Made by a program: the position numbers and the translations under genes
From: Dehalococcoidia bacterium
GTDB lineage: Bacteria; Chloroflexota; Dehalococcoidia; Lucifugimonadales; CAUZJF01
Reading direction: 5' to 3'
NCBI GenBank assembly: GCA_965237635.1
Contig: CBDEFX010000002.1
Coordinates: 729,829 to 793,828, forward strand
DNA: 64,000 nt
Notes under the pieces: generated by a model
Seen by the model: only the letters and a program-made list of their open reading frames with translations
The model's database searches: none
What the model was told of the DNA's origin: nothing
Part shown: piece after piece, positions 1 through 64,000 of the stretch
How the letters are laid out: each line of letters opens with the position of its first letter
Position numbering within the stretch: the stretch's first letter is position 1

Positions 1-1
1 C

Positions 2-106
2 AAGTCGGAGCGGCTCGATAGTATAGCAGTCTCCGAGGCCGACCTTCGGGCCGTCCAGGAGAGCGAGGCGGAGCACATCAAGAAGATCACAGAGGGTCGG
101 GCATAG
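2..106 (+). CDS. 3' end of an unidentified gene (partial, runs off window)
   Basis: Open frame from base 2 (KSERLDSIAVSEADLRAVQESEAEHIKKITEGRA) to TAG at 104-106; no motif recognised. Confidence 0.35.
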   Translation, partial: KSERLDSIAVSEADLRAVQESEAEHIKKITEGRA

Positions 107-196
107 GCCCCTCGATACGTCCCGATGGGGCGTCGGGACTACTCGGGGTGAACGGTGTTTGAACCTGAAGCTACTGCTACCGAGCCGGGAGGAGCC

Positions 197-448
197 ATGG
201 CGCTGACACAGCACCAGACCCGACACATGATTCTCGAGGCCCTACATACGCTGTCGGACCTACTCTCGGATAAGCCTCTGAATGGTCCCGAAGAGCAGGC
301 GACAACCGTGCTTTGGGGAGGCGATTTGACCGATCCTGACACCGGCCAGGACGCACATGCGGTCGTATATCTGATGTTGACGGAAGATGCCGGTAAAGCG
401 ACGACCATAGCAGACTCTCTTGGCCGTCCGCCATTTCAATCGACTTGA
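197..448 (+). CDS. hypothetical protein (83 aa)
   Basis: GGAGGAG Shine-Dalgarno just before ATG 197; no recognised domain. Confidence 0.45.
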   Translation: MALTQHQTRHMILEALHTLSDLLSDKPLNGPEEQATTVLWGGDLTDPDTGQDAHAVVYLMLTEDAGKATTIADSLGRPPFQST

Positions 449-516
449 CCGGTCATCTCAGCATCACAGCTCCCTCCTCAGTCCTGCCTTGGCAGTCTTC
501 AGCCCAACTCTCACCC

Positions 517-1581
517 TTAGTCTTCTTTCGAGGCAGCGAAAGGGAGGATGCGAGCCGGGTTATCCACGAGGATACGTTCGATGGCCTCCTCGCCGATGCC
601 GCGCATCTTCATCCTCGGCACCGTATTGGCCAGGATGTAGAAGTAGCCGTGGCCCCCGTACCTGAGGGTACGGTCTTTGGAGTAGATGTCATGCGCGACG
701 ACGACCTGGTCTCCGAAGCCCTGCTCGATGACCCACTTGATGTCGTCGATACGCCTGGCGTCGTTGGCCATGTCGAAGGCGGGGTTGGGCACATACCACG
801 ACTCCTCGCGGCCGAACAGGTCCCACTCCAGGTTGCAGCCGGTCTCGGCCATGAGCTTCATGGTCTCTCGCTGGGCGACGGTGCGGTCCATGTGGGACAT
901 GATAGTGCGGTGGACGTCGGCCCCTACGCGGCTGAGGATATCGATTACCCCAATCGGGGCGTATTCGTCGCGGCCGGGATGGATGATCAACGCCGCGCCG
1001 GTGGCGCGTTGGGCGCGGCCTGAGGCCCGCAGTACTTTGGTCTCGTTGGCGGTCATGGGCCACTGGCTGCCGACCTCGCCGATGATGCCGGCCCTGATGT
1101 CGCTGCCGTCGGCCCCTTCGGTGATGTCCCGTACGATCTCTTCGACGATGTCGTCTTCGCTACGTTGGTCCATATCGGCGGGGTGAGACTCGCCGACATA
1201 GTAGGATGACCCCATGACGACGTTGACCCCAGTCCTGCGTGAGATCTCCGCCAGGCCTGTGGGGTTACGCCTAAGGCCCCTTGAAGTGACCTCGACGACG
1301 CTCCCTCCGCCGTGGTCTTTGAAACGTTTCAGCTCCGCCGAGACCTCGTCGACGTCCGAAAGGGTGTAGTTGTCCTTGTTCACGTAGTCGTAGTGAATGA
1401 ACCAGGCCCGCGCCTCCGGGCTCATTGGCGCGTAGTATTTCTCGCGGGCGACGGGGTCGTCAGGTGGCCCCCACACGGGCGTCGGATCAACCAGCAGGTG
1501 CTCGTGGGTGTGAGTCTTGCCGAGCTGGTCAGGCTCGATAAGCCCGAGCACCGTCTGGACCTTTCCGGTCTGTTCTGTCAT
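517..1581 (-). CDS. phosphotriesterase-family (PTE/PHP-like) metallohydrolase
   Basis: VQTVLG start, HTHEH metal motif, GLRRN, GIIGE (Glu bridging ligand), IIHPGR, MSHMD, AHD, NPARIL. Confidence 0.92.
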   Translation of the reverse strand: MTEQTGKVQTVLGLIEPDQLGKTHTHEHLLVDPTPVWGPPDDPVAREKYYAPMSPEARAWFIHYDYVNKDNYTLSDVDEVSAELKRFKDHGGGSVVEVTSRGLRRNPTGLAEISRRTGVNVVMGSSYYVGESHPADMDQRSEDDIVEEIVRDITEGADGSDIRAGIIGEVGSQWPMTANETKVLRASGRAQRATGAALIIHPGRDEYAPIGVIDILSRVGADVHRTIMSHMDRTVAQRETMKLMAETGCNLEWDLFGREESWYVPNPAFDMANDARRIDDIKWVIEQGFGDQVVVAHDIYSKDRTLRYGGHGYFYILANTVPRMKMRGIGEEAIERILVDNPARILPFAASKED

Positions 1582-1820
1582 CGGTGCTCCCAGTTCCTCG
1601 CTCCCAAGTTATCGGTAGCCTGATATCCGCATCGGCCCTGTCTGAAGTAAGAGTAGTCTACACTTCCTCACGGGCTCGCGTGTTAAAGGGTTACGACTTC
1701 GATGTCACGGAGCCTCATGGTATAGTCGCCACAACCCTCTCCATTCCGCGCCGCCGATCAACGTCGAGACGGCGATACCTGTAGTCCCGGAATGAGCGCG
1801 CAGTCGCGGCAGAAAGGCTA

Positions 1821-2684
1821 TTGGTTTTTCAGAGCTTTCTATTCGGACTCATCTCGGCCTTTACGGTTGGCGTAGCCGACCTGCTGGCGGCCTCGACGTC
1901 GAGAAGGATCGGCATCTTTCGGGTTATAGTGGCGACCCACGTCGTAGCCGTCGTGCTCTCGACCACCTATTTGCCCTTCGCCTTCGACTTCAGCGGCGTG
2001 TCGCCTGGAGATTGGCGCGACTTGTTCCTCCTGAGCTTGCTGGTAATCGTAACTCGGACCGTGCTGTACAAGGCGCTCCAAATTGGGCCGGTGGCCGTAG
2101 TGAGTCCCATCGTCGCCACCCCGCTGGCAGCGATCCTACTGGCGGTCGTGGTGGGAGGGGAGCGCCTTACGAGCGGGCAGGTGGTCGGCATCGTTATCAC
2201 CGTTTCCGGAGTGGCTATGACGTCGGTGGACATCAGGGAGCTACACGGCGGACGTCGCCTTATCGGCACAGGCCCGTTGCTGGCGTTCGCCACCATGCTG
2301 GGAGCGGGCACTTGGGCCTACCTCATGGGCTCGCTGTCGCAGAAACTCGGGTGGTTCCAGCCAGGGTACCTGACCAAGGTCATTACCCTGGCGATACTCA
2401 CCCTCATTCAGATAAGAGCCCGGATGTGGTCGTGGCAGGGATTTACGATCAGGACGGTGCTAAGCGTAGTGCTTCTCGGTGCCCTGGAGACGGTTGGGCT
2501 GTTTGCGTTCGCTAGAGGCGCCGAGATCGGTTCAATATCGATCGTTGCGGCGACGTTCAGCGTTTACCCCATCGTGCCTATCGCGGGCGGGCTGCTGATT
2601 TTCAAGGAGAGGCTCGCCCCCAACCAGATAGTTGGGCTCGCCATCGTGATCCCGGGTCTAATAACCCTCGGGGCGATGACCTAG
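1821..2684 (+). CDS. DMT/EamA-family transporter
   Basis: About 10 hydrophobic segments in two halves; YKALQIGPVAVVSPI..GERL and FKERL motifs. Confidence 0.88.
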   Translation: MVFQSFLFGLISAFTVGVADLLAASTSRRIGIFRVIVATHVVAVVLSTTYLPFAFDFSGVSPGDWRDLFLLSLLVIVTRTVLYKALQIGPVAVVSPIVATPLAAILLAVVVGGERLTSGQVVGIVITVSGVAMTSVDIRELHGGRRLIGTGPLLAFATMLGAGTWAYLMGSLSQKLGWFQPGYLTKVITLAILTLIQIRARMWSWQGFTIRTVLSVVLLGALETVGLFAFARGAEIGSISIVAATFSVYPIVPIAGGLLIFKERLAPNQIVGLAIVIPGLITLGAMT

Positions 2685-2698
2685 GCCGTGGGAAGGCG

Positions 2699-5563
2699 CT
2701 ACTCGGGCTCGATGACCGTGAGCCGCCGGTTGGCATCCACGTCGGTCAAGGTCTGCACCTTGCCGCTGGGCCATGTGATTGTCACCGAGTCCGCCACAGC
2801 CGACGCGTCGAGCCCGAAGTGTGCGGCCATCATGTTCTGCCCCATCTGGCTCGAGCCGCCGGATATCTCTCTGATCTGCGTCGTCCCTCCGGCGACCATC
2901 GTTATCCTGGCGCCGATACCATCCCGGTTGCTGAGGCTGCCGACGGTCTTGATTTCCAGCCAGTTGTTGTTGTCGCCACATGCGTTCTGGAATAGCTTGG
3001 CACTCTGCCCCAGATTTGCGACAAACAGATCGAGGCAGCCGTCTTTATTGAAGTCGAGGTAGACGCCGCCTCGCCCGATTCCTTCATCGTCCACACCGCT
3101 CCCCGAGGAGACGTCGCTAAACGTCCCATCCCCTTTGTTTCGGAGCAGGATGTTCGGCTGCTGGACCGGGTTGCCGTGAAGGAGGCCCTTCAAGAACCCG
3201 CTGACGATGTATAGGTCCTCAAGCCCATCGTTGTCGTAGTCGAAGAACATGGTCGCCCAGTCGACGCTCTGTTTGTTCTTGATCCCGATCTCAGCTCCCG
3301 CCTCGACGGTGGTGTTTGTGAACGTCAGGCCATCGCCGTTGTTCCTCAATAGAGCGTTTCTATTCGTATTGGACATGTAGAAATCGAGGAAGCCGTCGAG
3401 GTCGTAGTCTCCTATGGCCAGGCCCATTCCATCGATAATCACGTCTGCCCCGGAGCTCTCGGAGACATCAAGGAATTCCCAGCTCCCGTCTTCGGCGGCG
3501 CCGTCGTTCCGCCACAGAACGTTGGGGTGGACTACTCGCCCGTAGTCGTTGACGACGTACAGGTCCAGGTCACCATCGTTGTCGAAGTCCACCCACCCTG
3601 GTTGGTACCCGGCTCCGGAGATGTTGTTGATGACCTTGCCGTCGCCATCGCGCAAGGCCAATGTATCCCCAAGCAGGGGCGTGACGTCTGTGAAGCTCCC
3701 GTCACCGTTATTGTGATATAGGGCGAGGCTTCTGACATTCTCCGCATAGGGAACTCTATCGTTGAGGAACTCGGGCGCCCACGTTGCAAGATGGCGGACG
3801 ACAATCAAGTCCAGAGAGCCGTCCCGGTCGTAATCGCCCCAGGCGCACCCGGTAGACCGGTGGGTTACGTCTTGGTTGTCGACTGCGGCGACGCCGGTCA
3901 CATCGGTGAACTGCCCATTGCCATTGTTGCGGAAGAGCTTGCTCGAGCCGAAGCTTGTGACGAACAGGTCCTGGTCACCGTCGTTGTCGTAGTCGGCGGC
4001 GCAACCCCCATTCCCCACGCCTTGTGGGTCATCCACGCCTACGGCAACGGCCACGTCGGTGAAGGTCCCGTCCCCTTCGTTGCGGTAGAGGGCATTCGGG
4101 CCCTCGGAGTTAGTGACGTAGATGTCCTGGAATCCGTCGTTGTTGAAATCGAGGACTAGGGCGCCCGCCCCGGTGTTTACGTCAAGGTAGGAGCCCTTAT
4201 CGTCGACTTCCGAGCCCGGTGAGCCGGCTACGACTCCTCCGTTGACTCTCCGATGAACGAAGTCTATACCTGCGGCGAGGCTCACGTCGATGAAGGAAGG
4301 TGTCTCATCCGCCGTGCTCGACTCTCGGCTAGGCGGTGGGGCCTCCGAGGTCGAGGCGTCCGAGGTCTGGGCGGCTTCGGCTCCTCGGAGGCCCACTACG
4401 TCGGCCTCCTCCCAGATGAGCGCGCCGATGCCGAGTACAGCCATCCCTCCGATCGCCGCCAATGCCCAGGTCGCCCCCGCAAACACGACCGTCGCCCGCC
4501 TCGGCATAATCCTGGCCAGCCCCCAGAAGGTTACCGGGCCGCCGGCCGCTGCGGCGAATAGGAGCGTGGCGGCTGGGGCTGTGCCCATTCCGAGAAGCAA
4601 CAAGAGGGCTACAAGAGGAATCTCGAAAAGCAGCGGCACATTGATGGCGATACCTAGAGTAGCCGCAATCGCGACTCCCATGAGGTCGTTCCCCAGGTAA
4701 CGGGAGACCGTCTCGGGACTTATCCACTGGATCGCCAGGCCGCTGGCAAATCCCGCCGCTATCATTATGGGCCCCATACGGACCAGGTAGCCGATGCTCG
4801 TTCTCGCCCAGTCTCGGAAGGCCTCCGTTAGCGCCGGCCCCCATGGAGAAGTCTCCTGATGTTGTTGAATCGGCAGTGAACCCGGTCCGGCATCTTCGTC
4901 TCGTCTGCTCTTCCGCACGGCGAACACTACGATAGGGCCCAGAATCAGGGCTCCTACGAGGGCCAGAACGAGACGACTTAGGCCAAGCAGCGGCGTAAAG
5001 ACGAAGAAGACCATCGCGAGAGCCGGTATATTCAGGGTGGCAGACCCCTGCACCATCGCGATAGCGCCCTCGATCCCGCCTCCCCTCCTCTCGTAGGCCC
5101 GGGAGACGGGCACGATACAGGCGGAGCACAGATTCATCACCGGTCCGACGGCGAGACCCTTGAGCGTTCGCTTAAACGTGCCTCCCGAGATATACCTCGT
5201 CCCGCTGGAGTCAGGGAACAGAAATGACTCCGTAAGACCGGCCACCAGAAAGGCAAACATCATGCCTACGGTGACTAGCCGCAGATAAGTGACAGAGAAG
5301 ACCCACCATCTTGTGAGGAAGTTGGACCCGGGCTCCCTTTCGATACAGAACCCCTGGAAGCACTGGACCTCCGTGGCTGTGACCACATCAAGGTCGCCCC
5401 CCACGATGTCCAGCTTGGGGAAACGGTTAAAGGCGAAAAACAGGGATAGGATCACCAGGAAGAGAACGAGCCCGACGGCCCGTTTCTTCTGTAGCGCCGT
5501 GCCGAGCGACGGCCAGCCAATCTTTAGGGGCAGGCCCGCTAAGGCCCTTGTCATGCCACTCAT
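2699..5563 (-). CDS. DUF318/ArsP-like permease fused to FG-GAP repeat + ASPIC/UnbV (CRTAC1-like) domain
   Basis: N-terminal multi-TM region with NLCSAC motif, S/T/A-rich linker, repeated DxDxDGxxDL motifs, C-terminal NRDGIGARI...HFGL...WPSG signature. Confidence 0.85.
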   Translation of the reverse strand: MSGMTRALAGLPLKIGWPSLGTALQKKRAVGLVLFLVILSLFFAFNRFPKLDIVGGDLDVVTATEVQCFQGFCIEREPGSNFLTRWWVFSVTYLRLVTVGMMFAFLVAGLTESFLFPDSSGTRYISGGTFKRTLKGLAVGPVMNLCSACIVPVSRAYERRGGGIEGAIAMVQGSATLNIPALAMVFFVFTPLLGLSRLVLALVGALILGPIVVFAVRKSRRDEDAGPGSLPIQQHQETSPWGPALTEAFRDWARTSIGYLVRMGPIMIAAGFASGLAIQWISPETVSRYLGNDLMGVAIAATLGIAINVPLLFEIPLVALLLLLGMGTAPAATLLFAAAAGGPVTFWGLARIMPRRATVVFAGATWALAAIGGMAVLGIGALIWEEADVVGLRGAEAAQTSDASTSEAPPPSRESSTADETPSFIDVSLAAGIDFVHRRVNGGVVAGSPGSEVDDKGSYLDVNTGAGALVLDFNNDGFQDIYVTNSEGPNALYRNEGDGTFTDVAVAVGVDDPQGVGNGGCAADYDNDGDQDLFVTSFGSSKLFRNNGNGQFTDVTGVAAVDNQDVTHRSTGCAWGDYDRDGSLDLIVVRHLATWAPEFLNDRVPYAENVRSLALYHNNGDGSFTDVTPLLGDTLALRDGDGKVINNISGAGYQPGWVDFDNDGDLDLYVVNDYGRVVHPNVLWRNDGAAEDGSWEFLDVSESSGADVIIDGMGLAIGDYDLDGFLDFYMSNTNRNALLRNNGDGLTFTNTTVEAGAEIGIKNKQSVDWATMFFDYDNDGLEDLYIVSGFLKGLLHGNPVQQPNILLRNKGDGTFSDVSSGSGVDDEGIGRGGVYLDFNKDGCLDLFVANLGQSAKLFQNACGDNNNWLEIKTVGSLSNRDGIGARITMVAGGTTQIREISGGSSQMGQNMMAAHFGLDASAVADSVTITWPSGKVQTLTDVDANRRLTVIEPE

Positions 5564-6069
5564 AATGCGAACTGAATCCGACGGGTCACAGTCGGCGGAA
5601 AGGGATACATACCTCGCGTCAGCGCCGTCTGGTCAAGCGGTCTCGGATCTTGGTGGCCAAGTCGACTTCCCCCGGTCGGCCAGGAAGAGCAACCCATAGG
5701 ACCAACAAGACTCCGAATACGAACACGGGAAGGGTAGCTTCCAGCCACCAATCTGGCATGTCCCGTGCCCTCCTGTTACCTGGTAGTCCTTAACATCCGT
5801 AATAAGATACGTCATCGTCCCCTCGACAGATTATATCTGACCAACATTTCCCCCATCAAACCCAGCCAGGCGTGGCTCGATCTATTCGGTGGCGAACCGC
5901 AGAGCCTGGTCGACGATATAGTGCAGCAAAAGAGACCTTCGTCCAGAGTATCCACTGTACCCGGAATCGTGGCGTGTCTGTCTGGGTGGGCCAGGCGCCC
6001 GCTGATACCCCTGGTTACTTTTGACGCCCGCGACCTGATGTTCGAAAGACCATCATCGACTCTCTGTAT

Positions 6070-6430
6070 GGTAGCTCTCCAGGTTACCGACGAGGATATA
6101 GTCGAGCATTATAGAGTCGTGGCCGCAGCCGCGGACCTGCCACTGTTCGTGTATAACCTGCCGCAGGTCACGCAGGTCGAAATCACATCCGAGCATATGG
6201 CCAAGATCCAGGAAAACGTACAGCTCGTCGGGCTCGAGCACTCGTCTTTCAAGTTTATCGGCACTCACTACTTCGCTCAGATGGGCTTTGTCTGCCTCAC
6301 GGGCAACGGGCCGCTAATGCTGCCGTCACTCACTGTGGGCGCATCCGGATGCGTCGACGGCGCGCTCGGTTTGGCGCCAGAGATCCGTCGATGCCTGGAA
6401 CTCGACACGGCCGTCCTGCTGGCGGCGTAG
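6070..6430 (+). pseudogene. internal fragment of a dihydrodipicolinate synthase-family aldolase
   Basis: IVEHY..AAADLPLFVYNLPQ motif; expected catalytic Lys replaced (VGLEHSS); both termini missing. Confidence 0.65.
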
Positions 6431-6621
6431 CGAGTCAGGGACACGCCCGCGGTATCGCTGAGGATGGAGTACTAGATAAAGTGTTGCTCGAGCCCATGGC
6501 GGATCAAGCACCTAATAGAGCCCGAGGAGATAGCCGGCTGGCCGTTTTTCTGGCGTCAGAGGATGCACTCTCTATCACAGGTGGATCCTACGCTATCGAC
6601 GGCGGTTGGACGGAGCGGTAG
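6431..6621 (+). pseudogene. C-terminal remnant of an SDR oxidoreductase
   Basis: LAVFLASEDALSITGGSYAIDGGWT matches the typical SDR C-terminus. Confidence 0.6.
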
Positions 6622-8072
6622 CTTTCTGACCACTTGTGTCGGACTCATCGTATTGGGCCTTAGCTACCAACTGAGCCCGGCGCTCATTCTTTGCTGAATC
6701 AGCGCTCTTACCGGCGTTGTCTTTGCTCTCCTCGGCGGGTGGTCCTAGGTCTCCGACCTCAGGGGGGCCTTCGAGCGCTTTTGCTACCAGTTGAGCCTCG
6801 CGTCCCTTCTCTGAGGACTGAGCGTCCTTGCCGGCGTTGTCCTTACCCTTACCCTTGCCCGGTGGTCCTTGGTCTTTTTCCGCAGGCGGACCTTCCTGAG
6901 CTCTCACTACCGGCTGAGCCCCACGTGTCTCGTCTGATGACTGAGTGTCCTTGCTGGCGTCGCCTTGACCATTGTCGGCAGTTGGCCGCTGATATCCGTC
7001 CTCAGGAGGACCTTCCTGGGCCTTTGCTACCGGGCTGAACCTTACGTCTCTCGTCTGGGGACTGAGCGTCCTTGCTGTCGTCACCGTGCCTATTGCCGGT
7101 GGGGGATCGCTGGCCCCCGTCTTCAGGCGGACCTTCCTCGGTCTTCGCTACATGCTGAGCCCCACGTCTCTCGTCTGAGGACTGAGCGTCCTTGCTGGCG
7201 TCGCCTTGACCATTGCCGGTGGGTGGCCGCTGATCTCCTTCCTCAGGCGGAACTTCCTGGGCCTTCGCTACAGGCTGAGCCTTACGTCTCTCGCCCGAGG
7301 ACTGAGCGCCCTTACCGGGGTTGTCGTTGCTCTGGTCCGCGGGTGGTCCGTGGTTTTCACCCTCAGACGGACCTTTTCCGGTCTTCGCTACCGGCTGAGC
7401 CCCGTGGCTTTTCTCCGCAGGCTCGGCGTCCTTGCTCGCGTCGCCTTGACCGTTGTCAACCGGTGGTCGCTGGTCTCTACTCTCGGGGGGACCTTCCTGG
7501 GCCTTCGCTACCGGCTGAGCCCCGCGTTCCTCCTCTGGAGCCGGAGTCTGAGCGCCCTTACCGGGGTTGTCTTTGCTCTCGTCGGCGGGTGGTCCGTGGT
7601 CTCCGCCCTCAGGCGGACCTTCGTGGGCTGTCGCTGCCGGCTCAGCTACGCGTCCCTTGTCCGGAGCCTGAGCATGAGTATCCCTATTGGGGTTGTCTTT
7701 GCTCCCGTCGGCGGCTGGTCCGTGGTCTCCGCCCTCAGGGGGACCCTCTTGGGCCTTTGCCACCGGCCCAGCCACGGGTCCGGTTTCCGCGGATTGAACG
7801 TCCTTGTCGAGGTGGCCCTCATCATTGTCAGCCGAAGGTCCGCGTCCCTTGGCTTTGGGCCGAGCGCCCAGCGGTGCGGTGGGGAACTGAGATCCGCGAC
7901 CCAAGTCTCCAGACGTAGCGCCTGCGGGCCTGGATTCTGGCTCGGTTCTCGGACTCTTCTCCGCAGGCCGAGCGTCCTCTCCTCCTGCTTCGGGTCGAGG
8001 GCTCGTGTTGCCGATATTGTCCTCAACCTTGCCAGCTGGTGATCCAAGGCCCTTGGCGTCGGGCTGACCACT
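6593..8072 (-). pseudogene. low-complexity tandem-repeat protein, 5'-truncated by IS1182-like element, +1 frameshift near 7032
   Basis: ORFs 7002..8072 and 6593..7084 share the 40-42 aa repeat AQPVAKAQEGPPE..DQRPP..QGDASKDAQSSDE; one unit is 121 bp. Confidence 0.7.
6650..7800. repeat. about 10 degenerate tandem repeats of 120-126 bp
   Basis: Equivalent positions at 6671, 6791, 6914, 7035, 7155, 7275, 7395, 7515, 7641, 7767. Confidence 0.9.
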
Positions 8073-8758
8073 GGAGCCTGTCTCATAAGTCGAGCGATGG
8101 GTTTGACGGAGTGTACACTCATTGGAGTCAGACCGACTTAGGGGGTGAAGTCGATGCCACTTCGAGCGAAGGGCCGAGAGCAGATGTGGATGTTGCCGCC
8201 AACGCTTGACGAGCTGGTTCCCCCTGACCATCCGGCAAGATTTGTTGCTGAGTTCGTAGACGCGTTGGACCGGCGCGGATGGGCTGACCTTGGTGTTGAG
8301 ATAGATGGGGAGTCTTTGGGAGCACCGGCGTACCATCCTCGCGCGCTGCTGAGCGTATGGCTGTACGGCTTCATGACGGGGGCACGCTCGTGCCGCAAGC
8401 TGGAGGCGGCTTGCCGGGACCAGATACCGTATCTTTGGCTGACAGGGTGGCAGCATCCGGACCACAACACCTTGTGGAGGTTCTACAAAGGACATCGTCA
8501 AGCTATCAGGAAGTTGTTCAAGCGTACGGTGCGTATGGCGGTGACGATGGGCTTGGTTGACCTGGCGGTGCAAGCAGTAGACGGTACGAAGGTCGGTGCG
8601 AATGCAGCAAAGGATAGGACCTACGATGCCGAGGGATTGCGCCGGCTGTTGGACCGGCTGGAAGGTGCAATAAGCGACCTTGTGGCTCAGAACGAGGCGG
8701 GAGAGGATGCTGTCCCTGCACACTTGCCACAGGAGCTGGCCGACAACGAGACCCTGAG
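8073..8758 (+). mobile_element. IS1182-family element, left part only (transposase from ATG 8154, truncated by IS256)
   Basis: DUF772-type N-terminus (LPPTLDELVPPDHPARF, PAYHP, SCRKLE, PDHNTL, VDGTKV.ANA); putative end GGAGCCTGTCTCATAA. Confidence 0.85.
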
Positions 8759-10126
8759 GAGGTTACGTCAATAGGTGTGTAAACGACATCAGGCGGCGAC
8801 CTTCTCAGCCGTTGATTCAATGGCGATTCCATCCGCATACTGTGCACCGAGATAGACGTCTTCGATCAACTCAGGGGCCTTCAGACGCCTGAAGCGCTGT
8901 TCGGCGACCATCAACATTTTCCAGATCACCGCTATCGCCCGATCGACCCTCTTGTAGCGCTTGGCGGCATCGGTCCGAAGCCTGAGGGCCGCGAAGGGTG
9001 ATTCTACCGGGTTCGTCGTGCGAAGGTGCCCCCAGTGCTCCTTTGGGAAGTCATAGAAGGTGACCATGCGGTCCCAGTCCCGCTCCAAGGCCTCTGAGGC
9101 CGCCTCGTAGGAATGGTCGCCGCACCACCTGGTGAACACCGTCCTGAGCCGCTCAGCCTCTGTCCGAGTCGGCGCGTAGGGGATAGTACGCAGCATGAGC
9201 TTGGCCTGGTCCTGTTGTCGCTTTGGAAGCTTGGCGAGCACGTTTAGGATCTTGTGGTTCCAGCAGCGTTGCTCGGCCGCCTGAGGATAGACGTTGCGCA
9301 GAACTCCCCAGATGCCCAGATGTCCGTCTCCAATTACCAGTCTTGGGCACTCCAGCCCGCGGCGCCTCATGTCCCTGAGCACATCGGACCAGCTCTCTAT
9401 GGACTCCCTGTATCCGGGAATCGCGCTCACCACCACCTTCCTTCCGTCGCTCAGGGCCGCCATCACCACCAGGATCGCCGCCTTCTCCCGCTCAAGACCA
9501 GCCTTGACGTAGACTCCATCCACCCACATGTACACCACTTCCAGGTCATCCAGGGGCCTAGCGCGCCATTGGGCAAGCTCATCGTTCCACTTATCCTTCA
9601 ACCGGGCTACCGTGCTCGCCGATATCGGTGCCTCTTCTCCCAGCAGTCCCCGCACCGCCAGGTCGAAGTCACCTTCGGAAAGGCCATGTAGGTACAACTG
9701 GGGGGTCAGCTCAGCAACCTTCCTGGTCCTGTTGACGAACAGCGGCAGCAGCCGGTTCTCGAACTCCTCTTCGGTGTTGCGGACTCGCGGCCTCCTCAGC
9801 TGTACCGTTCCCGAACTCAGCGTAAGCCTTCGGGGTTTGCCGTATCCGTTCCTATAGCCTCTCTCGTTGTCCGACTCAGACCTGCGGGCCGACTTCGCCC
9901 TTCCTAGAAACTCCGTCACCTCTTCCTCCAGCAACTCCTGGATCAGCCGCTGGACATGGCCTCGCACCCAATCCTCCAACTGCTCCCACTCCGGCCTTGA
10001 CTCCGACCTGCTCCTAGTGCTTCTCTTTCCCATAGGCGGTGTATCTCCTCTCTTGGGCCTTGAGCCCGTGTTGTTCAGAGAGAGGGTACACCGCCTGATC
10101 GTTTACACACTTTTTGAGGATACCTC
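8759..10126 (-). mobile_element. IS256-family element (type A), complete, no target duplication
   Basis: Imperfect TIRs GAGGTTACGTCAATAGGTGTGTAAACGA / GAGGTATCCTCAAAAAGTGTGTAAACGA; near-identical copy at 52521. Confidence 0.92.
8789..10033 (-). CDS. IS256-family (Mutator) transposase, 414 aa
   Basis: YRNGY, WVDGVY, IGDG, QRCWNH, LRTTNPVES motifs. Confidence 0.95.
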   Translation of the reverse strand: MGKRSTRSRSESRPEWEQLEDWVRGHVQRLIQELLEEEVTEFLGRAKSARRSESDNERGYRNGYGKPRRLTLSSGTVQLRRPRVRNTEEEFENRLLPLFVNRTRKVAELTPQLYLHGLSEGDFDLAVRGLLGEEAPISASTVARLKDKWNDELAQWRARPLDDLEVVYMWVDGVYVKAGLEREKAAILVVMAALSDGRKVVVSAIPGYRESIESWSDVLRDMRRRGLECPRLVIGDGHLGIWGVLRNVYPQAAEQRCWNHKILNVLAKLPKRQQDQAKLMLRTIPYAPTRTEAERLRTVFTRWCGDHSYEAASEALERDWDRMVTFYDFPKEHWGHLRTTNPVESPFAALRLRTDAAKRYKRVDRAIAVIWKMLMVAEQRFRRLKAPELIEDVYLGAQYADGIAIESTAEKVAA

Positions 10127-10555
10127 CTTGGCATCCCTCACCCATTGGCCAACGGCGGTGGCTACTTCACGGAGCTGACTCTCGTCGGGAACGGGCATGA
10201 GCGGCGGAGCCTTTGCGAGCAAGTCCTGGAGTTCGGTCATCTTGCCACGCAACGTCAGACTCTCGGTCTGCAGGTAGTCGTCGTCGATCTCACCCATCTG
10301 GTAGAGCCTGAGCATGCGCCGCCTCTGGTTCTCAAGGCTCGCGCTGACTCTTCGCTGCTCCCTCATTAGCGGCGGTGGGCCCCTGGGAGGCTAGTCGATT
10401 CGCCTTGGATAAGATAAGCCGAGGATCAGCTAGGACCTCCACGGCCTGTGCCTTGACAGCTTCCTCGAGCGCCTCCGCGTTCACGTAGAGGGTAGGGCAG
10501 CGATCATGCCTGGGACCAGCAAAGGCGCGCCGGCACCTGTAGTACCGGTAATGTT

Positions 10556-10716
10556 GATTCTCTCGTAAAAAGTCTGTGTAGGTCGAATTAGAACAAACGT
10601 ACCCACACCTGGGTACAATATACAGTCTCTGTTCCGTACACTACCCCAACATACGGTAGCGCGTAGATGTGCTAAATCGCTGGAACTTCCTCAAAACGGG
10701 TTTTTACGAGGGAATC
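10556..10716. mobile_element. 161-bp MITE with 6-bp TSD AATGTT
   Basis: TIRs GATTCTCTCGTAAAAA / TTTTTACGAGGGAATC; removing it plus one TSD restores recombinase frame GQTLKQHYRYYRC. Confidence 0.9.
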
Positions 10717-11442
10717 AATGTTGTTTGAGTGTCTGGCCAACCATCGCCTTGCCACATCGCATGCACTTGACTCGACCCGATAGCCCATAGTCGTACTTCT
10801 TGCGCCCTTGTCGCCTTCGTTCGGGGTCGTCCAGGGCCTTCTGTGCTGCACTAAAGATGTCGCTGTCGATGATTGGTGGCGACGCTCCTTCGACTTCAAT
10901 CCAGTCCGATGGAGGCCGCCGCTGGACTGTACGGCTAGATCGGCCGGCGCGACCGTTGCTCGCTCTGATCTTAGAAGTGCGTCGATAGAACGTGCGCCCT
11001 GTGTAGGTCTCGTTCCTCAGAACTCTGTGTACTGTAGCTGGGTGCCACTTGCTACCTGCGAAACTTGGGATGTCGTCGTAATTCAGTCGATTCGCGATTC
11101 GTACGATTGGGACTCCACGCAGGAACTCCTCGAAGATTCTCCTTACGACCCTCGCCTGTGACTCGACAACTGAGCGTTTGCCGGTGCCTCTGTTGTACAC
11201 GTATCCGTAACAGCCCTTGCCGGTGCCCTGAGGAAGTCTTCCCGACCTGGCCCGCTCCACCTTACCTCTCATCGTCCTCTCTGCAATCTTCTCCCGCTCT
11301 ACCTCACCTGCAAACGCCCTGACGTTGAGTATCAGGCGTCCCACAGGGCTGTTCTCGAAGTCCTCGGTGACGAACTCTAAAGTCGCTCCGACTTTCTCAA
11401 TATCGTCGAGAAGTACAGCGATATGTAAGGTGGACCCCATTA

Positions 11443-12378
11443 TTAAGACAGCACGAGGGCTAAATTAAGAGAGTCTCCCACCCCTGCGCTAGGTTTCACC
11501 AAGCCCGATGGCAGCCCTGCTTCTTCAGCTGCTGCTCCCCTTTCTTCCTGGCCATGTTGGTACACCTCTGCTGGGGTCCGGTAGCCCAAAGCCTGGTGAG
11601 GCCTCTGCCGGTTGTAGAACTCCAGGTAGGCATTGATCCCAGTTCGGGCCTCGGCGACGGTCTGGTAAGCTTTCAGATACACCTCCTCGTACTTGATGCT
11701 CCGCCACAGCCGCTCCACGAAGATGTTGTCCAGGTACCTACCCTTACCATCCATGCTGACCTGGACCCTCTGCTCCTGCAACGTCTGGGTAAAGGCCTCA
11801 CTGGTGAACTGACTCCCCTGGTCGGTGTTGAATATCTCCGGTCGTCCCTTACCCAGGGCTTCCTCCAACGCCGCCACGCAGAAGCTGGTGTCCATGGTGT
11901 TGGAGAGCTTCCAGGCCAGCACGTGCCGGCTGTGCCAGTCCATGATGGCCACCAGGTACAGGAAGCCCTTCGGCATGGGGATGTAGGTGATGTCCGCGGC
12001 CCAGACCTGGTCGACCCGATTAACCTCCACTCCCTTCAGCAGATAGGGAAAGATCCGGTGTCCCGGCGCTGGTTTGCTGGTGTTGGGACGCCGGTAGATG
12101 GCTTCCAGACCCATCAACCGCATCAGCCTTCGAACCCTTTTTCGGCTCACCAGATAGCCCTGTTGCAGCAGCCAGGCCTTCATCTTCCTGGAGCCGTAGA
12201 AGGGGGTCTTTAAATACTGACGGTCCATCAGGGCCATCAACTCCAGGTCTTCTGCCCTGGTCGGTATCGACCGGTAGTACACCGAGGCCCGGCTGACGTC
12301 CAGCAGGATACATTGACGCACCAAAGACAGCTGCTGGTGGTCTCGGTCTATCATGGCTCGCCGTATGCTGCGACTCAT
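11443..12378 (-). CDS. IS3-family transposase OrfB (DDE)
   Basis: [39 protein letters not shown]. Confidence 0.95.
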
Positions 12379-12674
12379 AGACCGGACCTTTCCGACAAAA
12401 AATCGCGTTCCACCTTCAGCTGGCCGATGTGCCGGTAGAGGTGGTTAATCTGAGCTTCCTTGGCTTTCTCCTGGGATTTCTGATTGGTGGCAAATAGCTC
12501 CGGGGCTCCTTCCGCCAGGGCCCTTTTCCAGGCGTGAATCTGACTGGGATGGACCTCAAATCGGCTGGCCAGCTGGGCGATGGTCTCTTCCCCCGCAAGG
12601 GCGGCCAAGGCCACCTTGGCCTTGAACGCCGGACTGTGCTTATTCCTCGTCTGCTTCATGTCCTGCTCCTCCAC
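12375..12674 (-). CDS. IS3-family transposase OrfA (HTH)
   Basis: [22 protein letters not shown]; ATGA overlap with OrfB. Confidence 0.92.
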
Positions 12675-12896
12675 GTCGGTTAGTTGCCGGTTATTTTAGG
12701 AGCTGGACTCTCTCTTAGCCAGTTGTCTAGTTTTTGGGTACCACCTCACTGTCAAGATTGGACCCGCTTGCCGTGTCCTTGATGCTTTCAGCCACGACCC
12801 AGCCTTTGGCCTGAGCGTGTTCTCGGCCTGCCCTCTCCTGGGTTTCCAACGAGGTGCCGTCACGCTCTTGGGCATCTGTCGACACCCGGCTGTATA

Positions 12897-13148
12897 TCAA
12901 CGCTCTAGCTGGAACCATCTCGCACTCCTTTTCGTGTATTTGCGCTTGGTACGCGGACGGCCTCTCTTGGGCTGATAGGTCTCGGCGAACTCCTCTAGCG
13001 CGGCCCTTGGAATTAGCCAGCGGTTGGCGACCTTGTGCGAAGGGAGCCGGCCGTGTTGGCAGAGCTGCGAAACTGTCACGTGCTTTGCACCCAGCAGAAT
13101 GGCTGCCTCCCGGGAGGTCAGATATCTGCTGCTCAACTCGTTAGACAT
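12897..13148 (-). CDS. excisionase-like HTH_17 protein with AT-hook
   Basis: YLTSREAA..LG..V..LC..GRLP..KV..RWLI; KRGRPR; overlaps recombinase start. Confidence 0.8.
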   Translation of the reverse strand: MSNELSSRYLTSREAAILLGAKHVTVSQLCQHGRLPSHKVANRWLIPRAALEEFAETYQPKRGRPRTKRKYTKRSARWFQLER

Positions 13149-13325
13149 TTCTTTCTTTATCCATATATAACCATGATTATAATACTACGAACTTGGCGTG
13201 TCTACTCTGGGGCTCAGTTCAGGAATACGATGTCTCAAGCACTACACAATCGAAGACTTCCGCCGTCGGCCTGACGAGTTTTCGCAATACCCTCGACGCT
13301 GACCTTAGAACCACAAGACTAGACG

Positions 13326-13372
13326 CATTTCGGCGGGGGAGACTCAACCTCTGGTCTCCTCCGCCGAAAATG
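13326..13372. terminator. GC-rich hairpin, probable terminator
   Basis: TTTCGGCGGGGGAGAC...GTCTCCTCCGCCGAAA stem just past the 13402 stop. Confidence 0.5.
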
Positions 13373-13401
13373 TTTTCGTCGTTAGCCTCGGTGCGGCTTG
13401 T

Positions 13402-14836
13402 CTAGGGCGGTGGGGGTGGGAACTGCGATTCGTTGAACTGTACCGCCGTGACCTCCCACGCGAACGAGTAAGTCTTATTTTCTTCTGCATCGTTGTCCAG
13501 GTGGACATGCAGCGTGCCAAGCACCTCGTCTCCAGCATGGAGCTGAGAACCTAGCCAAGTCTCCGAACCGATAATCTCCACGGTAGTGCTAGCAGGCAAG
13601 CCGACGGAGCCGATCGGCTCAACCGCTGGCGTCTAGTATTCGAGTGACTCGATATGTACCGGGATTGACCCTAATGAGTGGATGTCAATGTCGCAGTAGT
13701 AGTCGATCGAGGGGTACGCGCCGGTAAGCACCACTACCAAGACATTGTCTAGAATTTCGCAACGTATATCGCTGACGTCCTTCGCCGTCGTGAACCCACC
13801 GCCACTGGCAGTGGTGATGGTCAGATCGAACAGGATCGGGGTCTCGCCAGTCGAAGCCCTGGTCCAACTCGCGACGACCTTGAGGCACTGCCCGTCCGCC
13901 ACACTTAGGTCATCACCGTCGGTGACGGCCTCTGACGCGCCGAAGCTAACGCAGTCCGCGCTACTCGCGGCGGTAACCGCAATGGAGCTGGTTGCCGGCT
14001 CAGAAGAAGTCCAACTGACGGCGCCCCATTCTGCACCTACTATCCCGCTATCGTAGGTTACCGTCCATGCGCCGCTGTTGGGCGCCGCGGTCAGCGTGCT
14101 TCCCGTCATGTCGCTGTAGTTGTAGAGTCTCCCTCCAACGACCACTACGAGGTCTTCTGCACCTACCGGAGTCACCGCGTCGCCGCCGATGGGACCCAGA
14201 GCAGGATCGATACGATGAGCCTTACCGTTGTTGTATCCAGTGGCCCAGATCTTGCCGGCACTGTCGACAGCAACTCCGGTCGGGCCCACATTCTGGTCTG
14301 AGAGAACTACATTGCCTATGAAAGTACCGTCGTTCAGGAGATGGCCGATCGTTCTTCTATTGGGGTCCAGCGAATGAGCAGTCCAAACATGATCGTTGCC
14401 GTCGACAACGCAGCCTTGGGCGCGTCCGGCGCCTGCCCCGTGCGGGAATCCGCCAAGGAAAGTCCCGTCGGGCGCATACTTATTGATTAGGTTCCCGTTC
14501 AGCTGGGTATTCCACACGTTGCCCTGACTGTCGATACGCAATCCGTAGCTGTCGGGAGAGAACTGGCCAGCCCAGTTTGTACTAGTTGCCGGTGGCCCTA
14601 TCGAAGTGCCGGCAGGGTCACCGTTTACCCCGGTCAACGTAAGGGCTGTGTCCCACCTCAGTAGACCTCTGGCCGACCAGATGACGCCGTTCGGGTCGAT
14701 CAGTCCGCCGTAGCCACCGAATCCCAAACTTCCGATAGCATGCTCGGTTCGAATAATGGTTCCAGAGCCCGGGACGTCATACTTGCCCCCCATGACTAGA
14801 TCGAACTTACTCGAACCGCTGGAGAATACACACCGC
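13402..14836 (-). pseudogene. secreted/surface beta-propeller (Vgb/NHL-like) protein remnant, internal stop at 13633, 5' part lost
   Basis: Repeats GL.IDxxGxVW, PTGVAVDSAGKIW and YSDMTG; frame continues past TAG to 13402. Confidence 0.65.
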
Positions 14837-16208
14837 AGTAGAGTCCCAGGAAGTGGTGTAAGAGGGAGAGGGTCTGGAGAAAGAGAGACCACCGCGTCAT
14901 CCTTAGCGGGCAAAGAAGAAAGCTCGAGAAAGGAGGACAACAGTGGTTAAGGAAAGGATGGACCTGCTGGAGCTATTGCGCAGGGGGGGAATGGACGGTG
15001 ACGTGGACTTCCTACGGGAGGCACTGAGAGTGCTGGTAGAGGGGATCATGGATGCGGAGGTGTCATCGAGGATCGGTGCTGAGTATGGAGAACGCAGCCC
15101 TGAGCGGGTGACTCAGCGCAACGGGTATCGGTCCCGGGCGTGGGATACCCGTGTGGGGACTATGGAGCTGCACATCCCGAAGCTTCGAGAGGGGAGCTAC
15201 TTCCCGAGCCTGCTGGAGCCACGGCGTCGCAGCGAGCGAGCTCTGCTGGCGGTCATTCAGCAGGCCTACGTGGAAGGGGTATCCACAAGGCGGGTGGATG
15301 ACCTGGTCAAGGCCCTGGGGTGTGAGGGTATCTCCAAGAGCCAGGTGTCGCGTATCTGTCAGGAGCTGGACGTGGTGGTGGATGGCTTCCTGGGCCGTCC
15401 GCTGGACGGTGGACCCTACCCTTACCTGTGGCTGGACGCACTGACCCAGAAGGTCAGGGAGGACGGCAGGATCGTCAACGTCAGCGTGGTGGTGGCGACG
15501 GCCGTCAATGGCGAGGGCAAGCGGGAGATCATTGGGATGGGCGTGGGTACCAGTGAAGACGGCGCCTTCTGGCTGGCCTTCCTACGCTCGCTGTCCGCCA
15601 GGGGCCTCAGCGGGGTGGAGCTGGTGGTATCGGACGCTCATCAGGGACTCCGCGGCGCCATCGCCGCAGTCTTCGGCGGAGCCAACTGGCAACGGTGGCC
15701 GCACCCACTTCATGACCAACCTGCTCACTCGGGTACCCAGAAGAGTCCAACCATGGATGGCCACCATGGTCTGCACCATCTACCAGCAACCCTCCCCCGA
15801 TGAGGTACACGCCCAACTCGATAGGGTGACCGATCAACTCGGAGACCGGTTCCCTCAGGTGGCCTCTCTACTGGACGAGGCTGGACCCGATATCCTGGCC
15901 TTCTCCAGCTTCCCTGTCGCCCACTGGAAGAAGATCTGGTCCAACAACCCCCTGGAGCGTCTCAACAAGGAGATCAGGCGTCGCACCGATGTCGTGGGCA
16001 TCTTCCCTAACCGACCAGCCGTGCGTCGCCTGGTTGGCGCCGTCCTCGCTGAACAGCACGACGAATGGGCCGTCGGCCGCCGATACATCACACCTGTCGT
16101 GCTGATCCTAAACGAAGCTCTTCCGGAGGCCGATCTCGCGGAGGCGACAGCCGCCTAAACAACATCAACAGGATGACGCACTCTTACACCACTTGACGGG
16201 ACGTGACC
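14837..16208 (+). mobile_element. IS256-family element (type B), no TSD
   Basis: TIRs ..GTCCCAGGAAGTGGTGTAAGAG / CTCTTACACCACTTGACGGGACGTGACC; flanks are unrelated truncated genes. Confidence 0.88.
14943..16158 (+). pseudogene. IS256-family transposase with +1 frameshift near 15698
   Basis: RNGYR, GVSTRRV, WLDA, SDAH in frame 1; RTHF and SNNPLERLNKEIRRR in frame 2; QRC read as QRW. Confidence 0.9.
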
Positions 16209-16600
16209 GCCTGAATGACCCCTTGGAGAACTGGTAGCGGAGGGTTAGCGAGGCTCAAGATATCAGCAACGACATCGTTGGGGGGCCGCGCAGGCTTCTC
16301 GTCGTCCTTGTCAATCTTGACAAAGTTGGCCAGCCTATCAAGCGTGCCCTTGAGAGATGTATTCGTGAAGTGGCGGCTGCCGATCCCGTCGAAGCCTTCG
16401 GGTACTTCGACGAGGACATCCCCAAGACGGAAGAATCTAGGGTTGGGTTGATTGGCCGACAGCATCAAGTGTAGGCACTCGGCAGTAATGTCGCGCATGT
16501 GACGCCCCGAGACCAGAATCTTGGGACGGACGTCCTCCATTTCGACTGCTCGCTGGGCTAGAAGATTATCCTTGCTCACCGAGCCCTCCAACTGAGACAC
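16209..16600 (-). pseudogene. primase-associated hypothetical protein truncated by IS256
   Basis: Overlaps primase stop; frame runs into IS right end. Confidence 0.5.
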
Positions 16601-17462
16601 CTAACCTTGACGCCAGCTTCGTTAGCCTCCCTTGTCCACAACCTGCCCAACACTTCCAGCCCCGAACTGGGTGAAGTGACAGACTGGGATGATGGTCTTC
16701 GTGGAGAGGGCAACGAGCTAGAACTCCAGCGTTGCCAGACGGCTGTGGAGCAAAGCCGCCGGTGGCCAGGAAATCGTTGATGGCCTCGAACACTAGTGTT
16801 AACCATGTCGGAGCTTCAGGATACTGGCCCCTCTTCGACGACGACGCGGAAGCCGTTACCCTTACGGCGGGGAAGGCTTCCTCCAGGTCCCCTATCGAGA
16901 AACGTTGATCGGTCCGGCAGACTACGACGCGGGCGTAGGGTCGGGTGTAGTACTTAAGGTTCTGGAACCCTGGCAATCTGAGCACCCTGGCGCGGTCACA
17001 CGCGTTGCCATCCCCTCCGTGATGTGCGGCTATGGCCCGGTTGATACTTTCTACGCGGTCTAGGTCTTCACAGGGGGTCTCCAGCAGCCAAAGGGCCTGA
17101 AACTTCGCAGGGCTGGTCTCCACCACCACAGATGGCGCCACAGGAAGGGCCCGCGGCGCGCCAGAGTCGAAGTCGCTCCAGGTGGCTGAGGCGGGGCCAC
17201 ACGCCTCGGCCGTGCCGCGGTGGTGCTTTCTCGGTACGACGTCGTAGTACACGTTGCCTCGGCCATCGAACTCTTCCACGTGGTGCGCCCAGTCACCTTT
17301 TCCCTTGACTACCCTGACCGAGAAGAAACGCTGGACCACCGATCCTGCAGAGAGTATGACCCTAACCTCCAGATAGGCGGAGTCAGGAGCCGACTCCAAC
17401 AGTGCCGCTGCTATCGATATCGCGTCCTTGAGCGCGACATCGGTGCCGAGCTTGTCAGACAT
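16566..17462 (-). CDS. RepB-type DNA primase with C-terminal CHC2 zinc finger
   Basis: WSDFD, VVETSPAKFQALW, DRARVLRLPG motifs; CPLHEDHHPSL...WKCWAGC. Confidence 0.8.
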   Translation of the reverse strand: MSDKLGTDVALKDAISIAAALLESAPDSAYLEVRVILSAGSVVQRFFSVRVVKGKGDWAHHVEEFDGRGNVYYDVVPRKHHRGTAEACGPASATWSDFDSGAPRALPVAPSVVVETSPAKFQALWLLETPCEDLDRVESINRAIAAHHGGDGNACDRARVLRLPGFQNLKYYTRPYARVVVCRTDQRFSIGDLEEAFPAVRVTASASSSKRGQYPEAPTWLTLVFEAINDFLATGGFAPQPSGNAGVLARCPLHEDHHPSLSLHPVRGWKCWAGCGQGRLTKLASRLGVSVGGLGEQG

Positions 17463-17644
17463 CTTGCTGCTCCAGCCCTTTTGGTGTGGTGGTGCTTTCG
17501 TCACCGGAAAGGACGTCCCGGAGGACCTTGTTCCAGAGCCTATCCCACGCTACTACGCGATCACCATGCGTCCACCGGACTCGAATGTCCAAGGGATTCC
17601 CGACGCGTGGCGCTCCTGAGCGAGCTCGTCCATTGGGGCGGGGC

Positions 17645-17854
17645 CTAGTCAAGGGTAGATACCTTTCGCCCATCGGAGTCCATAAGGCGTTGAAGGTCGA
17701 GAACGTCGATAAGCCAGACCAGGCCAACCTTCTCAGCATCTAGTCTGCCTTCCCGAAGCCAGCGCCGAATCGTCTCCTGGTGCCGTCCCGTAAGCCTCGC
17801 AACATCTTGTACAGTGAGCTTGCCGTCGAGATATGTAGGTATTGATGTGCTCAT
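17645..17854 (-). CDS. excisionase-like HTH_17 DNA-binding protein
   Basis: LTVQDVARL.G...ETIRRWLREGRL.AEKVG..WLI. Confidence 0.85.
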   Translation of the reverse strand: MSTSIPTYLDGKLTVQDVARLTGRHQETIRRWLREGRLDAEKVGLVWLIDVLDLQRLMDSDGRKVSTLD

Positions 17855-17970
17855 GCGAAGTTCAAGAAAACAGAACCGCCGCTAGCATTGTCGCTAACGG
17901 CAGTTTTCCATATACGCCTGGGGTTGTCAGCTTAAGTTAGAGAGGAGGCCCTAACTCAAGAAGGATGAAT

Positions 17971-18994
17971 CTAGCCAAACTGCTCCTGCATATCTGGCTG
18001 GCGGGCGATAAGCAGCGATCCCCTCAGCTTGTTGACATGGTCTGCGATGGCCGAATGGCTATAGTCTTTGTGAACCATACTAAGCTCTTCGTAAATATCG
18101 GGGGCGTCATCCGGGTACTTTTCCGCTAGCCGTTCAAGGTGTTCCCGTCGGCTTTGGAGCTCTGAGTTCTTCCAAGTGGCCAGTTCGGCCCACGACATAC
18201 CTGGCGGCCTGATGCGATGGAACAGCAATTCCACGACCTCATCCAGATCCGGTCCGCCACGGCGCTCTTCGGGCTCCACCATACCCTGGCTCTTGAAGTA
18301 CCGCCTAATCTCCTCGCGTCTCTCGTCGTAGTGCTGCTTTTCACGCTCCCAGTCTTGTGGAGTCGCCTCGTCTGGCACGGTGGCCCCCTTCAGCCCGGCC
18401 CTGTATAGAGACGTACCGGGGTTGGCCCTCGGCCAATCTCCAGCCCGCTGGTTGCCCCTCAGGAGTCGTATAGAACCTGCCTGCGTATCCCCCGAAGTTG
18501 GGGTTTATCAGTCCTGAGTGCACCGAAGCGGTTGGATCAGGTCCGCTCCACCGTGGTACGGGTTCTCGCAGATCGATGTAGGGATCTTGAAGCCCGGCTT
18601 CCATATACCTTTCACGATCAGCCCTCCACCGGGTCCTCTGCCCATGTGCTTCCCCCAATGTGTGGAGTAGTGAATAAGGTGCCCAGTCGCATCGCAGCCC
18701 CCACGAGTAGGTGAATTCTCGCAACTCTTCTACTTGGCCTAACAGTTCAGGAGACTCGTTCAACTCCGCCATGGCGGCCTCCAAGCGCCTCCACTCTGCG
18801 GCGTGGTCCTGTAGGCTCGACGTCGGGATCAGTTGGTTGGTTGTGACATCTAGGAGCGGAGTGACTCGTGGGTAAAGCAGGTCGAGTCGATCCCGGAACT
18901 CCGGCTCCTCGCCGAACCGGAACCACAGGCTGTTGGCGCAGTTGACGGCCCTCGCGTTCGGATGGACTAGGTCGTACTGGCCTCCGGCACTCAT
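17971..18994 (-). CDS. hypothetical protein, probably one gene frameshifted near 18385 (or two overlapping ORFs)
   Basis: ORFs 18341..18994 and 17971..18378; TACAAT 6 nt before ATG 18994. Confidence 0.5.
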
Positions 18995-19240
18995 GCCGGT
19001 ATTGTAGCCCGCAACCCCACTAGGATTCTAGCACAGACCACTAGTTCAATCGCGAGGGGTGATCAGTTTGGATTTAGGGCTCAGGGAAGTTCGCCAAACG
19101 AAGACCAGAGCGTAGCGGCGGCCAAGCAGAGGAAGCCAGTTGTCTCAACGCCGGGTGTGGCTACCCGGCTGCGACTATGTCACGGCTCCGGACACGGGGG
19201 ATTGCGAAGGCGATTCTGAAAGGATATCCGCGATTTGTAC

Positions 19241-20374
19241 TCACCACTGAACAAACATCGGCATGACGACGTGGACGTACTGATCGTCGCCCACACGCCT
19301 GAGCACACCGGGACTCGAGGGGCTCGTCGTCTCTAGAGCTACCTCGCCCTCTTGGAGGACGTCTAGTACCTCCGCCAGGTACTTGCTGTTCAGGGCGATC
19401 TTGGCCTCGCTGCCCTCCACACGGGCATCGACCTCCCCCTGGTTGTCACCGAGCTCTTCGGCCTTGGACGAGATTGACAGCTTGCCTGGAGAATCGTCGG
19501 CCCCGCCCGTCATGTGTAGGCGCACTATTCCACTGCCGTCTCTTGCGAAGATCGAGGCGGTCCTTGTGGCCCTGAGAAACTCGGGCAGGTCGACCACGAC
19601 CTTCGTGTCATGGGACTGGGGAATAAGCTGCGCGTAGTTCGGGAACGTACCTTGAATGAGCTGTGTCACGATCTCGATGTCGTCCAGCCGGAAGAGGGCC
19701 TGGCTCTTGGAGGCAGTAACAGTAAACTCGATCGGCGCTTCCTGGTTTCCGATCAGGCGGTTGACCTCTTGTAACGCTCTGGCCGGGACGATGAAACTGG
19801 CGTCCTCGGAGGTGGGGCCGGATAGCTTCCCTTTGTAGACCGCCAGCCTGAAGCCGTCGGCAGCCGCGAACGTGAACTCATCGCCCGATATCTCGACCTT
19901 TATGCCGGTCAAGACAGGTCGAGAGTCCTCTGTGGCAGCAGCGAACGCCACGTGTGCGATTGCGTTCCGGAGTACTTGCGCCTCGACTCTTCCCACTACC
20001 CCGGATTCCACCGTTGGTATCGGAGGAAAATCATCTGCGTCGGTGCCATTGATATTGGCCTCGAACCGAGCGCAGCTCACGGCAAGGCTTGTCGGCTGGT
20101 TGGACGAGACTATGTCGACTCTCTCAGGAGGCAGAGAATTTACGAACTCGGTCAAGAGCCGGGCTGGAATGGTGATGGAACCCTCCTCCTCGATCTGGGC
20201 TCCAATCCAGGTGCTGATGGCGATCTCGAGATTCGTGGCGGCAAGCTTCAGCCTAGACTGGTCCGTGGATATCAATACGTTCTGTGTTATTGGGAGAGTC
20301 GTCCGCGTTGCCACAGCCCTCCCTACGGTGGACAGCCCTCGACCGAGATTCTCTTGTAGGCAAGATAGCCGCAT
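19241..20374 (-). CDS. dnaN: DNA polymerase III beta sliding clamp
   Basis: LAATNLE, DDFP, SRPVLTG, AADGFRLA, GTFPNY, LNSKYL, VVMPM. Confidence 0.97.
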   Translation of the reverse strand: MRLSCLQENLGRGLSTVGRAVATRTTLPITQNVLISTDQSRLKLAATNLEIAISTWIGAQIEEEGSITIPARLLTEFVNSLPPERVDIVSSNQPTSLAVSCARFEANINGTDADDFPPIPTVESGVVGRVEAQVLRNAIAHVAFAAATEDSRPVLTGIKVEISGDEFTFAAADGFRLAVYKGKLSGPTSEDASFIVPARALQEVNRLIGNQEAPIEFTVTASKSQALFRLDDIEIVTQLIQGTFPNYAQLIPQSHDTKVVVDLPEFLRATRTASIFARDGSGIVRLHMTGGADDSPGKLSISSKAEELGDNQGEVDARVEGSEAKIALNSKYLAEVLDVLQEGEVALETTSPSSPGVLRRVGDDQYVHVVMPMFVQW

Positions 20375-20452
20375 TCCGCCACCCCCAAATTAGTATGGGT
20401 AGTATAGAGCCGCCGCTAACGGCCGTCAACGCTCCGGTGGCCAAGACACAGA

Positions 20453-20482
20453 ACGGACGCTCCGGCCAGCCGGAGCGTCCGT
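20453..20482 (-). terminator. hairpin after cupredoxin gene
   Basis: Perfect stem ACGGACGCTCCGG / CCGGAGCGTCCGT; weak U-tract. Confidence 0.5.
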
Positions 20483-20512
20483 CTCATATCTGCCAGGGAT
20501 CTAGAGTTCTAA

Positions 20513-20989
20513 CTACTGGACCGTTATCGTTCCCTCCATCCCGTTCGCCTCGTGGAATAGGCAGTAGAACCTGTGGGTGCCAGCCTCATCGAAGGTGACG
20601 GTAACATCGACCTCCTCACCTCCGTCTACGTCCTCGTCTACCTCCCGTGCATCGATGCTGAAGTTATGTATTTCGGACTCGGCCTTTAGCGTAAAGGTAA
20701 CCGTCTCACCTACTGCGAACGTAAGCTCGGCCGGAACGAACGCGTACGCTTTGGTATCTCCACCGGGATCTCCGTTGATAATTGTGACTTGTGTACCCTC
20801 ATCGTTGGACGGCGTGGTGTCGGCCGGCGAGGAGGCGGTTGGTTCTTCAGTGGGCGTCTGGGCAGGCGCAGCGGCAGGCGGTGGTGGCGAAGCAGGTGCC
20901 GCGGTAGGCGTCGCCTCTTCGCTGCCGCCGCATGCGGCCAGCACCAGCGAAACCACGACAAGGAATATGAGGGTCAGAATTGGTCGCAT
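20513..20989 (-). CDS. cupredoxin-domain lipoprotein
   Basis: Lipobox LAAC, P/T/A linker, HNF and YCLFH...GMEGTITV copper ligands; GGAG upstream of ATG 20989. Confidence 0.88.
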   Translation of the reverse strand: MRPILTLIFLVVVSLVLAACGGSEEATPTAAPASPPPPAAAPAQTPTEEPTASSPADTTPSNDEGTQVTIINGDPGGDTKAYAFVPAELTFAVGETVTFTLKAESEIHNFSIDAREVDEDVDGGEEVDVTVTFDEAGTHRFYCLFHEANGMEGTITVQ

Positions 20990-21147
20990 GGGCTTGATAC
21001 TCCGTTGAACGGACTCGACTTGGTGAACCTTTTCACACATCGTAGCAGTTTGCAGGGTTCTCGGTCAACGAGCCACTCACGAGCGGATCACGACAACGAA
21101 CGTGGCCAGACCCGGTGGTTGGTGCCCGATGGCTGCCTCCCCCCATA

Positions 21148-21156
21148 TGATAAAAT
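21148..21156 (+). promoter_or_regulatory. extended -10 promoter of ssrA
   Basis: TGATAAAAT 18 nt upstream of the mature 5' end. Confidence 0.6.
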
Positions 21157-21174
21157 AGACTCAAGCTTTCCAAT

Positions 21175-21527
21175 GGGGACGCGTGGGTTCGACAGGGGAT
21201 GTCCCTGCGGGATTGCAGGCCGAGGCGCCATCACACCTCGTAAAAAGATGGCAAAACAGTAACTGGCAAGCAAGAGCTAGCCCTCGCGGCCTAAACGGCC
21301 GTGACGTCTACCGTCTCCTCTCCTCGAAGGTGGCGGCTAGGCGACGACATTCGAGGTGCAGTCCGACAGACGCCGATACGAAGGACTCAAGTACCATCGG
21401 CTGGCTGCTACAGGTCCCTCGCTGGTCAGGGCCGTAGGAGCGAGACATAAAGCACCAGCTAAGCCTGTAGACATCCTAGCCTAGGACTCTTCTGGACGGG
21501 GAGTTCGACCCTCCCCCGTCTCCACCA
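21175..21527 (+). ncRNA. ssrA: tmRNA; tag (A)GKQELALAA at 21265-21294
   Basis: 5' GGGGACG..GGTTCGAC and 3' GTTCGACC..CGTCTCCACCA with G3-U pair; TAACT before resume codon; tag ends LAA-stop; 353 nt. Confidence 0.96.
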
Positions 21528-21533
21528 AGCTAC

Positions 21534-21572
21534 AAAATGAGGTCTCAGCAATCGTCTGATGAGGCCTTTTGT
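21534..21572 (+). terminator. probable ssrA terminator
   Basis: AGGTCTCA...TGAGGCCT followed by TTTGT. Confidence 0.5.
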
Positions 21573-21615
21573 ATCTAACAACCGGTTCCGGGAGATAGAC
21601 CCAGTGTAGTTGTGA

Positions 21616-21629
21616 CCCCGTCTCCACCA
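21616..21629 (+). repeat. 14-bp duplication of the ssrA 3' end (att-like)
   Basis: CCCCGTCTCCACCA identical to 21514-21527. Confidence 0.8.
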
Positions 21630-21786
21630 TAACAACCCAGCCCAACTGCCATTGCTCCCACCTAGTTCTGAGCTACGAGAATTGGGTTGCTATCAGGGAG
21701 TCCATGATGTCTTCAATCTCCCTCATATGCAGTGACACTCTCATTTGCTTCATGGCTTCATAGCGGCCCTGGCGTATAATTCGCCT

Positions 21787-23917
21787 ATGGTTGACTCGCC
21801 GGGACAAACGGTCGCTACAAGCCCGCTACTTGAGACTAAGCTCTATGTCCCCAGGTGGCGTACTGGTCTGGTACGGCGTGCGCGACTGGTCGAACGCATG
21901 GACCAGGGGACCGAGCGCAAGCTGACCCTCGTATCCGCGCCAGCGGGTTTCGGCAAGAGTACGGTGCTAGCCGAATGGGTGGCAGCTACGCCGGCCAACG
22001 AGCGGCCTGCAGCATGGGTCTCGCTCGATCAGAGCGACAACGACCCCGCGCTGTTCTGGGCCTACTTCATCGCTGCACTGCAGACCGTGCGGCCCGGTGT
22101 TGGAGAGAGCGCGCTCTCTCTGCTGCATTCGCCTCAGCCTCCACCGATTGAGGCGGTCTTGACGACCTTGATCAATGAAATCAATGCGATCGAGGACCGT
22201 TCGGCAAGTCCCCCGATGCGGCATCGGGGCGACTCCAGTCGGAGCTCAGGGCAGGCTTATTCGACGGACTCAGGGCATGGCTTCGTGGTGGTGCTTGACG
22301 ACTACCACGTTATCGACGCCCAGCCTGTCCACGGCGTCGTCACCTTTCTTGTTGACCATCTGTCGCCGCAGATGCATCTTGTCATCGCCGGCCGCGCCGA
22401 CCCGCCACTGCCGCTCAGTCGCCTGCGAGGTCGTGGCGAGCTGGCTGAGCTGCGGGCCGCCGACCTGCGTTTCACCCCCGAGGAGGCCGCCGCTTTCCTC
22501 AACGAGGTGATGGGCCTGGACCTGCTTACAGATGACGTGGCAGCGCTGGAGACGAGGACCGAAGGCTGGATCGCGGGGCTCCAGCTGGCAGCGTTGTCGA
22601 TGCAGGGCCGAGAGGACGTTCCCGGGTTCATAAGAGCCTTCGCAGGTAATGATCGGTACATCGCGGACTACCTGGTCGAAGAGGTCCTGCAGCGTCAGCC
22701 GGAACGTGTCCGAAGCTTCTTGCTGCAGACCTCCGTTCTCGACCGGTTGAGCGGCCCGCTGTGCGATGCCGTCACCGGTGGGGAAGACGGGAAGGGGATG
22801 TTGGAGGCCCTAGAGCGAGGCAACCTGTTTGTCGTCCCGCTCGATGATAAGCGCCAGTGGTATCGCTATCACCACCTCTTCTCAGACGTTCTCCATGCGC
22901 GCATGATGGAGGAGCAGCCCGTTCAAGTACCTGTCCGGCATCGGCGGGCGAGCGAGTGGTACGAGCACAACGGTCTGCCGGCCGACGCGGTCCGCCACGC
23001 TCTTGCCGGCGAGGACTTCGAGCGAGCTGCGGGCCTCGTCGAGCTGGCGGCAAAAGACATGCTCGGCAGTAGTCAGGAGCCCACGCTGCTTGGATGGCTA
23101 AAGGCGCTACCGGACGAGTTGTTCCACGCAAGGCCTGTGCTCAGCGTGTACTACGCCTTTACGTTTGGCGTCGGGTCGGAGGCCGCCGAGGCCCGCATGC
23201 GGGACGCCGAACGGTGGCTCGACGCTACGGCAGATGCGAGCGAGCGACCGGAAGCCCTATCGGACGAGATGGTAGTCGTGGACGAAGAGGCATTTCGGTC
23301 TCTACCGGGAGCGATAGCCGTCGTCCGCGCCTATCATGCCGGGGCTCTCGGCGATATGCCCGGCACCGTGAAATACGCTAGGCGGGCACTGGATCTCTTG
23401 CCTGAGGGTGACCATCTCGGGCGGGGAACTGCAGCTGCGTTCCTGGGGATCGCGAGCTGGACCAGCGGAGACCTGGAGGCGGCTCACCGGACCTTCACCG
23501 ATGGAATGGCTAGTTTTCATATGGCCGGCAACACCCATTGGGTAATACTTGGCACACTTGTCCTGGCTGACATAAGGGTAACGCAAGGTCGTCTCCACGA
23601 GGCTGTAAGAAAATATGAGCAGTCGTTGCAGCTTGCGACGGAGCAGGGCGAGCCTGTATGGGGGACGGCGGACGTGTATGTGGGGTTGAGTGAGCTGTAC
23701 CGTGAGCGTGACGATCTGGAGGCCGCCACACAGCAACTGCTGAGAAGCAAGGAGCTGGGCGAGTACGCGGGGATGCCGGAAAACCAGCATCGCTGGTACG
23801 TTGCTATGGCACGAATAAAAGAGGCCCAGGGAGACCTGGACGGCTCTCTCGACCTGCTCGACGAGGCGGAGCGCCTGTACGTCAGGGGCCCCAACCCCGA
23901 CGTGCGTCCGATAGCTG
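21787..23917 (+). pseudogene. MalT-like LuxR STAND regulator, truncated (HTH missing)
   Basis: LLETKL, APAGFGKS, LDDYH, TEGWIAGLQL, YRYHHLF; similarity to the 47093-49927 paralog stops after DVRPI. Confidence 0.9.
22197..22281 (+). repeat. in-frame REP-like insertion (two TTCGRC..CTCAGG units with nested CCCCGATGCGGCATCGGGG hairpin)
   Basis: Extra peptide before VVVLDDYH; core shared with 49445-49505. Confidence 0.65.
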
Positions 23918-24161
23918 TGAATCCAACGGTGTACGTTGCCTGATAGCACGCATGGGGGGTCTCGATGTAGAGGGGGGCTATCACGCTCTCGCTGGCCTCT
24001 ATGGCCTGAGTCGCCATCGCTATGAGCTCGGCGCCGAACTGTGTTGGTATCAGGTCGTCGTCGATGACCTCACTGCCTGCCATCGCGTCAAGGAATCCCA
24101 ATGCGAAGACTTGCTGTAACTGTGTCCGTAACTCATCTGAGATTGTCGGCTGTTCGTCCAT
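23918..24161 (-). pseudogene. hypothetical protein truncated at the junction with the MalT-like gene
   Basis: AGGGAG before ATG 24161; frame runs into antisense of the MalT-like gene. Confidence 0.45.
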
Positions 24162-24184
24162 CGGATTCTCCCTTCCTTGCACCA

Positions 24185-24252
24185 AACTTACACAACAACC
24201 CTCTATACGTAGTATAGGGTTGTGTAACTTACGAGTAACTTACATGTAAGTT
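24185..24252. other. putative replication origin (iterons and palindromes)
   Basis: AACTTAC at 24185, 24226, 24237 and inverted at 24246; palindrome AACTTACATGTAAGTT; directly after the helicase gene. Confidence 0.5.
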
Positions 24253-25499
24253 TTTCACTGGACAGTCAGACCAAACATGCCGCGTTCGGGCTTCACGAGT
24301 CGCCCTTTCTGGACCATCCTCGATAGGTTAGGTTCTATGGTGGCCCTGGGTATGTCTTGCAGGGCCTCACAGATGCTTTCTAGGTCCATAGCGCCGTGTT
24401 TCAGGGCCGCTAGGATGCGTATGGGGGCGCTTAGGCCCTTTGCTAGCTCAGGGTCGTCCGTCACGTCGCATCGGCTGAATGACGCCGACCGAATGGTGTA
24501 GTCGTCGTCCTCGATGATCTCTAGGCTCAGACCGACGGGGGGGGGCTTAGGCGTCCTAAATTGGTCTTGCGATGGTAGAGTCCCATCGTCATTTCGCCAT
24601 CCGCTGCTTGACGCATCTCCCAATAGCTACGCGCCTGATTGCGTTTGTAGGTGCTCCCGAACGCGCCCCGTTCCTGAGAGTCCGGCCCTTTGGTCATGTG
24701 GTCTATGAGTAGAATCGTGGTTTCAAGTTGGCGGAGAGCCGTAAAGAACGCCAGTACCTTTTCATCGTTTCCCGCGTCGCCGCCCAGGGCCATACCCACG
24801 GAATCAATGACTACCAGATCGAACTTCTCCCCTGCTACATGGTTCGCCAGGGTGTCAATCCAGTCCACGAGCGGACCCTGGGCCGACTGATACCTCAAAC
24901 CCCAATCGTCCGCAATTTGTGGCTCACCACGCTTGATCGCCCAGGCGCGTCCTTCAGCCGTGGCCTTGTCGGTCTCCCAATCGACGTAGAGGCTATTCCC
25001 CACGTCGGCATTTAGCCCGTTCACGGTGAGCCCGTGGTTCACAAGGGCACACAGATAGAGCGCAAGCCATGACTTGCCTATGCCGCCTTGCCCGTAGATG
25101 ATCGTCGGCTGTCGGCTCGGCAGCAGGGGCCAGACTTGATAGACTGGCCGCTCTCGTTTGGGCTCTTGCAGCCCGACGACATCCGGGGCGAGTCGTTGCT
25201 GCTGATTGTTCAACGCCCGGTCGCACACGTCGTCAATCACGTCGTCCCACGGGGTATCAGGAACACGCCGCTTACAGGTATCGACACAGCCCTTGATACC
25301 TGAGCGCGATAGCAGCCCGAGCCGCCCACGAAAGACGCGGCCCGAACGCTCAGGGGAGAGCCTCTTGTCCACGTCAATAACGACCTCAGTTTGTGGGGAC
25401 TTGCTGAAATCGCGTGTGACGCGCCCAATCTCCACGTCGATACCCAGGGTATATCGTAAGAGTGGTTTCGCCCCTTTCGTCTCTTTGTGTGAAAGCTTA

Positions 25500-27219
25500 G
25501 CCCGAATCCACCGAAGGACACCGATGGACGGCGTGAGGAAAGCGGAAGGGGGGTGAGGGAGCTACAGGGGAAATAGCCTGGGTTCCATTTGGGGTAGGGA
25601 GGTCGGCGGACGGTCTTCATCGCCGCACAGGGGTCCCTATGGCCGTCTGCGGGAGCTGCGATGCGCGGGATGGCGAGAGAATACGCAGCAGGGAACTCTC
25701 TCGGACCGGGCTGGCACGAGTCTGCGGGGATCTTCGGTTGTCCGGTGGGTGGGTCGGTCGCCGACGGTGCCGTCAGGCCGGGAGTGGAATGGCTCGCAGC
25801 CGGGCCAAGGCGCGGCTGAACTTCTCAGCCCAAGGCCAGCGATCCGGAAGATGCAGGGTCAACCGGCGTGCCGAGCGGGTGAGCCGTCCGGCCAGGGAGA
25901 AGAACCGCCGCCGGAGGGTCTTGGTGGTGGCTATCCGCTCTCCCAGACCGATCCGCGCCGTCCAGCGGGCCAGGTTGTGGGCCATCGTCTGGACGGCCAG
26001 CCAGGCACCGTTGGCGGCGAAGCGGCCCGAGGGGAGATGGTTCAGCCCGACGCCGTACTTGAGGTCGCGTATGGCATTCTCGATCTCGGCGTGGCGGCGA
26101 TGGTCAGCCTCCAGTTCGAGCAACTCCCCGTCCCGGTCGGTGATGAAGCCATGATAGCTGTATTTGGCGAAGAGGGCCAGTTGGGAACCGGGCGTCGGCT
26201 TCACCCGCCGGACGATGAGCCGTACCGGCGCGGCGTCCGCCTCGGCCTGGAAGGGGGTGCAGGTGGTCTCGGCCACATCGGCGGCACCGTCCATCCAGTA
26301 AGGAATCGGCGTCCAGGCATCTTCGGGTATCGCCTCGATGAGATTGTGCAGGCTTTTGTGCTGGCGGATGGTGATGGAGAAGCGGACATCCATCTTGCGG
26401 CAGACGGATACCACGCCATGAGTGTAGAACCCGCTGTCGGCCCGTAGCGTGAGTCGTCCGTCGGCCCCGGCGTAGCGCACCCGTCCCACCGTCTCCCGCA
26501 GGAAGTGGGCGGCGCCGCGGGCGGTGTTGGCCCGGCCCTCGCGCAGCCGGGACATCAGCACGTCTCCGGTGCCGGCGGCGATGGCCGGCAGCGGGTGGTA
26601 GCCCCGCTTGCCGGTATAGCCGTGGTGGCGGGCGCCCTCCTTGGCCAGTCCGTAGGTCTCGCAGATGGTGGAGTCCAGGTCAATGGTCAGGGGCCCGTCG
26701 CCGGGTCCCGCCCCGGCCTGCCAAGCCCGGGCCAGCAACTCGCGGCTCACCCGGTCGAGTTGACGGACGTGGCCCCACCGGAAGCTGCGCAGGAAGGTGC
26801 CCAGGGTGGATGGCGCCTTGACCGTGCCGCCCAGGGTGCAGGCCGTCCCCCCGGTGCGCAACACATCGGCGTCGTCAATGCAGTCGCCCCCAGCCAGCGC
26901 AGACGCCACCAGCGTCATCATCTTGTCGCTCGTGTTCGCCCGCCCCGGGGCATCGCCCAGGTCGAGGCGCTGCCGGACGAGTTCGGGCAGGCCGAGGTGC
27001 CGCGCCAGGGTGGCCGGAAGGAGCAGCCCGGCATTGGCCACCAAGCGGCGGTCGTCGAAGGTGATTTGGATCCGGTCGGGGTGGTTGCGTGGCAGCATCT
27101 ACTGGGTGCTCCTTTTCCGGGGCCGTTTTTTTGCTACAAAACCATTATCCCAGAAACACAGGAGCACCTTCTTGCCGCCTCAGGACGCTAACCCGACACC
27201 CTCCTTCGGTGGATTCGGG
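25500..27219 (-). mobile_element. IS1380-family element (variant A), 4-bp TSD TAAG
   Basis: TIR CCCGAATCCACCGAAGGA at both ends; near-identical to 27622-29341 and 40615-42335. Confidence 0.93.
25773..27098 (-). CDS. IS1380-family transposase (441 aa)
   Basis: IDLDST, GYHPL, LREGRAN, RADSGFY, IENAIRDLK, AHNL. Confidence 0.93.
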   Translation of the reverse strand: MLPRNHPDRIQITFDDRRLVANAGLLLPATLARHLGLPELVRQRLDLGDAPGRANTSDKMMTLVASALAGGDCIDDADVLRTGGTACTLGGTVKAPSTLGTFLRSFRWGHVRQLDRVSRELLARAWQAGAGPGDGPLTIDLDSTICETYGLAKEGARHHGYTGKRGYHPLPAIAAGTGDVLMSRLREGRANTARGAAHFLRETVGRVRYAGADGRLTLRADSGFYTHGVVSVCRKMDVRFSITIRQHKSLHNLIEAIPEDAWTPIPYWMDGAADVAETTCTPFQAEADAAPVRLIVRRVKPTPGSQLALFAKYSYHGFITDRDGELLELEADHRRHAEIENAIRDLKYGVGLNHLPSGRFAANGAWLAVQTMAHNLARWTARIGLGERIATTKTLRRRFFSLAGRLTRSARRLTLHLPDRWPWAEKFSRALARLRAIPLPA

Positions 27220-27220
27220 C

Positions 27221-27457
27221 TTAATCATAGATCACGCTCTCAAACTCGCGGGAGTAGGACACCAGATCGGGCCAAACGTCGCAGGCGGCCAACGCCACCG
27301 ACGCCGCTAGATGGTCGGTGCATATCCACTTGTCGCCCATCTGGTAGATGTTCCGGTCGCCTCCACAGAAGGCGCACGTTGTGGTAGACTCGAAGTGTTG
27401 TTGGTGTTGGTTGGGTCGCTCTGCTCGCAACGGAGCGACCTTTTTTTCTGCTACCAT
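27221..27457 (-). CDS. hypothetical protein with CxxC...CxxH
   Basis: Translationally coupled to alpA (TGATG) and to the AAA gene. Confidence 0.6.
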   Translation of the reverse strand: MVAEKKVAPLRAERPNQHQQHFESTTTCAFCGGDRNIYQMGDKWICTDHLAASVALAACDVWPDLVSYSREFESVIYD

Positions 27458-27621
27458 CACGCGCTCTTTAGTCCCTGTATCCATTCCACGACCTCACTAT
27501 GAAGCCATCGGACGGAATCGGGACCGATGGACTTAGGCCGGGGGAACTCCCCACGTCCCATCTTGGCGTAGATGGCGCTCCGGGAGAGCCCCACTAGCTG
27601 CTCGACCTCACGCCGTCTAAG

Positions 27622-29341
27622 CCCGAATCCACCGAAGGAGGGCGTCGGGTTAGCGTCCTGAGGCGGCAAGAAGGCGCTCCTGTGCTTCTGGGATAATGGT
27701 TTTGTAGCAAAAAAACGACCCCGGAAAAGGAGCACCCAGTAGATGCTGCCACGCAACCACCCCGACCGGATCCAAATCACCTTCGACGACCGCCGCTTGG
27801 TGGCCAATGCCGGGCTGCTCCTTCCGGCCACCCTGGCGCGGCACCTCGGCCTGCCCGAACTCGTCCGGCAGCGCCTCGACCTGGGCGATGCCCCGGGGCG
27901 GGCGAACACGAGCGACAAGATGATGACGCTGGTGGCGTCTGCGCTGGCTGGGGGCGACTGCATTGACGACGCCGATGTGTTGCGCACCGGGGGGACGGCC
28001 TGCACCCTGGGCGGCACGGTCAAGGCGCCATCCACCCTGGGCACCTTCCTGCGCAGCTTCCGGTGGGGCCACGTCCGTCAACTCGACCGGGTGAGCCGCG
28101 AGTTGCTGGCCCGGGCTTGGCAGGCCGGGGCGGGACCCGGCGACGGGCCCCTGACCATTGACCTGGACTCCACCATCTGCGAGACCTACGGACTGGCCAA
28201 GGAGGGCGCCCGCCACCACGGCTATACCGGCAAGCGGGGCTACCACCCGCTGCCGGCCATCGCCGCCGGCACCGGAGACGTGCTGATGTCCCGGCTGCGC
28301 GAGGGCCGGGCCAACACCGCCCGCGGCGCCGCCCACTTCCTGCGGGAGACGGTGGGACGGGTGCGCTACGCCGGGGCCAACGGACGACTCACGCTACGGG
28401 CCGACAGCGGGTTCTACACTCATGGCGTGGTATCCGTCTGCCGCAAGATGGATGTCCGCTTCTCCATCACCATCCGCCAGCACAAAAGCCTGCACAATCT
28501 CATCGAGGCGATACCCGAAGATGCCTGGACGCCGATTCCTTACTGGATGGACGGTGCCGCCGATGTGGCCGAGACCACCTGCACCCCCTTCCAGGCCGAG
28601 GCGGACGCCGCGCCGGTACGGCTCATCGTCCGGCGGGTGAAGCCGACGCCCGGTTCCCAACTGGCCCTCTTCGCCAAATACAGCTATCATGGCTTCATCA
28701 CCGACCGAGACGGGGAGTTGCTCGAACTGGAGGCTGACCATCGCCGCCACGCCGAGATCGAGAATACCATACGCGACCTCAAGTACGGCGTCGGGCTGAA
28801 CCATCTCCCCTCGGGCCGCTTCGCCGCCAACGGCGCCTGGCTGGCCGTCCAGACGATGGCCCACAACCTGGCCCGCTGGACGGCGCGGATCGGTCTGGGA
28901 GAGCGGATAGCCACCACCAAAACCCTCCGGCGGCGGTTCTTCTCCCTGGCCGGACGGCTCACCCGCTCGGCACGCCGGTTGACCCTGCATCTTCCGGATC
29001 GCTGGCCTTGGGCTGAGAAGTTCAGCCGCGCCTTGGCCCGGCTGCGAGCCATTCCACTCCCGGCCTGACGGCACCGTCGGCGACCGACCCACCCACCGGA
29101 CAACCGAAGATCCCCGCAGACTCGTGCCAGCCCGGTCCGAGAGAGTTCCCTGCTGCGTATTCTCTCGCCATCCCGCGCATCGCAGCTCCCGCAGACGGCC
29201 ATAGGGGCCCCTGTGCGGCGATGAAGACCGTCCGCCGACCTCCCTACCCCAAATGGAACCCAGGCTATTTCCCCTGTAGCTCCCTCACCCCCCTTCCGCT
29301 TTCCTCACGCCGTCCATCGGTGTCCTTCGGTGGATTCGGGC
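27622..29341 (+). mobile_element. IS1380-family element (variant A), TSD TAAG
   Basis: TIRs and flanking TAAG duplication. Confidence 0.93.
27743..29068 (+). CDS. IS1380-family transposase (441 aa)
   Basis: Near-identical to 25773..27098. Confidence 0.93.
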   Translation: MLPRNHPDRIQITFDDRRLVANAGLLLPATLARHLGLPELVRQRLDLGDAPGRANTSDKMMTLVASALAGGDCIDDADVLRTGGTACTLGGTVKAPSTLGTFLRSFRWGHVRQLDRVSRELLARAWQAGAGPGDGPLTIDLDSTICETYGLAKEGARHHGYTGKRGYHPLPAIAAGTGDVLMSRLREGRANTARGAAHFLRETVGRVRYAGANGRLTLRADSGFYTHGVVSVCRKMDVRFSITIRQHKSLHNLIEAIPEDAWTPIPYWMDGAADVAETTCTPFQAEADAAPVRLIVRRVKPTPGSQLALFAKYSYHGFITDRDGELLELEADHRRHAEIENTIRDLKYGVGLNHLPSGRFAANGAWLAVQTMAHNLARWTARIGLGERIATTKTLRRRFFSLAGRLTRSARRLTLHLPDRWPWAEKFSRALARLRAIPLPA

Positions 29342-29372
29342 TAAGTAGTCGATCTGTGTCAGTGGTCATGCT

Positions 29373-29681
29373 TCACCCTACTTTCCGGCACTGTGGGCAA
29401 CCGCAGTCTTTATCCTGCATGATTTGATGGTATGGACAAGACCTTCCACCTTTGCAGTTTTTTACCATGTAGGCCGCGCTGCCCAAGGTCATGTCAGCAT
29501 CTCGCTTGGCGTGATAAACCGCGTTGTTGCGGCTGTGGAACTGAGCCGGTATCGCCTTGTACACTGGCCAGTCCACGGTGATCTCGAACTCGGTCCCGAC
29601 AAAACTAGTCTCTCTGTCATGCTTGAGTATCCAAGCGTGAAAGTGAGAGCCATCAACCGGCCAAACCCTCATGTTGCTCAT
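29373..29681 (-). CDS. hypothetical protein with Cys-rich C-terminus
   Basis: GAGG RBS, 3 nt upstream of alpA; CPYH...CGCPQC. Confidence 0.6.
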   Translation of the reverse strand: MSNMRVWPVDGSHFHAWILKHDRETSFVGTEFEITVDWPVYKAIPAQFHSRNNAVYHAKRDADMTLGSAAYMVKNCKGGRSCPYHQIMQDKDCGCPQCRKVG

Positions 29682-29705
29682 TGATCGTTACCTCGCGCTA
29701 ATCAG

Positions 29706-29743
29706 TATGGTTAAAACTTACCATAGCCCGGGAGCCTTGTCAA
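29706..29743 (-). promoter_or_regulatory. sigma70-type promoter of the alpA operon with overlapping palindrome
   Basis: TTGACA-17 nt-TAAGTT with TGn extension; TATGGT-N8-ACCATA at 29706-29725. Confidence 0.55.
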
Positions 29744-29751
29744 AATCGGCC

Positions 29752-29789
29752 AAAATAAAACGAGCCCCCGGTGGTGTACCGGAGGCTCG
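29752..29789 (-). terminator. intrinsic terminator of integrase
   Basis: CGAGCCTCCGGT..ACCGGGGGCTCG followed by TTTTATTTT. Confidence 0.75.
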
Positions 29790-29810
29790 ACGACACACAA
29801 GATGTAGGTG

Positions 29811-30992
29811 CTAGCTGCTGAGGTAGTCACCCCACGCCTGTAGCAGCTCCCGGCGCTGGTCCATGTACTCAGACCGGTTGTAAACCTGTTCGATGGCGGA
29901 GCCGGTCTTGTGGGCCAGAACTTGCTCCGCCGCGTCACGGTAGGCCACGCCGAAGTGCTCCGCGGCCCATGTTCGGAAGGAAGACCTCATACCATGAGGC
30001 ACCGCCTGAATCTGGCACAACTTGAAAGGTCGGGTGAGGGCATTTTCGCTCAACTTTCCGTTAGTGGACAGAACCGACGGAAAGACAATCTCATCGGCGT
30101 AGGTCTCGCGCATGGTCTCGAGGACTTCAAGGGCCTGCCGGCTGAGGAGTACGGTGTGGCCCTGTCTCATCTTCATCCGCTCGGCGGGTATCTCCCACGT
30201 CGCGGCGTCCAGGTCGAACTCACTCCATGTCGCGCCCTTGACTTCCGCGCCCCGAACGCCGGTTAGGGCCATGAATCGAATGGCGGCTTTGGTGGCCGGA
30301 CTAGAGTTAGTTTCGTCTATCAGCGTGAGGGCGTCCGAAAGTTGGTCATAGGGTAGGGACTTCATCCGTACTTTTGACTTCCCAGGTGTCCCTAATTCCT
30401 CCGCCACGCCGTCCAGTGGATTGCTCTCGATGATGCCCCGGACCTTCGCCCTGTTGAATACGCGCTTGAGGATGAGTCTTAGCGCGCGTCCGGTTTCAGG
30501 TTTGGTGTTGTGGATAGGCTCGAGCAAGTCCAGAAGTTGGTCGGATGTGATGTTGCCTATCTCGATGCCAGCAAACACCGGAAACAGGTATTTCTCCGCC
30601 CGATTCAGCCAATTGGATTTGTTCTTGGGATTGTTCAACCGTCCGCTAGCGATTAGATGTTGGTGAGCGGCCCTTGCTATATCCTCGAACAGGTGGGTAG
30701 GCTCGGAGATTCTCTGTGGTTTCGGCGTAGCCGCCTTGAACATCTGGCCCGAAAGCGGTGCCTTGCCGTCTGCTACTAGCGTCCGGTTCTCACGCGCCCT
30801 GTCCCTTGCTAGAGACAGCCCAACGTCTGGGAATGAGCCTAAGCCAAGGTCACGCCGTTTGCCGTCGTGGTGGAGGCGTTGCACCCAATTCTTGCGGCCA
30901 GTGGCCTTGATTAGCAGTGAAAGTCCGTCACCGTCTGTGTGCCGCCCCGCGGTCTCTAGGTGCTTGATGGTCTGAAAGTCCAGCTTTGGCAT
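29811..30992 (-). CDS. P4-like tyrosine integrase (arm-binding domain + catalytic domain)
   Basis: DGDGLSL..W, LGLGSFPDVGL, TGVRGAE, IPAERMK, HGMRSSFRTW, LAH, YNRSEY. Confidence 0.93.
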   Translation of the reverse strand: MPKLDFQTIKHLETAGRHTDGDGLSLLIKATGRKNWVQRLHHDGKRRDLGLGSFPDVGLSLARDRARENRTLVADGKAPLSGQMFKAATPKPQRISEPTHLFEDIARAAHQHLIASGRLNNPKNKSNWLNRAEKYLFPVFAGIEIGNITSDQLLDLLEPIHNTKPETGRALRLILKRVFNRAKVRGIIESNPLDGVAEELGTPGKSKVRMKSLPYDQLSDALTLIDETNSSPATKAAIRFMALTGVRGAEVKGATWSEFDLDAATWEIPAERMKMRQGHTVLLSRQALEVLETMRETYADEIVFPSVLSTNGKLSENALTRPFKLCQIQAVPHGMRSSFRTWAAEHFGVAYRDAAEQVLAHKTGSAIEQVYNRSEYMDQRRELLQAWGDYLSS

Positions 30993-31007
30993 ATCCGCTC
31001 CCTTCCT

Positions 31008-31068
31008 GTTACCCAGGGCCTTGAAACCCCGTTTTTATTACCCTCTTTGTTACCTCAAAGCGGGTAAC
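31008..31068. promoter_or_regulatory. putative integrase arm-type sites
   Basis: GTTACCC 31008, ATTACCC 31037, GTTACCT 31049, inverted GGGTAAC 31062. Confidence 0.5.
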
Positions 31069-32058
31069 AAAAGAATCATACAGGAAGATTTGAGCCGAGT
31101 CGGTAGCTTTGGTAGGCAATATTTTAGCTTCGTTGTGGTGCCGAAGCGGCGCACCAACTCCTCACTGGCTATGGCGCCGAGCATGAAGCCCCCCGCCGCC
31201 GGCAGGAATCGAATTCCCGCGGCCAGCGGAGTGTGTCCCTGAACGAACTGGAGGTACTGCGTGAAGCCGAAAATGAAGCCGACCATTGAGAAGAACGCCA
31301 GACTTACCGCGGCTGCTCCGGTCGAAAACCGCGGCAGCCGGAACAGCGCAAAGTCCAGCAACGGGTATGCGGCTTGCCTCTCTCGCAGGACGAAGCCCAA
31401 GCCCAAGATGACAGCCGTGCCTACCGTAATCGCGAGCTGCGGGGACGTGGCCCCCCAATTGGGACCCTCGATGACGGCGAGGATCAGAGCAGAGACCGCT
31501 CCCATCGATAGAAGTGCGCCCGGAATGTCGAGTGGCCTGCTCTCAGGGTCTCGGCTATCCGGCACGAGGAATAGGCTTGCTGCAATCGCGATCGCGGCAA
31601 TCGGCACGTTCACCAGGAACACTGACCCCCAGTAGAAGTACTTGAGCAGCGCCCCTCCAAGGGTCGGTCCAAGCGCGACGCCGATGCCTGCCATCATCGC
31701 CCATATCGCGATCGCTTTCGGCATCTCCTTCTCTTTGAACACGTTCGCTATGACGGCGAGGGTCGCCGGCATCATCATCGCTCCGCCCATGCCCATGATT
31801 GCCCGGGCACCGATCAGCTGTGCCGGAGATTGAGCCAGCGCCGCGCCAAACGAAGAAAGGGCGAACACCGCGAGCCCATAACGCAGCATCCGGGCCCGTC
31901 CGAACCGGTCGCCGAAACCGCCCATCGTCAAGAGCAAGCCACCGAAGACCAGCATGTACGAGTTGAGCATCCACTGCAGCGACGAGGCCGACACTCCCAG
32001 GTCTCGTTGCAGCGAAGGGATAGCCACGTTGAGAATCGTCTCGTCGATAGTTGCTAAT

Positions 32059-33762
32059 CCCGAATCCACCGAAGGACGGCCTTGGGGACAGCCCTTGAAG
32101 AAGCCAGCGGGTGCTCCTCTGAATCTGGGATAATGGTTTTGGAACAGAAACCCGCCCGGAAACAAGGAGCACCCAATAGATGCTGCCACAGAACAAACCC
32201 GACCGTATCCGCATCCTCTTTGACGACCATCGCCTGGTGGCCAATGCCGGCCTGCTCCTGCCGGCCACCCTAGCCCGGCACCTGGGCCTGCGAGAACTCG
32301 TCGACCATCACCTTGACCTGGGCGGCGCGCCGGGACGGGCGAACACTGGGGACAAGATGCTGACGCTGGTCGCTTCCGCGCTGGCAGGCGGCGACTGCAT
32401 CGACGACGCCGATGCGCTGCGCGCTGGTGGGACGGTCGGTGTTCTAGGCTGCGTGGTCAAGGCGCCATCCACCCTGGGGACCTTCCTGCGCAGCTTCCGG
32501 TGGGGGCATGTCCGTCAACTCGACCGCGTGAGCCGCCAGTTGTTGGCCCGGGCCTGGGCCGCTGGGGCCGGACCCGGCGACTCGCCCCTGACCATCGACC
32601 TGGACTCGACCATCTGCGAGACCTATGGACTGGCCAAGGAGGGAGCGCGCCACCACGGCTATACCGGCGCCCGCGGCTATCACCCGCTGCTGGCCATTGC
32701 CGCCGGCACCGGCGAGGTGCTGATGTCCCGGCTGCGCGAGGGCCGGGCCAACACCGCCCGTGGCGCCGCCCACTTCTTGCGTGAGACGGTGGGGCGGGTG
32801 CGCTACGGCGGGGCCAGGGGACAACTCACGGTGCGGGCCGACAGCGGCTTCTACGCCCACACTGTCGTTGCCGCCTGCCGGGAAATGGATGTCCGCTTCT
32901 CTATCACCATCCGCCAGCACGCCAGCCTGCGGGACCTGATCGAGGCGATACCAGAGGAGGACTGGACTCCCATTCCCTACTGGATGGACGGCGCCGCCGA
33001 TGTTGCCGAGACGACTTACACCCCGTTCCAGACCAAGCCGGACGCCGCGCCGGTGCGGCTCATTGTCCGGCGGGTGAAGCCGACGCCCGGTTCCCAGCTC
33101 GCCCTCTTCGCCAGATACAGCTATCACGCCTTCATCACCGACCGCGATGGGGAGACGCTGGAACTGGAGGCCGATCATCGCCGCCACGCCGAGGTCGAAA
33201 ACGCCATACGCGACCTCAAGTACGGCGTCGGGCTGAACCACATGCCGTCGGCGCGCTTCGCCGCCAACGGCGCCTGGCTGGCGGTCCAGGTGATGGCGCA
33301 TAACCTCGCCCGCTGGACGGCGCGGATTGGTCTGGGCGAGCGGACCGTGATCACCAAGACCCTCAGGCGGCGGGTCTTCGCTCTGGTGGGACGGATCACC
33401 CGCTCGGCGCGCCGCCTCACTTTGCATCTCCCCCGGCGCTGGCCTTGGGAAACCCAGTTCAGTCGCGCCTTGGCCCGGCTGCAAGCCATTCCGTTCCCGG
33501 CCTGACGGCCAGCCTGCAACTGACTCAACGTCCCCGCAATCTCGCGCCACCCCGGTCGCGAGAGTCCCCTGCTGCGTATCCTCTCGCCATTCCCGCGCAT
33601 CGCAACTCCTGCATAGGGCCTTAGGGGCCCTGTGCGGCGACTGAAGACCGTCCGCCAGCCTCCCATCTACCCCAACCCCAGGCCATCTCCCCTGTAGCTC
33701 CCTCACCCACCCCCTTCCGCTGTCCTCACGCCGTCCATCGGTGTCCTTCGGTGGATTCGGGC
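32059..33762 (+). mobile_element. IS1380-family element (diverged variant B), TSD TAAT
   Basis: Same TIR as variant A; flanking TAAT duplication. Confidence 0.92.
32180..33505 (+). CDS. IS1380-family transposase (441 aa, variant B)
   Basis: Same motifs as variant A with many substitutions. Confidence 0.93.
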   Translation: MLPQNKPDRIRILFDDHRLVANAGLLLPATLARHLGLRELVDHHLDLGGAPGRANTGDKMLTLVASALAGGDCIDDADALRAGGTVGVLGCVVKAPSTLGTFLRSFRWGHVRQLDRVSRQLLARAWAAGAGPGDSPLTIDLDSTICETYGLAKEGARHHGYTGARGYHPLLAIAAGTGEVLMSRLREGRANTARGAAHFLRETVGRVRYGGARGQLTVRADSGFYAHTVVAACREMDVRFSITIRQHASLRDLIEAIPEEDWTPIPYWMDGAADVAETTYTPFQTKPDAAPVRLIVRRVKPTPGSQLALFARYSYHAFITDRDGETLELEADHRRHAEVENAIRDLKYGVGLNHMPSARFAANGAWLAVQVMAHNLARWTARIGLGERTVITKTLRRRVFALVGRITRSARRLTLHLPRRWPWETQFSRALARLQAIPFPA

Positions 33763-33956
33763 TAATACTACAGTGACCGAAACTACTGCCAGCGTCCACC
33801 AGCGCATCCGGTGAATGCGCGACTGCGCCAGTTCCTGGGTGGTGATGCCGTCCATGATTGACTCCTTTCGGTGCTCTTGACTCCTTACCCTATTCCCGTT
33901 TCTCTCTGCTGTTCTCATCTGACTTTCCCTTTTCTCAACGATTTCATCTGGTGGAC

Positions 33957-33973
33957 TGACTGGCCGTCAGTCA
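33957..33973. promoter_or_regulatory. putative TetR operator upstream of the MFS gene
   Basis: TGACTG-N5-CAGTCA; same motif at 34638-34654. Confidence 0.75.
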
Positions 33974-33991
33974 CTAAGATACAAAAGCCTC

Positions 33992-34600
33992 TCATCCGGT
34001 TCTTCGTCTGAGCGCATTCAGAAGCAAGGCGGAAACGCCTTGCTCAAGCCGGTCCGACTCTTCCCCCTCACCAAAAACAAAGGCCTCGATCATGGCATGC
34101 TGAAGCAAGCCGGTTGCCAGCCGAGCCGCGATCTCCGGGTCCATCGCCTCCATCTCTCCCGCGTCCACCGCATCCCTGAAGAGATCCGTAATAGCTCTCA
34201 GGAACGAGGCGTGCTCCGGTGACTCGCTGTGCATCTCCGGGTGTGTCTCGTCAGCTCCTATGAACGCCAGTCTGAAGAGGTCAGCGTTCCTTCGAGCTAC
34301 CTTGAAGCCTGCTGCGATCAGCGATTGGAGCCGGTCCTTAAAAGACGTGTGCGATTTCACAGCGGTGGCCGCTGCCTGGGCCATAGCTTCCATGAGCCCG
34401 TCGCGCAGCGATACGGCGGCGTCCCTCTTCGACGGGTAGTAGAGGTAGAAAGTCCCTTTGGCCACCCCAGCCTCACGCACTATCTCAGAGACACTCGCTC
34501 CATCGTACCCCTTTGCGCGAAACACCTTTCGAGCTGCTCTGAGTAGCTGTGCCCTTCGCACTGGTTCGCTTTCGGTCCTTCTTGCCCTGGTCGCACTCAC
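33992..34600 (-). CDS. TetR/AcrR-family regulator
   Basis: LLRAARKVF..KGY...SVSEIVREAGVAKGTFYLYYPSK. Confidence 0.93.
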   Translation of the reverse strand: MSATRARRTESEPVRRAQLLRAARKVFRAKGYDGASVSEIVREAGVAKGTFYLYYPSKRDAAVSLRDGLMEAMAQAAATAVKSHTSFKDRLQSLIAAGFKVARRNADLFRLAFIGADETHPEMHSESPEHASFLRAITDLFRDAVDAGEMEAMDPEIAARLATGLLQHAMIEAFVFGEGEESDRLEQGVSALLLNALRRRTG

Positions 34601-34633
34601 CGCGCTCTCCTCTTATTCGTTGCCGCATTCACT

Positions 34634-34662
34634 ATTATGACTGAGGGTCAGTCAGTTGTCAA
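34634..34662 (-). promoter_or_regulatory. tetR promoter with operator in the spacer
   Basis: TTGACA-17 nt-CATAAT overlapping TGACTG-N5-CAGTCA. Confidence 0.8.
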
Positions 34663-34848
34663 GGGGGGGGCTCGATTCGCCAGGATATCGTTCCGTTCGT
34701 GAGGGATTGAATCTGCTGCGAGGAGGCCTTGAACTTTCCTAGTTTGCGCAGATTACAAGATTCTCGGGTACCCAGTCTCCACTTACTTAGAACGCCACGC
34801 CCAGCGAGTTAAGGGCGCACAGAAGCTTTTGGAACTTTTTAAGTAGGT

Positions 34849-34876
34849 GGAGCTCGACGCTCCCCCGTCTCCACCA
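34849..34876 (+). repeat. att-like duplication of the ssrA 3' end
   Basis: GGAGCTCGACGCTCCCCCGTCTCCACCA vs GGAGTTCGACCCTCCCCCGTCTCCACCA (26/28). Confidence 0.9.
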
Positions 34877-35253
34877 CGAACACGATACGAACATGCACCT
34901 CAGGACGACGCACGGCCTTCGGCCTAGGTGTAGCTGCCTGTGCGAAGGGCGCGGAATCGCAGTGCAAGCGGCACTGAAAGGGCGAATAGGCTGGCCAGGA
35001 TGGCAAGGCTCCAAATTGATAGGCTTGGGACCGGTCGGCGTTTGTATACAGCCGGGGAGTAGTCCACTCAGCGACACGTAATTACACCCTACGGAACGCC
35101 ACGCCATTGCCCCGACGGGGCTTCTACAGTTATAGTAGTTATGCATCGAGGCGAACATTCCGGTCGCTGTACAAGCTGCACGGCGGCCTACCAGAAGACG
35201 TATCATCGGGCTGAGAGTGTAACTTGGCTCAATGGAGTCAAGGAGTACTCTCA

Positions 35254-36609
35254 GTGAATTTCGACGAATTCAACCTCGACCGACGTTTGCTTGCCGGCAT
35301 CGAGGGCGCAGGCTACAGTACCCCAACGCCTATCCAGGAGCAGGCTATCCCCGTCGCCCTCAAAGGGGGTGACGTTCTGGGGCTGGCGCAGACCGGGACC
35401 GGCAAGACCGCCGGCTTCATGCTCCCGATTCTCCAGCGGCTGATCACAGGCCCCCTGGGACCGGTGCGTGCTCTGATCGTCGCTCCAACCCGCGAGCTTG
35501 CGGACCAGATCTATCACGCGGCCGTCGATTTGGGGAGGCATACCAAGATCCGCAGCGTCGCCATCTATGGTGGCGTGGGCAAGGAGCGGCAGGTCGTGGC
35601 GTTGAATCGCGGTGCTGAGATTGTTGTCGCTTGTCCCGGCCGCCTGCTGGACCACGTTAACGACGGCAGTATCGATCTTGCCAGGGTCGAGGTGCTGGTG
35701 CTGGACGAGGCCGATACCATGTGCGACATGGGCTTCCTGCCTGATATCCGCCGCATCCTCACCCACGTTCCGGAACAGCGTCAGACGTTGTTCTTCGCCG
35801 CCACCATGCCTGACGAAATCCGGGCCCTGTCCAGTGACATTCTCGATGACCCGACCACCGTGCAGATAGGCATTATCGAGCCAGCGAAGACAGTCTCTCA
35901 CGCCCTCTATCCGGCGACGGACACTCTCAAGACGAAGATGCTGCTGAATATGCTGCGACAGATGGCAATGGGACGGGTGATGATTTTCACCCGCACCAAG
36001 CACCGCGCGCGCAGGTTGGCCGCAGACCTTGAGAATGCCAGGTATCGCGTGGCCGCGTTGCAGGGCAATATGTCTCAGAACCGCCGGCTGCAGGCCATCA
36101 ACGGGTTTCGCGACGGTAAGTACGACATACTGGTGTCGACCGATCTAGCCTCACGAGGCATCGACGTGTCGGAGGTCTCACACGTGATCAACTTCGACAT
36201 GCCTAACACGGTCGACGCCTACATCCATCGCATTGGGCGCACCGGCCGGATGGAACAGAGGGGCGAAGCCTTCACGTTCACTCTGCCAGAGGATGAGGTG
36301 CTGGTGCGCCAGATCGAAGCGGTGCTAGGAGCGCGGATTGAAAGACGACGCCTGCCTAATTTCGACTACGGCAGCTTAACAGCGGAGGTCGAGCCGTCCA
36401 GGAGCCGCCGCCAGTCCCAACGAAACGCCCCGCGTCATCGCTATGATGAGCAGGCTCAGAGGAACCCGAAACGCCGTCAAAGGCCAAATGCGCGGCCGGT
36501 TGCCGAATCGACCCAGCCACGAAAGGGCAATCATAACAACCCAAACGGCGCTCGCAGGCGGCGTCCCGGCTGGCGGGATCCCGCTCCGGCAGCACATCGC
36601 GCTAGGTAG
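35254..36609 (+). CDS. rhlE: DEAD-box RNA helicase (RhlE-like)
   Basis: PTPIQ, AQTGTGKT, PTREL, DEAD, AAT (variant motif III), RGID, HRIGRTGR, basic tail; AAGGAG before GTG. Confidence 0.9.
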   Translation: MNFDEFNLDRRLLAGIEGAGYSTPTPIQEQAIPVALKGGDVLGLAQTGTGKTAGFMLPILQRLITGPLGPVRALIVAPTRELADQIYHAAVDLGRHTKIRSVAIYGGVGKERQVVALNRGAEIVVACPGRLLDHVNDGSIDLARVEVLVLDEADTMCDMGFLPDIRRILTHVPEQRQTLFFAATMPDEIRALSSDILDDPTTVQIGIIEPAKTVSHALYPATDTLKTKMLLNMLRQMAMGRVMIFTRTKHRARRLAADLENARYRVAALQGNMSQNRRLQAINGFRDGKYDILVSTDLASRGIDVSEVSHVINFDMPNTVDAYIHRIGRTGRMEQRGEAFTFTLPEDEVLVRQIEAVLGARIERRRLPNFDYGSLTAEVEPSRSRRQSQRNAPRHRYDEQAQRNPKRRQRPNARPVAESTQPRKGNHNNPNGARRRRPGWRDPAPAAHRAR

Positions 36610-36880
36610 CCGTCGATAAGTCTTCCCCAAGCGACCCTCGGCGACTATGCAGCGAGTCTCCTTCGTGTCTACGTACACCTCATCCAGCATGGCCCGAGCC
36701 CGACCAGATTTCAGGCCTGAAAATACCCAACGCGGCAGAAACGTGTTACACTAGTTGTGACTCCGCTATCAAGAGGCAAAATCGTTCCGCTTCTGCGTTT
36801 CTCCAGCTTTGTTCTCTTAGCTCTCGTCTCGCATGCGACGCTGCCGTTGATGAGGAGATCCAACACACAAGGAGCGTTGC

Positions 36881-37180
36881 ATGAACATTTACGTAGGCAA
36901 CCTTTCGTTTGACGAGACCGAGACCAGTTTGCAGGCAGCCTTCGCCGCCCATGGCGAGGTGACCTCTGCCAGAATCATCACGGACCGCGAAACGGGCAGG
37001 TCCCGTGGATTCGGGTTTGTGGAGATGGGAGACGAAGCGCAAGCCCGGGCCGCCATAGCCGCACTGAACGGCACCAGCTTGAACGGCCGCGACCTGACAG
37101 TGAACGAGGCCCGACCGAAAGAGGACCGGGGCGGTTCTGGAGGGGGCTTTGGCGGCGGCGGTGGTGGCGGCCGCTGGTAA
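36881..37180 (+). CDS. RRM RNA-binding protein with Gly-rich tail
   Basis: IYVGNL (RNP2) and RGFGFVEM (RNP1). Confidence 0.95.
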
Positions 37181-37265
37181 GCTAGCACCTCATCAAGACC
37201 GGCCACTTCTCTCTCCAGTTAGAAGCGGAGCCCATGAGCGGGCGGCCAGGTCCGCAGCACCAAAC

Positions 37266-37307
37266 ACAAGGCAGACGCGGTTCGAGATCGCGTCTGCCTT
37301 GTTATTT
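37266..37307 (+). terminator. intrinsic terminator after the RRM gene
   Basis: ACAAGGCAGACGCG...CGCGTCTGCCTTGT followed by TATTT. Confidence 0.65.
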
Positions 37308-37755
37308 CCGCCCGTTAGTTCAGGCTCTAGGCGGAGTCGTTGACGACCCGGACGTAGAAGGGTCTTGTTGACGCCTACGATGTGCGAGGCGTGCTCTGAA
37401 TGAATGCTCGGACTGCACGGTCGAATGTTCTTCGGTGATGTGACTGACCTCGGCGGCTCTGCTCGCGCTGGCGGTGATAGATTAAGCAGCGTGCCGCGGG
37501 CTCGGGGCTCCACGGACTCGACGATTGCTCAGTAGCGCCAACCCTGCGAGCAACCTAGAGTGGTGTCCTGGATACGCCTTAACCCTCGATTTCGGGGTTC
37601 CTAAACCGGCCGTTCTGGAACGACCGATCTTGACCTTCGGTTGGCTACGCTCCAATGGGGGCTCCCGTTCGGAGATAGCTGACGCGGCGGGAGTCCACCT
37701 TTTGAAATGACCGCGTAGAGCCCGTTCTCAAGAATTCTGGAACGTTCTGGTTTAG

Positions 37756-37825
37756 CCCTCCCCCGTCTGCGCCAGGTTACAAAAAGAGGCCTCAGCAATT
37801 GTCTGCCGAAGCCTCTTGTATCTAA
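37756..37825 (+). repeat. degenerate 70-bp copy of the ssrA 3' end plus downstream hairpin
   Basis: 59/70 identical to 21509-21578 without gaps; second mini-copy CGTCTCCA at 37859. Confidence 0.85.
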
Positions 37826-38010
37826 GACCCGTTATGGGACCCTTATGGCCGAGGCCGTCGTCTCCATCCCAGCAACGCGCCAGCCTACCCCCGCTTTATA
37901 CGTGAGGTCTCCGTCAGGAGAGACCTATTCCACCAACCCTTCCTGCAACCAGGTTATATAGAAAAGCTCCAATAGCTCCTGCTACAAGTCCAAACGTGGC
38001 AAATATGCTT

Positions 38011-39992
38011 GATTTATTCGTAAAAACCCCTCGCCAGCCTGGGGCAAGGTGGGGATAATGTAATAAAAGGTCGTGGGCGCTGAGCCTGGCCGAGGGAGGG
38101 GAGGATGTTCCGAATACGAGACCCGCAAGAGAGCCTCTGGCAGTCCCAGTTCCTGGTGACGCCGAAGAAGGCTAAGCGCCTGGAGAGAAGTTGGGCCGAG
38201 GTTTTCCGAAACGAGGCGCTCCCCCTGATTGACGAGGAGCGCTTTGCTCCCATGTACTGCGTGGACAACGGCCGTCCCAACCGGGCGGTGCAGACCGTCC
38301 TCGGGGTCCACCTCCTCAAAGAGATGTTCAACCTCACCGACGATGAAGCTCTGGAACAACTAGAGTTCAACCTGCTCTGGCACCACGCCCTGCGGCTAGA
38401 CATCGAGGAGACCCACCTGCCCCAGAAGACCCTCCACAACTTCCGAGTTCGCCTGATGCAGCACGACGGTGGCCGGCTGGCTTTCCAGGAGACCACGGAC
38501 CGGATCATCCAGGCGCTGGGCATACGCACCGGAAAGCAACGGCTGGACTCCACCCACATCATGAGCAACATCGCCACACTCACCCGGCTGGGCCTGTTCT
38601 GTGAGACGATGCGGTTGTTCCTGCGGGCCTTGCGCTGGGGGCACCCAGAGCTTCGCCCTGGGGTTCCGGAGGGCCTCCTAGGGCGCTATTTGAAGGAAGA
38701 AGACGAGGCGACCCACTACGAGGACGCCCGCACGGGGGAGGGTCGGCGACGCCTTTCGGTCTGTGCCCGGGACCTCTACCGGCTGGTGGACCGGTTCCAT
38801 GGCACGACTGCTGCCCAGCTGGAGGAGTACCGGCTGCTGGAGCGGCTGCTGCGGGAGCAGTGCCATGTGGGCAAACACCAGGACGGGCGACCCAGGGACG
38901 ATGACGACGATGCTGGGGAATGCAAGGTGCCCGTGGCCTTGAAGGACCCGAAGCAGGTGTCCGCCGACTCGCTGCAATCGCCCCACGACCCGGATGTGAC
39001 CTACAGCGGCCATAAGGGGAAGGGGTACGAGGTGCAGGTGGCGGAGACCTGCCACGAGGAGAACGCCACCCAGCTCATCACCCACGTGGAGGTGACCCCC
39101 TCGAGTGGGAGCGACACCGACGTGAGTGTGCCGGTCGTTGACGGGCTCGCGGAGCGGAAGGTCCGACCGGACGAGCTCTTCGCCGACACGGCGTATGGGT
39201 CGGGCCGCAATGCCTTCGAAGCCTCGCGCCGGGGAACGGAACTGGTGAGCCCGGTGGCGGGGTCGGCGCCGGGGAACTCGCACGAAGGAGAGGGTGACGG
39301 ACCACCGCCGCTCACCGCCGCGGACTTTCAGATCGACGTCACAGGGGAGCAGGCCACGGTGTGCCCCGCCGGCCACCCGTCCATCGAGGAGTACGAGCTG
39401 AAGGATGCGCCGGAGCGGGTAGAGGTCCACTTTGCCGGGACAACATGCGAGCCCTGCCCCTTGCGATCCCGTTGCCCAGTGAAGCTGGACCGGCGTGCGG
39501 GGGCCTACGTCCTCAAGGCGGACCTGGTGAAGGTGAACATCGAGCGGCGCCGGAGGGCCGAGGCCACCGAGGAGTGGCGCAAGCGGTATGACATAAGGGC
39601 CGGGATCGAGGGAACGAACTCCGAGCTGAAGCGCGCCCACGGGCTTGGGCGCTTGCGGGTGCGAGGGGGCCGTCGGGTGCGGCTTGCCGTCTACCTGAAG
39701 GCGTTGGCGTGCAACTTCAAGCGGATGGTCCATGCACGCCTGGTGGAGATGGAGAACACGGCTCAGCGGGCGGTCGGGACGGTACCTGCGGTCGCGGCCG
39801 CATGAGGGCGCCGCTCCACAACTTCCACCGGGTGCCCTGAGCCACGGAATGGGTACCGCAACGGGATCACGCTTGTCCTGAGCGCAGCAGATAGGGCGGT
39901 GAGGCCAGCAGCCGGCATCCCGTGGCCTCCTCCCTTCCAGGCCCCTTCGCACGCCAGGGCTCATCTCAAACAGGCCTTGTTACGAGGGAATC
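38011..39992 (+). mobile_element. IS1182-like element with 6-bp TSD ATGCTT
   Basis: TIRs GATTTATTCGTAA / TTACGAGGGAATC; TSD at 38005-38010 and 39993-39998. Confidence 0.9.
38105..39805 (+). CDS. DDE transposase (DUF772 N-terminus, IS1182-like), 566 aa
   Basis: NGRP, RLDSTH, SPHDPD, KGYEVQ, ADTAY, CPAGH..CEPCP, RAGIEGTNSELKR. Confidence 0.9.
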   Translation: MFRIRDPQESLWQSQFLVTPKKAKRLERSWAEVFRNEALPLIDEERFAPMYCVDNGRPNRAVQTVLGVHLLKEMFNLTDDEALEQLEFNLLWHHALRLDIEETHLPQKTLHNFRVRLMQHDGGRLAFQETTDRIIQALGIRTGKQRLDSTHIMSNIATLTRLGLFCETMRLFLRALRWGHPELRPGVPEGLLGRYLKEEDEATHYEDARTGEGRRRLSVCARDLYRLVDRFHGTTAAQLEEYRLLERLLREQCHVGKHQDGRPRDDDDDAGECKVPVALKDPKQVSADSLQSPHDPDVTYSGHKGKGYEVQVAETCHEENATQLITHVEVTPSSGSDTDVSVPVVDGLAERKVRPDELFADTAYGSGRNAFEASRRGTELVSPVAGSAPGNSHEGEGDGPPPLTAADFQIDVTGEQATVCPAGHPSIEEYELKDAPERVEVHFAGTTCEPCPLRSRCPVKLDRRAGAYVLKADLVKVNIERRRRAEATEEWRKRYDIRAGIEGTNSELKRAHGLGRLRVRGGRRVRLAVYLKALACNFKRMVHARLVEMENTAQRAVGTVPAVAAA

Positions 39993-40614
39993 ATGCTTGG
40001 CATGGCGATGAGTGCCAAAAATGCGAGTGCTGTACCCCAGCCTACTCCCGGCGTCGACGCGGAGGTGATCCACCCGTTACTTACGAGTATGTCAATCGTA
40101 GCTCCACCAAATGAATACAGGATCCCGGCAACCAAACCTACAAGTGCCATTAAACCAGCCAGCAGTTTTGCTGAGGAGAGCACTCCAATTTTTCTTGATC
40201 TTGCCACTATTCGTTCACTTTCCTCCGTTTCGTCCATCCTGTTTGACTCAGCTATTCATTAGGGTTCCTGCTCCGCACCGTCGGGCGCCTGTGCTTTGAG
40301 CCTGGCCCTTCTCATCCGTTCGCTCTCGCCACATAGCTCTCAAACGCCTCCTTGCCGCCTCCCGACAACGTGAGCCATAAGCTGGGCGCCAGTAGCAAGA
40401 TCGGGACCAACAACCCGACTAAAGGGACGAGGACAATCGACGATATGATCAAAAAGGGGCGCGCTACCGGGTTGCGCCGCAGAAGTCCCAGTCCGCTGAC
40501 TGTGCAAATGGCTCCGATCACGAGAAACACTAGGGCGACGATCCACCATGCATCTCCACTTTCGAATAGCCCCAAAGCACTTTGGCCCTGGAGACGGGGG
40601 AGGAGGTCACTTAA

Positions 40615-42335
40615 CCCGAATCCACCGAAGGAGGGCGTCGGGTTAGCGTCCTGAGGCGGCAAGAAGGTGCTCCTGTGCTTCTGGGATAATGGTTTTGTAG
40701 CAAAAAAACGGCCCCGGAAAAGGAGCACCCAGTAGATGCTGCCACGCAACCACCCCGACCGGATCCAAATCACCTTCGACGACCGCCGCTTGGTGGCCAA
40801 TGCCGGGCTGCTCCTTCCGGCCACCCTGGCGCGGCACCTCGGCCTGCCCGAACTCGTCCGGCAGCGCCTCGACCTGGGCGATGCCCCGGGGCGGGCGAAC
40901 ACGAGCGACAAGATGATGACGCTGGTGGCGTCTGCGCTGGCTGGGGGCGACTGCATTGACGACGCCGATGTGTTGCGCACCGGGGGGACGGCCTGCACCC
41001 TGGGCGGCACGGTCAAGGCGCCATCCACCCTGGGCACCTTCCTGCGCAGCTTCCGGCGGGGCCACGTCCGTCAACTCGACCGGGTGAGCCGCGAGTTGCT
41101 GGCCCGGGCTTGGCAGGCCGGGGCGGGACCCGGCGACGGGCCCCTGACCATTGACCTGGACTCCACCATCTGCGAGACCTACGGACTGGCCAAGGAGGGC
41201 GCCCGCCACCACGGCTATACCGGCAAGCGGGGCTACCACCCGCTGCCGGCCATCGCCGCCGGCACCGGAGACGTGCTGATGTCCCGGCTGCGCGAGGGCC
41301 GGGCCAACACCGCCCGCGGCGCCGCCCACTTCCTGCGGGAGACGGTGGGACGGGTGCGCTACGCCGGGGCCGACGGACGACTCACGCTACGGGCCGACAG
41401 CGGGTTCTACACTCATGGCGTGGTATCCGTCTGCCGCAAGATGGATGTCCGCTTCTCCATCACCATCCGCCAGCACAAAAGCCTGCACAATCTCATCGAG
41501 GCGATACCCGAAGATGCCTGGACGCCGATTCCTTACTGGATGGACGGTGCCGCCGATGTGGCCGAGACCACCTGCACCCCCTTTCAGGCCTAGGCGGACG
41601 CCGCGCCGGTACGGCTCATCGTCCGGCGGGTGAAGCCGACGCCCGGTTCCCAACTGGCCCTCTTCGCCAAATACAGCTATCATGGCTTCATCACCGACCG
41701 GGACGGGGAGTTGCTCGAACTGGAGGCTGACCATTGCCGCCACGCCGAGATCGAGAATGCCATACGCGACCTCAAGTACGGCGTCGGGCTGAACCATCTC
41801 CCCTCGGGCCGCTTCGCCGCCAACGGCGCCTGGCTGGCCGTCCAGACGATGGCCCACAACCTGGCCCGCTGGACGGCGCGGATCGGTCTGGGAGAGCGGA
41901 TAGCCACTACCAAGACCCTCCGGCGGCGGTTCTTCTCCCTGGCCGGACGGCTCACCCGCTCGGCACGCCGGTTGACCCTGCATCTTCCGGATCGCTGGCC
42001 TTGGGCTGAGAAGTTCAGCCGCGCCTTGGCCCGGCTGCGAGCCATTCCACTCCCGGCCTGACGGCACCGTCGGCGACCGACCCACCCACCGGACAACCGA
42101 AGATCCCCGCAGACTCGTGCCAGCCCGGTCCGAGAGAGTTCCCTGCTGCGTATTCTCTCGCCATCCCGCGCATCGCAGCTCCCGCAGACGGCCATAGGGG
42201 CCCCCTGTGCGGCGATGAAGACCGTCCGCCGACCTCCCTACCCCAAATGGAACCCAGGCTATTTCCCCTGTAGCTCCCTCACCCCCCTTCCGCTTTCCTC
42301 ACGCCGTCCATCGGTGTCCTTCGGTGGATTCGGGC
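40615..42335 (+). mobile_element. IS1380-family element (variant A), TSD TTAA
   Basis: TIRs and flanking TTAA duplication. Confidence 0.92.
40736..42061 (+). pseudogene. IS1380 transposase with nonsense mutation
   Basis: GAG>TAG at 41591-41593 relative to sister copies. Confidence 0.9.
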
Positions 42336-42728
42336 TTAATACTAGAGCAAAGAAGAGGGCTCCGACCCCAAGCCATGTAGCACCGAGGATCTTGATATTG
42401 CGATTCTTGGTCCCAAGCATTCTTAGTCACCTCCCAGTAGTTGACAATGAGGTTATGCGGTCTCGGAGGATGCTGGTGAGGTGCTAATGTACTAATCCAA
42501 CGATGACGGATGTACTATGTTGACCTACTACGGCAAGGCCACTCGCGGCCCTGAAGCGTTATGTCGAAATTGGCAAGCCCTTGCCGATGCCGTCCCCGGC
42601 TGATTATGCAGGAGCGGCCTACTCCAAAAGGTAGAGGGTAGGTCGTCAAGACCTACCCTCAGAGGTGGTCTCGTTTGTCTGAACAGCGCTGCCCGGTTTG
42701 ATAAGTGGAATCGCGCTGCCGTGCGTTA

Positions 42729-43044
42729 GCCCGAATCCACCGAAGGACACCGATGGACGGCGTGAGGAAAGCGGAAGGGGGGTGAGGGAGCTACAGGGGA
42801 AATAGCCTGGGTTCCATTTGGGGTAGGGAGGTCGGCGGACGGTCTTCATCGCCGCACAGGGGCCCCTATGGCCGTCTGCGGGAGCTGCGATGCGCGGGAT
42901 GGCGAGAGAATACGCAGCAGGGAACTCTCTCGGACCGGGCTGGCACGAGTCTGCGGGGATCTTCGGTTGTCCGGTGGGTGGGTGGGTCGGTCGCCGACGG
43001 TGCCGTCAGGCCGGGAGTGGAATGGCTCGCAGCCGGGCCAAGGC
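42729..43044 (-). mobile_element. IS1380 right-end fragment (316 bp)
   Basis: Matches variant A 3' end up to GGGCCAAGGC, then fused to the methyltransferase remnant. Confidence 0.88.
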
Positions 43045-43575
43045 ACAACGAATCCACGTCAAGGAACCTCAGAGTGCTGCGGCTCACCTGCGGTTGGCGC
43101 CAGCTCGAGTTTGTGAATGTGTAGCTGAAGCGAACCACGTCTCCTTCAATGGGGAGCTCGACCTCGCACTCCGCCCGAACAACCGCTCCGGTGCTGTCGG
43201 TAACCTGGGTTGTGTATTCCGTGGCCCAGCGCTCCCATTCGCGGACCAGAGGGTTGAGGGTCTCAAACGCGAAGCGGCCATCTTCCGTGAGAGCGGAACG
43301 GATCGCCACGAGTGCGGTCCGCAACTCATCGTCTTCAACGAACACCTGGAAGGCATGGCCGCTCATCACGATCAGGTCGAACTCGCGCTCCCAGGACACC
43401 GATGTGAGGTCGCCAAGAATCCACTCGATGTCCGAGCGTTTGCGCGCTTGCTCGAGCATCCCACGAGCCGGGTCAATTCCGTAGAGCCGACCTTGGTGAC
43501 TCTCCTCCCGGGCCCGATGAAGTAAAGCTCCGGTCCCGCAGCCGACATCGAGGACCGCCTCAGCGGACATGACCA
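43045..43575 (-). pseudogene. class I SAM-dependent methyltransferase fragment
   Basis: VLDVGCGTG, GIDPA..ML, FDLIVM, L...GRFAF; both termini lost. Confidence 0.8.
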
Positions 43576-44542
43576 ACGTGGAGGTACGCGTTTTGCTGGG
43601 GCAGGCCGGCTGTAAGCGGCTCCCAGTCTTTGCCGCCGGTCTGGCTACGGAAGACCCGGAAGCTCGCGTCGGCCACGTAGCGCAGCAAGCCCCCGGCGTC
43701 GTCAACCGTCGCGTTGTCCTCAGGTAGTACGTAGATCGTATCTGGGTCACGGGAATGGAGCCCGAGGACGAATCCAAACCGCGAAGGCAGGCCTCCGCTG
43801 ATGTCCTCCCATTCTTCTCCGCCGTTGTCGCTCCGAAAGACGCCACAGTGGTTTTGCTGGTACAGCAATTGCGGCCTCGATGAGTGCGCCAGCAGCTTGT
43901 GAGGGCACTGTCCGAACTCCGGAAAGGGCTCTGGCAGGAAGTCGGCGCGTACACCAGTGTTCTGTGTGTGCCAGGTCTCGCCCCCATCGTTGGTCACGAA
44001 CACCCCAACGGCCGAGATACCAACCCACATGCGGTCGGCGGACGAAGTATCCAGCACGATACTGTGGAGGCAAAGCCCCCCAAAACCTGGTACCCACTTT
44101 TCACGAGTCGGGTGGCCAGTAAGGGCTAAAACCTCGGACCAGGTTGCTCCGCTGTCTTCGCTGCGGAACAGCGAAGCGGGCTCCACCCCTGCGTAGACGA
44201 CGCCCGGCTCGCTATCTCGTCCAGGCTCGACGTGCCAGACCCGCTTAACAGTGGTGCCATTGGCGCTGTCGAACTTCGGCCCATCCTTCGAGTCCGTCCA
44301 GGTCGCTCCAAGGTCGCGGCTCATACGGATCTCGGGGCCCCATACGGGGCTGTTGATCGCGGCCAGTAGTGTGCCGCCATCCCGCGGGTCGTACGCGATG
44401 TGGAAGACATCGTGCCGGCGGCGTGTGGCTCTGAGACAGACCAGCTCTTGCGCGATTCGTCGCTGGACAGGATGAAGGCACCCTTACGAGTTCCCACTAG
44501 GACAAGGACATCGCCCTTCCTTGACCTTGCGGCCTGTGTCAT
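43576..44542 (-). pseudogene. BNR/sialidase-like beta-propeller protein, frameshift near 44412, 3'-truncated
   Basis: LVGTRKGAF, Asp-boxes SxDxGxTW, GGLCLHSI, QQNHCG. Confidence 0.8.
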
Positions 44543-45515
44543 TTTTCGTTCACCCCGACGAGTCGTCTTGAGTCCGGATATCTTATCACCAAATTGGCGG
44601 CTGCCACAGAACCGAGGGGGGAAGGGTTGCGGGTGTTCTATAAGGTCTCATCAGTAGGTTTCATGGTTATGACTACATTTCCCCTTTTGTGCCCCTTTTC
44701 AACGTAGCTATGAGCCTCGGCGACCTGTTCCAACGGATAGCATCTATCTATCGCCGATTTTATCTTCCCTGCCTCAATAAGCTCTTTCAGGAAAACCAGC
44801 TCTCCGGTCTTTTCGCTTGTTGAGGATTTAACGGAAAGATAGAGTCCATCCTTACTTTAGCGATCTCTTGCTCCGTGAAGACGAACTCTTGCCTACGGCG
44901 TCAAAAATAACATCATATGTGCGACCGCTTTTAGTGAAGTCCTCTTTGGTGTAATCAATTGCCTTGTCGGCTCCCAGAGAATTCACCAATTCTAAGTTCC
45001 TGGTGCTGCATACTCCGGTCACCTCCGCCCCGAAGTCCTTGGCAAGCTGTACAGCGAAAGTATCTACACTCCCAGAAGCTCCATAGATAAGGACCTTTTG
45101 TCCGGCCTGGATATTCCCCTTTCTAAGAATATGCAGTGCTGCCATTCCCCCAACGGGCACGGCGGTGGCTTCCTCGTGGGTCATATTGGCCGGCTTTATT
45201 GCCATCGCCCCAGCCGCCCATTCTTCAGGCACACATACGTACTCGGCATTCGCACCATAACTCAGTCCGGTGGTAGTCCCAAAAACTTGGTCACCTTTCT
45301 TGAATAGCTTTACATTCTTGCCCACTAATTCAATTTCACCGGCGAACTCATGCCCCGGTATCTTCTTTCTTTTGAGACCCATAAACACTCGCAAGGGGAG
45401 CCAGAACAACAGAGGGAGCCTACGAAGTATCACGTTCCCTACAGTTACTGTTGCCGCGAGTACTCTTACCTGTACTTCGTTGTCCTTTGGAGTAGGTTTA
45501 AGGTGGACCCCATTA

Positions 45516-46451
45516 TTAAGACAGCACGAGGGCTAAATTAAGAGAGTCTCCCACCCCTGCGCTAGGTTTCACCAAGCCCGATGGCAGCCCTGCTTCTTCA
45601 GCTGCTGCTCCCCTTTCTTCCTGGCCATGTTGGTACACCTCTGCTGGGGTCCGGTAGCCCAAAGCCTGGTGAGGCCTCTGCCGGTTGTAGAACTCCAGGT
45701 AGGCATTGATCCCAGTTCGGGCCTCGGCGACGGTCTGGTAAGCTTTCAGATACACCTCCTCGTACTTGATGCTCCGCCACAGCCGCTCCACGAAGATGTT
45801 GTCCAGGTACCTACCCTTACCATCCATGCTGACCTGGACCCTCTGCTCCTGCAACGTCTGGGTAAAGGCCTCACTGGTGAACTGACTCCCCTGGTCGGTG
45901 TTGAATATCTCCGGTCGTCCCTTACCCAGGGCTTCCTCCAACGCCGCCACGCAGAAGCTGGTGTCCATGGTGTTGGAGAGCTTCCAGGCCAGCACGTGCC
46001 GGCTGTGCCAGTCCATGATGGCCACCAGGTACAGGAAGCCCTTCGGCATGGGGATGTAGGTGATGTCCGCGGCCCAGACCTGGTCGACCCGATTAACCTC
46101 CACTCCCTTCAGCAGATAGGGAAAGATCCGGTGTCCCGGCGCTGGTTTGCTGGTGTTGGGACGCCGGTAGATGGCTTCCAGACCCATCAACCGCATCAGC
46201 CTTCGAACCCTTTTTCGGCTCACCAGATAGCCCTGTTGCAGCAGCCAGGCCTTCATCTTCCTGGAGCCGTAGAAGGGGGTCTTCAAATACTGACGGTCCA
46301 TCAGGGCCATCAACTCCAGGTCTTCTGCCCTGGTCGGTACCGACCGGTAGTACACCGAGGCCCGGCTGACGTCCAGCAGGATACATTGACGCACCAAAGA
46401 CAGCTGCTGGTGGTCTCGGTCTATCATGGCTCGCCGTATGCTGCGACTCAT
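45516..46451 (-). CDS. IS3-family transposase OrfB
   Basis: Near-identical to 11443..12378. Confidence 0.94.
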
Positions 46452-46747
46452 AGACCGGACCTTTCCGACAAAAAATCGCGTTCCACCTTCAGCTGGCCGA
46501 TGTGCCGGTAGAGGTGGTTAATCTGAGCTTCCTTGGCTTTCTCCTGGGATTTCTGATTGGTGGCAAATAGCTCCGGGGCTCCTTCCGCCAGGGCCCTTTT
46601 CCAGGCGTGAATCTGACTGGGATGGACCTCAAATCGGCTGGCCAGCTGGGCGATGGTCTCTTCCCCCGCAAGGGCGGCCAAGGCCACCTTGGCCTTGAAC
46701 GCCGGACTGTGCTTATTCCTCGTCTGCTTCATGTCCTGCTCCTCCAC
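46448..46747 (-). CDS. IS3-family transposase OrfA
   Basis: Same protein as 12375..12674. Confidence 0.92.
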
Positions 46748-47092
46748 GTCGGTTAGTTGCCGGTTATTTTAGGAGCTGGACTCTCTCTTAGCCAGTTGTC
46801 TAGTTTTTGGGTACCACCTCAGTTTTTCCACCTCTTTGAGATGAAGAACGTCGGGTGGTTCGCTTTTTGTGCTTACAATCGCTTTCATAAGTATTCCTCC
46901 CGGGCTGCTTTGGTCCGGTCTTCTTTCATGGGAACAGCTTACAGCCGATGGTCATCCGTCGAATCATTCGAAAGGTGCAGCCGGGGGTGTAACTGTGGGG
47001 GTGCAGTGGGAGATGAGTTGAGACGGAGTGATATCAGGAGACGGAGATGTGCACCGCCAGGCCTGACGCACTCGATAGGTGAAGTCGGACTC

Positions 47093-49927
47093 TCAGAGCA
47101 GGTTCAGCTCGTTTGCCCTGGCAATGGCTTCGGTCCGGTGGCCTGCGCCCAGCTTGCCATAGGCGTTCGCGATGTGACGCTTGACAGTGGCCAAGCTGAT
47201 AAACAGATGATCAGCGACCTCTTGGTTCCTCATTCCGTCCGCTACAAGGCGCAGGACCTCGACCTCCCGTCCTGTTGGCGGCTCGGCGAGACCCGTTGAG
47301 GTGGCCTTGACTCTGCGGGGCGCGGGCTGAACAGGCTTGTCGAACGCCGACAGCAGTCGTCGGGCGTAGGAGCTCGCTATGTCGCCAGCAGCGGCGTGGC
47401 GAAGGAGGTTGTGTATGGGGTCCCCCTCGTCCACGAAGATTCGGACGTAGCCCTCCGGCTCGGCCAGGGTCAGCGCACGTTCCAGCGGCACCAGACCAAA
47501 GGGTATGTCGCCCCGAGCCTCGTGGGCGAGCGCCTGCATTACCAGGATTTCGATCACGCTCCCCGTCCTCTCCCATTGTTCCGCCGCTTCTAGGAGGCGC
47601 TCCAACAGTCCGATTGCCTCATCGATGGAGCGGTCGTCCCGTTCGCTCCTATACCGGGCTATGAGTACCCTCGCCAGGGTAGTGTGCTCGAACTCGCGCA
47701 CGTAGCTGAGGTCGTCGTCAACGGACAGGTCCCGCTCCCGCACCCAGCCCGTGGCTTCGGCCAGCCTGCCTTGCGCAACCCACACCTGGGTCTTCAACGC
47801 CCCAATGGGGCGCACGTCGGGGTCGGGGCCCCCGATATACTGGCGCTCCGCCTCTTCGAGCAGGTCGAGAGTGCCGTCCAAGTCTCCTTCGGCCTCTTTC
47901 ATTCGTGCCATAGAAACGTACCATCGATGCCGGTATTCCGGTAACCCGGCGTACTCGCCCAGCTCCTTGCTTGTCAGCAAGTGCCGTGTGGCGGCTTCCA
48001 GATCGTTCTGCTCGCGGCGCAGTTCGCTCAACCCAACGTGTAGGTCCGCGGTTGCCAGGCGTATTTGTTCGTCCTCACCCTCGGCGAGTTGCAATGACTG
48101 CTCATATGTGCTTAGTGCGTCGCGGAGACGGCCTTGCGCCGTCCTGATGTTAGCCAGGACGGGGGTGCCCATGATCTGGAAACGGACTTCGCCGGCCGTC
48201 TGCAAAGTAGCCATGCCGTCTGCAAAGGTCCGGTGAGCCGCCTCTAGCTCTCCGGCAGTCCAGTACGCGATCCCCAGGAGACCAGCTCCAACTCCACGCC
48301 ACAAGTAGGCACCCTCAGGCAAGACGCCGAGTGTCTGACGGGCATATTTCACGATCCCTGGCACATCGCCGACAGCACCCGCTTGATAGGCCCGGGTGAT
48401 GGCTATCGATCCAGGCAGAGACCGAAAACCCTCCTCGTCCACGACTACCATCTCGGTCGATGGGGCTTCCGGTCGTTCACCCTTGTCCACCGGACTATCG
48501 AGCCACCGTTCGGCGTCACGAAGGCGGGCCTCGGCGGCCTCAAACCCCACCCCACTGAGCGAGGCAAAGGCATAGTACACGCTGAGCACGGGTCTGACGC
48601 GGACCACCTCGTCCGGCAGCGCCTTTAACCATTCAAACAGCATGGGCTCCTGGCGACCGCCGAGCATGTCTCTTGCTGCCAGCTCGACCAGACTCGCCGC
48701 TCGTTCGAAGTCCTCGGAGGCGAGAGCGTGGCGGACGACGTCAGCCCGCATCCCGTTGTGGTCGTACCACTCGCTCGCCCGCCGATGCCGGACAGGTACC
48801 TGTTCGGGCTGCTCCTCCATCGAATGCGCCTGGAGAACGTCTGCAAAGAGGTGGTGATAGCGATACCACTGGCGCTTGTCGTCCAGCGGCACGACGAACA
48901 AGTTGCCTCGCTCCAGGGCCTCCAGTACCTCTTTGCCATCTTCCCGGTTGGTAACCGCATCGCACAGTGGACCGCTCAGCCGGTCGAGAATCGAGGTCTG
49001 CAGTAAGAAGCTCCGAACGTGTTCGGGCTGACGCTGCAGGACCTCTTCGACCAGATAGTCCACGATGTATCGGTCGTCGCCGGCGAAAGCTTCTACGAAC
49101 CCGGATACATCCTCCCGCCCCTGCATCGAGAGCGCCGCTAGCTGGAGCCCGGCAATCCAGCCTTCGGTCCGGGCCTCCAGAGCTTCCACGTCACCCGCCG
49201 GCAGGCCAAAGCCCATAGACTGGCTGAGGAAGGCGGACGCCTCGTCGGATGTGAAGCTGAGGTCGGAGGCCCTTAGCTCGATCAGCTCACCGCGACCTCG
49301 GAGGCGACTCAGCGGCAACGGCGGATCGGCGCGACTGGCGATGACAAGATTCATCTGAGGCGGCAGGTGGTCGAGAAGAAAGGTAATCCCATCATGGACG
49401 GGCTGGGCGTCGATGAGGTGGTAGTCGTCGAGCACTACCACAAAGCCATGCCCTGAGCTCCGGCTGGAGTCGCCCCGATGCCGCATCGGGGGACCCGTCG
49501 AAGGGTCACGCAAAGTCGTGCTGACCTTGTTGAGTAGGGCACCCAGGGACACCTCGATCGGTGGTGGCTGAGGGGAATGCAGCAGAGAGAGAGCTCGCTC
49601 GCCGACTCCGGGCCGTATCGTCCGAAGTGCGGCGATGAAGTAGGCCCAGAAAAGCGCGGGGTCGTTGTCGCTTTGATCAAGCGAGACCCATGATATTTGT
49701 AGGGGCACGGCATGCCGTGCCCCTACGGAATGGACCCATTCAGCTAGCGCTGTTGTCTTGCCGCAACCCGCTGGCGCGGAGACGAGGGTCAGCTTGCGTT
49801 CGCCCCCCCGGTCTAGGTGTTCGATCAGGCGCGCACGCGGTATTAGACCGGTACGCCACTTGGGGATGTAGAGCTTGGTCTCGAGTAGCGGGCTCGTAGC
49901 GATCGTCTGTTCTGCCGAATCAACCAT
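47093..49927 (-). CDS. MalT-like LuxR STAND regulator, full length
   Basis: P-loop APAGCGKT, LDDYH, EGW, TPR-like region, LuxR HTH (REVEVL..G.RNQEVA..LFISLATVKRH..YGKLG). Confidence 0.93.
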   Translation of the reverse strand: MVDSAEQTIATSPLLETKLYIPKWRTGLIPRARLIEHLDRGGERKLTLVSAPAGCGKTTALAEWVHSVGARHAVPLQISWVSLDQSDNDPALFWAYFIAALRTIRPGVGERALSLLHSPQPPPIEVSLGALLNKVSTTLRDPSTGPPMRHRGDSSRSSGHGFVVVLDDYHLIDAQPVHDGITFLLDHLPPQMNLVIASRADPPLPLSRLRGRGELIELRASDLSFTSDEASAFLSQSMGFGLPAGDVEALEARTEGWIAGLQLAALSMQGREDVSGFVEAFAGDDRYIVDYLVEEVLQRQPEHVRSFLLQTSILDRLSGPLCDAVTNREDGKEVLEALERGNLFVVPLDDKRQWYRYHHLFADVLQAHSMEEQPEQVPVRHRRASEWYDHNGMRADVVRHALASEDFERAASLVELAARDMLGGRQEPMLFEWLKALPDEVVRVRPVLSVYYAFASLSGVGFEAAEARLRDAERWLDSPVDKGERPEAPSTEMVVVDEEGFRSLPGSIAITRAYQAGAVGDVPGIVKYARQTLGVLPEGAYLWRGVGAGLLGIAYWTAGELEAAHRTFADGMATLQTAGEVRFQIMGTPVLANIRTAQGRLRDALSTYEQSLQLAEGEDEQIRLATADLHVGLSELRREQNDLEAATRHLLTSKELGEYAGLPEYRHRWYVSMARMKEAEGDLDGTLDLLEEAERQYIGGPDPDVRPIGALKTQVWVAQGRLAEATGWVRERDLSVDDDLSYVREFEHTTLARVLIARYRSERDDRSIDEAIGLLERLLEAAEQWERTGSVIEILVMQALAHEARGDIPFGLVPLERALTLAEPEGYVRIFVDEGDPIHNLLRHAAAGDIASSYARRLLSAFDKPVQPAPRRVKATSTGLAEPPTGREVEVLRLVADGMRNQEVADHLFISLATVKRHIANAYGKLGAGHRTEAIARANELNLL
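49445..49505 (-). repeat. in-frame REP-like insertion
   Basis: CCCTTCGAC..CCCCGATGCGGCATCGGGG..AGCTCAGG; core shared with 22197-22281. Confidence 0.65.
49699..49726. repeat. perfect 28-bp GTAG-type REP-like palindrome inside a CDS
   Basis: GTAGGGGCACGGCATGCCGTGCCCCTAC; reads VGARHAVPL on both strands; absent from the paralog. Confidence 0.85.
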
Positions 49928-50096
49928 GGGCGAATTATACGCCAGGTGCACTCGTCAGGTGAGCACTGGTACCTCACTCCTGGAGCTAGCACCTCTTTCA
50001 GACTCTCGAGTCCACGAATGTCATGAAAGTAGTACCATAGCGAACCGCGAGTAAGTGTCGCGGGAATAGTTCTTGGGCGCACAGGAGATAGGACTG

Positions 50097-50852
50097 ATGA
50101 CCTCAAAGGGGCAGGTAGCTATCGTAACTGGCGGGGGGTCTGGGATCGGCAAGCATTCGGCGCTAGCCTTGCTGCGAAGCGGCTACTCCGTCGCCATCGC
50201 GGGTCGCCGGCCGGAGCCTCTGGAGGAGACTGTGCAGGAGGCAGGAGCCAAGGACCGGACTCTGGCCGTCCCAACGGATGTCGGCGACCCTAAATCTGTT
50301 AAGGCGTTGTTTGCCAAGACTGTGGAAGCGTTCGGCCGGCTCGACGTGCTATTCAACAATGCGGGCCGTCCCGCGCCGCGGGGGCATCTAGAAGACCTGA
50401 CCTACGAGCAGTGGCAGGCGGTGGTCGACGCCAACCTGACCGGGCCCTTCCTGTGCACGCAGGAAGCGTTCAAGATCATGAAAGCGCAGACTCCCATGGG
50501 TGGACGGATCATCAACAACGGCTCCATATCGGCTCACGTGCCGCGACCCGACTCGGCCCCGTACACGGCCACCAAACATGGGATCACTGGCCTCACCAGG
50601 TCGACCTCGCTGGACGGCCGAAAGTACAACATCGCCTGTGGCCAGATCGATATCGGTAATACGGCGACAGATTTGGCGGCTCCAATCTCCGCCGGCGCCC
50701 CGCAGGCCGATGGCTCTATCATGGCAGAGCCGACCTTCGATGTGGACCGCGTCGCCGAAACGATAGTCCATATGGCGGACCTGCCTCTGGACGCCAATGT
50801 ACAGTTCGTCACGATCATGGCGACCAAGATGCCCTACATAGGCCGAGGGTAG
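50097..50852 (+). CDS. SDR-family oxidoreductase
   Basis: [24 protein letters not shown]. Confidence 0.93.
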
Positions 50853-50940
50853 CTCGGGCCAGCCGGCGTCCTCGGTCCCTTCTCAAACGCTATTGACACG
50901 GAAGGCCGAAGCTTGAGCGCCGACCTCTAGCTGTGGATAT

Positions 50941-52520
50941 CTAGTCGTCCTCGCCGCTGATGGGAACGGGGTCCAAGGCGGCGCCGGCTGGAGCGGGGTC
51001 GGTCGCGACGACCGTGTCGTCGCCAATGTCACGCGCCGGCAGGAATCGGATCGTCAATAGGGCGCCGACGAAGCCGATGGTGCCCATGATCACGAACACT
51101 ATGCCGGTGGCGTCGACGAACGAGCTGTTGGCGGCCTGCACGAGACTTCCCGCGCCCGCTTCGCCTAGATCGGCCGCTACTTGAAACGCACCGCCGACAG
51201 AGTTCTTGGCCAGCGAGGCGGCCTCTGCGGGTAGGTCGGCGATCGCCGAGGTCACGTTGGATGAGTAGAGCGAGTTGAAGATCGACCCGAAGATGCCGAC
51301 CCCAAGTGCTCCGCCGACCTGACGAGTGGTGTCGTTAAGTGCGGAGCCCACGCCCGCGTGCGACTCGGGCAGAGCTGCCATCACGGCATCGGTCGCCGGG
51401 GCCATAGTGTTGGCGCCTCCGATCCCGAAAAGGAGTAGCAGGCTGCCCACGACCCAGTAGGCGGTCGTGGTATCAAGCATCGCCACCGAGCCCACCGAGC
51501 CTGCGATAATCAGTAGTCCGCCGGCCACCGTCCATTTGGCTCCAAGGAGCGATACGAGCCTGGCACTGACAGGCGCGCCGAGCATGAACCCGAATGCCAT
51601 GGGCACCAGTCTAATGCCTGTGTCTAGCGGCGAATATCCCTGGACGAACTGTAAGTACTGGGTCAGTAAGAACATCGTGCCCAGCATGAGCATGAACGCG
51701 ATGCCTATCGAGCCCGCGCTGGCCGAGAGCCGGCTGTTTGCGAAGTAACGCACGTCCAACATCGGCTCCTTCGTGCGAAGCTCGTAGAGCACGAACACCA
51801 CCCCAAGGACGCCGGTCAACGCGAACCCCGCCAGTGTCAGAGGCGCGGCCCATCCTCGTTCGGGCGCTTCGATGATGGTGTAGATGAGTGCCGCCAGCCC
51901 GAGCATCGATATCGCCGCGCCGGGGATGTCTATGCGGCGTGCCTCGGGGTCGCGGCTCTCGGGTACGAACACCCAGCCGCCGACCAGCGCGACGATGACG
52001 ACGGGGACGTTAATTAGGAAGGCTGTGCCCCACCAGAAGTTCTCGAGAAGCCATCCGCCGACGATCATACCCAGCGGGATCCCGAGGGCGGCAACGCCCG
52101 CCCAGATCCCGATGGCCTTGGCCCTTTCCTCCCGTGGAAACACGTCCACGATTACCGACAGGGTGGACGGCATGATCATGGCGCCGCCGATGCCCTGCGC
52201 CGCGCGAGCGGCTATCAGCTGGCCGGTGGTCTGCGAGTAGGCGGCGGCCAGGCTCGCCAGTCCGAAGACCACTAGGCCGGCCTGGAGCGCGCGCAGCCTG
52301 CCGAACCGGTCACCAAGCGAGCCCATCGTCAGGAGCAGCCCGGCGAAAACGAGTATGTACGCGTTTATGATCCATTGAAGCCCCGAGGCCGACGCGCCTA
52401 GCTCTCGTTGAAGTGTTGGAATGGCCACGTTGAGGACCGTGACGTCGAGAGCGATTACGATCAGACTGATCGATAGGACCACCAGGGTCAGGTAGCGACG
52501 TCTGTGCTTCTTCTCGTCAG
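50941..52520 (-). CDS. DHA2 MFS transporter; native start and promoter displaced by IS256
   Basis: LDVTVLNVAIP, GDRFGR, DTTRQVGGALG; the ORF track start (TTG 52533) lies inside the IS TIR. Confidence 0.85.
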
Positions 52521-53792
52521 GAGGTATCCTCAAAAAGTGTGTAAACGGTCAGGCGGTGTACCCTCTCTCTGAACAACACGGGCTCAAGGCCCAAGAGAGG
52601 AGATACACCGCCTATGGGAAAGAGAAGCACTAGGAGCAGGTCGGAGTCAAGGCCGGAGTGGGAGCAGTTGGAGGATTGGGTGCGAGGCCATGCCCAGCGG
52701 CTGATCCAGGAGTTGCTGGAGGAAGAGGTGACGGAGTTTCTAGGAAGGGCGAAGTCGGCCCGCAGGTCTGAGTCGGACAACGAGAGAGGCTATAGGAACG
52801 GATACGGCAAACCCCGAAGGCTTACGCTGAGTTCGGGAACGGTACAGCTGAGGAGGCCGCGAGTCCGCAACACCGAAGAGGAGTTCGAGAGCCGGCTGCT
52901 GCCGCTGTTCGTCAACAGGACCAGGAAGGTTGCTGAGTTGACCCCCCAGTTGTACCTACATGGCCTTTCCGAAGGTGACTTCGACCTGGCGGTGCGGGGA
53001 CTGCTGGGAGAAGAGGCACCGATATCGGCGAGCACGGTAGCCCGGTTGAAGGATAAGTGGAACGATGAGCTTGCCCAATGGCGCGCTAGGCCCCTGGATG
53101 ACCTGGAAGTGGTGTACATGTGGGTGGATGGAGTCTACGTCAAGGCCGGTCTTGAGCGGGAGAAGGCGGCGATCCTGGTGGTGATGGCGGCCCTGAGCGA
53201 CGGAAAGAAGGTGGTGGTGAGCGCGATTCCCGGATACAGGGAGTCCATAGAGAGCTGGTCCGATGTGCTCAGGGACATGAGGCGCCGCGGGCTGGAGTGC
53301 CCAAGACTGGTAATTGGAGACGGACATCTGGGCATCTGGGGAGCTCTGCGCAACGTCTATCCTCAGGCGGCCGAGCAACGCTGCTGGAACCACAAGATCC
53401 TAAACGTGCTCGCCAAGCTTCCAAAGCGACAACAGGACCAGGCCAAGCTCATGCTGCGTACTATCCCCTACGCGCCGACTCGGACAGAGGCTGAGCGGCT
53501 CAGGACGGTGTTCACCAGGTGGTGCGGCGACCATTCCTACGAGGCGGCCTCAGAGGCCTTGGAGCGGGACTGGGACCGCATGGTCACCTTCTATGACTTC
53601 CCAAAGGAGCACTGGGGGCACCTTCGCACGACGAACCCGGTAGAATCACCCTTCGCGGCCCTCAGGCTTCGGACCGATGCCGCCAAGCGCTACAAGAGGG
53701 TCGATCGGGCGATAGCGGTGATCTGGAAGATGTTGATGGTCGCCGAACAGCGCTTCAGGCGTCTGAAGGCCCCTGAGTTGATCGAAGACGTC
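52521..53792 (+). mobile_element. IS256-family element (type A) lacking its last 96 bp; transposase from 52614
   Basis: Matches 10126-8855 up to GAAGACGTC, then ICE sequence begins. Confidence 0.92.
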
Positions 53793-55369
53793 GGACTCCG
53801 TTCTGCAATCGACACAACATCCTCAGTCGGGATGGCCAGGGTCAGGTTGACTTTGTTGTGTCGGTCGATGGTCGCCCCGTCCAGAAGGAGCTCAAGCACC
53901 TCTCTGCGTCCCTCGTCCGACAGGCTATCCAGCCTGTCTCCGGCCCGCCGAGTCCATTCGACGATGTGCTCGACCAACGCCCGCTTCTCCAGCTGCGCCG
54001 ATTCCCGGGCGCGGTGGTCGTCCAGCACCTTCCGCAGAGTCTCCAACCGCTCGGTGATGAACTTGCGCTGGTGGTCAAGCTGCTTCTCGGTGATCTTTCC
54101 CGACACGAAGAGCCTGATGGCCCGGTCCTCCTCCATCTGGACCTTTTGCAGGTCCCGCTCCGCTTTGGCTGTCTCGTCGGCCAATCCGCCGCCGTCCGCC
54201 TGGCAGTCCATGGCCTCGATGCTGGCGACGATCAGGCCAGGGTTCTCCAGCAACCTCTTGACCTCGCCCCAGACCACTTTTTCAAGCTGTTCCGCCCTGA
54301 TATGCGAGTGCTCCCGGCATTTCACGCCCTCGTTCAGCATCCCGTAGCAGTTGTAGTAGCGTCGGGGAGTGTCCAGATCGTAGATATAGTCCTTGCCTTT
54401 TCGCCTGGAGGTCTGGCGTCTGTTGGCCCGGCAGCCCATGAGATACCCGCACTCGGCGCACCTGACCAGATGCTGCAAGAGATAGAAGAGCTTGGTGTTG
54501 CGGCCCGAACGGGTCAGCCGCTGTTTCTTGGCCTCCTGCGCCTGCTCCCATATCTCATCGTCCACCACCGGCGGGAAGGGAACCCCGACCCACTCGTCCT
54601 CGGGCCGGTCGTATCTCCTCGTCCCGTGCTCGGTGGCGACGTGTCGGCGCTTGCCAAACCACCAGGTGCCCCTGTAAGCCTCGTGCCTCAAGATGCGAGT
54701 GACGGTGCCGTCGTACCACTTTCCGACGGCCCTGGGCGTGGGTACGCCCTCGGCGGTCAGCAGCTTGGCGATGACCCGAGCCCCCATCCCCTTACGGACG
54801 TACATGCGGAAGACGCGGCGGATGACCTCGGCCTCGGTTTCCTCAACCACCGGCCTGCGGCCCTCTCCGAGTCTGTACCCGTAGGGGACGTTGTTGACGG
54901 GGATGCGGCCCTGCTTGGCCGCGCCGCGCTTGCCTATCGAGGCCCTCTCCCTGAAGTTGTCCAGCTCGATCTTGCCGATGGCCGCCATCAGGCCGAAGGT
55001 CTTCATGTCGATGGCGTCCAAGACGGCTTCGAGATCAATCTGGTACGCCTCGATGACCTCCATGAGGGCGGCTGCGGGGTACATGCCCCGGCTGAGGCGG
55101 TCTGATTTCCAGCAGACTATGGTGTCGAAGCGTCCCCGTTTGGCGTCGGCCAGCATCCTCTGGAACTCGGGGCGATTCTTCGACCATCCCCTGCCCACCT
55201 CCTGGTAGCGGGCCGTGATGGTCAGCCCCCGGCGCTCGCAGTGCGCCTCCATGTCGGAAATCTGCTCCGATATGGAGGTCTTCTCCTCCGTGTCCTGGCT
55301 CTTGTCCGAGACGCGGGCGTAGATGGCCGCCCGTTTCGTTCCCGTCTTCCTATCGGTTCTCATCGCCAT
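53690..55369 (-). CDS. large serine recombinase (559 aa); C-terminus reads across the att junction into IS256
   Basis: YARVS, DRLSR, PYGY, CAECG..YYNC Zn ribbon, coiled-coil; GAGGAGG before ATG 55369. Confidence 0.93.
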   Translation of the reverse strand: MAMRTDRKTGTKRAAIYARVSDKSQDTEEKTSISEQISDMEAHCERRGLTITARYQEVGRGWSKNRPEFQRMLADAKRGRFDTIVCWKSDRLSRGMYPAAALMEVIEAYQIDLEAVLDAIDMKTFGLMAAIGKIELDNFRERASIGKRGAAKQGRIPVNNVPYGYRLGEGRRPVVEETEAEVIRRVFRMYVRKGMGARVIAKLLTAEGVPTPRAVGKWYDGTVTRILRHEAYRGTWWFGKRRHVATEHGTRRYDRPEDEWVGVPFPPVVDDEIWEQAQEAKKQRLTRSGRNTKLFYLLQHLVRCAECGYLMGCRANRRQTSRRKGKDYIYDLDTPRRYYNCYGMLNEGVKCREHSHIRAEQLEKVVWGEVKRLLENPGLIVASIEAMDCQADGGGLADETAKAERDLQKVQMEEDRAIRLFVSGKITEKQLDHQRKFITERLETLRKVLDDHRARESAQLEKRALVEHIVEWTRRAGDRLDSLSDEGRREVLELLLDGATIDRHNKVNLTLAIPTEDVVSIAERSPTSSINSGAFRRLKRCSATINIFQITAIARSTLL

Positions 55370-55394
55370 GATTTCCTCCTCTCGAATCCCTTGA

Positions 55395-55432
55395 AAATAA
55401 AAAAAGACCCGCCTCCTGTCGGGAGCGGGTCT
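55395..55432 (-). terminator. intrinsic terminator directly upstream of the recombinase RBS
   Basis: AGACCCGCTCC..GGAGGCGGGTCT followed by TTTTTTATTTT. Confidence 0.8.
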
Positions 55433-55552
55433 GCGAGTAGTACAATTACTTCGCATCACCTGCTCCAACAGGTGACGCCATGACCCGGGATGTTGATAGC
55501 ATCGCCGGGCCAACTTTCTACCCGCCATTTTACCGCGCTGAACAGGGTGGCG

Positions 55553-56734
55553 TCAAAGAGCGTCTGCGCGCTGCTCCATCGCCTGCCTCGCCCGGTCAAG
55601 CTCCGCCGCCAGGACCGTTTCGTCGGGCAGGGCGATCCGGTACTCCGCAGCCATCACGTTGTTCGACAGCCCCTCAAGGGCGTACCGGGCGAGGGCCTCG
55701 TCCTTCTCGGAGCAGAGGATCAGGCCGACGGGCGGGTTCTTGCCCTCTCGCGCCCAGTGCTCCCGCGCATAGTTCAGGTAGAAGTGCATCTGCCCGGCGT
55801 CGGCATGGGTGAACGCCCCGATCTTCAGGTCGATGACCACGAGGCATCTCAGGCTCCGGTGGTAGAACAGCAGGTCCACCCGGTACCACCGGCCGCCGAC
55901 GCGCAGACGCCTCTGCCTGCCCATGAAGCAGAAGTCGTCGCCAAGCTCCAAGAGGAAGGTCTCCAAGTGTCGGACGAGGGCCTCTTCGAGGTCGCTCTCT
56001 GAGTACTCGTCCCTGAGATCGAGGGACTCCAGGACGAAGGGGTCCTTGATCTGTTCGCCGGGAAGCGCGATGTCGTCGGGACGCTCCCTCCGTTCGCTCC
56101 TCAGCATGGCGGCCCTGTTCTTCGACAGGGCCGTGCGCTCGTAGAACTGGGAGCCTATCTGCCGGTCGAGCTGGCGGACCGACCATCCGCCTCTCAGCGC
56201 CTCTGTCTCGTAGAACTCGCGGGCGCTCTCGTTCCTGACCGACAGCAGCCGCACGTAGGCGGACCAGGGCAGCGGGAAGGCCGCGAGAAGGTCGTCGAAG
56301 CCCACCTCGACGGATGGGGGATTGAATTCTCCAGACGCCGTCTGGAGAATCTGCTGTCGTGGGGGTAGAGCCAATTTTCCAGACAGTGTCCGGAGAATCC
56401 GGTCGGGCTGATATGAGAGGTAGAACAGGCGCATGTTGTAGATGTTCTGAAGGGAGAAACCGCGTCCGAACCGCGCGGTCAGGTCCTCGGCCAGCCTCTC
56501 GACCAGCGCGGCCCCGTACTCGGCCCGCTCCTCTCGCGACTGTTCGAACTCGACGATGCGGCGTCCGGTGAGCCAGTAGGCGGCGGTCATGGCGGCGTTC
56601 ACCGAGCGGGCGGCCGAGTCCCTGGCCGCGTCGATGATCTTCGACACGTCTCCGAAGACAGCTCGGTACGGAGCGTCCAGCCCGCCGGTCGTCGCTGTCT
56701 TCCTCACGGCTCGCTGCTCCGGTTTCTCCGGCAT
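55553..56734 (-). CDS. YhcG/DUF1016 PD-(D/E)XK nuclease-family protein
   Basis: YWLTGRRI, RAEYG, GRGFS, LPWSAY, KDPFVLE, DLLFYH, VIDLK, GQMHFYL. Confidence 0.9.
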   Translation of the reverse strand: MPEKPEQRAVRKTATTGGLDAPYRAVFGDVSKIIDAARDSAARSVNAAMTAAYWLTGRRIVEFEQSREERAEYGAALVERLAEDLTARFGRGFSLQNIYNMRLFYLSYQPDRILRTLSGKLALPPRQQILQTASGEFNPPSVEVGFDDLLAAFPLPWSAYVRLLSVRNESAREFYETEALRGGWSVRQLDRQIGSQFYERTALSKNRAAMLRSERRERPDDIALPGEQIKDPFVLESLDLRDEYSESDLEEALVRHLETFLLELGDDFCFMGRQRRLRVGGRWYRVDLLFYHRSLRCLVVIDLKIGAFTHADAGQMHFYLNYAREHWAREGKNPPVGLILCSEKDEALARYALEGLSNNVMAAEYRIALPDETVLAAELDRARQAMEQRADAL

Positions 56735-57339
56735 ATCGCCCACCTGTTGACGGCCCTGCTCAGACTCCACAGTGTCCCTCGCACTCGTTGCCGAACCCGT
56801 CCCGTTGCCCATCGGCTCCCAACTCCGCCTCGTCGTGCGCGACCGCCTGGGCCAGGGGCATTCGTAGCGAGTGCAGGTACGGCGTCTTGTCCAGGGCCAG
56901 CCCGTCCCGCAGTCTGGCGTCGATCTCCACCGCCTCGGCGAACAGCTCCGGCCACCGTCGCTTCGTCTCGACCCAACGCTTGCGGGACTGGAAGGGACAT
57001 GCGACGCAGGCCGAGCGTTCCAGGGGCCTGTCGTAGCGGGCGGCCCACTAGTCGGCGCAGTCCTTGCGGGACATGCCCGCCTCGATGAGCGGGTAGCGGT
57101 TGGTTATCCAGCTGTTGCGGGAGGTCCTCATGCGGATGGCCTCGTCGGTGGAGATGCCGAGCCAAAGCTCGACGGTGGTTCCGTTGGGGACTCGCTGCCT
57201 GGGCTTGAGTCCCAGCAGCTCGCGTATTCTGCGGCGTATGGGCCTGATCTTGTAGTTGTCGGTGCACTGGCGCCTGCCGATGCCGTCTCCCTCTCCGGCG
57301 TGTCCCTTCAGGTAGACGGGTATGATGCTCCTATACATG

Positions 57340-58416
57340 TCAAGCCGCCCGTCGGACTATCTCCACAGAGTTTTGCAGGACCGAGAAGACTTCGCGAGCG
57401 ACATAGCGTTTGAGGCAGCGGATCACTTCACTCTTGCTCATCCCCTCCATGGTGCGGCGTCGCATGTATGCTCTAGTCCGGTGATCATGGCGAAGCCTGA
57501 CGAGAACGATGCGATAGAGAGCCGCATTGGCCTGACGGTCACCACCGCGATTGAGCCGGTGGCGGTTGGTCTTGCCGGAGGAGGCGGGTATGGGGTTTAC
57601 CCCGCACAATGAGGCGAAGGCAGCCTCTGAGTGGAGACGTTCAGGGTTACTCCCGGCAGCGATCAGGAGGTTGGCCGCCGAGTCGGGTCCTATGCCGAAG
57701 ACACTGACCAGGGCTGGCGCTACCTTCCGGATGAGTCGATCGAGCTCGGCCTCCAGGTCGTGGACCTCCTTACCGAGTTGGAGGTAGCGACAGGCGAGAG
57801 AGCGAAGCGTGTACCTGGCTGCCGCGTTGGGACCGTCTAGGTGACCGGGACGGAAGCTCTTGCAGCGCGCCATGAGGGCACCGGCGGCGAGACCATCAAG
57901 GGTTTCGCGAAGCTCGGGCGGTGCCGTGACGATCAGCGCCTTCATCTGGTTGAAGGCTTGAGTACGAGCCTTGACAGCCGAGTCCTTGGTACTCTTGAGC
58001 ATGCGGATCATCTCGACTTCGCCCTCGCCTGACTTGGGAGTGGCGTCGGCCACTCCACTAAGCACCGCACGCGCCGCCATCTCAGCATCGGTGGGGTCGC
58101 TCTTGCCCTTTCGATGGCGGGTCGACCGGTCAGGACGATTGACCTCGACGACGGCGTAGCCTCGACCGATCAGGAAGCGGGCGACTCCGGCCCCATAGGA
58201 ACCCGTGCCCTCAATCCCGAAAGCTCGAATCTCTCCCAGTCCCCGTGACCATCGCTCGAGCTCCCCATACCCGAACATGGTTGCCGGCATGTGCCGCTCG
58301 CCGAGGCGGACGCCCTGCCGGTCAATGGCTACTGCAACATGCCTGTCTTGGTGGGTGTCGACTCCGATGATGACCTGAACGGCACGACTACCTTCGTGAC
58401 CTACGACTCCTGTCAT
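57340..58416 (-). CDS. IS110-family DEDD recombinase (358 aa)
   Basis: GVDTH, IEGTGSYG, KSDPTDA, GIG, PIPASSG (catalytic Ser), RLNRGGDRQAN; GGAGG before ATG. Confidence 0.95.
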   Translation of the reverse strand: MTGVVGHEGSRAVQVIIGVDTHQDRHVAVAIDRQGVRLGERHMPATMFGYGELERWSRGLGEIRAFGIEGTGSYGAGVARFLIGRGYAVVEVNRPDRSTRHRKGKSDPTDAEMAARAVLSGVADATPKSGEGEVEMIRMLKSTKDSAVKARTQAFNQMKALIVTAPPELRETLDGLAAGALMARCKSFRPGHLDGPNAAARYTLRSLACRYLQLGKEVHDLEAELDRLIRKVAPALVSVFGIGPDSAANLLIAAGSNPERLHSEAAFASLCGVNPIPASSGKTNRHRLNRGGDRQANAALYRIVLVRLRHDHRTRAYMRRRTMEGMSKSEVIRCLKRYVAREVFSVLQNSVEIVRRAA

Positions 58417-58429
58417 TTCCACCTCCTGC

Positions 58430-58621
58430 TGGAAGATGGCCGCCGGCCGGGTGAGCGGACAAGACTGCGATGGGGCGTGAGGCCAAGCTCCTATAAGGTC
58501 ACAGCTCGACGAGGCCGTCGGCACCGCATGGGAGGGCCACCCAGATCGAGTCGACAGATCATACCGAAGGCATCTCAGCCATCCACGTAGAGGGTCAGAC
58601 CCGAGCCGGGATAGCCCGGAT
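58430..58621 (-). ncRNA. IS110 bridge RNA (boundaries approximate)
   Basis: Two internal loops; guides CTACGTGGA/GGTATG match the target flanks and TATAGGAGC/CATCGCAG match the element ends. Confidence 0.88.
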
Positions 58622-58904
58622 ACATCATCGCAGTCCACGTAGTTTCGGGAGCCTGAGTGGTTGGTGAGGGCCTTCACGTCCTCGCGGAGGCTGCGCCCGT
58701 TGTCCACGACGTACGTGGGGAAGGTGAGATGGCTGGACAGCCATTCCAGGTGCTCGTAGACGCTGGGAGGCTCCCAGCGGGTGTCGGCGAAGATGGCGCA
58801 GTCCGGGATGCGGTCGAAGCCGCCCGCGCTCGCCATGAGGGCCATGACGGAGGACTGGACGCCCCCGCCCAGGCTGAGGACGGTGAGGGTTGGGGAGAAG
58901 GCCA

Positions 58905-59120
58905 TCAGCGCTCCTCCTCTCTGCCGTCCGGCTGCGGGTCCGTCTCTGGGCGAGGAGGGTCGTCCTGGGCCAGCTCGACCAGGATGGTGAAGAGGCGGCG
59001 CAGCCGCGCCTGGGCATCGGGAGCGGGCTTGACGTCGATGCCGACGACCCTCAGCTCCGGCTCGTCCCTGGCTGTCCTCCGCCGTCTATTCGGTTGGTTC
59101 TTTCCGGTGGCGTCTTCCAT
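58905..59120 (-). CDS. hypothetical protein (71 aa)
   Basis: TGATG coupling to the PAPS-reductase-like gene. Confidence 0.55.
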   Translation of the reverse strand: MEDATGKNQPNRRRRTARDEPELRVVGIDVKPAPDAQARLRRLFTILVELAQDDPPRPETDPQPDGREEER

Positions 59121-59283
59121 GTTGCGTGGTCGCAGCGGCGTCTCTGTGGGCCGCCGGCCTCTCGTTGCAGGTTGTGCGGCCGGGCCGCCGGCGCCGACGG
59201 AAGGGCCGAGCGCCTGCGGCCTCCATGCCGGTTCAGGCCCCGCCGTGCCGCCGATGCGCCGTGCGCCCGGCGGGGCCTTTGGT

Positions 59284-59610
59284 CTAGCTACCCTCCCTGA
59301 AGAAGGTCATCTGGAAGCCCTCGCCCAGGAGGATCTCGAGACCTCCGGGTATCCCGGAGGCGAAGCGGGCTATGGAGAGCATGGCTCCCCCGCAGGGCTC
59401 GACGCCCTTCCTGCGCCATATTCGCAGCTGCTTGGGGTACACGCCGAGGGCCTTGGCGAAGCCGCGCCATGAGAGGCCGCTGGCCTCCTTCACGCGTTCG
59501 AGGCGCTGGCCGAAGTCCTCCGGCAGGACGCCGCTCTCGAGGGGCTGGGTCCCGTCCGCTCCGTCGTTGTCAAGCCCGTCGAAACGGGTCGAGTCGTCAG
59601 TGTTGTTCAT
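59284..59610 (-). CDS. XRE-family HTH protein
   Basis: FGQRLERVKEASGLSWRGFAKALGV....L..WR..G.EP. Confidence 0.75.
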   Translation of the reverse strand: MNNTDDSTRFDGLDNDGADGTQPLESGVLPEDFGQRLERVKEASGLSWRGFAKALGVYPKQLRIWRRKGVEPCGGAMLSIARFASGIPGGLEILLGEGFQMTFFREGS

Positions 59611-61069
59611 CTCTCTCCTCCAATCTGAATAGGTCTTGGAACTCGGTTGCTTCCAGGGCCTTGAGCATCCGGCGGCGGATGCGACCGGAGGGCGAGCGCC
59701 CCTTGTTGACCAGCATCGACACGTAGCCGGGGCTGACCCCGATCTCCCTGGCGAGCCAGTTCTGGGAGCGGTTCAGCAGAGCCAGACGCTTCCAGACGGC
59801 CGCCGTGTCGAGCCGGACGACGATCCGTCCTCTGCGCCTCCGGGGGCCTTTCCGCTTGTGGGTGTGTTGTGAAGGCATGAGTCTTCGTCCCTCGTCGCTC
59901 ATGGGGGCGGCAGGGTCTGGGGCGACTCCTACTCGGCCGGGGGTGCGCCAGGCGTGTCCCATCGGCCCCAGGGCGTCTACGGCCTCTCGGTGGGAGACCC
60001 ACAGGGGCACGTTGACTCTCGATTCGTGGGTCTCCTCCCGCGCCACGCGCAGCGCCAGCCTCCGGTCGGTGAGGGCCAGCCGTTCTCCCGCGTCGCGGGG
60101 CCGGGCCGCGAGGCCGAAGCCTTCGAGGGGGATGACGCCGTGGGAGACCCTCTGGGTCGAGACGCCCATCAGCCCGGCCAGCTCCTTGAGGGCGATCCAG
60201 GGCCAGTCGGAGATGAGGTCGAGGGCGCGCTTCTCTATGGGCTTGAGAAGGACCGGCAGCATGTGGTCGGGGATGTCCCACCCCGGACCCTCGACGGCGA
60301 AGTCGGCGGGCGGGTCGGCGCGCTGCGGTTCCGGCTCTATTGGAAGTTGTCCGCCCGGCCCCACCCGGTCGAGGGCGTAGCGCAGGTCGATCTCGGCGCC
60401 GACCTTCGGCGGACTCCATATCCGGTCTCCCGCCCCCGTCAGGACCGCAAGGCGTTCCACGGCGAACAGGGCCGGAACGTCGGTGGTGGAGAGCAGCCTT
60501 CGGGCGTGCCTGAGCCTCACCTCGTCGGCCATGAGGACCAGCACCGTTCCGGGCATAGGCCAGTCGCGCAGCCCCCAGAGCCGCCGGGAGAAGCCCGACC
60601 TGTCGGCGGTCAGTCCCTGCCGGACGATGCCGACGGTCCTCCCGTCGGGCAGCGTCATGGCGGCGTCGAGGGGGATGGAGCGGTACCAGCGGAACCGGAT
60701 GGGGAATGCCAGGCTGGAGACGGTGGAGGCGACGCCGTAGACGGAGGCCACGGCGTCGAGGCGCTCCATCAGGCTGCGCCGCCACTGGGCGGAGACGGGA
60801 CGGTGGCGCACCAGCTCGTCGAGAGACGTTTCTTCTTCCTCTGCGAGCCTGCGCAGCCCTGCGGCGGTGAGGTGTAACCTCCGGGAGGAGGGAAGCAGCT
60901 CCGTCCCGTGGGGCACGGAGGCGCAGAACCCCCCGGACTCCAGCTTTTCGACGGCCTCGTAGACCGCGCCCCTGGACCAGCCGCAGACGGCGACCATCTC
61001 CAGCCGGTCGAGGAAGGGCATCCGCGACAGGGCGCGGAGCAGGTCGGCCTCGCATCCTTCGGGCTTCAT
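59597..61069 (-). CDS. replication-relaxation-like protein running in frame into a Cro/CI HTH (own ATG at 59878)
   Basis: Two wHTH-like segments; C-terminal SQNWLAREIGVSPGYVSMLVNKGRSP; position next to VirD4. Confidence 0.55.
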   Translation of the reverse strand: MKPEGCEADLLRALSRMPFLDRLEMVAVCGWSRGAVYEAVEKLESGGFCASVPHGTELLPSSRRLHLTAAGLRRLAEEEETSLDELVRHRPVSAQWRRSLMERLDAVASVYGVASTVSSLAFPIRFRWYRSIPLDAAMTLPDGRTVGIVRQGLTADRSGFSRRLWGLRDWPMPGTVLVLMADEVRLRHARRLLSTTDVPALFAVERLAVLTGAGDRIWSPPKVGAEIDLRYALDRVGPGGQLPIEPEPQRADPPADFAVEGPGWDIPDHMLPVLLKPIEKRALDLISDWPWIALKELAGLMGVSTQRVSHGVIPLEGFGLAARPRDAGERLALTDRRLALRVAREETHESRVNVPLWVSHREAVDALGPMGHAWRTPGRVGVAPDPAAPMSDEGRRLMPSQHTHKRKGPRRRRGRIVVRLDTAAVWKRLALLNRSQNWLAREIGVSPGYVSMLVNKGRSPSGRIRRRMLKALEATEFQDLFRLEERDEQH

Positions 61070-63795
61070 TCCCGCACCTCCTCCGCTCCGCCGGCGTCGG
61101 CAGCCGCCCTCCGTCTGCTCCGCCGCCTCCTGCGCTCCGGCTCCGCTTCCGGCTTCTGCTGCTGTTCACCGTTGCTTTTCGGGTCTTCGACGGCCCTGCG
61201 GAACTCCTCCACCTTCAGGTCGCCCTCCGCGTCGCCGTAGGCGATCTGCGGGGCCGGGACGGTGTAGGCGGACGCCGCTGCGCGGATGCGGGCGGCGACG
61301 GCGGGGTCTCCCTCCTCCGGCTTGCGCACCATCATCGAGAAGGCGGGCATCCGCTCCTTGCCCACGGTGGCGCGAACGTAGCAGTGGTGGACGGGCAGGG
61401 ACACGATGTCGTCCTCGCTCACCCGGTCCTTGCCCAGCTCCCACACCAGCGTTCTGGCGTCGTTGCCCGCCACCTGGAAGACGGCCAGGCACCCGACGTT
61501 GGCGAGCAGGGTGTCCCGCATGGTGCGGGAGAGGTCGTCCAGCTTGGCGAGGCTCTGGGTGGCCAGCACGAAGCTGGCCCCGAACTTGCCAAGCTCGGAG
61601 AGCATCGACTCGTAGTCCACGCCGGGCATCGACTGCATCTCGTCCACGACCACCAGCGCGCCCCGCCGCCTGCTCAGGGGCAGCCGTCCCTGCTCCCGTA
61701 TCACGGCGTCCACGAGGTTGAGCAGGGACGCGCCCACCAGGGCGGCCACGTCCCTGCCCACGGTGCCCTGGGACGTGGAGACGAGAAGCACCCCGCCGTC
61801 GTGGATCGTCTTTCGCAGGTCGATGGTGGAGCGGCGCTGGCCCAGGATGGCCCTGGCCCGCTTGGATGATGCGTAGTAGGAGAGGCGGGTCTGCACGGGG
61901 GCGAGGGCCTCGGCCCGGTACTGGCGGTGCCAGCTGCCGAAGTCCCTGGCCCACCACTCCAGCAGGTAGGGGTCGGAGACCTTCTTCAGTACGGAGTTGC
62001 GGAAGGGGTCGTTGGACAGCAACCGCAGCCCATCGAGAATGGTGTACTGTTGCTCCGCCTCCACCTGCTCGTTGGCCTCGTGGAGGGTCTTGACGGTCTG
62101 CTCCAGGATGGACTGCATCCTCGGCCCCCACTGCTCCCACAGGCCTTTTGCGACGCGCACCACCGAGTCGGCGGTGCGGTCGCGGTCGGCGAAGACGCGG
62201 GTGTCCAGCAGGTTGATGCCGGGGGAGCGGGACTCGTCGGACAGGTCTATGAGGCGCACGCGGTCGATGAGCGGCTCCGGAACGTGCTCCATCAGCCCGG
62301 CCACCAGGTCGGTGTGAGGGTCGATGACGACGATGGCGTCGTTGTCCCTGCCCTCGGCCTTCTCCCGCATCTTGTGGACGACGAGGTGGTGCATGAGGGT
62401 GGACTTGCCCATGCGCGTGCGGGCGACGTAGAGGTGGTGCCGCCTGAGCAGGTCCTCGGGGAAGCGGATGGGCCGGGGCTTGCCCGCCGTGGTGTCTCCC
62501 ACCAGCGCCCCTCCCCTGACGCCCTTCGCAGAAGGCAGAAGCGCCCTCGCGCCGGAGCGCTCCACCAGGGGCGTCTCGTCGCCGGCTCCGGGCGGGTGCC
62601 ACAGGCAGGCGATCTCGCGGACGCCCAGGACGCTGCGCCTCCCGAACAGGCCGGGGCCTGACGGGTGCAGCATGTCCGGGTCGGGCGCGGCGGGCCGGAC
62701 CCTGCCGACGTTGAAGCGCGCCCCGGCCGGGTTGTCGAAGTGGCGGTAGGCGGCGGCTATCGGCCCCAGGAGCTCGGCGGCCCGCTGGGGCCGGGTCGTC
62801 TCCGGCATGATCGCCGTGACCTGAAGCTCGGCGTCGAAGGCGATGCGGGAGACCTTCTCCTTGATGAGCAGCGGGTCTTCCACCCGCTTGCGGGCCTTCT
62901 TCCAGCGGTGCCAGGCCCAGCCGCCCGCGAGCAGCCCCAGGGCGGTTCCCGTTCCCAGGAGCGCCGCCTTCCATATCTCCCCGTCCTGGACCCACAGGTA
63001 TCCCTTGAGGGCGGCGAGCGCGCCGATGCCGAGCACGGCCATCGTGATGCCGTCCATCTGCAGAGGCTTGGTCTGGAAGGTGTAGGCGGGCTCCCTCGGC
63101 TCCATGCCGGGCCGTTTGTGGGCCTTCTCCATGTGGCCCTGGGACCAGTCGGGGCCGAGGGAGCGCAGAAGCAGCCGAGCCACTACACGCTCGTCGTCCT
63201 CCAGGGCCGAGAGCGCGCCCATCAGGGCGCTGAGGGGGTCGGAGCCGGGGTCGAGCAGGTCGTCGTCGCGGAACGTCCTCAGGGGCACGTACTCGGGGCC
63301 GTCGGCCCGCAGGGTTATGCTCCACGCCAAGAGAATGTCGATGAGGGCCAGGCGTAGCACCATCTGCACGATCACGTAGAGGACGAAGAAGCCGTAGACG
63401 AGGTAGAGCACGGCCAGCAGGAGGGCCATGCCCACGCTCCCGGCCTGCACGCCGATCATCAGGGTGCGGAGGGTGGAGCGGAGCAGGTCTCCGGGGGTGA
63501 CGTCGAGGGAGACCGCGATAAAGCCGGACACGGCGTCGGCCACGTCCAGGACCAGGGCGCACCACCAGAGCGACGACGCTGCGGCCACCAGGCCCAGCAC
63601 CAGGCGGGGGATCATCTCCCGCCAGCCCGCCTGACGGGTCCCCAGGTGCTCGGCCATGATGAAGCTCAGCCCCATCCAGCCGAGGATGACCACCAGCGCG
63701 CCGGAGGTGATGGCCCAGACGACCATCCACGCCTGGCGCACCAGGTCGTGGGCGTAGGTGAGGTCCGCAGGGGTGCCGGTGAGGATGTCGCTCAT
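61066..63795 (-). CDS. VirD4/TraG-like coupling ATPase with N-terminal VirB6/TrbL-like membrane segment
   Basis: ARTRMGKST, VIDPH, INLL, VVDEMQ, ATQS, ANVG motifs; hydrophobic N-terminus. Confidence 0.8.
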   Translation of the reverse strand: MSDILTGTPADLTYAHDLVRQAWMVVWAITSGALVVILGWMGLSFIMAEHLGTRQAGWREMIPRLVLGLVAAASSLWWCALVLDVADAVSGFIAVSLDVTPGDLLRSTLRTLMIGVQAGSVGMALLLAVLYLVYGFFVLYVIVQMVLRLALIDILLAWSITLRADGPEYVPLRTFRDDDLLDPGSDPLSALMGALSALEDDERVVARLLLRSLGPDWSQGHMEKAHKRPGMEPREPAYTFQTKPLQMDGITMAVLGIGALAALKGYLWVQDGEIWKAALLGTGTALGLLAGGWAWHRWKKARKRVEDPLLIKEKVSRIAFDAELQVTAIMPETTRPQRAAELLGPIAAAYRHFDNPAGARFNVGRVRPAAPDPDMLHPSGPGLFGRRSVLGVREIACLWHPPGAGDETPLVERSGARALLPSAKGVRGGALVGDTTAGKPRPIRFPEDLLRRHHLYVARTRMGKSTLMHHLVVHKMREKAEGRDNDAIVVIDPHTDLVAGLMEHVPEPLIDRVRLIDLSDESRSPGINLLDTRVFADRDRTADSVVRVAKGLWEQWGPRMQSILEQTVKTLHEANEQVEAEQQYTILDGLRLLSNDPFRNSVLKKVSDPYLLEWWARDFGSWHRQYRAEALAPVQTRLSYYASSKRARAILGQRRSTIDLRKTIHDGGVLLVSTSQGTVGRDVAALVGASLLNLVDAVIREQGRLPLSRRRGALVVVDEMQSMPGVDYESMLSELGKFGASFVLATQSLAKLDDLSRTMRDTLLANVGCLAVFQVAGNDARTLVWELGKDRVSEDDIVSLPVHHCYVRATVGKERMPAFSMMVRKPEEGDPAVAARIRAAASAYTVPAPQIAYGDAEGDLKVEEFRRAVEDPKSNGEQQQKPEAEPERRRRRSRRRAAADAGGAEEVRE

Positions 63796-63998
63796 GCGCC
63801 GGGTTCCCTCCGGCAGTTGTCGGCGTCCTCGCCCGAGGCCCGCTCCACCACGCCGCAAAGGGTTCCGTGGACGCCCTCGATCATCCAGCCGGCGAAGGCC
63901 CTCGCCCAGCGTCCGGGGTTGAGGGCGGACAGAATCTTGTCCCAGATGCGCCCCGGCTGGTGGATGGGGACGACGGCGTAGAAGTCGCCCCTCCTGCC
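63792..63998 (-). CDS. 3' end of a hypothetical ICE gene (partial)
   Basis: Open frame ..VVPIHQPGRIWDKILSAL..NCRREPGA with ATGA overlap to the next gene. Confidence 0.5.
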   Translation of the reverse strand, partial: GRRGDFYAVVPIHQPGRIWDKILSALNPGRWARAFAGWMIEGVHGTLCGVVERASGEDADNCRREPGA

Positions 63999-64000
63999 GT

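Follow-up and report, generated by a model that had tools for sequence, protein, structure and literature searches.

The 64-kb window (the whole stretch of DNA analyzed, 64,000 nucleotides) carries an IS110-group insertion sequence that, in all probability, encodes a bridge RNA in its 216-nt left end. Insertions of this element and its relatives share a single base, C, at the crossover, and this one-base core is common to a large environmental clade and not peculiar to the window copy. We propose tentatively, as a reading that falls somewhat short of an even chance, that members of this large, mostly environmental clade use a one-nucleotide core (C) and two handshake bases, and that their cut, counted from the boundary between right guide and handshake, falls one position earlier than that of IS621. 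In this tentative proposal, the fixed T of IS621 is freed, the register of the left guide is loose, and pairing of the left guide with the core is dispensable.

The insertion sequence and the gene that it interrupts

The element, its junctions, and the interrupted gene have the following coordinates in the window.

57325..58632, minus strand: IS110-group insertion sequence, 1308 bp (ends set by uninterrupted paralogs)
58633..58642, minus strand: left target half CTACGTGGA (58642-58634) and crossover C (58633) (from the sequence)
57319..57324, minus strand: crossover C (57324) and right target half ATACC (57323-57319) (from the sequence and uninterrupted paralogs)
58417..58632, minus strand: left end, 216 nt, with the probable bridge RNA (from the sequence and the alignment of relatives)
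57340..58416, minus strand: recombinase gene, 358 aa and stop codon (Pfam and PDB sequence matches)
57325..57343, minus strand: right end with TTGACA (57343-57338), TATAGGAGC (57335-57327), and AT (57326-57325) (from the sequence)
56760..58905, minus strand: interrupted PAPS-reductase-like gene, N-terminal part 58905-58633 and C-terminal part 57323-56760 (Pfam, PHROG, and paralogs)

The length of 1308 bp excludes the C that is found at both junctions (58633 and 57324). On the minus strand, the element begins with TGCGATG at 58632, and the first-pass annotation was right about the size of the left end, which comprises the 216 nt ahead of the ATG (58416). This noncoding left end is long, and the right end is short, with 15 nt past the stop codon of the recombinase gene. 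The right-end TTGACA overlaps that stop codon, TATAGGAGC constitutes the left donor half, and the terminal AT represents the proposed donor handshake bases. Terminal inverted repeats are absent, as is characteristic of the IS110 group. The element itself is present as a single copy in its own genome, which also harbors five near-full-length paralogs with 80-84% identity.

The recombinase ORF is full length, with residues 1-358 aligning with relatives. It carries both domains typed by Pfam as PF01548 DEDD_Tnp_IS110 (E 5e-18, 65.7 bits; cutoff 29) and PF02371 Transposase_20 (E 7e-19, 68.5 bits; cutoff 21.3). The best PDB sequence match is IS621 (8wt6), to which the similarity is low (E 2.8e-10), followed by the ISCro4 transposase (9t56, E 8.1e-10), the second-best solved relative, which matches in the same Tnp-domain region and was compared by protein sequence alone. 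In an alignment to these two proteins, the motifs IGvDT, IEgTGsY, KsDptDA, and SSG are in register with the IS621 catalytic motifs, S241 among the residues concerned. The sequence suggests that the recombinase is intact, and it would be programmable.

The interrupted gene is PAPS-reductase-like, as judged by Pfam PF01507, by matches of both parts to PHROG 424, and by agreement with the translations of paralogs. It carries a second lesion, a TAG at 57050-57048 where the paralogs have TGG. The gene belongs to an integrated mobile element, plausibly an ICE, and its neighbors include an ORF bearing a type IV coupling-protein domain and a large serine recombinase. For the host genome, this would be an ordinary event in which a further insertion sequence disrupts a gene of a multi-copy integrated element.

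Guides and scaffold of the putative bridge RNA

The left end contains two modules of the same build, each with a pair of guides. Their positions, together with that of a stem that encloses the first module, are as follows.

58534..58617, minus strand: long basal stem enclosing the target-binding module, left-end positions 16-24 (58617-58609) with 91-99 (58542-58534) (RNAalifold)
58547..58603, minus strand: target-binding module, with outer stem, 13x13 internal loop, and inner GGC/GCC stem with hairpin loop (helices 2 and 3 of the alignment)
58582..58590, minus strand: left target guide CUACGUGGA (matches the 9 bases ahead of the crossover C)
58560..58565, minus strand: right target guide GGUAUG, complement of CATACC (the last G pairs with the crossover C)
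58558..58559, minus strand: AU 3′ of the right target guide, candidate handshake partner of the donor AT at 57326-57325 (complementarity)
58453..58507, minus strand: donor-binding module, built like the target-binding module (helices 5 and 6 of the alignment)
58487..58495, minus strand: left donor guide UAUAGGAGC (sequence and covariation with the right end)
58465..58472, minus strand: right donor guide CAUCGCAG, complement of C+TGCGATG (sequence and relatives)
58463..58464, minus strand: UC 3′ of the right donor guide, candidate handshake partner of the target GA at 58635-58634 (covariation in relatives)

The first-pass annotation had reported all four guide strings in the DNA, and each is present where it was placed, that is CTACGTGGA at 58590-58582, GGTATG at 58565-58560, TATAGGAGC at 58495-58487, and CATCGCAG at 58472-58465. 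In the target loop, the guides agree with the target at 9/9 positions on the left (shifted by one) and 6/6 on the right, while the donor loop agrees with the joined element ends at 9/9 and 8/8 positions, respectively. The left guides carry top-strand sense; the right guides are the complement of that strand. The 9-mers CTACGTGGA and TATAGGAGC each occur three times in the window, where shuffles lead to an expectation of 0.29 and 0.20; none of 100 shuffled windows reached three occurrences. The third CTACGTGGA (15266) was discarded as a chance match; it is followed by AGGGG and is no target.

Relatives offer a view of whether guides and flanks change together. Among 85 elements from the same genome and Chloroflexota MAGs, 77 were parsed, and both ends were available in 73, corresponding to 61 distinct insertions. 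At least 10 of the 12 variable guide positions match the element's own flanks in 45 of these 61 insertions, compared with 13 of 1342 noncognate pairings (mean 4.5 matching positions). The relatives share ancestry, and these counts are not counts of independent events. Another 11 of the 61 insertions lie at sites that fit the guides of another element instead of their own. In all, guide and flank differ in step in twenty-three distinct guide pairs, at a protein identity of 75-87%, and in the window's own genome, four guide types each adjoin their own kind of flank. For the donor, the left-guide variants TATAAGAGC and TATAGAAGC are accompanied by the same change at the right end; the right donor guide displays no clean covariation with the element end. 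Guide-flank covariation across homologs had been suggested as a check on the bridge RNA assignment, and its outcome supports that assignment. The same applies to the IS621-type arrangement as a whole, with two similar internal loops upstream of a DEDD/Tnp recombinase and guides that covary with the flanks.

The structure of the left end was judged on the alignment of relatives (RNAalifold). The single-sequence MFE fold was rejected as a guide to structure because it is no better than that of shuffles (z -0.11). The scaffold of two stem/13x13-loop/stem modules is paired in 95.9% of 1258 cells, with compensatory change in 10 of 36 pairs and slid controls at 30-41%; on four of five measures, 0/500 shuffles reach the observed value. 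Pairing of both modules in the relatives supports the earlier description of two similarly built loops. The 5′ hairpin (CCGGG..CCCGG) described at the same time fares less well, as it competes with a long-range stem that covariation in the relatives favors. This basal stem (helix 1) is 93% paired in relatives, with compensatory change in three of its nine pairs, and what was described as a 5′ hairpin more probably forms one of its strands. The basal-stem pairing of the window copy was derived by hand, because MAFFT misaligned the stretch. An Rfam scan of 57000-59000 at E<=1 did not find a bridge-RNA family; its sole match was a chance pRNA (E 0.19).

It might be argued that the site is recognized by protein and that the repeated strings are leftovers of self-insertion or duplication, with no RNA guidance. 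Partial left-end duplications beside guide strings do occur, for example in L014. Contigs from 4 of 24 sequencing runs (X1, X3, X4, and X20) were examined, and in the one metatranscriptome among them (X20), the pieces are 90-95% alike and, by that measure, derive from relatives or paralogs; they leave the left end uncovered and speak neither for nor against transcription. However, a protein-recognized site does not account for twenty-three guide pairs that shift with the flanks at that protein identity, nor for right guides that are reverse complements and not copies. Wobble-type differences between guide and target are tolerated, the scaffold has compensatory pairs, and the homologous IS621 system is, in the published passages that we consulted, experimentally RNA-guided. 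We consider recognition by protein alone so improbable as to be nearly negligible and continue with an RNA-guided element.

A one-base crossover, proposed handshake bases, and guide register

The first-pass annotation also pointed to a single C shared by target and donor at the crossover. A one-base overlap is indeed found at fourteen uninterrupted paralogous sites that represent three target types. For the window target, the flanks overlap by one base in 4/4 uninterrupted paralogs, as determined from coordinates, and at C2:65024, an uninterrupted paralog site has exactly the same left target half and C. The target TTATGAGAC|AGGCTC has a one-base overlap in seven uninterrupted copies, and the target CTACATCGA|CGAGTCC in 3/3. 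At occupied sites, the left junction reads C and then T, and the right junction reads C and then the target's own base. The donor has a T after the C; the target base at that position can be programmed freely. No dinucleotide core (CT or NT) paired by all four guides was seen, only the C being shared; the left donor guide of the parsed elements and the left target guide of the window copy both stop before it.

An IS621-like dinucleotide core, with the one-base overlap as an artefact of misplaced boundaries, would be in line with a donor junction that reads C-T and a right donor guide that ends in ..AG, as in IS621. In addition, the targets of some relatives begin with CT (for example CTTCGG), in which case two bases are shared. 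Nevertheless, the uninterrupted sites read ..GAC|ATACC, ..GAGAC|AGGCTC, and ..ATCGA|CGAGTCC, and a second common base is absent at occupied sites. The intact paralog proteins read ..YVD|IPVY.., and this reading frame agrees with the one-base overlap. On the strength of the uninterrupted sites of three target types and the paralog reading frame, we rejected the dinucleotide core, which we regard as very improbable, in favor of the one-base core.

The two bases that follow the left donor guide match had been described as unmatched. An AT does lie there, but it is complementary to the AU after the right target guide. We propose from these sequences that the dinucleotides after the right guides act as handshake guides, as in IS621. 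In the donor loop, the dinucleotide varies in concert with the target bases just 5′ of the C in 31 of 35 distinct combinations: UC occurs with GAC (17), UG with CAC (8), UU with AAC (2), UA with TAC (2), UA with TAG (1), and UG with CGC (1). The other four combinations are exceptions. The UU/AAC link is also present in the MAG set, and the dinucleotide tracks the bases at the end of the left target guide. The target-loop AU is invariant in 35 distinct left ends and the donor AT at 73 right ends. As neither side ever varies, the AU-AT half of the handshake is argued from complementarity alone.

The register of the left guide is 0 in most target loops of the clade, +1 in the window copy, and +2 in the parsed donor loops. 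In the canonical register, the window left target guide is identical at 1/9 positions and, shifted by one base, at 9/9. The offset may impair the efficiency of the window copy, and it provides a natural test of the coupling between guide register and cut site. A metagenome scan did not find the exact target loop of the window copy.

The offset could have arisen after insertion, by slippage or by two indels in a once canonical ..TACGTGGAC, and the present RNA would then be a crippled relic. This scenario draws on the rarity of the offset, seen in 1/61 MAG and own-genome insertions (the window copy) and in 0/56 metagenome insertions, on the single copy in its own genome, on an unchanged loop length such as a deletion and an insertion could yield, and on public contigs that carry an allele with another base at 58582. 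On the other hand, the extra 5′ base (C) of the guide matches the target too, making the agreement 9/9, and a left end identical to that of the window copy is present in contigs from three studies. The insertion site of L002, the sister type, is CTACATCGA-C, where an additional A precedes the C, which shows that the same offset is tolerated, and the donor loops of the parsed MAG and own-genome elements pair two bases short of the C. We find an origin after insertion unlikely and prefer a functional guide in an unusual register.

Relation to known systems and a proposed reaction

The comparison with IS621 and IS622 draws on passages of Durrant 2024, Hiraizumi 2024, and the Perry 2025 preprint. 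In these passages, IS621 and IS622 of E. coli need a CT or NT dinucleotide that is common to donor and target, and the core is described as a "short core" or a CT dinucleotide. As in IS621, the RNA of the window element has a target loop and a donor loop, its left guides have top-strand sense and its right guides are complementary, the terminal G of each right guide pairs with a C, and the two nucleotides after each right guide complement the bases 5′ of the C in the other substrate. The target-loop AU and the donor AT have the same letters as in wild-type IS621. The combination of DEDD and serine recombinase domains is likewise the same, as is the location of the -35 in the right end and the -10 in the left end.

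In contrast to IS621 with its CT core, as described in those passages, the clade shares the C only. The position of T9 in IS621 is the one that is T in the clade's donors and programmable in its targets, and the crossover, judged by the junctions, lies ahead of this position. In the clade, the left donor guide ends two bases short of the C, the native right target guide is 6 nt long, and an additional long basal stem encloses the clade's target module. The hosts also differ, being Chloroflexota (Dehalococcoidia/SAR202) MAGs, with further members in many metagenomes. A one-base core was not found in the bridge-recombinase literature searched; the supplementary tables of Durrant 2024, outside that search, may list one.

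The seekRNA elements in passages of Siddiquee 2024, both ISEc21 (IS110-type) and IS1111-type, resemble the window element in having short matches to both target strands upstream of the transposase gene and no target duplication; that the RNA can act in trans is a further likeness. IS1111-type elements differ in having the RNA downstream and subterminal inverted repeats, and a donor loop, a core, and a handshake are not among the features that the passages attribute to them.

Programmable insertion, inversion, and excision of DNA are the uses for which bridge recombinases are being developed. In a single genome, three target types are found naturally in both empty and occupied form; taken with the dozens of reprogrammed guides in relatives, these sites indicate that a single shared C and handshake pairing suffice in nature. 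If the proposal for the clade is true, the constraint on target sequence would be weaker than in IS621 and IS622, and clade members would mobilize each other's circles in trans wherever donor ends are shared. A base after the C that is set by the guide points to orthologs with a looser target constraint, and the natural variants of the clade would serve as a ready set of mutants for the handshake rule.

In the proposed reaction, the left target guide would base-pair to CTACGTGGA on its bottom strand, and module 2 would read the joined element ends likewise, with TATAGGAGC as the left half and CTGCGATG as the right half. A DEDD/serine recombinase tetramer, a step modeled on homology with IS621, would exchange strands beside the C, the base with which both right guides pair through their last G. 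Once the top strands have been exchanged, a handshake would follow in which the incoming 3′ ends pair with the opposite loops, the donor end ..AT-C with G-AU of the target loop and the target end ..GA-C with G-UC of the donor loop. The sequences themselves establish the anatomy, the covariation, the empty sites, and the one-base overlap; we infer that the RNA is expressed, that catalysis takes place, which side of the C is cut, and that a circle forms. Contigs joining 57323 to 58633 (four in X1 and one each in X3 and X4) were not counted as excision, as they may be uninterrupted paralogs of the target gene.

In the excised circle, 17 nt would separate the right-end TTGACA from the left-end TGcGATGAT downstream of it, giving a promoter for the RNA and the recombinase. 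The first left-end bases, TGCGATGAT, look like an extended -10 element, and positions 4-9 of the left end read GATGAT in 61/73 elements and GATAAT in 7/73. TTGACA recurs at 58 of the 73 right ends, and its spacing to the left-end -10 across the junction is 17 nt (56) or 18 nt (2).

The element, its relatives and the putative bridge RNA

The insertion considered here lies on the minus strand of the window and is flanked by the same base, hereafter the crossover C.

58632 (TGCGATG...) to 57325 (...TATAGGAGCAT), minus strand: IS110-group element, 1308 bp, with a C on either side (58633 and 57324)
58416-57340, minus strand: recombinase ORF, 358 aa, matching Pfam DEDD_Tnp_IS110 and Transposase_20, both over cutoffs

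The left non-coding end spans 216 nt, and the right end extends 15 nt past the stop codon. The best solved sequence relatives of the recombinase are the IS621 (8wt6, E 2.8e-10) and ISCro4 (9t56) transposases, and its IGvDT, IEgTGsY, KsDptDA, and SSG motifs align opposite the IS621 motifs. The four guide strings listed in a first-pass annotation, two in a target loop (matching the flanks) and two in a donor loop (matching the element ends), are all present on the minus strand of the window sequence, each at the position given there, as is every flank and end string that the annotation quotes. Two guide 9-mers occur three times each in the window (0.29 and 0.20 expected); the third CTACGTGGA was considered as a target and rejected as a chance match.

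A protein search with the recombinase returned 80 loci (75-87% identity), all from Dehalococcoidia/Chloroflexota/SAR202 MAGs. Together with five copies from the own genome, 85 elements were available, of which 77 could be parsed with a regular expression; 73 parsed elements have a recognisable right end, and 61 guide/flank combinations are distinct. The guide-flank covariation across homologs that the annotation had proposed to look for is present: at least 10 of the 12 variable guide positions match in 45 of the 61 insertions, and this level is reached by 13 of 1342 non-cognate pairings (mean 4.5). The left donor guide has changed in two lineages (TATAAGAGC and TATAGAAGC), and the same change is found at their right ends. 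The right junction reads ...AGC-AT/C in every parsed element (slash, junction), while left junctions read ...(G or A)AC/TGCGAT except where flanks end in GC (L002, L020/L021) or AT (L039/L075).

The target-loop scaffold pattern was also found in at least 120 stretches of public metagenomes, 80 of which were made into loci. Among the matches listed, 52 of 56 distinct metagenome elements with a recognisable left boundary have a left guide ending in AC, and the canonical left-guide register dominates in these 56 as well; of 14 metagenome elements with a parsed right end, 11 show ...AGC-AT-C followed by the right target guide complement. The MAG and metagenome relatives therefore indicate that the architecture is a trait of a large clade and not an oddity of the window copy. 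Collectively, covariation, scaffold, and recombinase motifs bear out the IS621-type reading of the annotation: the window element is an IS110-group member with an IS621-like bridge RNA, where both the RNA and its activity are putative.

Fold and possible expression of the left end

A single-sequence fold of the window left end is uninformative (z -0.11). Of the 37 distinct left ends, 35 were aligned. Both RNAalifold and a hand-written structure then give two modules built alike: an outer stem leads to an internal loop with 13 nt on each side, followed by a GGC/GCC inner stem of three pairs that a small loop closes. A long stem further encloses the target module, joining left-end positions ~16-24 and ~91-99 (window-copy positions). 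Standard pairs fill 95.9% of 1258 cells, with both-side changes at 10 of 36 pairs; with slid partners as a control, 30-41% are paired. On four of five measures, 0 of 500 shuffles attain the observed value; as the sequences are related, this is not a probability. The 5′ hairpin of the first-pass annotation takes up bases that form the 5′ side of the long stem, and covariation in the relatives favours the long stem (UA 19 vs CG 11 at one pair), so the hairpin is not retained.

With respect to expression, a TTGACA in the right end overlaps the recombinase stop codon. In a putative circle junction, it would be placed 17 nt upstream of GATGAT, itself preceded by TGC, as a candidate promoter. This spacing across the junction would be 17 nt in 56 of the 73 relatives and 18 nt in 2 more. 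Since the window element has the same direction as the gene it interrupts, read-through from that gene might be a further supply of bridge RNA, as described for IS621 in a 2026 Nature paper.

The crossover base and the proposed handshake

The G that pairs with the crossover C occupies position 9 of the 13-nt 3′ strand in each loop; the next four bases are AUCU in the target loop and UCUU in the donor loop. The AU has its complement in the donor AT that immediately precedes the C, and the UC has its complement in the GA that immediately precedes the C in the target. Hence, the two bases that had been described as unmatched are present as the donor AT, but they do have a complement. As described for IS621, top-strand exchange is followed by pairing of positions 81-82 and 166-167 with positions 6-7 of the opposite substrate (the "handshake"), and the wild-type target-loop handshake is AU versus donor AT. 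The handshake-guide arrangement in the window clade is like that of IS621, including the AU/AT letters. The target-loop handshake never varies, and it is its complementarity that suggests pairing. The donor-loop dinucleotide varies with the guide end: among the matches listed, the metagenome set has UC/GAC (17), UG/CAC (8), UU/AAC (2), UA/TAC (2), UA/TAG (1), and UG/CGC (1), and the other four of the 35 distinct combinations are exceptions to covariation. In the MAG set, the UU elements are those with guides ending in AAC.

When the two systems are aligned at the guide/handshake boundary, the C of the clade falls on C8 of the IS621 CT core, and the T that follows it in the donor falls on T9. 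The equivalent target position can be any base in this clade, mostly A, and is read by the right target guide. At occupied sites, the base after the C is the donor T on the left and that of the target itself on the right. The net crossover is therefore confined to the C, with the strands cut either 3′ or 5′ of it. Uninterrupted paralogs of three target types agree with the annotation in that the C is the sole base common to both junctions. The clade thus shares one base and not two, and the crossover lies one position earlier than the IS621 cut after T9. The literature searched yielded no description of a one-base core, although supplementary tables may list one.

Target sites, guide register and off-guide insertions

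A search of the own genome (4.43 Mb, two contigs, C1 and C2) gave one identical match, the window copy itself, and in addition five near-full-length paralogs (80-84% identity), one split copy, and some fragments. These paralogs and their sites constitute a natural experiment. The L002 type has the left guide CTACATTGC and the right guide complement CGAGTC; L002 itself is located at CTACATCGC/.../CGGGTC, where both differences from the guides are G-U-type wobbles, and its split sister (L008 + L007) at CTACATCGAC/.../CGAGTC. Three uninterrupted paralogs of the latter target read ...CTACATCGA/CGAGTCC. The two parts of the split copy (C1:1215138-1215576 and C1:1221693-1222556) break at element position ~439-445; 6 kb separates them and their orientations are opposite, suggesting an inversion or further rearrangement.

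The L003/L005/L006 type, with guides TTCTGAGAC and CAGGCT, occupies TTATGAGAC or TTCTGAGAC/.../CAGGCT, the end of another repeated element. This repeat has at least 10 genome copies with 150-nt ends >98% identical; 7 of 10 copies are uninterrupted at this end, reading ...TTATGAGAC/AGGCTC, and the copy in the window is one of these 7.

C2:1515944, 1529626, 866800; C1:990776, 941278, 1477369: copies of the repeated element
8075-8088 (8080), minus strand of the window: unoccupied L003-type target (TTATGAGA-C-AGGCT) at the end of the repeated element

L004 (C2:126646-127904), also of the L003 type, lacks its last bases; the right end stops after ...CTATA and unrelated sequence follows. In the paralog L011, guide and flank are both TTTTGAGAC.

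The gene split by the window element is PAPS-reductase-like (PF01507), and PHROG 424 matches both halves. Uninterrupted paralogs in the own genome (~292 aa) read ...SRSYVD/IPVYLKG..., the left- and right-flank alignments overlap by exactly one base in all four paralogs examined, and the paralog at C2:65024 is unoccupied with a full CTACGTGGAC/ATACC site. The window gene has a second lesion, a TAG at 57050-57048 versus TGG in three paralogs (CAD*W vs CADWW). Its neighbours encode a large serine recombinase, a DUF1016/YhcG nuclease, an HTH protein, and a 930-aa ORF with a TrwB coupling-protein domain (28.4 bits). The target gene therefore belongs to an integrated, possibly conjugative, multi-copy element, for which the name ICE used in the annotation is plausible. 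Further upstream are DUF499- and DUF1156-domain ORFs and a primase zinc-ribbon ORF (C2:801314-805970, locus L213:8315-12971), and a DDE transposase is present twice in this locus (3646-4971 and 14234-15559).

In the canonical register, the last base of the 9-nt left target guide falls on the C, and an invariant U comes next. The window-copy guide CUACGUGGA agrees with its flank at one of nine positions in this register and at all nine when shifted by one, onto the nine bases that precede the C. The same shift is seen in none of the other insertions of the 61-member MAG/own-genome set and in none of the 56 metagenome insertions among the matches listed; the metagenome element L160 is shifted in the opposite direction. 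The invariant U could form a wobble pair with the G facing the C. Two observations speak for tolerance of the offset: the sister type inserted at CTACATCGA-C, where an additional A precedes the C, and parsed MAG/own-genome donor loops pair nine bases and end two bases before the C. This left end, with zero differences over the target loop, also occurs in contigs from three runs, which belong to three studies, and is therefore not an assembly slip. Contigs of three runs carry A instead of T at 58582 (plus strand), changing the last left-target-guide base, together with four other differences and an unchanged left flank; a second allele of the window insertion therefore circulates.

Eleven insertions lie off their own target guides (L024, L027, L029, L036, L042, L047, L049, L053, L055, L058, L059), 10 of them in one MAG (L024-L059); the chimeric L023 is grouped with them. 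The flanks agree instead with the guide pair of a different subfamily in the data set, at 9-12 of 12 variable positions, and the donor ends are identical across the subfamilies involved. Bridge RNAs that act in trans on one another's circles would fit this pattern, as would recombination among copies. Elsewhere, a 51-nt partial left end (L014:1238-1290) stops exactly at the left target guide, directly before a full copy, and the left flanks of L101 and L121 are the target-loop scaffold of another copy. These three cases look like insertion or recombination at the guide DNA of the element itself, which mimics the left target half.
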